Origin: Isurus oxyrinchus
Lineage: Eukaryota
Reading direction: 5' to 3'
NCBI GenBank assembly: GCA_026770705.1
Contig: JANJGN010000026.1
Coordinates: forward strand, 33,046,001-33,110,000
DNA: 64,000 nucleotides
Each line of letters opens with the position of its first letter. The stretch's first letter is position 1. A model generated the notes under the pieces. The model was not told the DNA's origin. It was given only the letters and a program-made list of their open reading frames with translations, and did not search any database. This document shows, one piece after another, positions 1 through 64,000 of this stretch. The translations under genes were made by a program, and so were the position numbers.

Positions 1-190
1 TTCATGGTCACTTTTTCCTGGTGCTGGCCCCACAAATTACCAGATTTATTCAGCTCAATTTCACAACCTGTTTTTGTGTCTTCTGGGTTTTGTCTCACTC
101 TCTTTTTCTCTTTTATATCAATTTCACAGGATATTGGAAGGAAAGGAGTTGCAGTCAGGAAGCGGAAACCAAACATCACATTGGGATCTG
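1..190 (+). pseudogene. Orphan 5' remnant (intron end/exon start) of a C2H2-ZNF paralogue, truncated at a SINE
   Basis: Reverse-complement similarity to about 6845-7035, upstream of ZNF-A (ttcatggtcact...atttcacagg...aaacatcaca); no finger exon follows. Confidence 0.55.
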
Positions 191-194
191 AACC

Positions 195-490
195 CACGAC
201 CACTACCATCTAGAAGGACAAGGCAAGCAGATAGATGGGAACATCGTCTCCTGGAAGTTCCCCTCCAAGCCACTTACCATCCTGACTTGGAAATATATCA
301 CCGTTCCTTCACTGTCGCTGGGTTGAAATCCTGGAACTCCCTCCCAAACAGCACTGTGGGTGTACCTACACCACAGGGCTGCTTTAAAAAGGCAGTTCAC
401 CCTCTCCTTCTCAAGGGAAATTAGAGATGAGCAATAAATGCTGGCCTCGACTGCAATGCCCACATCCAATGATTGAATTAGAAAAAAACA
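195..490 (+). mobile_element. Shark SINE, 3' part
   Basis: Motifs tcctggaactccctccc...agcactgtgggtgtacctacacc...gcaataaatgctggcct...cccacatcc and an A-rich tail; inverted copy at about 1700-1965. Confidence 0.65.
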
Positions 491-1200
491 AGTGTGAGGA
501 GCTGATGGGGTTTCTTTATAACTATGATTAAGACAATCCTATCAACTGCCTCTGCTGCTTTCCTCCCTTCCACTAACAAACCGGGCTCAACTGCCTCTCA
601 AGCTGCTCCTTCTCCTAGCCCTGAACTCACATATTTCTTATGTTTATCTGCCATCTCTCCTCATGCCCTCTCAGAGCTCATCTTGTCCATGAGAACCACC
701 TCCTGCTCCATTGACCCTATTCTCACTAATCTGCTGATCCTCCAACTTCCCCATTTTCACTGACATTGTTAATGGTTCTCTCTCTCCAGATCCTGTTCCT
801 CTGTCCTTCAAATCTGCCATCATCACCCCCTCTTCAATAAAACCAATCCTTGACCACAACATATTTACAAACTCCCACCCCATCTCCAACCTCCCTTTTG
901 CATCCAAAGTCCTTGTCACTTCCCAAATCCATGCCTATCTTTCCAGGAATTCCATTTTTGAATTCCCCCAATATGATTGTTGCCCTGTCACAGTGTTGAA
1001 TGAGCTCTTCGGATCACAACTTACATTCCATGTCACCAAGATGAACTCTCCCTCCTTGTCCTTCTCGGCCTCTCTGCAGTCATTGACACTATGAACCAAA
1101 CCATCCTCCCCCAATGCCCCTCCACTGGTGCCCAGCAAGATGGGACATCACGCTCCTGATTCCTTTCTTATCAAATTGTAGCCAGAGGATCACCTGCAGT
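490..1200 (+). mobile_element. L2-type LINE ORF2 fragment
   Basis: Translates ISPHALSELILSMRTTSCSIDP; homologous to the minus-strand copy at 4640-5640. Confidence 0.65.
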
Positions 1201-1699
1201 AGCTGTGATTATTTGAATAACACTGTTATAGGCTCACTCACTCAATAGGTGATCAGGCATCACAACACTTTGATATAAAAATGTTCCATTATCACCCTCA
1301 CTGGTCTGCACAGGAGGGCTGCTTTGGGGTGCTTCAGAGTGCTTCAGTTTGATGAGAGAGGGACTTTTAAGGGTTAATTTCTATCTAAAGTATAATCTTT
1401 CTTTAATTTAGCAACTAACTAAATGTTGTTCTTTGGGTTGGGAGAAGTTGAGTTTTAGTCCAGCTTTAAAACAGGGGTTATACAGGCTCTGCTTGCAGCT
1501 GCAGCTAGTTAATTAGTTAACTGGCTTAATCAGATTTTCAGAAGCTAGATTCAGGCAGCATAAAAGAATCCATTGATAGTTATGCTTTTATCTTCACTCG
1601 AGTGTTGTTTTGGGTTGCAATGGAATGCTTAAATTGGCATTTGGTAAGAGAGGGACTTTTAAGGATTAATTTCTCTCTAAAGTCTAACCATTCTTTAAC

Positions 1700-1965
1700 A
1701 TTTTTATTCATTTATGGGATGTGGGAATCGCTGGCTAGGCCAGCATTTATTGCCCATCCCTTATTGCCCTTGACAAGGTGGTGGTGAACTGTCTTCTTGA
1801 ACCACTGTTGTCCACATGGCGTAGGTACACCCACAGTGCTGTAGGGGAGAAATTCCAGGATTTTTATCCAGCTACAGTGAAGGAATGGCAACATATTTCC
1901 AAGTTAGGATGGTGAGTGGGTTGGAGGGAGGTGTTCCCCTCTGTCTGCTGCCCTTGTCCTTCCAA
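1700..1965 (-). mobile_element. Shark SINE fragment
   Basis: Reverse complement of the 195-490 element. Confidence 0.65.
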
Positions 1966-2404
1966 ATGTTGCTAAAAGTTACTCTTTGGGTTGGGAGAAA
2001 GTGAGTTTTAGCCCAGAGCCAGATTATACAGGCTCTGCTTGCAGCTGCAGCTAGTCCATTAGTTAACTGGCTTATACAGTTAAGTCATGGCAGGCGGCTC
2101 GGCCAAGTGGAATGCTCCTCCTGTGCGATGTGGGAAGTCAGGGAAACTTCAAGTCTCCAGGTGACCAAGTATGCAGGAAATGTCTCCAGCTGCAACTACT
2201 CAAAGTCCACGTTTCAGAGCTGCAGCTGTGGTCGGAGTCACTGTGGAGCAAAAGCAAAGAAGAAATCTTCGTGGATAACACATACAGCAAGGTGGTCATA
2301 CCACAGGTAAAGAGTACGCAGGCAGAAAGTGATTGGGTGACTACCAAACAGAGTAAAAGCATTAGGCAGGTAGTGCAGGGGTTCCCTGGGTCAAAGCAAA
2401 GGGG

Positions 2405-2755
2405 AAACAGTAGCGTAGTGGTATTGTTGCTGGACGAATAATCCAGACACCCAGGGTAGTGCTCTGGGAACCTGGGTTTGAATCCCAGCATGGAATTTGA
2501 ATTTGATAAACAATCTAGAATTTAAAAAGTCTAAAGACCATGAAACCATTATCGATTGTTTTGAAAACCCATTTGGTTCACTAATGTCCCTTTAAGGAAG
2601 GAAAATCTGTCATCCTTACCTGGTCTGGCCTACATGTGACTCCAGACCCACAGCAATGTGGTTGACTCTTAAATGCCCTCTGAACAAGGGCAATTAGGGA
2701 TGGGCAATAAATGCTGACCCAGCCAGTGACGCCCACATCTCATGAATGAATTTTA
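2405..2755 (+). mobile_element. tRNA-derived SINE nested in CR1 ORF1
   Basis: A-box-like tagcgtagtgg, B-box-like gggtttgaatccc, 3' end gggcaataaatgctg...cccacatc...atgaatgaat. Confidence 0.7.
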
Positions 2756-4639
2756 AAAAGTCTGTGGTATCACGAGTGGCTCAGCTGCACAAGGTGGGGA
2801 GAGTGCAAGTGAAATATTGACAGGGGATTCAATCATAAGGGGAACAGATAGACATTTCTGCGGCCACAGACATGACACCAGGATGGTATGTTGTCTCCCT
2901 GGTGCCAGCATCAAGGATGTCACTGTGTGGCTGCAGGACATTCTGGAGGGATGGGTGAACAGCAAGAGGTCACTGCCCATATAGGTACCAATGATGTAGG
3001 GAAAAAGAGGGATGAGATCCTGAAAGCAGAATATAGGGAGCTGGGAATTAAGTGAAAAAGTAAGACCCCCAGGATTCCCCTGGAATCAGGATTACTCCAA
3101 GTGCCGTGTGCTGGAAAGATCAGGAATAGGAGGACATACCAGATTAATTCATGGCTGGAGAGATGGTGAAGGAGGGAGGGATTTAGATTGCTGAGACATT
3201 GGGACTGATTCTGGGGAAGGTGGGACCTGTACAAGGTGGATGGGTTGCACCCCAGGAGGACTGCAACCAATATCCTCACTGGGATATTTGCTAGTACTGT
3301 GGGAGAGGGTTTAAACTAGGCTGGCGGGGATAGGAAACTGAGCAGGAGACACAAGAGAGGGAAACAAAGATTGGAATGAGAGACAGAAAAGTAGAAAGCA
3401 AAAGTGGAAGGCAGAGGAAACAAGGGCTAGCGGTAAATAGAGCCACAGTACAAAAAAAATGTGTAAAAATGTTAAAAAGTCTAAAGCACAGAACATTCGC
3501 AATAAGGTAGATGGATTTACAGTGCAAGTAGATGTAAACAGATACAATATGACTGTGATTACAGAGACATGGCTGCAGGGTGACCAAGGCTGGGAACTGA
3601 ATGTCCAAGCATACTCGATGTTTAGGACAGACAGGAAAAATGGAAAAGGAGGCGGTGTGGCATTGTTAGCTAAGGACAAGTTCGGTGCGATAGTGAGAGA
3701 GGAAATTGGCTCAAAAAATCTAGAAGTAGAATCAGTCTGGGTGGAGCTAAGAAGCAACAATGGGAAGTAAACATTATTGGGTGTTGCCTGTAGGCTTCCA
3801 AACAGCAGTGATCAGGTGGGGGTCAGTATTAAACGGGAAATTAGAGATGCATGTAACAAGGGTGCTACGGTATTCAGGGGTGACTTTAAGCTGCATATAG
3901 ACTGGGCAAACCAAATTAGCAATATTACTGTGGTGGATGAATTCCTGGAGGGTACAAGATTTTTTTTAGATTAGAATGTCGAGGAACTGACTCGGAAACA
4001 GGCTATTCTATATTTGGTATTGTGCAATGATGGAGAGTCATACACGCACTCAAAATGTTAACTCTGTTTCTCTCTCCACAGGCGCTGTCAGACCTGCTGA
4101 GTGTTTCCAGCATTTCCTGTTTTTATTTCAGACACCCAGCATCTGCAGTATTTTAGTTTTATGCTAGCATCATAAGGAAATCTTTTCAGTAACAAGTGGT
4201 AAGAATTTGGAATTCACTATTGGATGGATACAGATTCAAAAGTGACCTTCAAAAGGGAATCGGATAAATTCTTGAAGGAGAAATGATGCTGGGATGGGGT
4301 AAAGAATGGGGGAGTGGGACTAACTGGATAGCTTGCTGAATTTGTCAGCACAGATTCAATAGGCCAAATGGCCTCCTTCTCTGCTGTGGTTTGATGACAA
4401 TCTGTCATTTATAATAATGGAACGATTCATAATAAACATACGATAGTATCTCATAGAGCACGGATGGTGGCCATTCAGCCCACTGTGCCTGTCCTGTCTC
4501 TGAAAATGTTACCAATCTGTTGCACTTGCCTGCCCTTTTCCGATCGCCCTCAAAATCTTTACTTATGAAGTTGAAATTCAATTCACTTTTGAAAGTTACT
4601 ACTGAATCTGCTTCTACCAGTCATTCAGACAATGACTTC

Positions 4640-5640
4640 AGTCTTCCCAAGGTTTAATTTGAAGAAATTTCTGCACATCCACCACCAGATATCAGACAAA
4701 CAGTCTGATAATTTACCAAGAGTGGAGAAGTCGAGAGAGGTGTTGGTGAGGCAGAGCTAGGAGCTGTCAGTGTAAATGTGATAACTGACAGTGTTTTCAG
4801 ATTATCATTGTGTAGAGCAGGTTAATGAGAAATAAGTGGAGACCAAGGCTGGATCCTTTGGGGACACCAGCGGTAACTCTGGGATTGGAAAGGGAAGATA
4901 TTGCAAGTGAGTCTCTGGCTATGATTAGACAGAGAAGAATAGAACCAGGATAGAGCAGCCCCATCCAGCTGGATGACAGGGGAGAGGCGAAGATGCAGAA
5001 TGATGTGGTCAACATTGCCAAAGGCTGCAGACAGGTCGAGGATGAGAAGGGAGAGTTTATCTTTGTCACAGTCACATAGGATGTCATTTGTGACTTTGAT
5101 AAGAGCTGTTTCAGTACTGTGACAGGGGCGGAAACCTGACTGGAGGGATTCAAACATGGAGTTCTGGGAAAAATGGGCACAGATTTGGGAGGTGACAACA
5201 AGGACTTTGGAGAGGAAAGGGAGGATGGAGATGGGGCAATAGTTTGGAAAGACACTGGGGTCAAGCATTTGTTTTTTGAGAAGGGTATAATGATCTGAAA
5301 GAGAGAGGGATAGTACCTGAGAGAGAAAACTATTGACATAGTCAGTGGACATTGGGAAGTTGAGTGATCAGCAGTTTAGTGGGAGAAGAGTCGATGGAGA
5401 AGGAGGTGGGTTTCATGGATAAGATGAGCTCTGAGAGGGCATGAGGGGAGATGGGAGGGAAACTACAGAAAGATGAGAGTTCAGGGCTCAGGTAACAGGG
5501 AACTTCAGGGAGGGCAAGTGGAAGGGAGGGAAGCAGCAAAGGCAGCTGATCGGATTGTCTCAATCTTAGTGACAAAGAAGCTCCATGAGCTCCTCACACT
5601 TGTTATTGGAGGTGAGGATGGAGGAGACGGGGAGAGGGAG
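4640..5640 (-). mobile_element. L2-type LINE reverse-transcriptase fragment
   Basis: PISILPFLSK, QSGFRPCHSTETALIKV, LLILDLSAAF, GVPKGSSLG; frameshifted. Confidence 0.8.
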
Positions 5641-5843
5641 AGCACTTCAAAAGGAACTAACTTGTGTTAGTGATATTAAAAAGATTCAACATGGTGTGTC
5701 TTTAACACAAAACTAATTTATTTGACTTTTCGCCAGATTAGACCCTGTAAGTGGGCTGTAGTTTATTAACATCAGCGGAAACAGGCCCCAATGAACATGA
5801 TTCAGTCCTAGATGTGATGAACAGCAAAATCCCATCACTGTCG

Positions 5844-6808
5844 TTACTTGTGAATTCGCTGGTGTCTCAGCAGGTGGGGTGAATGAGTGAATCTCTTCCC
5901 ACACTGGGCGCAAGTTATTGGTCTCTCCTCAGTGTGAACTCGCTGATGTATCAGTAGGTTGTTTGAGGTAGTGAATCTCTTCCCAAACTGAGGGCAGGTG
6001 AATGGCCTCTCTCCTGTGTGAATTCGTTGGTGTGTCAGCAGGTTGGATGAGGTAATGAATCTCTTCCCACACTGAGGGCAGGAAAACGGCCTCTTCCCAC
6101 TGTGAATTTGCTGGTGTCTCAGCAGGCTAGATAACTGAGTGAATCCCTTCCCACACTGGGGCAGCTAAATGGCCTCTCCCCAGTGTGAACTTGCTGGTGT
6201 GTCAGCAGGTGGGATGACCAAGTGAATCCCTTCCCACACTCAGAGCAGATAAATGGTCTCTCCCCCATGTGAACTCGCAGATGTCTCAGCAGGTGGGGTG
6301 AATAAATGAATCCCTTCCCACAAGTGGAGCAGGTGAACGGCCTCTCCCCAGTGTGAATTCGCTGGTGTACAATGAGTTGAGATGATCGCCTGAACCGATT
6401 CCCGCATTGAGAGCATTTAAATGGTCTCTTGTCAGTGTGAACACACTGATAGTACATCAGCTCCCAGGAACTTTTAAAGCACTTCCCACAGTCTGGGCAT
6501 TTAAAAGGTCTCACGTCACTGTGAACTTGCTGGTGTCTCAGCAAGTTGCATGAGAGGGTAAATCCCTTCCCACACGTGGAGCAGGTGAACGGCCTCTCCC
6601 CAGTGTGACTGCGCTGATGCTCTTCCAGCTCTGACGGGAATCTGAATCCCTTCCCACAGTCCCCACATTTCCATGGTTTCTCCCCGATGTGGCTGCACTT
6701 GTGTCTTGACAGGTCAGATGATTGGTTGAAGCCTTGTCCACACACAGGACATGTGTACAATTTCTCTCCACTGTGAACGGTACTTTTTCCTTCCATGTTC
6801 AAAATCAA
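5844..6808 (-). pseudogene. Tandem C2H2 zinc-finger gene A (about 11 fingers) with a 1-nt frameshift near 6160
   Basis: ORF 6119-6808 has seven finger units with HTGERPF linkers; four more continue in another frame to ...HK-stop at 5844. May be a truncated functional gene or an assembly indel. Confidence 0.75.
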
Positions 6809-8689
6809 ATGATATTCAGGTTATGATAAATCGGACGAATGTCAGATTCTGCTGTGATGTTTAGTTTCTGTTTCCCGACTGCAAATCCTCCCCTTGTAAT
6901 CCCCTGTGAAACTGATTTAAAACAGAAAAAAGGGAGTGAGAGAGAATCCACAAAAACACAAAGGCAGGTTGTGAAATCGAGCTGAATGAATCTGGTAATG
7001 TGTGGGGCTGGCACCAGGATAAAGTGACCATGAAAACTGCCGGATTGTCATAAAAACCCAACTGGTTCACTAATGCCCTTCAGGGAATGGAACCTGCCAC
7101 CCCTGGTCTGGGTTACACAGGACTCTGGCCTCCATGGGAGGAAAGAGAGAGGTGGGAGGTGCAGGGGGTGAAGATGTGTTTAATACATCTTCAGCTCAAC
7201 CAGAACTTTGGCAGAATATCCCAAACCCTCAACATCCACTACCTAGAAGGACGAAGGTAACAGATGTCAGTGAACATCATCACCTCCAACTCACACACTG
7301 TCCTAACTTGTCTGACATCCAGTACTGGATGAGCAGAAATTTCCTCCATTTAAATGTTGGGAAGATGAAAGCCATTGTCTCCACTCCCTAACCACCGACT
7401 CCATCCCTCTTGCAGCTCTCTGAGGCTGAACCAGACTGTTCACAACCTTGTTGTCATATTTCAGCCCAAGCTGAGCTTGTGACTACAAATCACTAAAACC
7501 ATCCATTTCCACCTCAGTAACATTGCCCAGCTGTGCCCCTGCCTCAGAGCACAGCCCGGTCCCCATGCTGGCGCTCTGGGTTCCTGTTCTCATTGATAGG
7601 GGACTTTCTGACCCACAGGGCATTCTGGATAAACCAGCTGTCAATGATACCAATCAGTGAACGGGCATTTTTTTCCCCCAGTTGGTAAAACAGAAGGTCC
7701 ATGCATGGGGGCGGATATTGGACAGGAAGCACAATGAGGGGTTCAGACACTTTATTAAATACTCACAGCAGAAGCACATTAATCTGATCGGAGATCACTT
7801 CCTCATGAGCAGCCAGCGGTGTGCAGCCTCCTGAGATTCCGGGCCCTTTCCAGTCAGTATTTCTAGGAGCTGGGACACAGAAAAGAGTCTCAGTAAATTC
7901 AGGGATTTATTTGTTCACTGCTTTACAATGGGTCTGGGCTCATATTTGAAGTTTGTGCAGCCTGTGACTCCCTGGGATTATTAACCCTCCCCCTCCAGAG
8001 CCTTTGGGCTCTCAATTGCTTTTCAATGTCCTCCTGGCCTTGTTGTATCTGATCCAATAAAAAACCTTCCTTACATCACACAGGGAACAGCTTGAGACAT
8101 GTTCTGACTTTTCACCTCAATCTTATTCTGCTGAATGATCTCATTGACCATTCCCTTTCTCTCGATCAGTGCGTCCACCATCTCTTTTCTGGATTTCACT
8201 CCTTCTTGTTCCAGGATTTCATCTCTCTGCCTTTTATTTCTTTTACTGAAGATTCCTGTCCATTGCTGCCTCACAGCCTCGTCCTGTTCCCACATATTCT
8301 CCATGTCTAAGTGCTTCTCAGCTGCTGTGCCAGCCGTGGCCCCTATTCCAATTCAGTCACCGATCTCTCTCTTCCCTCCACCCTTTTTACTGGTGTCACT
8401 ATCACAGGGACAATCACAGTGTTTTCCGAAAACTGCCTTAACATCGGGGTCTTGGCAACTGGGTGGTCACAGTCCACCCATCTCTCTCCCTGCATTCAGA
8501 CTAATAAGATTCCTGGATAATTCCCTTATCATCTGAAGATCGCGGTTCTTGTAGATGGGATGACATAGCCTTGGGGATGGGTGTGTGGTGTTCAGGGCAC
8601 ATATTACAGGAACTATTTTAAATCTTCTATCACTACATCAGCTTTGTGAGTATAAGTGATAATTAAGCCATTTGTGGGACCGATTTCTT

Positions 8690-9715
8690 ATGGCAGGGCA
8701 GATTGAGGGGTTATCAGTGAAGCATATGGGGTCTTGGCCTTCATAAATAGAGGTACTGAGTACAAAAACAGGGAAGTGCACCAACAGAGAGTTGTCAGGA
8801 TCTGGAACTCTCTCTTTGAAAAGATGTTGGAACCTGATTCTATATCTAGCCTCCGCCCACTTGTCCTAGATTCCCCAACCAGTGGAAATGGTTCCTCTCT
8901 ATCCATCCTGTCAGTTCCAATTAATATCCCAAAAACTTTGATCAAATCAGCTCTTATTCTTATAAATTCCAGGGATTACAACCCTCACAGTGAGGTGAAG
9001 ACTTTTATCAGGAGGAATAGGGAGAGGGAAAATATTATTCATGGCACAGCTCTAAAGAGTGTGCAGGGACAGAGGGACCTGGGGCTTCATGTGCTTTGAT
9101 CTCTGAAGGTGACAGAATGTATTAAGAGAGTGGTTAGCAAAGCCGATTGGATCTTGAGCTTCATAACTAGTGATATTGAGAACAAAAACAGGGAAGTTAT
9201 GCTGACTTCTTTATAAAGCTCTGGTTAGGCCACAGTTCGAGAATTGCATCCAGTTCTGGTCACCTCACTTTAGGAAGGATGTGAAGGTCGTTGAGAAGGT
9301 GCAGAGGAGATTTACCAGAATGGCTCCTGCAAAGGAGGTTGAGGGGAGATTGGTAGAGGTGTACAAGATTATGACTGGTTTAGATATGGGGACAAAGAAA
9401 AGCTATTCCCATCAGCTGATCAGACAAGGACTCAAGGACAGAGGTTTAAGATTTTGGGTAAAAGGTGTGGGAAATGTGAGGAAGAATATTTTTACACAGT
9501 GAGTGGTAATGACCTGGAGGCTACTGCCTATGAGGTGGGTGGAAATGGACATGGTGAGCGATTTCAAAAGGAAATTGGACAGAAGCATGAGGGAAATAAA
9601 CTTGCAAGGATACGGGGATAGAGCAGGGAATGGGACTGATTGGATTGCTCTACATAGCTGGCATGGACTCAATGGGCCTAATGGCCTCCTCTGTGCCACA
9701 ATAACTCTGTGACTC
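8690..9715 (+). mobile_element. CR1 LINE 3' fragments
   Basis: KVQRRFTRM and LVEVYKIMTG motifs; CR1-type 3' end aatgggcctaatggcctcctctgtg. Confidence 0.6.
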
Positions 9716-10423
9716 CTTTGTGCAATCTCATTCTGTAACTTAACCCTTGGAGCTCAGATCACTCAGGTAAATATGTGCTACACTCCCTCCTAGGCCTTTC
9801 TATCCTTCCTGATGTTTGTTGCCCAGAACTGAACACAGTTCTTCAGGTGTGCTCTAACCAGGATTTGTGTGTCTCGGCATTTTTCCAGTCACACCTGAAA
9901 TCGTCTCAGAATCACACAGTGCAGAAGAGGCCCTTCAGCCCATCGAGTCTGCACCAACACGTGAGAAACACCTGACCTACCTACCTAATCCCATTTACCA
10001 GCATTTGGCCCATAGCCTTGAATGTTGGTCAAGATGTCAAGGCCCACTGGTCCCTAATGAGCCCTACTCTTTCCCTGGTTATCCTCTTCCCATTGGCATT
10101 GAAAAAAAATTTAGATCCCTGCAGTTAAATCTTTCAGACACTGAATTGTAGATTTTTCACCAAATATCAATTTACGATTGTAGTAAAAGTTCATAATTTT
10201 ATTGTCAAGAGGTTCCCGCTGAAAGTTTTTGAAATTAAGGGGAAGGATCACAGATGGTGCTTTTAAAAAGGGACACTGCAACCCTGAAAATCAGTGATAT
10301 CTCCAGAATATTAAACTCGAGCCAGTTATACGGTTGTGAACATCAGCAGAAACAAAATATTGCCAGACTATCAATACTAAACAAGCTTACAAGCAGCAAG
10401 AACAGCAGGATCCAAACCCTGCA

Positions 10424-11640
10424 GTCACTTATGAACTTGCTGATGTCTCAGGAGGCATCGTGACTGAGTGAATCCCTTCCCACACACTGAGAGTTGAATA
10501 ACCTCTTCTCAATGTGAGTGCGTTGGTGGGTCAGCAGGTTGAAAGATTTTGCAAATCCCTTCCCACACAGCGAGCAAGTGAATGGCTTCTCCCCAGTGTG
10601 AACTCGCTGGTGTGCGGTGAGGTTGGATGACCGACTGAATCCTTTCCCACATACGGAGCATGTGAATGGTCTCACCGCAGTGTGAGTGCATTGGTGAGCA
10701 GTGAGGTTGGATGACTGCCTGAGACTCTTCCCACAGGAAGTGCAGCTAAATGGCTTCTCCCCAGTGTGAATTCGCTGGTGTCTCAGCAGGTTGGGTAAAA
10801 CTGTGAATCCCTTCCCACACATGGAGCAGGCAAATTGTCTCTCCCCAGTGTGAACTTGCTGGTGTAAAATGAGGGAGGATGCCTGCCGGAAACTCTTTCC
10901 ACAGGAAGTGCAACTGAATGGCTTCTCTTCAATGTGAATTCGCTGGTGTGACAGCAGGTGGGATAACCCAGTGAATCCTTTCCCACACACAGAGCAAGTG
11001 AACAGCCTCTCTCCAGTGTGAACTCGCTGCTGTGTCAGGTGGAATGACTGAGTAAATCCCTTCCCACACTCGGAGCAGGTGAATGGCCTCTCCCCAGTGT
11101 GAGTGCATTGGTGTACAGTGAGTGCAGAAGAATGCCTGAACCTCTTTCCACAGGAAGTGCAGTTGAATAGCTTCTCCTCAGTGTGAATGCACTGGTGTGA
11201 CCAAAGGCCAGATGACTGAGTAAATCCCTCCCCGCACATAGAACAGGTGAATGGCCTCTCCCCTGTGTAACTGCGTTTATTGTTTTCCAGCAGATATGAG
11301 TAACTGAATCCTTTCCCAGAGTCCTCACATTTCCATGGTTTCTCCATAGTGCGGGTGTCTTTGTGTCTCTCCAGGTTGAATGATCAGTTGAAACCTTGTC
11401 CAGACACAGACCATGTGTATGGTTTCTCCTCACTGTGACCGATGTGATGCTTTTTCAGGCTGTTCAGCTGGTTAAAGCTCTTTCCACAGTCAGTTCACTG
11501 AAACACTCTCACTCGGGTGTGTGTGTGTGTGTGTGTGTGTCTCGGTGTTTTTCCAGTGACACTGAAGTTAAGTATCTTTCCCCACGAACAGAACAGACAA
11601 ACATTTCTCCTTCCACATTCAAAATCCGAGGATATTCAGG
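10424..11640 (-). pseudogene. Tandem C2H2 zinc-finger gene B, frameshifted at both ends of the finger array
   Basis: ORF 10448-11347 has about 10 finger units, the first degenerate (CEDSG...NKRSY); frameshift near 10490 before HK-stop at 10424; (GT)n tract at about 11517-11540 in the upstream region. Confidence 0.7.
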
Positions 11641-12049
11641 TTCTGGTGAACCGGGTGACTCTGTCAGAAGATGTTCGGTTTGAGTTTCACATCTGCAAAT
11701 CCTTCCCTTCTAATACCCTGGAAAACGAGTTTATAAAAGTCATCACTGTCAGTCCGGGATGGAAAGGCAGAACAAACAATTCTAGTTTTCGTGGAATATT
11801 GTTTTTTCTCTTGTTCCCCCAAAGCTGTAAATTCACGTACAACACACTCTCCCTCCTCCCTGGGCTGAAATCCAAACCCATCTCCTCCATTTCTTTCCTC
11901 CACTCACAATTTTCTCCCTCCGTCTCCTCTGCCTGGGTTCAATTCTCCAGCTCCTGTCTGCAGACTGACAATAAAATCAATGAATTAATCATTTTCCAAA
12001 ATCCAGCCCTGTCAGTCCAGGATAGAAATGCACAATATTCTCTCCTCCT

Positions 12050-12560
12050 GCTGACAAAGGCAGGGATGACCGCGCATGCGCCCTGCTGCACAAGATGGCA
12101 GTCGTTAATCCGGGCCTCTCACCGAGGAACGCGGATCGGTGCAACTGCCGCCCACAGACACCAGCGAGGAACCGGTACCTTGTTATTCTGGCTTCCCAAC
12201 GGCTCAAGGTGTTTCCGAAGCCTGCATGTCCACCCACCGGCTGCATTTCTCCCTCAATTCCGCATTTTATCTTACCGGCTGCGGACCGGACAAACCAGCA
12301 GCTTTCCTTCGCCCTCACTCACACTGCGCATGTTCCAAAATCGAGGCGGAATTGCACCTGCACACTGATGTCCAGCTCCAGCAGCCACAATGCGCATGCT
12401 CCTATCACAATGCCTGGGTGATTGACGGTAGGTCTGAACCAATAGGAAGAGGTAACAGTTCTGCAGGACCAAAGGGGGAGCGGCTGGCCCTCCAGCCAAT
12501 TGGAGTGAAGGAGGGGCGGGGCTGAACCAGGGTCTCCCTCATTGGCTGAAACTCTGCATC
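12050..12560. promoter_or_regulatory. CpG-rich housekeeping-type promoter upstream of ZNF-B
   Basis: Local CpG enrichment; NRF1 palindrome GCGCATGCGC 12072-12081; YY1-like CAAGATGGC 12091-12099; CCAAT at 12439 and 12496; ATTGG at 12541; GC box 12513-12521. Confidence 0.7.
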
Positions 12561-15434
12561 ATTTTGGAAGATGATTTGCCTCAGACGCAAGGAGAAAACC
12601 TTTCTGTTTGTGGCTTTAAACAGATGAAACCCTGTGGGTGTGGAGCAAATATTTCAACATTTGTTACTGAAATGTGGAAACATGGTGAAACAAGGCACAA
12701 AATTAAAGGAATAACTGCCCAGACAGGGAATTCACCATTAGAACAAGGGGAGTCCTTGGTTTCAATAAATGAACCGGTATGAGTGTTAGGACAGGTCAGG
12801 GATAAGTTTAATATTCAGAACAACACAGAATGTAAACAAAAACTGATCTCAAAGACAATTTGTTGTAATGTGTGTGGAGGGGATGTGCTGAACCTGGTTT
12901 AAAGAGGTTAAACATGTTTTCCATATTACACAATCACAAACCTTCAAAGATGAGACATGAAAGCCCTCAACATTAATCATGACAAGTGGGAAGCTAATTG
13001 ATGATTGATGCATTTGGAAACACCAGCTGTGGGCAGGAGTTCACCACCACAGCAACATGTTATTTCAGAAACTCCAACACAGACAAACAAGGTGTCAGCA
13101 GAGATGGTCTCGCAACACGAGTAAGGAAAACTTTCATCCGAGGCACTTTCGCCTTTACAGAATCGGCTTGTTCAGCCATCATATGAAGTGCAGCAGATCA
13201 TCTCATCTGATCTCACCAAAGTTCTGAGGTTGCATTACCATCATCTCTCACAGATGGACAGATGCTAAACATATCTGACAATCACATTAAAATCTGAAAC
13301 TCGGATGGTGTTAGGTGGGAAGGTCTGGATCAATGTCTTACTCCAGGAAGACTTAAAATCAGAATGACAGCATTTCAGAAATTATTCCTGTGATATCAGT
13401 GATCCCAGTCCTATCTGTTAGTAAGACTGATGGAAGTATTTAGTGGAGACGGTAGCATGCTGGAGGATGATGTACACAAATGTTTTCTGAACTGAGGATA
13501 ATAGTGAGGGGAAAGGAAGGGATCTTGAAAAAAAAACAGACTCTTCATGTTGTTACAAAGGACATGGGACCTTGCACTTGGTTTGACACAACACATACAC
13601 AAACCCACATGGATTCACTTCCTATTGATCAGGTGAACCAGGTTATGCCTCACATCACCAACCCAACTACTGACTAAGACTGGCGATAAAGTATCAGTGT
13701 CTCTAAGGACCAAAAGGTTATAGAAATTCAAGTAAACATCACCCTCCAGGGACTCAAATCAGTTTTGACTATTTAATTCCAGCACTTTCTCTGAACATTA
13801 ATCTATACTGGACAACATCTTGAACAGACATAATGACAAAAAGCTAAGCCACCGATATTAGGTGGTCTATGGCCACTCTGGTGATCAGCCCTGGTGGGAG
13901 ATTTTAAACAATACAGAACATCTTTGCATAATTGCAGCCTCTACTTTCCTATTGGTATTCTGGATAATTCCCCTTATATTGATGGTCTCGGTGAAGGTCA
14001 GGCCACAGAGCAGAATGGATGAAAAGATGGCTCCAAACTCCCTCTAAATCTAACCCTCTGATTTCGGTTTTGTAGCCATCTTTCCATCCATCTGCTGCCT
14101 GGCCCTTCATTCCACACAGCATGATCTTGGTCACCTTGTGCACACTGTTATGGATAACAAGCGGGTTACAAAACAGAAAACAGAGGGAAGAGGTTAAGAG
14201 TAACGACTCAGACTGGTAAAAGGTGGGAATTGATGTTCCACAGGAAGCAATGCTTGAACCACTGTTATTCATTTTTTTATAAACGATTTGGACTCAGAAA
14301 TCAGAAATCCAATATTAAAATTTGGGAGCAGGATTACAGTAAATCACTGATAAGAATTCCCAGTTAATTAAACTTTGTTGTACAGTTCATTAAATCTTTA
14401 ATTCAGAGTGTACAATGACACGAGGAAGTGATGAACTGATTTATTTATGAATTAATTGTTTATCAAATTGGGAAGCACAGTTGAGGAAGCAAAGCGGAGG
14501 AAGACGGCAACAAAATCCTGGGATCTAACACATATACATCAATATAGCAGGGAATTCTTGGAAACATGGTGTAGGTCCTTCTTTATCTGGAGATCAAATG
14601 TCTGTTGTATAATTGTCCCAGGAGTTTAAAGGATCCTGTGAATTCCTCCTTGTGTTATTTTAATACAGACTTTACACTATTTACTTTTAGCTACGTTTTA
14701 CTATGTTAAAGGTGCTATTTCAATACAAGTTGTTGTTGATATTGGCTAAAAGTAGTGGACTCAGGACTGTCACCAATAAACCTTAAAAACTTCACAGAAT
14801 AATCACCACAGTCATTTTTAAACTGGAGACTTATTCCTGCATTTCAGTTTCAGTCAGAAACAGAGCACAGTTTTTACACCAATCTCTGATTTAACAGCAC
14901 GTTTCCAGACTGCCTGACCCATGTTGTACAACCACAGTTGCAAAGGAGCCTTCTACTGGGTGCCTGGGAGCTTTGAAACCCAATGATTCCAAACAGAAAT
15001 CAGAGTGTTAGATTTACAGGGAGTTTGTATTTCTCCATCCATTCTTCTATGTGGCCTTGGACTCCACAGCCTGACCTTGGTCATCTTTAGGCTGTATGTA
15101 TTGCACAGAAGTGGTTGTGACACATTTTTCACACACCTCAGGATTAATCCACATGTGGGTTTTGCTGTCAGTGAAGAAATATAAGAAAGACCAAAGTGTC
15201 ATTTGTCGCTTTCAGTATGACCTTAAAGGATTGCATCCAGGCTGAAGTTCTGTTCCTGCCGTATGATCCTCCCCTAGATTGTCCTTTCTGAGCTCCAGTC
15301 AGCTGATGTTAAACACTCAGGTACGAAAGACAAAATTATACAACAATGTTTGAAAAGCAAAGTTTGACATGCTATGTGACATGTATCCAGAATATTAAAC
15401 AGAAGCCCATTGATATGGTTTATCAACTTATATA

Positions 15435-17340
15435 TGAACATACGAATTAGGAGCAGGAGTAGGCCACTCGGCCCCTTGGGTTTGTTCCACCATTCAATAA
15501 GATCATGGCTGATCTGATTGTAATCTCAACTACACATTCCTGCCGACCCCGATAACCTTTCACCCCTTGCTTATCAAGAATCTATCTACCTCTGCCTTAA
15601 ATATAATCAACGATTCTGTCTCAACTGCCTTTTGAGGAAAAGAATTCCAAAGTCTCACAACCCTACGAGAGAAAAATAATTTCTCATCTCTAACTTAAAT
15701 GGGCGACCCCTTAAAGAGTGGTCCCTAGTTAAAGATTCTCTCAGAAAGAAAACATCCTTTCCACATCCACCTTGACAAGACCCCTCATGATTTTATGTGT
15801 ATCAATCAAGTTGCCTCTTACCCTTCTAAACTCCAGCAGATACAAGCCTAGTCTGTCCAAACGTTCCTCATAAGACAACCCGCCCATTCCTGGTAATGAT
15901 CAACTCAACCTTCGCTGAACTGCTTCCAATACATTTACATATTTCCTTAAATAATGAGACCAATGTTTCACATAGTACTCCAGATGTGGGCTCACCAAGT
16001 GCCCTGCATAACTGAAGCATAACCTCCCTACTTTTATATTCAATTTCCCTTGCAATGAACGATAACATTCTTTCAGCTTTGCTAATTACTTGTGGTACCC
16101 ACACACTAACCTTTTGTGATTCATGCACTAGGACACCCAGATCCCTCTGAATCTCAGAGCTCTGCAATCTCATTCAAATATGCTTTTTTATTCGTCCTGC
16201 CAACATGGACAACGTCACATTTTCCCACATTATACTCCATTTGACAGATCTTTGCCCTCTCACCTAACCTATTTGTATCCTTTTGTAGCCTCCTTGTGTC
16301 CTCTTCACAATTCATTTTCCTACCTGTGTGTCATAAGCAAATTTAGCAACCATACCATTGGTTCCTTCATCCAAGTCATTTATATGAACTATAAAGAGTT
16401 GAGATCCCAGCACTGATCCTTGTGGCACACTAATCATCACATTCTGCCAATCAGAAAAATACTCATTTATGCCCACTCTCTGTTTCCTGTTAGCTAGCTA
16501 ATCTTCGAATCATGTCAATATGTTACCCCCTACACCATGAGATTTTATTTTCCACAACAACCTTTAATGTGATATCTTATCAAAAGCCCTCTGGAAATAT
16601 AGGTACAGTGCATCCACCAGTTCCCCTTTATCCACAGCACCTATTACTTCTTCAAATAACCCCAATAAATTGGTTAAGCATGATTTCCCTCTCACAAAAC
16701 CTTGTTGACTCTTCCTGATTACCTTGAATTTATCTAAGTGCCCTGTTATAACACTTGTAACATTTTTCCTATGATAGATATTAAGCTAACTGGCCTATAC
16801 TTTCCTGCTCTCTGTCTCCCGCCCTTTTCTATTTTTCTATCTGATGAGACCTTCCCCGAATCTAGCAAATTTTGGAAAAGTAAAACCAATGCATCAACTA
16901 TCTCACTAGCCACTTCTTTTAGACCAGAGGATGAAATCCATCAGGACAGGGGGACTTATCAGCCCGCAGTTCCAACAATTTGCTCAGTACCACTTCCATA
17001 GTGATTGTAATTTTCTTGAGCTCCTCCCCACTTCCAAATCTTGATTTACAGCCATTCTTGGCATATTACTTGTATCCTCTATAGTGAAGACAATGTAAAA
17101 TACCTCTACAATTCATCTGCCATTATTAACTCCCCAGACTCACTTTCTATGGGAGCAACCCTCATTTTGTTAACTCTTTTCATTTTAAAATATCAATATT
17201 TACTCTTACTATCTGTCTTTATATTTCTAACTAACTTTCTCTCATTCTCGACCTTTTCCTTCTTTGTTAATCTTTCAGTTATTGATCTCTTTTTTTAAAT
17301 TCTGTCCAGTCTTCTGAGCTGCCACCCATCTTTCCACAAT
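15435..17340 (-). mobile_element. CR1 LINE, 3' 1.9 kb
   Basis: QRDLGVLVHESQKVS and EIEYKSREVMLQL; CR1 3'UTR near 15440. Confidence 0.8.
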
Positions 17341-17436
17341 TATATTTCAGCAGAAACAAACTCCAGCTGTCAAAATGAAAGAATTCAATCCTGAACAGGA
17401 TTAACAGCAACAGTAACCAGATTTCAATCCCCATAG

Positions 17437-18222
17437 TCACTTATGAACTCGCTGGTGTGTAATCAGATCCTTTTCACTTTTAAAGGTCTTCTCACAGTCA
17501 GAACATTTAAAAGGTCTCTGATCAGTTTGAACAAGTTGATGTGTCAGAATGTGGGATGACCGAATGAATCCTTTTCCACACATGGAACATGTGAATGGCC
17601 TCTCGCCAGTGTGAACTCGCTGATGTGTCAACAGGTCAGATGAATTGGTATATCCCTTCCTGCACATGGAGCAGGTGAATGGCCTCTCCCCAGTGTGAAT
17701 TCGCTGGTGTGTCAGTAGTTTGGATGGCCGATTAAATCCCTTCCCAAAGATAAAGCAGGTGTATGGACTTTCCCCAGTGTGAATTCTCTGATGCGTCAGA
17801 AGCCTGGATAATCGGTTAAATCCCTCTCCACACAAGCAACAGATGAATGGATTCTCCCTTGTGTGAATGCGCTGGTGTGTCAGCAGGTAGGATGACTGAG
17901 TGAATCCCTTCCCACACACAGAGCAGGTGAACGGCCTCTCTAAACTGTGAGTTTGCTGGTGCCTCAGAAAGTTTGATGAATGAATGATTGCCTTCCCACA
18001 CACGGAGCAGATGACTGAACTCTGCTCAGTGTGAATGTGCTCGTGTCTCAGAAGGTTGGATGAATGAGTGAATCCCTTCTCACACACGGAGCAGGTGAAT
18101 GGCCTCTCCCCATTGTGGCTGCGTTGATGAATTTCCAGCTTTGATGGGGAAACAAATCCCTTCCCACAGTCCCCACATTTCCATGGTTTCACCATGGTGC
18201 TGGTGTCCTCGTGGCTGATCAT
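17437..18222 (-). CDS. Tandem C2H2 zinc-finger protein C (about 9 fingers)
   Basis: Uninterrupted 261-aa ORF with HTGERPFTC linkers ending QRVHK-stop; one finger has C>F; true start uncertain. Confidence 0.8.
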   Translation of the reverse strand: MISHEDTSTMVKPWKCGDCGKGFVSPSKLEIHQRSHNGERPFTCSVCEKGFTHSSNLLRHEHIHTEQSSVICSVCGKAIIHSSNFLRHQQTHSLERPFTCSVCGKGFTQSSYLLTHQRIHTRENPFICCLCGEGFNRLSRLLTHQRIHTGESPYTCFIFGKGFNRPSKLLTHQRIHTGERPFTCSMCRKGYTNSSDLLTHQRVHTGERPFTCSMCGKGFIRSSHILTHQLVQTDQRPFKCSDCEKTFKSEKDLITHQRVHK

Positions 18223-18589
18223 GTTGGGTGGTTAGTTCAAATCTCATCCACACAATTTGTCCTCGATGTGAATGGTGCAATGCTTTTTCAGGCTGTGCAA
18301 TTGGTAAAACATTTCTCCTTCTATATTAAAGATTCAATGATATCCAGCTCCAGATGTATTGAGTGAATCTGTCAGATTGTGACGTGATGTTTTCTTTGAG
18401 TTTCCTGTCAGCAAATCTTCCTGTTCAAGTATCCTGTAAAAGGAGTTTACTGAAGTCAGTAAGGGATAGAAATTCAGAACAGACAATTCCAGTTTCTTTC
18501 CTTTTTCTAATTTGTTCATGTGATGTGGGTGTCACTGGCAAGACCAGTATTTGATGCCCAGCTGGAATTGGGCATACCATCATTGGCAG

Positions 18590-19180
18590 AGTTATAGAAT
18601 ATAAAAGTAAGGATATAATGTTGGAATTGTATAAAACACTGGTGAGGCCACAGCTGGAGCATTGTGTGCAGTTTTGGTCATCGCATTACAAGAAGGATGC
18701 AATAGCTCTGGAGAGAGTGCAGGGGAGGTTTACAAGAATGTTGCCAGGGTTAGAAAAGTGTAGCTATGAGGAGAGATTGGAGAGGTTGGAGTTGCTTTCC
18801 TTAGAACAAAGAAGGCTGAGAGGTGACTTGATTGAAGTGTACAAAATTATGAGGGGAATAGATAGAGTGGACAGAATAAAATTGTTTCCCTTTGTGGAAA
18901 TTTCTGGCACCAGGGGACATAGATTCAACATAAGTGGCAGAAGATGTAGGGGGGACATGAGAAGAACTTTTTTACGCAGAGGGTAGTGGGTGTCTGGAAT
19001 TCACTGCCCAAGATGGTGGTAGAGGCAGAAACTCTACACTCTTTTCTGCAGGGCTATGGCACGGACGCAGGATGGTGGGATTAGAAAGGGCACCTGGGTG
19101 TCCTCCGGCTGACATGGACAAGATGGGCCGAATGGCCTCCTTCTGTGCTGTCACTTTTCAATGGTTCTATGGTTCTAAAT
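18590..19180 (+). mobile_element. CR1 LINE 3' end
   Basis: LYKTLVRPQLEHCVQFWS and RRLRGDLIEVYKIMRG; terminal ttctatgg-type repeats. Confidence 0.85.
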
Positions 19181-19449
19181 ATACTCCATGAACAGGCCGC
19201 GGCCAAAGGCTGCAGACACTGACAGGGGAGTTGCAGAAGGGTTGCGCAATATTACAGTCAGGCACAGAAACTGCAGTAAAATACATTATGTAAATTGAAG
19301 TAAATAAACTTATGAAGGTCGGTTATATTATAAATGTGAATTTAAATCATCTAATATAATTCCGCAAGTGTTCCTGACTTTTTCTTGTTGAGTGTTGTGT
19401 TTTGCTGTGATCTTTCAGGAATGGCTCTGTGACTCTCAATGTAGCATGA

Positions 19450-20455
19450 ATGGATTTAAGCTGAATTGGATTTAAACTAAATTGGCAGGGTGTGGGGATC
19501 CTGAAACGTAGTTCAACGGGGAGAGAAGCTGCGATGGAATTAGAAGTTAAAACGCTAGTAAGTGAGGCTGGAAGGCAAAGAAATCATAGGCTAGATAAGA
19601 AAGAAGAGAGTTTAGCAAGGCTAAATGGAATATATTTTAATGCAGGGAGGCTGAGGAATAAGACAGATGAGCTCAGGGCACAGATAGGTACGTGGGAGTA
19701 TGACATCATAGTTATGACCGAGAATTGGCTAAAAGAAGAGCAGGATCGACAGCTCAACATTCCTGGTTATAGGGTGCTCATACAAGATCGAGAGGGGTTT
19801 AGAAAAGGATGCCGGGTCGCAGCATTATTCAAGAAATCAATTATAGCAGTGAGGAGGGATAATATCCTGGAAGGAGCATCAAATGAGGCCATCTGGATAG
19901 AATTAAAAAAACACAAAAAGGGCAAACGTGCTGTTGGGTGTGTACCATAGGCCCCCAAATAGTTAGGGAGCGATAGAGGATCAGATGTTTAATCAAATTT
20001 CAGAGCGGTGTAAGAAAAACTGCAAAACTGGGGGATTTTAACGACCCAAATTTTAACTGGGAGAGTTTGGTGTGCATGTCAGGGAGGGAGCAAAATTCTT
20101 AAGTTGCATCCAGGAGAATATTTTTTGGCCAATATGTAAAAACCTAACAAGGAAAAGGGGCAGTTCTCGAACTAATGTTCGGAAATAAGCCCGGGCAAGC
20201 GGAAAGCTTATCTGAAGGGGAACATTTTGGGGATACTGACCGCAGCTCAATTCGATTTAGGATATATGGGGAAAAGTATAAGGTTGAGCCGGGAATAAAA
20301 GTTCTAAACTGGAGAAAGGCTAATTTTACAAAGATGAAATACGATTTCGCCCAAGTGGACTGGAAGCAGCTACGAGTAGGGAAAACTGTGTCAGAAGAAT
20401 GGGAGACGTCCAAGGAGGGAATAGCGGGAGTACAGGGCAAATATGCTTCCGTAAA
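19450..20455 (+). mobile_element. CR1 LINE endonuclease-region fragment
   Basis: YFNAGRLRNKTDEL, MTENWL, GEHFGDTD, LNWRKANF. Confidence 0.75.
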
Positions 20456-21096
20456 GAGAACTTGGATTAGTCACAAAAAGACATATCTGCCGCTGGTAAA
20501 TTTCCTTCTCGAAGGCTTAACATTGGCGTGTAAATGATTCCTTACAGCTGTTAGCACATTCGTTTGAAATACTTTAATGGCCCATGTAAATGTGCACCAC
20601 CAAGTAATGTATTGCACTTTCCGGAGTTCATTTGTGAACTTTACAGATCTGCAAATCCATCAGATCACTTTACAGTACCCTTCGGTATCCGGAGGAAGGA
20701 AGTGGGACAGAGCTGCCTTGTGCCAGAGAGACAGGGTGAAGATTGAATAGAATGGGCTCTAGTCTCAGAGTTTCGGAGCATGAGAAGTGAATTGCATAGC
20801 CCTCCCTACTCCCATTTCTGATGTTCTTCAGGAGAAACCTCTAAAGGAGGGCGGGACAGGATTAGAGGGACTGATTACACAAGCCTGGCGATCACGAACC
20901 GGCTGCGGATTTTACATCCAGCCCGGTTTTCTTCACTTGACACGTCAGTGAAGCAGGATACAAACTGGTGGCAGGTTGTTTAGAGCCGTTTTACACTACT
21001 GTGCAAGATCAATTTCACCCCACATGTCAGGGAGAAAAACGTAGAGATAAAAATACACATTTTGACGAGTATCCCAAACTCAAACATGTGACTTTC

Positions 21097-22004
21097 CTAG
21101 TTTACTAACTTCAGAATTAGATTCACAAGATATTTTGCTGCATTTTTCAGCTCCTCTCTGAATTTTCTCTGGGTCACTGCATAAATACACGTGTTGGTGC
21201 AGCAGCTCAGGAGTTGAAGCATGTTTCCGCTTTCTTGACGAATGAATTTGGGATCATTGAAATTGGAACCTGTAAAATAAGGTTCGTTTGTAATTTTCAC
21301 ATATAGGAAATTTACAACATACGTCATCCACAACAAAATGAAGCTTGCCGAGATGGTAAAGAGTAAAACGATTGACTTTCTCCGGTTCTCGATCTCTGGA
21401 TCACTCTGCTTCTCTCCACTGCTGTGAGCTCGGAGTCTCCTGCGGGCTCCACTGGCCACGAGGATGTGCCTGACGGTCAGAGCATTGAACAACAGAATCA
21501 GAAGGAATGGCAGACCCGGATTTAAAATACGTGCAAACCAATCATAGGCTGTCCATGCGAATGAAGTGTAGAAGCTTGATTTTACATTACAAAACCACGG
21601 TACATTGTTCATTATATAGAGTGGTTCATACATAAAGTACCAGGGAACACTTTTTAAACAGCTTAACAGACAGACAGTTCCTACAACCACAGCCGCCACT
21701 CTCTCGGTGCAATAATTTATTTTCAGCTTTTGGAAGCAAATGGCAATGTATCGATCAAAGGTGAAAGCGACGGTTAACCAGACAGAACTCTCCGTGGCTG
21801 CGTAGATTAGCACAGTACTGAGAGTACAGGCTGGAGTCATGGACATAAAACTAACGGGAAAATAAATGCCAATGATCCGATTGAATATCACAGCGCTCAC
21901 AACAACTAGGAGATCCGTCACTGCCATGGACACCAGGTACCGAGCGATGCATTTGGAGAGGCCACACCTTCCTCGGGATAGGATCACAATCGTCACCATG
22001 TTAA
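21097..22004 (-). CDS. GPR139-like class A GPCR, exon 2
   Basis: Acceptor ttttttctctcag at 22005; open frame VNMVTIVILSRG...FDRYIAICF...CTNTCIYAVTQRKFREEL-stop with multiple hydrophobic TM segments. Confidence 0.88.
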
Positions 22005-24663
22005 CTGAGAGAAAAAACAAAATTAACATTGTAAAGTTCAAGCAGGGACTTGAATGTTACACGCTTTTGATACTTCATCCTCGTTTATAGAAGACAACCA
22101 AATCAATGATTAATAGCTTTTCAATGTCATCTCTGTTTCAACAAAAACAACACGGATACGCTGCATTTGTATCGCGCCTTTAACGTAAAAAAGTGGCCCA
22201 ATCGCATGACAGGAGAGTGATACAGCAAAATTTGACATCCAACCACATAAGGAGAAGTTTTGCCAAATGATGAAAAAGAATGAGAATGATATAGGTTTAA
22301 GGGACGATTTAAGGAAGAGAGTGCAGTAGAGAGGCGGAGTGTTTTAGGGAGTGAATTTAAGAGAGCTTAGGACATAACAGCTGTAGGCCTCGAGGTTACT
22401 TGTAGTATTTGGCACTCAACTTTTGGATGTTGCATCATGTTACAGGGCATTTCCTCTAAACACAGTAGCCATATTAATTATTTTTCTGTTGTTGAAATGT
22501 ACACTGTGACATCGTTTAAATTGGCTCGATAGGATTCCACGGGAGGATATTTAGGAAGCAGGATGTGTCGGGTGTATGCAATTGGAGAAGAACCAAATGA
22601 CTTATGTCTGAAACACTGCTAGTTTGGAGGCGACATGTCTACGTTTCTACAGTTCGCATTCTGCTGAAGTGTCATGTTTATTCCCCGACGATGAAAGGTG
22701 AAATAACTTCGTCTTATATTTTCAGGGATTTAGAAGAATGGGAGGTAATCACAAGTACGATTCTCAAGGGGCTTGACGGGATAGACATGCGGAGGGTTTT
22801 CCCGCTGGCTGGAAAATCTAAAGCCTCCGGGAACAGCTTTGGGATAAGAGAGCGATCATTTCGGATGGAGAGCAGCAGAACGTTAGTGCATTTCTGGAAT
22901 TCTATACCCAGAGGTCTGTGGATATTTCATTGTTGAGAAGATTTTAGACTTGGATAGACAGATTTCTGACATCTCAGGGAATCAAATGATATGTGGACCC
23001 GGCGGAAAGCGGATAGAAGCCCAGGATCAGCCATGATTTCATTTAAATGAGGAGCTGGCTCGGCGTGTTGCATGGTCTTCTGCTGCTTCTATCTCTGGTG
23101 TTCTTGTACACAAATCTGTCTGAGCTTCCGGAAAGACATAAATCATACCGCAGCGAGAATGGAGCGCACATGGTGCCATATGCAAATCTGCAGCTGTAAG
23201 AGCACATGACCATGTATATATAGCTTGACAATGATCACCTCCCAGGTCATCACACATCGTCCATCTGGATATGTAAACCAGATAACTTTCAGTAATTTTT
23301 TGGTACTCAGTGCTGAGCACCCCCCTGGATTGGATTATGTATCTCAGATCCCGGTAGCGATGCTACCTGTAAGTGTGGATGCATGACATACTTTAACATT
23401 CTAATGACATTAATTAAATCAACAAGTTGGATTATTGCTGATGTCCAAGGTGATATAATTTGGATTAATAAAATAAAGATGAGGTGATTTTCATGAGTAT
23501 CACTTGCCTCTAGAGGGCCTCAAAATGGGAGGGATAATTTTCAGGCCCTGTGACACCAGTGAAGAGGAGGAGCTACAGTTCGAGGCCCAGAGTAACTCTT
23601 GTTTAAAATAATTAAACCGTTAGTCTGGACCCCCAGATGTAACCAGAATCATGTCCGTTGTTCTTTTCCCACTCTTCACCCCCATTGGCCAAAAGGCAAT
23701 TCAATACCCCAAGAGAGTCAAACCAAATATTGGCGCTAAAATTCTTCTTTGGGACAGTGCACAATGATTGAAGAAAACATCCGGCATGGTTTGAATTTTG
23801 TTTGGAACCTCTCTCACTCTGAGCTACAGGAAAAACGAATTTTATTCCTAACATTTGTCTTCCCTCCCAGATGAATTCTGACGTTTGAGCGGCTGAAGTA
23901 TAGAGCGTGCCGATCTGTGCCCTGTAACCGCAATGAATAGAAGATTACTATAGTGGCTATGCACTAAACTATTAATTCAGTAGCCTTGGGTGAATGTTTC
24001 AGGGACATACAAACAAACGAATCAGGAGCAGAGACAGGCCATTCGGCCCATCTAGCTTTCTTCACCATTCAGTAAGATCACGGTTGATCTCATTACGGCC
24101 TCAATGCCACATTCCCACCTGCCCCCGATATCCTTTGATTCCCATGGGGCAGCAACCGTTTTTGGGCCGGATCGAACTGAAGAATCTTTCTCATTTATAT
24201 CAGTCTGGCAACCCCCAGAGCATCAAATGGATATCTCAATGCAGGTCACCGATTTTATGCCTCCCTAATATCGGGAACGTTTGGTTCTATGTGAATTTCC
24301 CATTCGCCACGTTTCATCTCGCACTGAGCGGAATGCAAATTTTGCAGCCTATTGGTACATATCTAAGCATTGCCTATCACTAAAACCTTATCATGCTCAT
24401 TTAGAGCTACACATAATGACAGAAACATGGAACTTGCCCATTGTTCATATACGCTCAGGTAGCTTCTCAGGTCTGTTCCAGTGGCGCACAGCTCGGCAGA
24501 ATGGCTGATTCTCAAGTTAACAGCAGTTTCGACTTACCTTCCAACTTTCTGGATGTAGGGTTAGCGCTCTAGCCCCTCCTACACCCAGGCCCTTTTTATT
24601 CATTCATTCACTCGATTTAGGCGACATTGGAGCAACAGCATTTATTGTCCATCACGAATTGCC

Positions 24664-27600
24664 ATTTTTTTTTCAAAAATATACTTTATTCATAAATCTT
24701 CAAAAACATTTCGAACCATTTCAAATCACCATTACAAAAAAACAATCAGGTTCAACTTTTACAACATGAATCACAAGGTGTATCAGAGCAAACAATGAAT
24801 ATTTCAATCATTGGCAGGCATTCATTTTAATCTGTACAGCCTGAGGGGCTCTTTACAGTTCCCAGCCCCCCAGTGCACTGTGGCAGAAAGGTCTTAGGCA
24901 GCGACCCATCCCCATTGCGCCTTTGCGGTGGCTGCCCCAAGCTTAACTGTGTCCCTCAGCACGTAGTCCTGGACCTTGGAATGTGCCAGTCTGCAATACT
25001 CGGTCGGGGACAACTCTTTGCGCTGGAAAACCAACAAGTTTCGGGCAGACCAAAGAGCGTCTTTCACCGAGTTGATGATCCTCCAGCTGCAGTTGATGTT
25101 TGTCTCGGTGTGTGTCCCTGGGAACAGCCCGTAGAGCACAGAGTCCTCTGTCACAGAACTGTTCGGGATGAACCTCGACAGAAACCATTGCATCTCTCTC
25201 CAGACCTTCTTCGCAAAGACACAATCTATGAGGAGGTGAACAATGGTCCCTTCCCCACCACAGCCACCTCGAGGGCAACGTGCAGAGGGGGTGAGACTCC
25301 TGGCATGTAGGAAGGATCTTACAGGAGGGCCTTTCTCACCACCAGCCAAGCTACATCTTGGTGTTTGTTGGAAAGTTCTGGTGATGAGGCATTCTGCCAA
25401 ATGACTTTGTCAGTCTGCTCAGGGAACCATCCCACAGGATCCACCCTTTCCTTTTCCCTCAGGGCTTTTAAGACGTTACGTGCCGACCACTGCCTATTGG
25501 ACTTGTGGTCGAAGGTGTTTCCCTGCATAAATTTTCCCACGAGGGACAGGTGGTACGGCATGGTCCAACTACTTGGAGCATTCCACGGCAGCGTGGCCAG
25601 ACCCCTCCTTCACAACACTGGGGACAGGTAGAACCTCAGCATGTAGTGACACTTGGTGTTAGCCTACTGAGGGTCTATGCACCGCTTGATGCAACCACAC
25701 ACAAAGGTGGCCATCAGTATGAGGGCGATGTTGGGCACGTTTTTCCCCCTTTATCTAGAGGCTTGTACATCGTGTCCCTGTGGACACGATCCATTTTCGA
25801 CCTCCAGATAAAGTGGAAGATGGCTCGGGTGATCGCCACCACACAGGAGTATGGAATGGGCCAGACCTGCACCACGTACAGCAACAGCGAGAGTGCCTCA
25901 CACCTGATGACCAGGTTCTTACCTGCAATGGAGAGGGAGCGTCGCTCCCACATACCCAGTTTCCTTTTCACCATAGACACTCGCTCCTTCCAGTTTCTAA
26001 CGCGTGCCCTGGCCCCTCCGAAACATATCCCCAGCACCTTTAGGCCATCAGCCCTGACAGTGAAGGAGACAAAGGATCGGTCAGCCCATTTCCCAAAGAA
26101 CATGGCCTCGCTCTTCCCACGATTTAACTTGGCTCCCGAGGCCAGTTCGAAATGGTCACATATGTGGATCAGTCTGCGCACTGACAGCAGATCCAAGCAG
26201 AATACGGTGACATCATCCATGTACAGGGAGGCTTTGACCTGAGTGCCTCCACTGCCTGAGATCGTCACTCTGCTTTTGCCCGGATCCTTCCTGATGGACT
26301 CAGCAAAGGGTTCTATGCAACACACGAAAAGAACAGGTGAGAGAGGGCAGCCCTGCCTGACTCCAGATTTAATAGGAAAGCTATCTGATTCCCACCCATT
26401 GATTGAGACTGCACTACTGATGTTAGTGTAGAGCAGTATGATCCAATTGCGAATTCCCTCCCCAAACCCCATTTTGGAGAGCACAACCACCATGTAGGTG
26501 TACGATATTCTGTCAAAGGTCTTCTCCTGATCCAGGCTGATGAGGCAGGTATCCACACCCCTGTCCTGTACATAGGCAATCGTAGCCCTGAGCAGCACGA
26601 GGCTGTCAGAGATCTTCCTGCCCGGCACAGTGCAGGTCTGGTCAGGGTGGATCACCAATTCCAGAGCGGATTTGACCCGATTGGCGATGAACTTGGACAG
26701 AATTTTATAGTCCACATTCAACAGTGAAATGGGTCACCAATTTCTAATTTCCTCCCTTTCCCCCTTCTGCTTGTAGATGAGGGTGATAATGCCTTTCCTC
26801 ATGGATTCTGACATACTTCCGGCCAGGAGCATACTCTCGTACACTTCTAGCAGGTCTGGGCTGATCCAGTCCCACAGAGCCGAATACAACTCCGCTGGCA
26901 AGCCGTCGCATCCGGGAGTTTTACTCTTCTCGAAGGACTCAAGGGCCTCAGTCAGTTCGTCAGGAGTTAGCACTTTGTCCAGACTCTCCCGTGTACTGTC
27001 GTCTAAGACCTCCGTGACAGAGGACAGGAAAGTCTGGGAGGCCGTGCTGTCTGTGGGCTTCACGTCATATAATCCAGCATAGAAGGATTTGCTGATCCTC
27101 AAAATGTCGGACTGTGATGACTTTACTGAGCCATCTTCTTCCTTCAGGCTGCTGAGCACAGAGATCTCTCTGTGTACCTTTTGGAAGAAGAAACGTGAGC
27201 ACGTCTCATCCTGCTCCACGGAGCGGACTCTGGAACAGAAGATGATCTTGGAGGCCTCCGAGGCAAAGAGTGAGGCTTGCTGGCTCTTCACCTCTTGGAG
27301 TTCCTCCTTGACATCGACCCGCATCGACTGCAGCCAGAGCAGGTTCTGCATGTTTTTGTGGAGTCGGGACATTTCCCTCTGTTCCTTTCTAGCTTTCTGG
27401 GTGCCTTTGAGGACGACAAACCTCTTGATGTTTCCCTTGATCGCTTCCCACCAGTGTGTCAGGGATTCAAAGAGAGGTTTCACGGTTCTCCAACCTTTGT
27501 AATCCCTCTTGAGCTCCTCAATGTTCTCTGGGGTCAGCAGTTCCACGTTTAGCTTCCATGCCCCCCTGCCAACCCTCTGGTCCTTCTCTAAGTGACAGTC

Positions 27601-29944
27601 AGCCAGTAGGAGGCAGTGGTTAGAGAATAACACCGGCTTGACGTCGGTGGATCTGACTGTGAATGCACGGGACCCAAAGAGGAAATCTATCCTGGAACAG
27701 ATGGACCCGTCAGGCTGCGACCAGGTGTATATATGCTGCACGCTGTCTGCAGGGTTGCTGAAGACGTTGTGCAGCTTGGCATCCTTTACTGTTTCCATCA
27801 GGCATCTGGATGTCGCATCCAATCTGCTGTCAGCCCTGCTGGATCGTCCAGCCACATCGATGATGCAGTTGAAGTCACCGCCCAGAATGACCAGCCTGGA
27901 GGTCGCCAGCAGCAGTGGGAGCTGCTGAAAAACCTCCAGCCGCTCAGCCCCTTGTGATGGTTGTAATTAACCAGAGTGGAGCATTCTTATACATTACGTC
28001 TGCTACGAGGAGGCACCCGCCCACCACCTCCTTAACCTGGGAGACGGTGAAGCTGTCTCCCCGCAGCAGAATCCCCAGGCCGGAGGAACGAGAGTCGTTT
28101 CCTCCCGACCAGATCGATGGCCCATGTGACCACCATCGTGACCATTGCCTGTAGGAGCTGAGGTGCGGTATCGCACACTCCTGCAGAAACAACAGGTCAG
28201 CTTTGACCTTGGCAAGGTAATCCAAGGTCGCAACACATCGCGTAGTAGATATAATGCTACGCACATTTATGGATACAATCTTTACACCCATTTTAAAGCA
28301 GTTAGTCGCTTACCAAACCCGTTGTATTTGAGAGTTCCAGACCATTGGTCTGCTCCTTCATGCCCGTAGTGTGCTCAGATTGCTTCACTTGGGATGGGCT
28401 GAGGAAAGCGTCCTGAACCTTTCCATTGGAGATGTTCTGCTCGGGTGGCATCTGGAGGTCCATGCATTAAGCGGGGTTTGAAATGTCCTCTGTTGGAGAA
28501 GCTTCTCCAATCCTCTCCGCCTCTGGGGCGTTGCTGCTCCCAGCTTCCCGGAGCTGGGGTGCATTGAGCGCCTCACTGTTCCCAGATTCCTGGGGTTGTG
28601 GTGCACTGGCCTCTTCGGGTTGTGGGCAAAGTTGGGGTGCGCTGGTCTCTTCATTGTCTCCAATGTTCTGGAGCTCGGGTGTCTCATCCTCCAACTCCCT
28701 AGCGTTTTGCCGCTTCTTCTGTTGGCGCCGCCCTGGCCCTTCTTCGTCCAAAGAGCTGCTGCTCTTGTCATCCGTGTCGGATAGGAGACGCCTCTTGACT
28801 CTTGTCTGGGAAGTGGCTTGGTTTCTTTTTAGCCCCTTCTTCCTTTTGGCTCTCTTCACCAGCTGCCACTCCCCCTGCTGCTTTCCCACTGCTGCCTCCT
28901 CCTCCTCCTGGATTCGCTCTCCTGAGGAGTGGGAGGTTCAGGGGGCAGTGCTGTTGGTTGGCCGTCTGTTGCCCCAATCTTTTCCTCCACCTTGTCTCTC
29001 TCTGTGTCCTCCTTTGTCCCGTTGTTCTCCCTGGGGGCCTTGGTGGTTGGAATGACGTGAGGCATTTCATCTGCTTCCCCCTCGTTGGCTTTAGCTGCCT
29101 GTGCGTAAGTAAGGCAACGTTTGGGGCAGGTCTTGTAGAGGTGACTTGCCTCACCACACAGGTTGCAGCACTTAGCCAGTTTACAATCTTTTGTCTGGTG
29201 CCCTTCCTTTTTGCAGTTCTTGTAGAGGGCGGCACTGCAGTTGGCCACCACATGACCAGACTTGCCGCATGAGCTAGAAAGTTTGGGTTGCCCAGCATAG
29301 ACAAGGTACCCATGGCTTCTCCCGATAGCAAATCTGGAAGTGGGGTGGAAACTGGCTCCCTTACCGTCGGTCTTGAGCATTACATTAACGTGGCGTTTAC
29401 ATGTCCAGATCCCCAAATTATCTTTAACCTCAGTGCAGCTCCCAACCTTATCGAAGTACCTGATAAGGAAGGTGAGCACGTCAGCGACAGGGACGTAGGG
29501 GTTGTACAGATGCACCGTTGCAACCCGTTCTCGTTGCAACGGTAGAGCAAAGAGCGGCTCCGCTGTCAGGATTTTCATTTCTGGCAGGTCTTCCTTTTCC
29601 TCAAACACCTTCAGGAGTTTGACACAAGCTGCCACTTGCTTGAAGGTCACATTAAAGAAACCAGCGCTGGGGAAATCCTGTAGGCAGTAGATCTCCACAG
29701 CCTCAAAACCACACAGCTTGAATAGGATCCTCTTGGTGAAGAAGGTCCTATCCATTCCTGTTCCTTGCTCGCTGCCCTTCACCATGACTCAGATGGTGTT
29801 AGGTACCCCATGGTAAGGGGTTTGACTGGTTATAGCCATTGCTCTTTCCCTGGCAGAAACGCAATGAATGTCTCTCCCTTGCCAGGTAAGTATCCAAAAA
29901 TTGCAAGAAAAAAGAGCACACAACGCCAGGGTATAAGGTATAAG
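24664..29944 (-). mobile_element. Full-length Tx1/L1-clade LINE (ORF1 with CCHC knuckles; ORF2 with APE, RT and C-terminal Cys/His motif), inactivated
   Basis: ORF1 CGKSGHVVANC/CKKEGHQTKDC/CNLCGEASHLYKTC; ORF2 SINVR, FLQEC, GVRQGCPLSP, YMDD, CPRGGCGGEGTIVHLLIDC; AATAAA and short poly(A); exact 17-bp TSD gtccatcacgaattgcc at 24647-24663 and 29945-29961; several frameshifts and stops. Confidence 0.92.
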
Positions 29945-31699
29945 GTCCATCACGAATTGCCTTTCAGAGGGTGGTGGCGAGCCGCTACCTACCGTTTGAG
30001 TGGTTTTCTGGGTCATTTCAGAAGGCCGTTAATGTTCAACCACATTGTTGTGGATCTGGAATCATATCTCAGCCGGAGTAGATGTCCTTCCCTGAAGAAC
30101 GTTAGTGAACCGGGTAAACTTTATTGTGATGATCTTGTACTTGCCTGATCACTATTTCTGGCACTTCAACTTTATTCCAGAGTTATTTATTATCTCCATT
30201 TAAATTAATTAGTAGAATTAGAATTGCAACTCATGTCATTGTCTCAGGCCTCTGGATCATTAATCCAGTGACGTAAGCATGAGCTTCCACTCGCGGAACA
30301 TAACCTGGTTGGCATGAAAGGTCTATGTTAAATTGTACATTCCTTTTCTCAGCCACAACAAATTTTTTGCAAACACGACTGATCTCGGTTATCTACTGGG
30401 GATTTTGTCATGTATGAAACAACACAACAGCATTTCCTTCCTCGCTCAACCAGCTCTGGCCAGAGAAAAATGTTTCAGAACTCAGAGTAGCAAAACCATT
30501 AGAACAAAGTAGCGGTGCCTCAGTAAGATACGATACAAAAAGTAAATATTCACCTGGTTTTCTCATGAAAGCGATAAAGAACAGAAACATAACTACTTAT
30601 GTTAACTTACTCGGTAAGTATAATCATTGACTTTGTAATTAAAAATATTTGACACCAGTGATTATTTTGATCAGATCTCCGCATTCATTTTTAGACTTCA
30701 TTTAGTTCATAACTTCATGGCTTTCGTTGTAACAGCAAACCCATAAAGAGACAAATTAAAGGGCAATTTTAGCGCAGAATGGGAAATAGTGATTGATTGG
30801 CTTAATGTAAAGGAGCCCAAACTCAAAGGGAAGATCACTATATTGACTCTAAACTATTAATTCAGTAGCCTTGGGCGAGTATTTCAAAGACATACAAACA
30901 TACGAATCAGGAGCAGAGACAGGCCATTCGGCCCCTCTAGCCTGCTTCGTTATTCAATAAGATCTTGGCTGATTTGAGCATGGCCACAGCTCCACACTCC
31001 CACCTGCACTCGATACCCTTTGACTTCCATGGGGCAGGAACCGTTTTTAGGCTGGATCGAATGAGCTGACAGTTTTACACTTGGTCCGATTTCCAAGCCT
31101 CCGATGTCAATGGGACAGAGGACTGCATCGAGTGTAAAACTGGCAGCCAGCTTGCTTCACAGCTCAAGATCAATTTCACACCTCAACCATTTCAGGTAGG
31201 TGAATCTTAACTTCAGGCAGAAATGTGAAATGGCTGTTAATGAATCTGCAGCTCATTCCACATCCGTCCAGAATTGTAATTCACCTGAAAACAATGGAAC
31301 CATAATTCAAGGCACATATAACAACGGCAATTGCCATTTTTAGACTAACACAAAATCAAAATCTACCTAAAGTTGGTATCGTTAGATATGTATTCTTCAG
31401 TTACTCACTTGTAGAAGGATATCCGTGAACTATCGATTTCGAAAAGGTTACCAGAATATTACTTTTTAGAAATCAATCTAGCAACCTGTGCAGCCTTCGC
31501 ATGGGATGGTGGAAAGGAATAGACGCAGAGTTTTGGGTTTTTCAGAGACTTAATTATTAATGCTTGAGTTTAAAACAAAGGAATATTAAAACGGTGGAAA
31601 GTTTGTATATCCCTGATCAAATGAGTTTAAAGAAATGCCTGAAGATGACTATATCACAATTTTTAATTGTCATTGACAGAACCAGCTTCATACAACAGT

Positions 31700-32065
31700 G
31701 ATAAAAACAAAAAAAATTGCGGATGCTGGAAATCCAAAACAAAAACAAAAATACCTGGAAAAACTCAGCAGGTCTGGCAGCATTGACGGAGAAAAATAAA
31801 GCTGACCCTTCAACAGAACTGAGTAAAATTAGGAGATGGGTGAAATATAAGCTGGTTTAAGGTGGGGGTGGGGGGGAGTAGGGGGAGAGATGTGGTGGGG
31901 GTGGTTGTAGGGACAAGCAAGCAGTGAACAAGGCAAAAGAGAGATACGAAAATCCTGTCGGAGAGAAGAGCAGTACTTGTTCAAGGTAGGCATTTCTTGA
32001 AGAGAAGTGGCAGTCAATTAAACACAGAGATAAAAACAAAAAACTGCGGATGCTGGAAATCCATA
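31700..32065 (+). mobile_element. Penelope-related terminal fragment with duplicated start
   Basis: gataaaaacaaaaaaa..gcggatgctggaaatcca occurs at about 31701 and 32029; homologous to the start of 54175. Confidence 0.5.
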
Positions 32066-32096
32066 AAACAGTGCTTTGTCCAATTGATGGTTTAGC

Positions 32097-32166
32097 CCGG
32101 AACTCCAATAGCAGCAAGAATTGGATAGTAAATGGCATAAACTACACCAGATATTCGGCCATGCAT
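32097..32166 (-). CDS. GPR139-like GPCR, exon 1
   Basis: MHGRISGVVYAIYYPILAAIGVP plus 1 nt; phase 1 matches exon 2; donor reads GC (G|GCTAAA) rather than GT. Confidence 0.75.
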
Positions 32167-34482
32167 TTTCCGAGAAGAGATGTTCTCTGCCCCTGATAGT
32201 TGATGACAGAGATTCTCTGTGTTATTTATACTGTTGGAATTCTACAGAGAGACAATTAGCTTCCATAATTATTTACAGTTACCCGAACAAATAGATTCAG
32301 CAATTATTTTTCATGTTATTTTTGGGAGGTAGTAGAATGTTGGGAGACACTTGGGAGACGATTATCGAGTCTTGATGCCTCATGCAACCCAATGTAGTTT
32401 TGAATGTAACTTGTTAGTGCTTGCGCAGATCTAAAATATGCTTAGTTATGTGGAATGTTCATTTATGGGAGACACTGAAAGAAACATTGTTAGCTATTAG
32501 GCCGAAGCCAGCATAGCTCAGTGACGTGAGACCACGTAAGAATCAGAATGACAGTGACAGTCAAATTGCAAGTTATACCACACAATGGAAGTTATATCCA
32601 CACAATGCAAGTTATGCCAGCAGCAGCCAAGGAATATCCACACAACACAAAGCTTAATCTCACAACATCAACACGCATTTACACACGTTTAACATGTATT
32701 ATAACATTTTAAAACATTTTAAATGTTACCAAGCGCCTTACACGGGCACAATAAAATAAAATTGTGATTAAGTCACATAAAGAAATATTAGGATATTTTT
32801 GTATCAGTCCTAGGCTCCTTGATTCTGACGTTAGGCTCTTTTTCTGTGAATGTTTTAATGGATCCACATTATTTTACACTTCCTCTTTGATTATTACACT
32901 AGGCTCTGTCTCTGTTAGTATTCATCCTAATTATTGTTGTATTCCCAAGTCCATATACTGTGCTTTAAGAGGATACAGCGATAAACAAGATCCAGAATGT
33001 GTTTACTACAACAACATTGCATTGAATTGATGGCAAGTACTCCTCGAAAACTATTGTATCTGCATTACGTGTTGACTGTACGAAATCGTTGTTAGTAATT
33101 AAAAATAAGCAATTGATGTTGAGCCACCTGACTGAATCAATGCATTAAAAAATGTTACTTTCTTCCGATCCATATTTTAACCACTAATCATCCCTCCTAA
33201 ATACTAAACTTAGCCAAACAGCTCGAAACCCTTTAAGAACTGTGGTTTTATCCCTCTTCCAAGGACCGGGTCAAAAGTTACACGATTTACAAGCCGGGCG
33301 TTTTAATGCTGGGCGGAGCCTAAAAATACGCCGTCACCTCCTGACCCCGGATCAAGGGAGAAAGAGCCAATCACCGTGCTGTTATCCTGCTGACAATATT
33401 TTGCCCTGAGCCATTGAAAACCGGATGCCAGGTTTCTGTGACAGACAGTCGGCCCTGTATGTGAGTGTGTGATACAGCAGGCTGTGCATATCTGACGTGT
33501 TTGTAGGTAAAAAGGCTCGATTTATACGAAACATTATATAAACATTCGGTCTTAATGGACAAAATTGATCGTTTGTCCAGCCGCGAAGGACGATTTTCGC
33601 AGACTGCCGCCCGCACAACCTGTGCCACAGAAAGGGGCCTTCCCAGGCGCATTGAATTGTTGCAGCCGCTTCTTTCCACGCCCCATTCACCAAGGAAGCG
33701 AATCGAAAACCAACCTCCTGTTCTTTTTCTCTGCCCTTCCACCTATAGAAACTGTTTATTTTGATCTACTCAGCCCAGGGCCACATGATTTTGAGCACCT
33801 CTATCAGATCTACCCTGAACCTTCCATTTTCCATGGACAACAAACCCAGTTTCCCCAATCTATACAATTAACTGAAGTCCTGCATCCCTGGGACGATTCT
33901 GGTAAACTTCTCTGCGCCCTTTCTAAACCATTCACATCCCTCCTAAAGTGCGATGCCCGAAGTGGACATAATGCTCCAGTTGAGGGGTAATCAGTACTTT
34001 CCAGGGGAACAGTAGTATTCCTTTGCATTTGGACTCTATGCCACTGTTATGATGCCGATAATCCCGGATGTTTTAGCATTATTTCTCAGGCTGTTAGGCC
34101 ACCTTCAACCATTTATGTCAAAATAGTGCACATCGCTTGTTCAAGAATGGATAATTGAAAGAATTTTTTTGGCAGGGGTATTGTCGGCGGCTCGAAGTAT
34201 AAAAATATTAAAGGCTCTGCGGAGCCAGAAAGAATGTGCGAACTTGATGTCTTTAACGATTTTATTCTGTGCTACAAAATTATAAAGTCAATTGAAAATA
34301 CATTCGTGGAGTGATTCCCTCCCCCCACTACCCTTCTGTGTGTGTATGTGTGTGTGTTTATGTATGTGGTGTGTGTATGTATGTGTGTGTGTGTGCTCCT
34401 TTCAATTTAAACCCGAAAGTTGACAATTATTTGAACTCTTTCCGTGCCTTCCATTACTGTGTCTATAATCCCACCATGTTCA

Positions 34483-34756
34483 GGTTTTTGTACAGCTCTC
34501 TCCGTGCTCTGTATCACTGTGTGTCTGTTATCCCACCATGTTCAGGATTTTGTGCAGATCTCTCCGTGCTCTGTATCACTGTGTGTCTGTAATCCAACCA
34601 TGTTCAGGTTTTTGTACATCTCTCTCAGTGCTCTCTATCACTGTGTGTCTGTAATCCCAGCATGTTAAGTTTTTGTACAGCGCCCTCCGGTTTCTGTATC
34701 ACTGTGCATCATGCTGAGGTTTTTGTACAACTCTCTCCGTGCTCTATATCACTGTG
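34483..34756 (-). repeat. Tandem array of five complete 23-RSS
   Basis: Plus-strand nonamer/heptamer starts 34483/34515, 34545/34577, 34607/34639, 34668/34700, 34718/34750; each reads CACAGTG-23-ACAAAAACC-like on the minus strand; degenerate sixth unit near 34426-34461. Confidence 0.93.
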
Positions 34757-35028
34757 CTGTGCGCCAACTCAGTTCACAGTGATAAACTGCGGAGTCGCTC
34801 AATTGTAATTTGGAGATCTTCAACTGGCTGATTTTCTCCCCCAGGCAGCATTTTCTTTATTCTCCTCTCCTGAAATGTGTCCCTAAAGCAGATATTCCAG
34901 AGCCTGTCCTGGGGACTGACGGTACCAGCGTACTGTGCAGAACCCTGAATATTCCATGTTTAAAGTAACGGTGTCACCGATGGCAGAGATTTCTAGAGGC
35001 GAAATCCGGGAAATTATGGAACTGGAAT
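34757..35028 (-). pseudogene. Leaderless supporting TCR-delta V of NAR-TCR cassette 1
   Basis: Acceptor tcctccag; DSSSIIS...GDTVTLNMEYSGFCTVRWYRQSPGQALEYLL-stop...SQLKISKLQLSDSAVYHCELS; CDR1 Cys; first canonical Cys lost; stop and FR3 deletion/frameshift; followed by 23-RSS. Confidence 0.85.
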
Positions 35029-37959
35029 CTGGAGGATAAAAAAATGAACACAGCCAATATTTGTCCAGGAGAATTTGTCAATCGCGTGAATAGCTCTGCT
35101 TTTTGCAGTAATTTTATTTGCTGGAAGCCTATTTGAACCTTGTTCACTGTTATGAAAATATGACCAAATGGGGAATTAGGTGATGTTTTATTTTACATCG
35201 CGAGTTCTTCCGATCAGGACTGCACTGTCTGAATTGGTGTTGGGGATAGATTCAATAGTAACTTTCAAACGGGTAATGGGTCTGTGCTAGAAATGTAAAT
35301 ACAAATATAGAGCAAGGAGAAAATTCATGGGCAGTGGGAACAATTGTATTACACTTTTAAAGGGTCAGTGCCTACACGATGGGCCGAATGTCATCCTTCC
35401 GTGCTGGATAATTCTATGAATTATATTACATTCCGGTTTCTACTTTCCTTGGTGAGACACATAGCTGGGGGAGCATTTTATGATCAGTGAGTCAATCAAT
35501 TTCCAAAAAAAACATGTTTGTTGTAGAGAAACACAGCTGTGTGGCATCACTGCGCACAGCAAGATCCAACACAAACTGACGGGATTCATCAGCACCGATC
35601 GGGCCAAACCGTGAGTGAGCATCTCTTGTGGTGAAAGGTCAATCATTTACTGTGGTTTAAAACGGCTCGGGAATTTCTATCTGCCATTTGTTCTATTTCT
35701 ATATATTCTATCAATAGGGTCCACTTTTCTCCAGTTCAGCTTAATTTCGAACACATGCAATTAATTTCATTTTATTTCTTTAAGTTCACATTCCTTTTAT
35801 TTCACGTTAATTTTGTGCTGCTTGTGCTTTTTGCAATCGTGGGAACTTGTCCCAAATTCTCACAGTTGTCGGTTGGGCTCAGTCTGTTCAGTTTCCGCAG
35901 CGATTTTAACTGTTACTCACTGGGAACTGCCTCTTCTGGCTCTCTGACAATTTCAATTCCTTCCGCCCATTGGTTGATTCTCTCCTGGGTTCACTGGGCG
36001 GAGTTCTCTCTCAATTTTACATTATAGAGGAAGAAGAATGCAAAAGAGGAATGGGCCATTCAGCCTTTGTATATAATCAATTCCAGCTTGACCTCACCAG
36101 TAACCTAACTGACCATTTCCATCCAGCTCCCTGTGTTGGTCTGTTCCGTTCTCCCTCCTGAAATTTCAAGTGTTCCAATAAATATATCAATACTATCTGC
36201 CCCGACCTCTCCCTGTGGCAGCAAGTTCCACATTCTAACCTGCCTTTGTTTAAATTCATTTGTCTTAAATGTTTTATTTGTTCTGTTAGTTACTGTCATA
36301 TGTTGACAGCTATTGCTTTGCACCTCAGCCACAAATGAACAATTTCTCCACCATAAAACAGTTCATGATTCAAAAGATTTCTATGGATTCTCCTCTTGGT
36401 TCTGTTTTCCAGAAAAAAGAGACCCAGCCTGTTCAATCTTCGCAAAGAGATGTGGATTGTTGCTGATTTCTTTTCTCAGCAGTGTAAAAAATCAAAGCAG
36501 AGAATCCAATCAATAGAAACAGGAGCCCCCATATCACCTTTCAAACCTGCTCAGCCATTCAGGAATATCCTGGCAGATTTATAACCTCAACGTCACATTC
36601 CCCCACTCTCCCCATATCCCTGATCTTTTAGTGTCCGCAAACCTATCAAATATTGTCTTCAAAGCAAACAGATACTGAACATCCACAGCCCTCTGAGTTA
36701 CAGAATACCACAGATTCACAACAATGGTTCTACTGAAGATGCTTTTTTCCTTCTCAGTTCTAATGGATGACTCTTTACTCTGAAGCTGTGACCCCGAGTT
36801 CTATACTCCTCAGTCTGGGGAGACACCGACCCAGAATCTCCCCTGTCAAAACCCTTCAGTATATTGTATGTTTTCATGAGATCACCTCTCATTCTTCTAA
36901 CTCTAGGAAATATAGACAGAGACGACTAAATCTCTTCCCATTGGACAATCCCTTCATCTCAGGAATCAGTCTGATGAAACATTGTTACACTCCTTCCAAT
37001 GCAGATTGATCTCTCTTCTGTAAGGAGAACAAAACTTTACACAGCATTCCGGACTGGAGTCCATTTCAATCCTTCCCTCCATAAACCTCGTCCAACAGCT
37101 TGGGGTCGGATTGTACTTTAAAAGGCGCCCAGAAATCATTCAATCCTTCCCTCCCGTTCGATTCCTTATTTCTTGCTGGTTCTCAATGAACATTCCCACA
37201 GTTTCCTTCTGTCCCTATTCTCCTTTATAAGATTAATGCATTACCCTGAGTCGCTCACTGCACTGTGCTGTTTCAATTCCCAGTAATCAGGGATACAGAT
37301 AAATTATAGCAATCCCATCTCTCAAACATCTACATTCAATATAGAGAAGTGTCTGCAGATCCAAACTTTCACATTTCAGTCTGAGGGCGGAAAAGCAGGA
37401 AAGTGATTCGTTTTGTGAAGACAATTGAAAGAAATGGCAGGCAGAATGTTACTAATTTCAGTCATTGATTGTCCAAAAATAAAATTCCACCTGGACCTAC
37501 ATCAGGGTCTTATTTCTGAAGTCCTTGGTGTCACTCTCCCGTTTTTCTCCCGGGTCAGGTACTGAACGAGCCGCTGCAGGTATCCGAACTGGCCGAATTT
37601 GTGTTGAGTTTATTCACCCGGTGCCTCATTCACATTGCGCGGCTTGGACTGCAATCTGCTACCCAGGAGAGAGCTCTGTGACCCCGCTCCCGAGCTCTAA
37701 GGGACAGACAGAGTTCCCTCGGTCACAGTTAACACTGGGTGTGGAGTCCGGATTGTCAACAATCTGCGCTCATTAAAAGCGATTCAGCGTCTGAGGGTCC
37801 ATGATGTTGATATTGTCCCCGATGTGCCCGTTAAACCAATAATGGCCCAGAATCCATCAACTCCCACATCCCACCCAAACTCCACTGATATCAATAATAA
37901 ACTGTCTGTGAACATTACCCGGGACAGTCTGTAAGCCGGCGGGGTTTGGAGTCACTTAC

Positions 37960-38051
37960 CAGCTGTGACAGTCACCAACGTCCCGGATCCATCCACATAT
38001 TTAATACATCACCACAGTGACACCGCTCTCAGTCTCCCCGGTACAACAACC
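37960..38051 (-). other. NAR-TCR J segment with 5' 23-RSS, cassette 1
   Basis: J 37960-38012 encodes (stop)CIKYVDGSGTLVTVTA with G|GTAAGT donor; heptamer 38013-38019, 23-bp spacer, nonamer ACAACAACC 38043-38051. Confidence 0.88.
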
Positions 38052-38366
38052 GCCGACACCTCACCCTGCCGGGAAATCATCATCAGACAGTAGAAACTTC
38101 CCAATTATTCAGCGGATTTAAATAATTAAACAATATTCAACGTTCCAAAGTCTCTGTTGGGTCAAACTGTTCTTTGTGAGGCCCTGAGCTCTGAGTATAT
38201 GGTGCCCGGAACGAGATGTTCGCTTCATGTAAACCGACAAAAATAACAAAGAAAGATAACTGAATGGTGGAAATTAAAATCAAATGTAACCAGATTCCAT
38301 TGATAATAGCATTTACCCGACAATTCACTATCCGAGCCCGGAGAATTTATATTTAAATCATACAGA

Positions 38367-38439
38367 GGTATTTGCTCAGGTCTCTCCTATTGTGACTCCC
38401 TCACCCATCCATACAGTGTTACAAGTCAGTATAACGTCC
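38367..38439 (-). other. NAR-TCR D segment flanked by two 12-RSS, cassette 1
   Basis: D core TGGATGGGTGAGGGAGT (38395-38411); J-facing CACAATA-12-GCAAATACC; V-facing TACAGTG-12-ATAACGTCC (degenerate, CAC lost). Confidence 0.75.
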
Positions 38440-38759
38440 CCCGGGTACTTGGGGAGATTTGGGGACATTAGTTAAACAGCAGGGACTGCGGTTCCCTGTA
38501 CCAGCTGTTAGACCAGGTTTGTAACTGGGATCAGTCGTTCCCAATCCTCACTCACTGACACCAATCCCGGGAAAAATATCACCATCCGCACACACTCGGC
38601 ATTTATAACACTCAAGATGTTAACAGCAATAATCCAATCTCATTATAAACTAGACTGTGGGGCAGACGGTCCTGTGGGGGAACTGAAGCGGAACTGTGGG
38701 GGTTTAACTGCAGACTTCACTCCACTTTTCCATTTGTTTCTGTGACAATCTGCAGTGAG

Positions 38760-39233
38760 AGTTTTTGTATCGCGGGAAGCCGAGGCCCATCACTGTGTAT
38801 CAATAGTATTGAGCTTTACAGTAATAGGTGGCGGTGTCTTCAACTCTCACATCCCGAATTTCCAGAGAAAATGTCTTTTCTACTTTATTCACCGACGCAA
38901 CAATTCTCCCCGCGCTGTGGATCGGCTCCCACAATGTCCCGGGTTTGTCTGAAGAAATGCCCATTTTTAAAATAATAATAATTATCATTGAAAACACAGG
39001 TGATGGTGAGAGACTGACACTCCTTCCTGGTCACCGCTGCCGGGGTCTGTACCACTGACTGACTGAAAGAGCCTGGAAATTAAACAGAGTTTAATGGAGC
39101 ATCAGAGCCGAACCACAGAACTGGTTTAAAACCCCGGACAGTGTCTGTATTTGAGATGGATACGGACAGTTTTGTTTGATCTGCATTCACGGGGTAAACA
39201 GACATACAGAGTGAAAAGAAGGAGGATTCCCAT
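38760..39233 (-). pseudogene. NAR-TCR V (IgNAR-like V) with leader and RSS, cassette 1
   Basis: Leader 39191-39233 MGILLLFTLYVCLP; V exon 38798-39072 QSVVQTPAAVTRKECQSLTITCVF...FFRQT / SVNKVEKTFSLEIRDVRVEDTATYYCKAQYY; short FR2-CDR2 region; extra FR1 Cys; 5-nt deletion versus copy 2 causes a frameshift; CACAGTG-22-ACAAAAACT. Confidence 0.9.
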
Positions 39234-40094
39234 CTGCCTGGAGCTGAGGGTTTATATGACGGGGAGCTGGAGCCTGCAGCCTTGGACTGCACTGGGAGAC
39301 CGGATCTCAGAGCTGGACTGAAATACTTTAGGGGAATCGAGTTAATTTGCACAGGGCAGTTTCGCTGAGATTATTGATGGGCCGCATGGTTCCCGGATAG
39401 CTGGCTAAGTGTTGTGGAAATAAGAGACAGTTGTATAAAAGGAAACTGCAACTTTCTGACCTTTCGTTTGGATAGTGATCCGGATGTGAAAGCCCCTCCC
39501 ACAATACTCTGGTGTACAGGGTTGGGGGAGGGGAGCTTTACTTTCTGCCAGTTGTGCTGCCGCCTTCCTTGCCCCACAGTGGTGAACTGGGAGGTCGGTG
39601 CATGTCTTTGTATTGGGTGGTGTTTGTTAAAGGCCCAGGACACCAAGAGAAACCCCCCGACCCACTCTTACTCCAACATTCCGGAGATTCTCCCTGTCAT
39701 TTAGCCAAATGCATCCTGCACCAGCCCTGCGATGGGTTACATGTAAAATGGCGTTTAATTTCAGCCATGTTTGACTTCCAGATTGGGAAAATTCAGAATT
39801 TCTGTTAGCAGTAAGTGAGATGGAAACGGCACTCGGGAGGACAACAGACCTTGGGGGGCTTTCTTCTTGGGGCTCTCTTTAAAGATGACATCACAACATT
39901 CTGTTCTGAAAACTGTTTCTGGTGTATGATTATCTCTCAACCAGCAACAGCAATACTCAATCAAATAAACCCCGTGACAAGGCCGAGGTCAGAGGCTTCA
40001 CGAAGCTGACACCGGAGTTCGGGAAAAAGCTGCTCAACGTTGCGGGCAGGTACGGAAATGCCATTAAAAGGCGAAACGGAAATTAAGAACTGCA

Positions 40095-40393
40095 GCACGT
40101 CACACAAACATGGCCGACAGGACGTCACAAAAACATGATCAACAGTAAGTCACACGAACATGGCCGACTGTACGTCACAAAAACATGATCGACAGTTTCG
40201 TCACGCAAAGATGATCTACCGTATGTCACACAAACCTGGCAGACAGCTTTTTCACACCAACATGGCCGACAGTACAACACAAACATGGCCGACAGTACGT
40301 CACACCAACATGGCCGACAGTACGTCACACCAACATGGCCGACAGTACGTCACGCAAACGTGGCCGATAGTACGTCACACAAACATGGCCGAT
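40095..40393. repeat. 25-bp minisatellite, about 12 units
   Basis: Consensus about cacacaaacatggccgacagtacgt, repeated in tandem. Confidence 0.85.
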
Positions 40394-40529
40394 GACTTGA
40401 GATGCAATGTGTAAAGTTACAATTTTTTCCGCACGTCCGGCCAACTCCTGTCAGCTTTCTCAACGTGATAAAAATGCTGCTTTGAGAAAAATAATTAGTG
40501 TAAATCACTGTTAAGGATAACATATATAT

Positions 40530-41420
40530 GTGTCGTGCAAATAAACTTAGTTAATATAAACAGGGATTTGGTCAAGAATAGTAGTAACAAAGGCACGGCC
40601 TGGTGTAACATAAATAGAGGCAGGATGCATTTCAGTATTAACTGAAGCAAGGCATGGAGTAAGGCAACTAGAAATTGGGTCTTGTGTAATGTAAACAGGA
40701 GTTGGGTTTCGAGCGGGAATAATAAAGAAAAGGCCTACCGAAATATAAGCAGGATCAAGGGTAATGAGATAATAGTTCAGACAGGTCTCCAGGTAACATG
40801 AACAAAGACATGGTCTAATGTAATCTACAGAGGGGCAAAGGCTATTTAAGTATAATGTGAGTACTGTCGTAGTGCAATATCAGCAGGGACGTGGCCTAGT
40901 GCAATGTAAATTCAATCATGTCCTAGTGCAGTGGAGCACAGACAATGGCCAGTGTAATATAAACCGAGACAGAATCTAATTCAATAGCAAATCAGGCAGG
41001 GCCTAGCGTCATACAAGCAGAGACATGTCAAATGCCGCAATAAATGAGATTGTGTCTCATGTACCTTAAACAGAGACACAGGTTATTGTAATATAAAGAT
41101 GTCACATTGTCTGGTGTAACACTGAGACAGGATGTTGCTGAACACTAACGGAGATTATCTATTGCAATAATAACTGAGATGCGACCTAGGGAAACATAGA
41201 AGGATATGCAACAACCTCTTGCAAATAACTGGAAAAAGGGACGAATGCAACATAAAGTGAGTGTCTGGTGTAATATAAATGCAAGCATTAAGATGTTGTA
41301 GTCAGTAATAACAAAAATTGCGCCTGGTGGAACATAAATGGAGGCAATCTAATGCAGTAATAGATAAGACATGATTTACTGTGACTGTCCAGTGCACTAA
41401 TAAATGAGTATTGCTTAGTT
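40530..41420. repeat. Degenerate tandem repeat, unit about 30 bp
   Basis: Recurring ctagtgtaatataaacagagacagg-like units; related tracts near 32800-33030, 53340-54170, 54840-55100 (opposite orientation) and 63380-63700. Confidence 0.6.
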
Positions 41421-41459
41421 CTCGAATACTGGTTTAGAACCAGGCACTGAACTCATACC

Positions 41460-42780
41460 ACTTATCTTCTCACCTATTTTGTGTCATCTGCAAATTTGAC
41501 GATTGTATATTCACTTCCCTCATCTAAGTCATTAATATATGTTGTAAATAATTGAGGCTCCAACACTGATCACTGTGGCGCCCCACTAGATACAGATTGC
41601 CATGCTGAAAATGCCCCCCCCCCCCCTTAACCCATCTCTCTGTCTTCTATTAGTTAGCCAATCCTTTATCCATGCTGATATACTACCCCCAACACCGTTA
41701 TCTTATTAAGTAGCCATGTGTGAAGTACCTTGCCGAACGCATTTTGGAAATCAAAATACATTACATCTACTGGCTATCCCCTTTCAATCTTACTTGTTAC
41801 CTCACCAAAAAATTATACTTAATTTGTAAGACATGATTTCTCCTTCTTGAAGCCATGCTGACTCTGCTTCATTAGACTATGTATTTCTAAAGGCTCTGCT
41901 ATTGCATCATTTATAATAGACTCCAATATTTTCCCAAGGACAGATGCTAAGCAAACTGGCCTGTTTTTCTACAAACCCCAATTCCTCTGTCAGGGCAGAA
42001 ATGCAAACACCGTCCCACTCCACTGCTGATCCAACCAACGTCAAACGAGAAACAGCAGCAAGCACCTTTCCAAAGCACAGGAAAGACAAAAAAGGCCAGA
42101 GGAATAGAAACATACAAAACTATGTGGGGAGGTGGCCTTGTGCACCGTTGCCTCATGTAAATCTGTCTTCTACCTCTTAGCTTAAATCTCTGTCCCCTGG
42201 TTATTGACTCCTCTACTTATGGAAAAATTGCCTTCCTATCCACCCTAGCTGTGCCACTCATAATCATATGCACATCTATCAGGTCCCCTTTCAACCTTCG
42301 TTGCTCCAAGGAAAACAACCTGTGATGACACTTTTGGCCCTCTATCACTACCCGCCTGTTTGGGGGCATATAGTACACACCAAAACTCGTGTTTGCTCAT
42401 TTAGCGTTTCTTGCTTCTACCTACATGGCTTCGTTTGATGACCCTTCTAAAATATCATCACTCCCCAAGATTCCTTGATCAATATTGCAACCCCCCAATC
42501 CAACTCTTCTAGCCCTCTCTCCACTTCGTCCGAATACCCTATAACCAGGAAGCTGCCAATCCTAGCCATCCTTTAGCCAAGCCTTGGTCATAGCTATGAT
42601 ATCATGCCCTTGGTGCCTATCTGTGTCCTCAGCTCGTCAGTCTTATTCCTCACGCCCCTTACAATAATTATATTCAATTTGTGTTCCATTTGTAAATGTT
42701 TAAAATGGAACATTTGAATGTAACATTTAAAATAGAACATTTTAACAAGAACACCCAGAAACTGATTCCTGCTCAACGAT
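41460..42780 (-). mobile_element. CR1 LINE fragments
   Basis: Reverse complement of the FADDT motif near 41480; RGVRNKTDELRTQI near 42640. Confidence 0.6.
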
Positions 42781-42789
42781 GAGTATAAG

Positions 42790-45360
42790 GGGCATCAAAT
42801 GTTAGTGCGGGTTGTATATAGACCCGAAACTGTGGTGGTGATGTTGGGACTGGAATTAAACAGGAAATTAGAGACGTATCCAATAAAGAAACATCTGTAA
42901 TTATGGGTGACTTTAATCTGCATATAGATTGGGCAAATCAAATACCGTAGAAGAAGAATTCTTGGAGTGTATACAGGATGGCTTTCTGGACCAATGCATT
43001 GAGAAACGAACTAGAGAACAGGCTATTCTTGACTGGGTATTGTGTAATGAGAAAGGAATAATTGGCAATCTAGATGTGCCAGGCCCCTTGGCGATGAGCG
43101 GCCATAATATGATAGAATTCTTCATCAATATGGAGAGTGACGGAGTTGATTCTGAGACTGGTGTCCTGAACCTTAATACAGGAAACTACGATGGTGTGAG
43201 GCGTGCGTTGGCGATGATGGATTGGGAAACGTTACTTAAAGGGATGACGGTGGTTAAGCAATGGCAAACATTCAAAGAGCGCATGGGTGAACTGAAACAA
43301 TTGTTATTCCTGCCTGGTGCAAAAGTGAAACACAAACGTGGCCAAACCATGGCTTATGAGAGAAATTAGAGATAGTATTAGATGCAAGGAAGAGGCATAC
43401 AAATTGGCCAGGAAAAAAATAAAGCAGACCTGTACATTGGAAGCAGATTAGAATCCAACAAAGGAGGACCAAGGTATTGATTAAGAAGGAGAAAATAGAG
43501 TACCAGAATAAGCTTGCAGGGAACGTAAAACCTGACTGTAAAAGTTTCTATACTTATGTGAAGAGAAAAAGGTTGGTGAAGACAAATGTAGGTTCCTCAC
43601 AGTCAGAAACAGGAGAATTTAAAATGTGGAGCAAAGAAATGGCTGACCAAGTAAGTACATACTTTGGTTCAGTCTTCACAAAGAGGACACAAATAACATA
43701 CTAGAAATGTTGGGAAACACAGGGTTTAGAGAGATGGAGGAACTGAAAGAAATCTGTATTAGTAGGGAAATGGTGTTGGGGAAATTGATGGGATTGAAGG
43801 CCGATAAATCCCCAGGGCCTGATAATCTACATCCCAGAGCACTTAAGTAAATGACCCTAGAAATAGTGTATGCATTGGTGGTCATCATCCTAGATCCTAT
43901 ACACTCTGGTACAGTTCCTGCAGATTGGAGAGGAGCTAATGTAACCCCACTATTTAAAAAGAGTGGTACAGAGAAAACAGGGAATAAAAGGCCAGTCAGC
44001 CTGACGTCGCTAGTGGGGAAAATTCTAGAGCCCATTATAAAAGATTTAATAGCTGAGCACTTGGAAAACATTGGCAGAATCGGACAGTCAGCACACATTT
44101 ACGTCAAATCTATTGGAATTCTTCGAGGATGTCACTAGTGGAGTGGATGCATTTTAGTTGGACTTTCAGAAGACTATCGACAAAGTCCCACAGAAGAGAT
44201 TAGCATGTAAATTTAAAGCATATGAGATTGGGGATAGTTTGTTGAGATGGATAGAAAACTGGTTGGCAGACATGAAACAAAGAGGAGGAATACACGGGAC
44301 ATTTTCGGAATGGCAGGCAGTGACAAGTCGGGTACCTTAGGGATCGGTGCTGCGTCCCAGGCTATTAACAATAGATATTAATGATTTAAATTAGGGAACT
44401 AAATGTAATACCTCTAAATTTGCAGATGACACAAAGCTGGGTGGGAGGGTGAGTTGTGAGGAGGATGCAGAGAAGCTTCAGTGTGATTTGGACAGGCTGA
44501 GTGAGTGGGAAAATGCATGGCAGGTGAAGCATAATGTGGATAAATTTGAGGTTATCCATTTGGATGCAAAAACAGGAAGGCAGATTATTATCTGAATGGC
44601 TATAAATTGAGAGAGGGGAATGTGCAACGAGACCTGGGTGTCGTCGTACACCAATCGCAGAAGGTAAGCATGCAGATGCAGCAGGCGCAAAAGAAGGCAA
44701 ATGGTACGTTGACCTTCATAGCAGAGGATTCCAGTACAGGAGCAGGATGTCTTGCTGCAATTGTACAGGGCCTTGGTGAGGCGACAACTAGAATATTATG
44801 ACCAGGTTTAGGCTCCTTATATGAGGAAGGATGTTCTTGCTATAGAGGGGGTGCAGCGAACATTTATCAGACTGATTCCTGGGCTGGCGGGGCAGACATA
44901 TGAGGAGTGATTGAATCGGTTACGATTATATTCACTGGGGTTCAGAAGAATGAGAGCAGAATCTCATAGAAGACTATAAAATTCTAATAGGGCCATTCAG
45001 TGTAGATGCAGGAAGGATGGTCCCGATGGCGGGGGAGTCCAGAACCAGAGGTCACAGTCTGTGGATACGGGGTAGACCATTTAGAATTGAGATGAGAAGA
45101 AATGTCTTCACCCAGAGAGTGGTGAGCCTGTGGAATTCGCTACCACCAAAAGTATTTGATGCAAAAATATCGCATGATTTCAAGAAGTAGTTAGATATAG
45201 CTCTTGGGGCGAAAGGGATCAAAGGGTATGGGCAGAAAGCGGGAGCAGGCTATTGAGTTGGATGATCAGCCACAATCATGATGAATGGCGGAGCAGGCTC
45301 GAAGGGCCTATGGCATACGCCTGCTCCTACTTTCTATGTTTCTATGTTTTTATGTTTTCT
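42790..45360 (+). mobile_element. 5'-truncated CR1 LINE
   Basis: FLECIQDGFLDQ, RPVSLTSLVGKILE, FADDTKLGG; terminal (ttctatgt)n repeats. Confidence 0.88.
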
Positions 45361-45420
45361 AAACACGAAATATTTTTTTTTTGCGAGTAAACACAATTGG
45401 GACTATGTCCAATAGATTTT

Positions 45421-45433
45421 TTGTGTGTGGGTA

Positions 45434-45479
<46 letters not shown>

Positions 45480-45480
45480 G
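45421..45480. repeat. (GT)n/(GA)n microsatellite
   Basis: Directly visible. Confidence 0.85.
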
Positions 45481-46160
45481 GGGGGTGCGGGGAAGGGGTG
45501 GGGAGAGAGAGATAGACAGTGACCAGCAAGAATACACAGAACCCGCACACATTCTCGAGGCAAGGTATCGGGCACAACAGAAGAGTTCAGGGAGACTGCT
45601 TGCAGGACCGCAGGCAGTGCTGATTGTCACAAATTGTGGCAATGATCATAGACAGCTCATTGACACTGGGATTTCGGATAGATGCAGGAAGTGATGGGGG
45701 CCGATATGCTGGCGAAGACCACTCAAAATTCTCCCCCCTCCTCTCCACCGCCCCCTCCCCCAACTCCACCCCACCCCCCCACCTTGATCCCGAAAGCCTC
45801 GACTGACAGGAGGCTTCAAATAAAGCGCAGGGTCCCAGAGCGGAAATAATACGGCCAATATATCATCTGGAGTGTTGGCTTTTGGCTGTCACCCAACATT
45901 GTTATTTGATTGTTTCATTCATTTTTAATTTTCTCTCTGTTTGCCCATTCCAACATTGATTCGACTCTCTTCTATTCATCGATCTATAATTCTAATTGCT
46001 TCTCTGACAAGTTTTTTATCCCAGTCAGTGTCAGCATGTACATTTATATCTGAAGCTATGTCAATCATCATGTAAAATCTATCAATTTGTTCTTCCTGCT
46101 CCTTTGTCTCCGGAACGAAGAGTCCTTAAATGGCAAAAACGTGTTCTATCTATTTTATCA

Positions 46161-46570
46161 NNNNNNNNNNNNNNNNNNNNNNNNNNNNNNNNNNNNNNNN
46201 NNNNNNNNNNNNNNNNNNNNNNNNNNNNNNNNNNNNNNNNNNNNNNNNNNNNNNNNNNNNNNNNNNNNNNNNNNNNNNNNNNNNNNNNNNNNNNNNNNNN
46301 NNNNNNNNNNNNNNNNNNNNNNNNNNNNNNNNNNNNNNNNNNNNNNNNNNNNNNNNNNNNNNNNNNNNNNNNNNNNNNNNNNNNNNNNNNNNNNNNNNNN
46401 NNNNNNNNNNNNNNNNNNNNNNNNNNNNNNNNNNNNNNNNNNNNNNNNNNNNNNNNNNNNNNNNNNNNNNNNNNNNNNNNNNNNNNNNNNNNNNNNNNNN
46501 NNNNNNNNNNNNNNNNNNNNNNNNNNNNNNNNNNNNNNNNNNNNNNNNNNNNNNNNNNNNNNNNNNNNNN
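46161..46570. other. Assembly gap (410 N)
   Basis: Run of N. Confidence 1.
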
Positions 46571-46723
46571 GCTCTGTATCACTGTGTCTGTAATCCCACC
46601 ATGTTCAGGTTTTTGAACTGCTCTCTCCGTGATCTAACCCTGAACATTCACAGCTTCAAGTAACGGTGTCACCGACAGCAGATGTTTGTAGAGGTGGGCA
46701 CTAAGACACCAGGGAACTGGAAT
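46571..46723 (-). pseudogene. Truncated supporting TCR-delta V of cassette 2 fused to RSS-array units
   Basis: Acceptor ttctccag; DSSSLVS-stop...AVGDTVT-stop-SCECSG, then a jump at about 46636 into RSS spacer; nonamer 46608-46616, array linker, heptamer 46580-46586. Confidence 0.82.
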
Positions 46724-48132
46724 CTGGAGAATTTAAAATAACATTATTTGTTTGTTTAGCCATTGTTTACCTGGGAGAATTTGTCAATGACATGAAAGGT
46801 TCGTTTTTCTAAACTTGAAGCAAGCCTGTTCCAACCGTATTCACCGTCATTGAAATGTGATTAAGTGCAGAGATGATAATTTTCTTTTGTATCGAGAATT
46901 TTTCCAATCTGCACTGCGTGGTCAGAATGGGTGGTGCGAACGCACTCAGTGGGAACTTTCAAATGGCTGATGTATCTGTACTGCAACAGGAAAAATGTAC
47001 AGCCTCATGAGGAAATACATGCGTTTTGGTAAAAATTAGATTGCACTTTGAAAGTGATAGCATCTCCACGATGGGCCGAATGTCATTCTACCTCTCGGCA
47101 TGGTTCTCTGTTGTATATTACATTTCTGCTTCTATTTTCCTTGGTGAGTGACACCCCGATGGAACAGTTTCCAAAAAATGATTGTACGGGATAATCAGCA
47201 TCAGCATCACTGTGCACAGCATGATCGAAATGAAAGTGTTTGTGATTAATCAGCATTGATTGAAACTTCTCTCTTCCCCGTTCTAATGGCCGACCCCTTA
47301 TGCTGAAACTTTGGCTCCCAGTTATAGACTTTCCAACCTGAGGAAACTCCCACCTAGAACCTTCCCTCTCAAGCTCCTTAAGGATATATGTGTTCTCATG
47401 AGATCGCCCTCATTGCTGTAAATTCCAGGAAACACAGGCCCAGTCTACTCAATCCCTTCCCATAGGACAATCCCTTTACTTCAGGAATCAGTCTGATGAG
47501 CATTTGTTCCAAAGCATGTACAACCTTCCCTAAGTAAGATACCAGACTTTACATAGTATTCCAAACTGAAGTCCTTCTCTCCATAAACATCGCCCACCAC
47601 CCTGTGCTCGGATTATACTTTGAACGACCCAGACATCAACCAATCCTTCTCTCCCATTCGATGAATTATTTCTTGCTGGTTCTAAATGAATATTCTCTCA
47701 GTTTATATTTTTTTCCTTATGTCCCTGTTCTCCTTTATAAGATTAATGCATCATCCTCACTCTCTCACTGCACTTTGCGTTTTTAATTCACAGTAATCAG
47801 GGATATAGATAAATTACAGCAATCCCATCTCTCAAACATCGACATTCAATATAGAGAAGTTTCTGCAGTTCCAAACTTTCACATTTCGATCTGAGGATGG
47901 AAAAGGAGGAAATGATTGGGTATATGAAGACAATTGAAAGAAATGGCGGGTAAATGACCCGACTGTCCGATCATACCCTGTTCCTAAATTGAAGCCTGCA
48001 ATGGAAAAGGTCCCTTAGAAATCGTTTTTTTTTTTGCTTCGATGTGATTGAAACGATGTTGATCACAATAATAAGCTGACTGTGAACAATATCCGGCACA
48101 GTCTGCAACATGCGGGCTTCAGAGTCACTTAT

Positions 48133-48210
48133 CGGCTGTGACAGTCACCACCATCCTGGATCCATCTACATAATTAGCACACCACTCTCAATCTCCCAGG
48201 TACAAGAACC
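48133..48210 (-). pseudogene. NAR-TCR J of cassette 2, defective
   Basis: YVDGSRMVVTVTA; donor GT>AT; heptamer deleted while most of the spacer and nonamer ACAAGAACC remain. Confidence 0.8.
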
Positions 48211-48517
48211 ATCGACAACTCAACCTGCCAGGAAATCATCATCGGGCAGTAGACACCTCACAATTATACAGCAGGTTTAAATGAATAATCAATATTCAAT
48301 GTTTCAAAGTCTCTATCTGTTCAAACTGTTCTTTCTGAGACCCTGAGCTCTGAGTAAATGGTCCCAGGAATGAGATATTCGCTTCATATAAACCGGAAAA
48401 AATATCAAAGAAAGATTACTGAATGGTGAAAATTAAAATGAAATGTAACCAGATTGCAATGATATTAACATCAACCGGACAATTCACTATCCGGGCCCGG
48501 AGAATTAATATTTACAA

Positions 48518-48576
48518 AGTATTTGCCCTACTCTCTCCCACTGTGACTGCCCGTGTAACAAGTTAGTATAAAATAC
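48518..48576 (-). pseudogene. NAR-TCR D remnant of cassette 2
   Basis: Intact J-facing CACAGTG-12-GCAAATACT; about 14-nt deletion removes most of D and part of the V-facing heptamer. Confidence 0.72.
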
Positions 48577-48709
48577 CCACGGGTGCTAGGTGAGATGTGG
48601 GGACATTAAATAGCGGGGACTGCAGTTCCCGGTTCCAGCTGTTAGAACAGGATCACATCTGGTGTTAGGGGTTTGTAACTGGGATCAGTTATTCCTAATC
48701 CCCATTCAG

Positions 48710-51215
48710 AAATGAGAAAACAAATTACTGAGTTAGAGACGTATGTAATAAGGGTACAACTGTATTCATGGGTGACTTTAATCTATATATTGATTGGGCA
48801 ACCAAACTAGCAATAATACTGTGGAGGACGATTCCTGGAGTCTGTACGTGATGGTTGTTTAGGCCAATACGTTGAGGAGCCAACTGGAGAGCAGGTTATC
48901 CGAGACTGGGTATTGTGCAATGAGAAAGGATTAATTAACAACCTTGTTGTGCAGGGTCCCTGGGGGAAGAGCTACAATAACATGATAGAATTGTTCCTTA
49001 AGGTGGAGAGTGAAGGAGTTGAATCCGAAACTAGTGTCCTGGATCTAAATAAAGGGAACTGCAAGGTTATGAGGGGAGAGTTGGCAATGATGGATTAGGG
49101 AACCTTACGAAAAGAGCTGACAGTGGATCGGCAATGGTTAATATTTAAGGAACGTATACAACAATTATTCATTCCCGTCTGGCGCAAACATAGTATGGGA
49201 AAGATGGTTCAACCATGGATTACAAAAAAAATTAGGGATAGTATTAGATCCAACGAGTAGACATAAAAATTTCCAGAAAAAGCTTCAATCCTGAGAGTTG
49301 GAAGCAGTTTAGAATTCAGCAAAACGGGAAAAAAAGACTGATCAAGAAGGGGAAAATGGAGTATGAGAGTAAACTTGCAGGGAACATAAAAACTGATTGT
49401 AAAAGCTTCCATAAATATGCGAAGAGAAAATGATTAGTAAACTAACACTCACAAGCGGGGGAAACTATAGTTGGGAACAAAGAAATGGCATAAAAATTAA
49501 AGAGATATTTTGGTTCTGCCTTCACAAAAGGCAACACAAGTAATTTCCCAGAAATGTTAGGGAACCAGTGAGAGCGAGGAATTGAAGGAGATTAGCATTA
49601 GTGAAAAAAATTGTGCTGGACAAATTAATGGGGTTAAAATCTGAAAAATCCCCAGGGCCTGATAATCCACATCCCAGATTTCTAAAGGAGGTGACGCTGG
49701 AAATATTGGATGCATAGGTGGTCACCTTCCAAAATTCTATAGACTCTGGAACAGTTCCTACATATTGGGGAGTGGCAAATGTAACCCCATTATTTTAAAA
49801 AAGGAGGGAGAGCAAAAACAGATAATACAGAGCAGTTAGCCTAACATCAGTTGTGGGGAAAATGCTAGAGTCTGTTATAAAAGACATGCTAACTGAACAC
49901 TTGGAAAGCATCAATGGGATTAGACAAAGTCAGCATTGGTTTATGAAAGGGAAATCATGCTTAACTAATCTACTCGAGTTTTTTGAGGATGTAATTAGTA
50001 GAATAGATAAGGGAGAACCACTAAATGTGGTGTATTTGGATTTCAAGAAGGTTTTAATAAGGTCCCACGTAAGAGTCTAGTGGACAAAAGTAAAGCACAT
50101 GGGATTGGAGGTAATATACTGGCTTGTATTGAGAATTGGTTGACAGACCAGAAACAGGCAGTGGGAATAATGGGTCTTTTTTCCAGGTGGCAGGCCGTGA
50201 CTAGTGGTGTCCCGCAGAGATCAGTGCTTGAGCCCCAGTTATTCACAACATATATAGATAATTTGGATGAGGAAACCAAATGCAATATTTCCAAGTTTGC
50301 TGACGACACAAAACTGGACGGGGCTGTGAGATGTGAGGAGCATGCAACAGGGATTCAGGGCAATTGAGACAAGTTGTCTGTGTGTGTCGGCAATCACATG
50401 GCAAGTGCAGTATAACGTGGATAAATATAAAGTTACGCTTTGGTGTGAAAAACAGAAAGTCAGAGCATTATATCAATGGTGATAAATTGGGAAATATGGG
50501 TGTAGGAAGGAGTTTGGGTGTCGTTGTACACCAGCCAATGAAACTAAACAGGCAAATTAGGAAGGAAAATGGTATGTTGGCCTTCATTTAAAGTGGATTT
50601 GATTTCAGAAGTATGGATGTTTTATTGTAGTTGCAAAGGGCCTTGGTGAGAACACACCTGGAGAATTGCGTGCAGATTTTGTCTCTCTACGCAAGAAAAG
50701 ATATATTTGCCGTAGAGGGAGAGCAGCGAATGTTCACGAGGCTGATACTGGGCATAGCAGGACTGTCGAATGAGGGGAGATTGGTTCAACTGGGCCTGCA
50801 TTCACTAGAGTTTAGAAGAATGAGAGGGGATCTGATTGAAACACATATAATTCTAACAGCGCTAGAAAGAATAGATGCAGGAAGGATGTTTTCCCTGGTT
50901 GGGGAGTCCAGAACCAGGGGCCACCGTTTCAGAATACGTGGAAGGCCATTTAGGACCGAAATGAGGAAAATTCCTTCACTCAGAGGGTGGTCAACCTGTA
51001 GAATTCTCGACCAAAGAAGGCTATGGAGTCACTGAGTATATTCAAGAAAAAATCGACACATTTTTGGATATTAGTGGCATCAAGTGGTATGGACAGAAAG
51101 CGGGAATATGGTGTTTAGATCGAGGATCAACCATGATAATATTGAATGGCGGAACAAGATCGAAGGGCCGAACGGCCTACTCCGGCTCCTATTTCTATGT
51201 TTCTATGTTCCTCTG
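48710..51215 (+). mobile_element. 5'-truncated CR1 LINE inserted in the V-D interval of cassette 2
   Basis: GKSCLTNLLEFFEDV, FADDTKL, terminal ttctatgt repeats; flanks are contiguous in cassette 1 (about 38550). Confidence 0.88.
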
Positions 51216-51422
51216 TTTCACCAACACCAACCCCGGGGAAGCCTTCACCATCTACTTGGTAGTTTTAAAACTGAAGATGTTAACGGTAATAATCCAATCG
51301 CACTATAAACTAGACTGGGGGTGGGGGGGGGGGGGGGGCAGACGGTGTGAGGCGGAACTGTAGGCGTTTAACGGCAGATTAACTCCGCTTTTTTACCTGT
51401 TTTTATGATAATCTGCAGTGAG

Positions 51423-51926
51423 AATTTTTGTATCCCGGGAAGCCGAGGCCAGTCGCTGTGTAACGTAGTACTGAGATTTACAGTAATAGGTGGTAGTGCC
51501 TTCAACTCTCACATCCCAAATTTCCAACGAAAATGTCTTTCCTGTTTTATTCATTATTCATTCAATGTCCCCCTGCTGGAGATCCGCTCCCGCTCTGCCC
51601 CGGTCTGGGTTTGTCTGATGAAAAGCCCCGTTTGGAAAATATCCCAATAACCAGCATGGAAAACACAGGTGATGGTGAGAGACTGACACTGCTTCCTGGT
51701 CACCGCTGCTGGGGTTTGTGCCACTGGCTGACTGAAATCTCCTGGAAATTAAACAGAGATAGTTTCATGGACCATCAGAGCCGAATCACAGAACCGGGTC
51801 AAACCCCCTGTCTGTAATTGGGATGGACCCGGGCAGCTTTATATGAAATCCACATAATGTCGGTTTGTGTGATCGGTACTCACGGAGTAAACAGACACAC
51901 AGAGTGAAAACAAAGTGGATTCCCAT
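51423..51926 (-). pseudogene. NAR-TCR V with leader and RSS, cassette 2
   Basis: Leader 51884-51926 MGIHFVFTLCVCLL; V exon 51461-51741 QPVAQTPAAVTRKQCQSLTITCVFHAGYWDIFQTGLFIRQTQTGAERERISS / NKTGKTFSLEIWDVRVEGTTTYYCKSQYY; 1-nt deletion; CACAGCG-22-ACAAAAATT. Confidence 0.9.
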
Positions 51927-54174
51927 CGTTCTGCTGCCTGGAGCTGGGGGGTTTATATGACTGGAGTTCTAGACTGCAGCCCTGGACTGCACTGGGAGGC
52001 CGGACCTCAGAGCTGGACTGAAAGATTTTAGGCACGAAAATTAGGCCACGCCTGCCATTTAATTAAATCAAGGGTTCAAAGGGGGCGGAGCTGTTGCACT
52101 CAGTCTGTTGCTGCTTCGGAACTCACGACCCCCGAATCCGGCCTCGTAACCCCACTAGGTGTCGCGTGACACGCAGTTTGGGATGCCCTGCTTAATGTGG
52201 GCTAATGCTGATTTGCAGAGGGCAGTGTCCGCGAGATCAGTGGTGGGCCGCACGGATACACGGTCTCTGGTTGTGTGTTGTGTGAATAACTCTCAGGCTG
52301 AATGAGGGAAGCTTACAGCTATCTCTTGCTTCATTGGAGCTGGATGTTAAATCCCCTTCACATTTCTCTGTTGAACAGGGCGGTGTGAGATGGGCGTGGT
52401 TCTGTCAGTAGGTGCTGCTGCCCTCCTCCCCCCTGTAGTATGGAGCTGGGAGGTGGTTCCATGTGTATTTACTGTGTGGTCTTATTTCCACTCATTGCAA
52501 TACTGCAGGGAATTCATTAACACCCTGAAGGGGTTGACGGGATCTGGGTTAAATGCCTGATCTGAAGGAGAGAGCCTGAGGCGCCGCTGCCTCCCTCAGT
52601 CCAGCAGCTGATGATCAGCTTGCAATATGATACAGCCCATTGACAACATCCAGGAAGATATATACAACATACGCGAAAAACAACACCCCTCTCTCATTTA
52701 AACAAAGGCTTCCCTTCTATGTTTTGCATTTAAAATGATGATTCAATTCAGTGAGGATTGATTTCCAGTTCTGTAATATTCAGACTTATCATTAACAGTG
52801 ACAGAGTCTGCGAGTAAAGAATCCAGGACATGACAGAGTTCATGGGAAAGGGACTGTGCAATATTACAGGCAGACCTAGACATGTCAATAACGAAAAAAA
52901 CGGGGAATTCCCGATAGCGTCTGGCCGCACAAAAAAGGCTGACTGTGCGGCACACAAGCAAGGCAGACGGGAAGTCACACAGAACTAGTCGATATTCGAT
53001 ATTCTTATTGACATTCCAGCAAACAGGGCGTCCGCAATGTCCAAATATTCACCCAAATACGTGACTCTCATCATAGTGCCCGTTGTTTACCATTTTGTGC
53101 TAATATCCACCAGGTTCGTTATAAATTGGTTACTGTTTTATCTCTGGGCAAAACAACTGCTTATCTCAAATTTTAAATACCCGTTTTCCTGCCGACCGAT
53201 TTACAGATCAGCATGGAACTTACCAGAGAAGTCACAGCTTTAGGCGCCATTTGCGCAGAAACTAAATCGTGAGATTAAACTTGCAATGAAGTTTGAGCCT
53301 CTGTTCGTGTTTCAACAGGTCCGGATTTAATTGTACTAATCCTGCCCTTGATTGTGGCACGAGACTCTGCCTCTGTTAGTGTTTTGCCAGGTCTTGATTA
53401 TTATTTTCTGCCATTTGTCGTTGATAGATAGACATCGGTGTGACTCTGATAATATTTGGCTAGACCCTGTTTATTATTTCATTAGTCCCTGTCTCCTCGA
53501 TTACCACATTACTTTCTGCCTGTGGTTATGTTTCTACAGACCCTCACTATTATTTCATTAGTCTCTGGCTCCTTGATTATTACAGTAGGCTCTGTCTCAT
53601 TTACTGTTTCCCCGGGCCCTGATTATGATTGTTCTAGTCCACGACTTCTTGATTAATAAAATGGCCATCTATCCAAGTCATCATTGCACAAGTTTCTACC
53701 TCTGGCTGTATAACAATTGACCCTGTCTCAATTGTTATTGCACTCGATCTTGTCTCTGTTTACATGACAGGAGTCCCTTTCTATGTCTATGTCGATATCT
53801 ATGCGGTTGTTTCCATTACGCCAGAAATTTTTTAAGTTAGTACTACTCCTCTAGACAATGTCATTGTTGATCTTTCTTACAGTTTATATTACAACATATC
53901 ATATCCCTGTTTATACTACACTCAATCCTGCGTCTGCCAACATTAAGCTAGACCATGTCCTTATTTAGATTGCACTGGTTATTAAGTTATTACTGCATTG
54001 GGTGACGCATATATATCACACTGACCCTGTCACATTTACTGCTGCATTCTTCTAAGCCATGTCCAGTAATGACTTGCCGAGATCACACAATTCATACTAT
54101 TATATTAGACCCCCTCGCGGTTGTCATTGCAGGAGGTCTTGTCTATATTCCTTTAAGACATCAAGTGTAATATT

Positions 54175-54815
54175 CCAAAACAAAAATAGCTGGAAAAACT
54201 CAGCAGGTCTGACAGCTTCTGCGGAGAGGAACACAGTTAACGTTTCGAGTCCGTATGACCCTTCATCAGAACTAAAGAAATATAGAAATGTGGTGAAATA
54301 TAAGCTGGTTGAAGGGGGTGGGTCAGGTACAGCTGGGTAGAGGCCAGTGATAGGAGGAGGCAAAGAAGAGATTGCCAAAGATGTCATAGACAAAAGGACA
54401 AAGGGGTGTTGACGGTGGTGATATTATCTAAGGGATGTGCTAATGGGGACAATAAGGGTAGAAAGCAGGACAAGTTAGTGGCAGATGGCCCTAGTGGGGT
54501 GGGGTACGGGGAAGGGATCGAAATGAGCTATAAGATGGAGATAAAACTATAGATCGAAATAAATTTAAAAATAGGTGGGAAAAGAAAAATATATTTAAAA
54601 AATTATAAATTAATAGAAAAAGGCGTTCAGAAAGTGGGTGGGGATGGAGGAGAGAGTTCATGATCTGAAATTTTTGAGCTCAATATTAAGTCCGGAATGC
54701 TGTGGATTGCCTAGTCGGAAGATGAAGTGCTGCTCCTCCAGTTTGCGTTGAGCTTCACTGGAACATTGCAGCAGGCCAAGGACGGACATGTGGGCTTGAG
54801 AGCAGGGTGGAGTGT
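54175..54815 (-). mobile_element. Penelope-like element fragment (GIY-YIG C-terminus)
   Basis: HMSVLGLLQCSSEAQRKLEEQHFIFRLG...GLNIE; interrupts the 30-bp degenerate repeat. Confidence 0.7.
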
Positions 54816-55708
54816 AGAAAGTATAACGTTTCATTGGGGGCATGCCTGAGTTTACATTGCACTAGGCTCTTTCTTAATTGTTACCGAAACGAAATCATGT
54901 CTCTTTTTTATATTGCATTACACCTGCCACTGTTCACCTTCCAATCGGCTCTATCTCAGTTATTATCGCACTGGAACATGCATCTTTCTACTTTACATTA
55001 ACTGTATTTGCATTGCCTGTGCACTTGATTCTATATTTCGAATCTATTTTTCAGCTATTAATTCACCTGACAATGCTTCTGTTTATATTGCACCAAACCA
55101 TTTGTCAACTGCATATCTATCAGAAACTCTGTAGTTGGAGCCTCTTCTTATATTTGTGGTTTATCAGGAGAAACGAACAGTTCTGCAGTTTTCATATGGC
55201 CCAGAAGTTCTGTGTGATGGTCTCCATTTCAGAGGTCATCCCTTGTTAGCTAACTGTGGTTTCAAATAGCTCAGCTGTAAACCTATTAAAATAATTGGGT
55301 AACATTAAAGCATTAAACACTAAACCATTTATTAATAAACAAAAACATGGACTAATCTGACAACTAAAAACACGAAATAATTGGCCACGTGGTAGAGATG
55401 GCAAGAGGAGGTTTTCTGTTGGAGATAGGACCTCAGCTCAGTATCTACCATCAGGGGCTCTGCTTTGTGGTAGCATAAAGGCATCGTTTTTGGAGAGGGG
55501 GAAACCACAGAATCTGCAGCCAGCAGCTCGCCTTTACGTGTAATGGGATCATCCACCTTCCCAATGCTACAAATGCAAGAAACAGGGAGTTAATCTGTTT
55601 GTTCACAGAACCGGGAGACTCTCACTTGGAATAAAGGAGGAACGCTTTCAAAGTGATGCAGTGCTAAATTCTAAAGCTCCCTGGATTTTTTTTAGTCTGC
55701 GAAAGAGG

Positions 55709-55898
55709 ACGCATGGACCAGCAAATGGCCTCTTCTTTGCCACTTGCTATCCCATTCTCGCTATTATTGGTGCCCCAGGTAAGTAATTGATCACAATTAA
55801 GTTATTTATTTTCTTGTAAGTGTCCATAAATTTTACACCTTCCCTTTCAGGATCGGGCTGACTTTTTGACTGAGTGTAAGAGAATCGAACCAGGTGGC

Positions 55899-55936
<38 letters not shown>

Positions 55937-58209
55937 TGCATTATATGATATTATACAGTGTTATGGTAAATTAATGTCAATTACTTGCAGTTCCATGCTG
56001 AATCATTACAAGCTTTTATTCAAAATAGTTTGCCGCACATTTATACAGATAGTTTATTTGATCACTGAAATATGTATTGAAAGTTATGACATTGCCTGAA
56101 CAATAATTTGTTATATTATTGAACATTAGATTATATTCTAATATAGTGAAATGCAACATAGTGTTTTACTGTTGTGTGGAATTAAAACGTATCATGGTGT
56201 GGTCAAATTCATTTTCGTGTCCTGCTCTTATTAGAGTGTCAGAAAATAAATAAAACAATGCAATCATGATGTTATATCAATCGTAATGTAAAAATACATT
56301 TAGTTTTTACATGAGTGTGCAGTGTGACTTCTGGAAGGGTGTCACAATTACGACATAGCGAGTTCCTGCTGGCAGTCCCCATTGTTAATGTGTTACGGAA
56401 TTGATTATGGGAAGGTTTAAGAGAAATAGGTCGTGATTGAAGATTTTTATTCTATTATATGTTTGGCTTGTGCTGGTAGGTTTCCTACAATTTGGATAAT
56501 TACATTTCTTAAACATTAGCTTGATGTGGCTGCCCCTGGCAAGGCCAAAATGCATTGTCCATCTCTAGTTTGCACTTGGGAAGGTGGAGTTGCGCTTGGT
56601 TCTTCAGCCATTGCAGTACTTATGGTCGGGATGCTTCACAAGAACTTGAACAAATTTGAACGACGTATTTGACCCAAAGTTTGATCAAAGAGTTAGGTTA
56701 TGAGGAACATCCTAGAGAAGGAAGGAGAGACAGAAAAGTTGAGAGCAGGAATTTCAGAGATGAGGGCCTCAGCGACTAAAAGCATTACCGAGGCTAAAGA
56801 ATGATAGTTTCAGGGATACACACAAAATTAGAGGTACGCCGAGGCCTCAGATAGTTGCAGAATGTTACAGCGCAGGACGTGGCTATATTATGGGGGGGGG
56901 AGTTTAAAACTCGAAGGCCGAGGTTATTGAAACCCAGACGATGCCGAATGGGGCCCAATGTAGATCAGCGAGCGTAGGGTTAATGGACGGACGGGATTTG
57001 GTATGAATGTGGGTATCGGCAGCTGTCTCAAATGAACTTAAATTGGATAAATAGCCCTGGGCTGACTCAGTGACGAGAGAGCTGAGAATGTGGTGGGAAC
57101 GGATTGCAATGCCTTCTGGATTGACACACGTCTAATCCAGAATTGGATGTTTTACAATTACCAATGGCTTTTGAAGATTTGTGGTCTAGAGATGGCAAAG
57201 GGACGGATTAGGAGGGGATCAGTAACTGATTGGATAAGGCAGTAAATGGTGTTTGCAGTTCACTCGGTAACATCTCACTCTTTTTATCCCTCACGTTCAT
57301 CTATGACCTAACATAGTGGTGATCATAATCCTATCCCGAAGACAGTGTGGACTCTCCCGGTGCATCACCTACTACCTGGTGGCAATAGCAGTGAGCGATC
57401 TCCTGGTCATTATCACTGCCGCCATCCTCAACCGGATCGGCCGGATCTACTTTCGTGACAGTGTCCTGTCGACCACCCCAGCAAGCGCAGTCAGGATCAT
57501 GCTGGTCTTTGCCATGCAAGATGGCTCAGTCTGGCTGACAGTTGCCTTCACCATCGCCCGTTTCGTGGCCATCTGCTGTCAGGGCCTAAAGACCAGATAC
57601 TGCACCGAGAAAACTGTGGTGCTGGTTATAGGAGTGGTCAGTACCCTGAGGTGCGTCAAGAACGTCCCTTTGTACTTCGTCTGCCAGCCCTTGTACATCC
57701 TGGACGGGGTGCCCTGATTCTGTGACCGCAAATCCACCTATTTCACTTTCCCCGCCTGGCAGACCTATGACTGGCTGGACCGCATCTTAACCCCATTTCT
57801 CCCTTTCTTCCTCAGCCTGCTGCTCAATGTCCTGACCGTAAGACACATCTTAGCGGCCAGCAGAGCCCGCAAGAGGCTCCGGGGCGCCGAGAGTCACAGA
57901 GACCCCGAGATGGTCAATCGTAAGTGATCCATTATCCTGCATTTTGCGATTGCACTCAGCTTCCTCCTCCCGTGGGCCACCTATGTTGGACATTTCCTCT
58001 ACGTGTGGATTACAAGTAAGGACTGCTTCAACAGCATGAACTTCAATGACCCGCAGTATATCCTCCAGGAGACAGCCAACATGCTGCAGTTAGTCAGTTC
58101 CTGCAACAACGTCTTCATCTATGCGGTGGCCCAGAAGAAGTTCCGAGAGGAGCTGAGGAAGGTTTTGATGTGGCCGGTCACCACGTTCACTGGCTGGTTT
58201 AAACGGTAA
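55709..58209 (+). pseudogene. GPR139-like GPCR pseudogene, two exons
   Basis: Exon 1 55709-55778 (ACG)HGPANGLFFATCYPILAIIGAP with G|GTAAGT; exon 2 57308-58209 with acceptor AG>AC, DRY>ARF, in-frame TGA at 57715 and about 57925; paralogue of 21097-22004. Confidence 0.88.
55901..55933. repeat. (TA)n microsatellite
   Basis: Directly visible. Confidence 0.9.
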
Positions 58210-58794
58210 ACAAACGTTAAAACTTCTTCGCGTTATTTCACTTCCATCAGAGTAGTTCAATGTGTAGCACACTCTCTCTCTCCATAATTAGAAAGTGCTG
58301 GGTTCTCGCTCCCGGATCTGTGAGATTTCAGGCCCATACTGCAGTGCCGATAGTCCCACTGTGTCCCTGAAGGAATACTGAGCTAAGACAATTGTTGCGT
58401 TTCTGGATGAGATGTTAAACCACTGTGAGTATCTGCTCTCTTTGATCGATGTAATGACCCACAGTCGGAATTTCAGAAATGAGCAGGAGGAGCTTTCCCC
58501 AGCTTCTTACAATAACTGCCCCTCATTTAAACCAGTTGAAACCAGCTATCTGAGTACTTTTCAATTACATTTGTGAAATATTGCTCTGCACATTTGCTGA
58601 AGTATTTCCTTCATTACAATGGGAAAACACTTAATTGGCAGTAAAGCACTTTGGGAAAATCCTGTAGTCGTTCAAGGCTCTCTCTTCTTTCTTTTTTTCT
58701 TTCTTTATCTCATTCTTTCGTTCCCCTGCTTCACTGCGACTCTCTCCCCATCAACATTAATCTTTCCACTTAAACAAATGTATTTGATGAAATG

Positions 58795-61700
58795 GGATTT
58801 TTCCCCATATTATATTCCATTTGCCAGATCTTTGCCCACTCACTTAACCTCCATAAGCCTCCATAAGTCTTCTTTGCCACTTACGTTCTTACCGACATCT
58901 GAGTCATCAGCAAATTTGGCAACCATCCCTTCAATCGCTTCATCCAAGTCATTCATATAAATTATAAACTGTTGAGGTCCCAGCAATGATCCCTGTGGCA
59001 CACCATTCGTTACGTGCTGCCGACATGAAAAAGATCCATTTATGTTTACTCTTTGCTTCCTGTTAGACAAATAATCTTCTATCCATGCGAAAATGTTACC
59101 TGCTACACCATGAGCTTTCATTTTCTGCGATAACCTTTGATGCGGCATTTTTTCAAATATCTTCTGGAAATCTAAGTACAGCACATCCACCGGTCCCTCT
59201 TGATCCACAGCCCACGTCACTTCCTCAAATAATTCCAATAATTTGGCTAAGCACGATTTCCTTTTCACAAAACCATGTTGAATCTGCCTGATGAACTTGT
59301 TTATCCAAGAGCTCTGCTATAACTTCTTTAATAATAGTTTCTGACATTTTCCCGACAACAAATGTTAAGCTATTGGCCTGTGGTACCTCGCTTTCTGTCT
59401 CCCTCCCTTTTTGAATAATGGAGTTACATTTGCTATCTTGCAATCGAATGGGACTTTCCCAGAATTTTGCGAGTTTGGAAAACCAATGCATCAATTATCT
59501 CACTAGGCACTTCTTTTAATACCCCAGGATGAAGTCCATCAGGACCCGGGCTCCTGTCAGCGCACAGCTCCAAGAATTTACTCAGTACCACTTCTCTTGT
59601 GACTGTAATGTTCTTGACTTCCTTCGCCACTTCCATTTCCTGGTTTATAGCTGCTTCTGCGATGTTACTTTTATCCTCTGTAGTGAAAACTAATGCAAAA
59701 CACTAGTTTAATTCATCTGCCTTCTCCGTGATTTCCTTTATCAATTCTCCAGATTCACTTTCTGTGGGACCAACGCTCACTTTGTTAACTCTTCTCTCTT
59801 TTAAATATTTATAAAACATGTTTTATACACTTTTTATAATAATTTTAAACACTGCTTTTATATTTCTGGCTAGCTTTCCCTCATACTCTAATTTTCTCCT
59901 CCTTAGTAATATTTTAGTCATTCCTTGCTGTTTCTTGCATTTTGTCCAATCTTCTGGTCTCCCACCTATCTTGGCACAATTCTATGTTTTTTTTCTTTGA
60001 GTTTGATGCTATATTTAACCTTTCTAGTTAACCATGGATGGTGTGTCCGTCTCCTGGGATTTTTCCTACTTGTTTGAATGTATCTATTCGGTGCATTCTG
60101 AAATGCCCACTTAAATATTAGCCGTTGCATCTCTATTGACCTATCGCTTAACCTAATTTGCCAATTCACTTTAGCTAGCTCAGCTTTCATGACCTCGTAA
60201 TTGACCTTATTTTAAGTTTATAAACTTCATCTCAGGTCCACTTCTCTCTCCCTCAACCCGCCTGTACAATTCAATTATATTTTGGTGGCTGCTACCTAGG
60301 GGTATCTTCACTATGAAGTCATTAGTTACTCCCATTTTATTACTCATTACCAGTCCTAGTATAGCCTTCTATCGGATTGGCTCCAGAACATGCTCCTTTA
60401 AGAAACAATCCAAAAACATTCAATGTGCTCCTCAGTGAGCCATTCTTTGCCCATTTGATTTTTCCCATCTATATGTAAATTAAAACCTCCCATGATTATC
60501 GGCGTGCCTTTCTGTCAATCTCCAAATATTTATGTCATTATGGTCAACTCTACCAAGTGGTTACTGTTAGGGGTCCTGTGTACAACTCCCAGAACTTCCT
60601 TGGTGCCTTCACCATTTCTCATCTATACCCAAACCGTTTCCACACCCTGGATTCCTGAACTTAAGTCCTCATTATTTATTGTGCTAATACCATCATTAAT
60701 TAACAGAGTGAGCACTCCACCTTTTCCACGCTTCCCGTCCTTCCTAAAAACCATGTACCCTTCAATATTCAGGTCCCAATCTATGTCTTCCTGCAGCCAT
60801 GTCTCTATGATGGGTATTAAATCGTAATTATTTATGTCTATGTGCGCTCTCAGTTCATTTGTTTTATTTCGAATGCCACGTGCATTCAGATACAGAGCTT
60901 TTTGTTTTATCCTTTTATTCTTCCTATAACCTCTCGCTTCATCTGCTGATTTAATGTGAGATTTGTAGTGTCTATCCCTTCCTATTTTTCATTTCCCATA
61001 ATAATACCTTTCTCTTTTGTCTTGTCTCTGCTCCTTGACTTATCACCTTTTCCCAAATTCGATCCCTTGCTCCCACTATTTAAGTGAAACCACTTTATAC
61101 TTCCCTTGTTATGCGGCTCACAAGAGCACTGGCCCCAGTAGTGTAGATCATTCCAACGGTGCAGATACCACTTTCCCCAGTACTGGTGACAGTGCCCCAT
61201 GAACCGAAACCCACTTATCCCACATCAGTCTGTGAACCGCGCACTCATCTCCCACATATGATTTGTCCTATGCCAATTTGCACGTGACTTAGGTAATAAT
61301 CCAGAGTTTATGATCTTTGAGGTTCTGCTTCTTAAATTGGTGTCTACGTCCTCATGCTGACCATGCAGAAACTCCTTCTTTGTCCAGCCTATGTCGTTGA
61401 TACCTACATGGACCACGACGACTGGGCCATCCCCCTCCCGCTGCAAGTCCCTCTCCAGGCCTGAGCATATGTCCCGCACCCTCGCACCGGGCAGGCAACA
61501 GAGCAACCTGGATTCACGTATGTTTCTGCAAAAAACGGTCTCAACTCCTCTTACTATACTATCCCATACTACCACTACATTCCTCCCACTTGAATGGCTT
61601 CCTGTACCATGGTGCCATGGCCAGTTAGCTCATCTACCCTTCAGCCCCCACTCTCATCCAAACAAGCTGAAAAATCCTCAAACCTGTTGGACAATTGAAA

Positions 61701-62010
61701 GGGACGAGGCTCCTGCACTCCTGCCTTGTGAGCCTCCTTACTTCCTCACTCACAGTCACACTGTCCTGCCTCTGACCACTGACCAAATTAGATGAGCCTG
61801 TCCTAAAAGGTGTGTCTGCCTCCTGGTACAAAGAATCCCTCGCTGATGTGCTGCAGTGTCTGCAGTTCGGCCTCCAGCTCACAAGCTCGAAGCTGATGCT
61901 ATTCAAATTTCAAATATTTATTGCAGACGTGTTTGCCCTTTATCATACTGGCATCAAGGAGCTCCCACATGCTGCAGCTGTGCCACATCTCCTTTCCTGG
62001 CATCCTTAAT
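58795..62010 (-). mobile_element. CR1 LINE (ORF1 esterase through RT), degenerate
   Basis: WDSIVRG, CCLPGARVRD, VHVGINDI, KSCLAKLLELFEEV, GVPQGSLLGP, FADD. Confidence 0.85.
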
Positions 62011-62989
62011 GTGTTCTAATTAACTATTAAATTATTTCACACAATTACATAATTTGTTTTTCTTTTTATATATTTGATCAACCTTACCACCAGTTGCTAG
62101 ACTATTTTGAAATTTAGGAAATTTAGAAACCTTAGTCACTTGCCAGATACTCACCAAAAAACTAGCTTCTTCTCCTGTGGTAGAGTACAACCACCTTCTG
62201 AAGGCAGAGATTGGTCGAAAGCAGAAAGTAAAAGAGCAAAGCTTTCCCTTCTTCCCCTAACTCCCTCAATTACCCAACTCCCAGCACCCTATTCTACATT
62301 GCAATTCTTGCAGTACAGCACCTACAACAGTTGAATTCCCACTTAAACCAAATACTCGCATAAACTCACTCAGCCTCTGTCTCACTCAGGCCGAAATCTC
62401 CACTCATTGATTTCTGAAGTTACTATGGCGGCATTTTGTTAAGAACAAGCAAGTGTAAGTAACTGGGTTGTTCTTTCAGAGGCGCAGAGGCCCATTCAAG
62501 TGGGAGGAATGTAGTGGTAGTATGGGATAGTATAGTCAGAGGAGTTGACACCGTTTTTTGCAGAAACGTACATGAATCCAGGTGGCTCTGTTGCCTGCCC
62601 AGTGCTAGGGTACATGAGACATTTTGTTAAGAACAAGTAACTGTAAGTAGCTGAGTTGTTTTCTCAGAGGCCCAGAATACATGCTGCGTCCATTAGGTCT
62701 GCACCTTTGCTTTATGGTTATAAACAGCGCTATTCGCAACTACAGGCCACACGACCAGTTTTTCTCGGTGGATAAAGAGCTTTTTGAGAAATGGTGCAGC
62801 AAATGTATGCAGCGGTCGATTCTTTATTGCTTCCTTATCACTGAAAACCACCCATTTCCTCATCGTTGCTTGGGATGAAGGTCTTATCTTATTTAGAAGT
62901 CTTGAATAGTTTGGGTCAATGTCCAGTTGATTTTAGAAGATTGATAAGTAATTTAGACATGCATGATCCTGAGGTGGAGGGGGATGGGG

Positions 62990-63365
62990 CGGCAGTTGCG
63001 TCTTGACAGGGTAGATACAGGGGGTGATATTTCCACTTGTGGGAGTGACCAGAATTAGGTAACAGAGTTTAAGAATAACAGTGCTACATTTAAGACGGAA
63101 ATGAAGAGATTTGTTTTTCTCTCAGTTGTTCCTTCGTTTGTAGAATTCTTTTCCCCAGGAAGCAGTGGAGGCTGGTCAATAAATTTATTCAAGGGTGAAT
63201 TATGTTGCGCTAATACTAGCTAGATTTTTTTGTAGACAAGGGACTCAAGGGGCAGACGGAAAAGTGAAGTTGAGACCACAAGCAGATCAGCCATGAACGT
63301 ATCGAATGGTGCATCAGGTTCTAAGGGCTGAATGGCCTACTTCTGCTCCATGGTCTCATGGTCGT
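62990..63365 (+). mobile_element. CR1 3' end fragment
   Basis: gatcagccatga...gaatggcctacttctgctcc terminus. Confidence 0.6.
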
Positions 63366-64000
63366 ATTTTTATATGTTTCACGAGAGAATGTGGATGGTT
63401 ATGAGAGGTTTGAAACATAGAATGACAAGGTCGTGATCTGGTCTATTATAAACAGCGACATGGGATGGCCGTGTGTGACAGGAACTAAACAATTGTCTGG
63501 TGAAACATGAACCGCGCCAAAATATGTTCTGACATGATCGCCGAACATGATCAAATCTCATGAAATTTGATGCGATTTAATGTAATATGGATAAGATCCA
63601 ATAAATTAATAACAGAGACAGGGTCTAATCTAACATAAACGTGGGCATTTTCCCCTTCAGAGAGAACTGAGACAGGGACTTGTATTACGTAACAGGTCCA
63701 AACTCAAATACAATAATAATTGAAAACGGATTTTGTGTGACGTCAACAAAATCATTGCCTTGTTCAGTATGAAAAATGTAAAGATCTAGTGTGGCATTGC
63801 TAGGAACATGCATTTGCATATATTCAGAATGATGTGTTATGTGCTTTGCATGCACATGTGCTCCACAAACGAAATACGCAAACATGCATAGTACAGCATA
63901 GTACATGGTTTACATACATACACACACGCACACGTAATTGGTAGGGCATAACACCACCCTGAATTAGTAAACTTTCACATTACACTTTTTGCCCTTAAAT

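What the first reader, a model, noticed from the sequence alone, without database searches (positions are those of the whole stretch)
46161..46636. A second RSS array is probably hidden in the assembly gap
Sequence resumes after the gap mid-unit (gctctgtat-cactgtg-tctgtaatcccaccatgttca-ggtttttga-spacer), in the same position relative to cassette 2's supporting V. The array therefore predates the cassette duplication or was co-duplicated. Short-read assemblies may collapse such arrays, which could explain why they would be overlooked.
Basis: partly seen in the sequence, partly recalled or inferred. Interest (0 to 1): 0.72.

Follow-up and report, generated by a model that had tools for sequence, protein, structure and literature searches.

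The report
Repeated cut signals, broken shark gene
A broken copy of a shark T-cell-receptor gene carries a remnant of a head-to-tail repeat of its DNA cut signal, as most sister copies do, but the unread stretch beside it is not an assembly gap and likely holds at most two more repeats plus a simple microsatellite, and the spare signals appear to be unselected passengers.

Summary
Partly right. The bases after the N run are a 62-bp recombination-signal (23-RSS) unit behind the supporting V of a second NAR-TCR cassette, 87-88% identical to cassette 1's array. But the N is no assembly gap: the genome copy has no N there. In 12 usable sisters the same interval is 75-336 b of array plus 264-491 b of GATA microsatellite, so 410 b likely holds 0-2 complete units. 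This cassette is dead: its supporting V stops after CDR1 and lost its own heptamer. The array is family-wide: 58 of 80 supporting-V copies carry 2-10 units, with traces in other sharks, so it predates the duplication. Only the V-proximal signal is conserved (2.3% vs 6.3% mismatch); units 3+ are not (7.4% vs 7.3%). A join at a spare signal keeps an in-frame stop. Best reading: a neutral RSS minisatellite that RAG sometimes cuts, as two chromosomal signal joints suggest. The scan noted such arrays before on other DNA (13 notes).

The parts
46161..46570 (.). 410-base N run; not an assembly gap; letters not read; likely 0-2 complete RSS units, a terminal half unit and a GATA-type microsatellite
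   Evidence: no N in the genome copy; content inferred from 12 sister cassettes
46571..46586 (-). second array unit, visible part: perfect heptamer (46580-46586) and 9 nt of spacer; could also be the terminal half unit
46587..46607 (-). inter-unit flank, 21 nt (23 nt in the closest sisters)
46608..46635 (-). headless first unit: spacer remnant and nonamer (46608-46616), heptamer lost
46636..46723 (-). remnant of leaderless supporting TCR-delta V: splice acceptor, FR1 and part of CDR1, with stops; about 70 codons deleted
48133..48210 (-). cassette 2 NAR J (48133-48177) with broken splice donor and shortened, degenerate 23-RSS
48515..48580 (-). cassette 2 NAR D remnant, 3' 12-RSS intact, 5' RSS degenerate
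48733..51218 (+). LINE reverse-transcriptase-like fragment inserted between NAR V and D
   Evidence: ORF pieces, 70% like 42868-45357; LINE identity recalled from motifs, not searched
51423..51745 (-). cassette 2 NAR-type V (frameshifted) with 22-nt-spacer RSS at 51423-51460
51884..51926 (-). cassette 2 leader exon
34458..34756 (-). cassette 1 array: five 23-RSS units at 50-62 b spacing, three perfect
34757..35028 (-). cassette 1 supporting V, stop and frameshift
37960..38051 (-). cassette 1 NAR J with 23-RSS
38361..38450 (-). cassette 1 NAR D between 12-RSS
38760..39090 (-). cassette 1 NAR-type V (frameshifted) with RSS at 38760-38797

Best explanation
The feature is the remnant of a 62-bp minisatellite made from the supporting V's own 23-RSS, in a dead NAR-TCR cassette, and the unread 410 bases likely hold 0-2 more complete units plus a GATA microsatellite. 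Shown: the cassette anatomy, the truncated V, the headless first unit, the family-wide arrays of 1-10 units, and the selection pattern. Inferred mechanism: an early tandem duplication of RSS plus flank behind the supporting V has since grown and shrunk by slippage and unequal crossing-over, and was carried along in each cassette duplication. Only the V-proximal RSS gives a productive join to D-delta or J-delta 12-RSS, because the V frame stops inside the first heptamer. Spare copies stay RAG-cleavable while young, would give sterile joins, are sometimes cut in the germ line, and decay at the background rate.
For: 58 of 80 supporting-V copies have 2-10 complete units, 20 have one, 2 lost the V end. 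Copy number differs between nearly identical cassettes (5 vs 8; 6, 7, 10) and between dead ones (headless subfamily, 2-6 units; signal-joint copies, 3 vs 6). Signal vs neutral mismatch: unit 1, 17/748 vs 109/1732 (p 1e-5); unit 2, 40/618 vs 126/1555 (p 0.21); units 3+, 102/1372 vs 247/3396 (p 0.85). In the 32 intact cassettes, unit 1 vs 2 differ at 26 signal sites, against 29.9 expected if unit 2 is neutral and 7.9 if constrained; the distal-distal ratio is 0.96. Intact cassettes with a single RSS exist, four of them near C-delta on C242. The in-frame stop at the first heptamer is seen. D-delta (12/23) and J-delta (12) partners lie beside C-delta. Sister intervals. One search also found no alignment of 150 b or more to cassette 1's array and no near-consensus RSS at the window's own place, whereas 8 of 8 other sisters gave alignments of about 200-260 b; this points to the low end of 0-2.
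Against: The array has persisted across distant sharks and is confined to this V class: 0 of 30 NAR-V RSS and 0 of 3 ordinary-V copies have a second RSS, and 7 of 7 perfect tandem pairs in the genome are in this family. Long persistence is unusual for a neutral repeat. Intact cassettes carry longer arrays than broken ones (32 vs 42, Mann-Whitney p 0.013, not corrected for kinship). Over all cassettes unit 2 is intermediate (51 observed, 67.7 expected if neutral, P 0.02), and in intact ones its raw signal mismatch is below neutral (p 0.024). Units share ancestry, so all p-values are too small. The unit count under the N is inferred, not read.
Confidence: 0.66

Rival explanations
1. The array is a selected RAG landing pad: extra 23-RSS raise capture of distant supporting V segments, and RAG then transfers to, or re-cuts at, the V-proximal signal.
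For: Class specificity; 73 of 78 perfect 23-RSS listed on C26 belong to this family; persistence across sharks; longer arrays in intact cassettes; cassettes spread over about 17 Mb around one C-delta.
Against: No conservation of heptamer or nonamer in units 3+, nor in unit 2 of intact cassettes beyond inheritance; intact single-RSS cassettes exist; a distal cut consumes a D or J 12-RSS without product.
Confidence: 0.17
2. The array is a selected decoy: spare RSS absorb RAG, including unwanted joins to the cassette's own NAR-D 12-RSS 3-4 kb upstream, and so tune or delay use of NAR-TCR cassettes.
For: A precise signal joint of a NAR-D 5' 12-RSS to an array 23-RSS in L012 and L046 shows these signals pair; the longest arrays sit in the germline-joined clade.
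Against: The same lack of selection on distal signals; which unit was used in the signal joint cannot be told, and that join destroys the cassette whichever unit is used.
Confidence: 0.1
3. One reading: a sizeable array like cassette 1's lies under the N.
For: A perfect heptamer runs into the N; two sisters of this subfamily have five nonamers in the interval; microsatellite length is variable.
Against: The three closest sisters have 1-2; 3 units would need a microsatellite shorter than in any of 12 sisters; one search shows no gap and no long array match at this place.
Confidence: 0.07

Closest known systems
NAR-TCR of cartilaginous fishes (NAR V-D-J plus leaderless supporting TCR-delta V; Criscitiello et al. 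2006, not held; described in PMC1845163 passages; PMC12227049 passages; PMC6795676 passages)
   Same: Leader, IgNAR-like V with extra Cys and no WYRK Trp, D, J, then a leaderless V with CDR1 Cys, on the chromosome that holds D-delta, J-delta and C-delta.
   Different: The supporting V is followed by 1-10 tandem RSS instead of one; both cassettes in this window are pseudogenes; none of the passages read mentions RSS arrays.
Germline V(D)J recombination in sharks (Lee et al. 2000, as discussed in PMC2193153 passages)
   Same: Pre-joined segments and RSS-exact junctions fixed in the genome.
   Different: Described there for Ig clusters; here in NAR-TCR cassettes (17 of 81 scored rows have joined NAR VDJ) and as a chromosomal signal joint at an array RSS.
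Minisatellite (VNTR); general knowledge, recalled
   Same: Head-to-tail 50-63 b units, variable copy number, partial homogenisation, background-rate decay.
   Different: The unit is a recombinase target, and the first copy is under purifying selection.
TCR-mu supporting V of marsupials and monotremes (PMC3457774 passages)
   Same: Double-V receptor in duplicated cassettes.
   Different: Convergent origin; there the supporting V is germline-joined or D-less, here the outer NAR V is the joined one in a clade; no RSS array mentioned in the passages.

Membership tests
NAR-TCR cassette | N-terminal V related to IgNAR V | tested here: met
   Cassette 1 V piece hits many VNAR structures (best VNAR E 1.9e-9); cassette 2 V is 80% identical in DNA
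NAR-TCR cassette | NAR V has an a-b loop Cys and lacks the WYRK Trp (PMC1845163) | tested here: met
   both seen in cassette 2's V and in the family
NAR-TCR cassette | own D and J between the two V, with 12/23-compatible RSS | tested here: met
   22-spacer V RSS, 12-D-12, 23-J in cassette 1 and sisters; degenerate in cassette 2
NAR-TCR cassette | supporting V is leaderless and has a CDR1 Cys | tested here: met
   splice acceptor directly before FR1, in phase with the J donor; CDR1 Cys in cassette 1 and intact sisters. Cassette 2's remnant breaks off before that Cys
NAR-TCR cassette | linkage to TCR-delta D, J and C | tested here: met
   C-delta at C26:29.90 Mb, same strand, 3.2 Mb downstream; D and J with 12-RSS beside it
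NAR-TCR cassette | this copy is functional (open frames, intact RSS and splice sites) | tested here: not met
   frameshifted NAR V, broken J donor and J-RSS, truncated supporting V: a pseudogene member
NAR-TCR cassette | doubly rearranged transcript | not testable with these tools
   no RNA holder listed
23-RSS | heptamer, 23-nt spacer, nonamer (PMC2193153) | tested here: met
   cassette 1: 5 of 5 units near-consensus, 3 perfect. At the finding: the first unit lacks its heptamer; the second unit's nonamer, if any, is unread
23-RSS | cleaved by RAG | tested here: inconclusive
   signal joint at an array unit in 2 loci, unit rank unknown; 2 of 5 kinds of internal deletion end at a distal heptamer; no direct assay
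D-segment array | each short coding piece flanked by RSS on both sides (12 and 23) | tested here: not met
   flanks have only a downstream 23-RSS; upstream lies the previous nonamer
neutral minisatellite | tandem units with variable copy number among near-identical loci | tested here: met
neutral minisatellite | no site-specific constraint within units | tested here: met
   units 3+ 7.4% vs 7.3%; unit 2 borderline; not kinship-corrected
neutral minisatellite | copy-number polymorphism among individuals | not testable with these tools
   only short contigs of other runs were available

The most novel reading that the evidence does not exclude
The RSS minisatellite is an ancient, class-specific RAG platform of shark NAR-TCR cassettes. 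Unit number, rather than unit sequence, sets how often a cassette is captured or silenced, and the same platform draws RAG activity in germ cells, leaving chromosomal signal joints, heptamer-flush deletions and a clade of pre-joined, invariant NAR V domains next to C-delta.
Probability: 0.2. Interest if true: 0.72.

Novelty: new variant of a known kind. Interest (0 to 1): 0.38.

Why it matters
For this place, little: it is a decayed remnant in a pseudogene, and the gap premise fails. For the family: tandem RSS behind a V segment were not found in the literature searches run, though the primary NAR-TCR papers were not held. The arrays are a natural series of 1-10 signals behind one V type, which makes it testable how RAG chooses among adjacent RSS. 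They also record germline RAG activity in a TCR locus. The selection test argues against the attractive 'helper' reading for the spare copies.

Tried and rejected
Assembly collapse: rejected. Spare units as D segments or CDR3 extenders: rejected; there is no 5' RSS and an in-frame stop lies in the first heptamer. RAG transposition as origin: units are direct head-to-tail with a constant flank, not signal-end pairs. First selection tests were flawed and replaced: one search picked units by their heptamer; searches ran into non-array flanks and inflated distal mismatch; one search fixed this, and one search removed CpG and two polymorphic columns. The 'goodRSS' column was faulty and redone. L031 was dropped (left anchor outside the fetched stretch), leaving 12 of 13. 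Expression: no RNA holder listed; contigs of 4 coded runs gave only short pieces, with one 62-b back-joint in X1 and array pieces in X2 and X4; nothing on use of the signals. PDB search of the supporting V gave only generic antibody V hits. Papers not held: PMC1458790, PMC7909615, PMC3222143, PMC7039070, PMC12010099; they or their supplements may show the arrays. The place look-up of earlier notes was empty.

Full report
Context. The window lies at G000:C26:33,046,001-33,110,000. It holds two minus-strand cassettes: leader, IgNAR-like V with a 22-nt-spacer RSS, a D between 12-RSS, a J with a 23-RSS, and a leaderless V. The outer V matches VNAR structures. An intact sister of the inner V matches two-V gene models of many sharks and rays at 64-88% identity, some spliced to a TCR constant domain. 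These are the NAR-TCR features given in PMC1845163 (passages). A C-delta exon with D and J segments lies at C26:29.90 Mb, 3.2 Mb from the window and on the same strand, and a second copy is on C242; that this constant domain is delta rather than alpha rests on recalled motifs and on the 12/23 D beside it.

The observation. The quoted letters are at 46571-46635 and match cassette 1's five-unit array (34458-34756) at 87-88%. Read on the cassette strand, the supporting V exon starts at 46723, carries stops, and breaks off in CDR1 at 46636, fused to the middle of an RSS spacer. About 70 codons and the V's own heptamer are gone. The nonamer, a 21-nt flank, a perfect heptamer and 9 nt of spacer follow before the N. 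The J donor, J-RSS and NAR V frame of this cassette are also broken, so it is dead.

What the N is. The genome copy of this place has no N, so it is not an assembly gap, and 38 of 38 sister loci were N-free. The letters were not read; their content is inferred. Thirteen sisters share the truncated V, and 12 could be measured between the two visible anchors: 433-603 b, made of 75-336 b of array (1-5 nonamers) and 264-491 b of GATA-type microsatellite. The three closest sisters in the tree have 1, 2 and 2 nonamers. With 410 b, two complete units leave 273 b of microsatellite and one leaves 335 b; three would leave 211 b, below every sister. The visible heptamer could also be the terminal half unit that ends these arrays, giving none. 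One search found no alignment of 150 b or more to cassette 1's array and no near-consensus RSS at this place, while 8 of 8 other sisters aligned over about 200-260 b, and the list of perfect 23-RSS on C26 has none here. All this favours 0-2 complete units.

The family. A protein search gave 108 supporting-V matches. I fetched all clusters of the DNA search and most C26 and C242 matches, skipping many on other unplaced contigs, some of which are probably redundant copies. Of 80 scored copies, 58 have 2-10 complete units, 20 have one and 2 have none; on C26 alone 39, 13 and 2 of 54. All 7 perfect tandem 23-RSS pairs in the 5-Gb genome belong to this family, as do 73 of the 78 perfect 23-RSS listed on C26. 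None of 30 NAR-V signals and none of 3 ordinary-V copies has a second signal. In a 93-row tree, multi-unit arrays occur in every major clade, and cassettes 1 and 2 are far apart (midpoint root, deep branches weak). Read-through tails of gene models translate as 2-3 units in Hemiscyllium (P0031, P0033, P0037), the start of a second unit in Pristiophorus (P0032) and five units in an ENA contig (P0044); Pristis (P0045) shows one clear unit. This is protein-level evidence only.

Mechanism. The V frame meets a stop inside the first heptamer, so only a join at unit 1 is productive, and the flanks are not D segments. After removing CpG and two polymorphic columns, signal vs neutral mismatch is 2.3% vs 6.3% in unit 1 (47 distinct units), 6.5% vs 8.1% in unit 2 (40) and 7.4% vs 7.3% in units 3+ (87). 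In intact cassettes unit 2 differs from unit 1 at 26 signal sites, against 29.9 expected if neutral and 7.9 if constrained. Against this reading: over all cassettes unit 2 is intermediate (51 vs 67.7, P 0.02), intact cassettes have longer arrays (p 0.013), and the array is old and class-specific. Units are related, so the p-values overstate. Copy number changes between nearly identical cassettes and in dead ones, as in a VNTR. RAG has acted on these cassettes in the germ line: L012 and L046, 88.5% identical over 3.6 kb, carry an exact heptamer-to-heptamer joint between the NAR-D 5' 12-RSS and an array 23-RSS. A 12-nt flank deletion in 16 unit copies and a 6-nt one in 3 end at a distal heptamer, 2 of 5 kinds of internal deletion (suggestive only). 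17 of 81 scored rows have a joined NAR VDJ. I put the neutral minisatellite with occasional RAG cuts at 0.66, a landing pad at 0.17, a decoy at 0.10 and a large hidden array at 0.07.

Comparison and novelty. Germline joining in shark Ig clusters is established (PMC2193153, passages). Five searches (listings only, except the papers named) showed no report of RSS arrays behind the NAR-TCR supporting V, but the primary papers were not held. PMC12227049, PMC3457774 and PMC6795676 were read as passages. The scan's own notes hold 13 findings on such arrays in at least 11 genomes, one in this genome; they are leads, not support. Two prompted the unit-2 and deletion-end tests.

Verdict. Observation partly confirmed; interpretation partly supported. 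The family-wide array is a new variant of a known system and of moderate interest; this site is a short remnant in a pseudogene and not a gap. Interest 0.38.

Noticed in passing
L012 (C26:29.96 Mb), L046 (C242:380 kb): Exact heptamer-to-heptamer signal joint of the NAR-D 5' 12-RSS with an array 23-RSS, retained on the chromosome in two copies 88.5% identical; D, J and supporting V are deleted.
   Followed up: partly
L013, L017, L024, L025, L027, L032, L035, L039, L041, L044, L064, L066, L068, L070, L071, L075; L098 separately: Germline-joined NAR VDJ: a 16-copy clade (100/100) that includes four cassettes 70-150 kb upstream of C-delta on C26; the junction is in frame in the 10 copies printed, and a nearly identical one is in a Carcharodon gene model, P0009.
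   Followed up: partly
L050, L051, L107; L056-L063, L065; L073, L086, L108: NAR V apparently joined to D in the germ line, with no V-RSS and a D-type 3' signal following.
   Followed up: no
C26:23.1-40.2 Mb: At least 54 supporting-V copies in both orientations spread over about 17 Mb around a single C-delta; in the window they lie next to zinc-finger repeats.
   Followed up: partly
C31:1.18-1.60 Mb: Cluster of 14 perfect 23-RSS with shared spacers, probably another antigen-receptor locus.
   Followed up: no
window 5849-6368, 10467-11272, 17540-18117: 84-bp-period arrays, read as C2H2 zinc-finger exons from the period (identity recalled, not searched).
   Followed up: no
window 40093-40392: 25-bp minisatellite, 12 copies, upstream of cassette 1's leader.
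   Followed up: no
window 57309-58156 and 21147-22003: Two related stretches (64% identical, opposite strands) that look like broken G-protein-coupled receptor genes (identity recalled).
   Followed up: no
window 42868-45357 and 48733-51218: Two LINE reverse-transcriptase-like fragments, 70% identical, one inside cassette 2.
   Followed up: no
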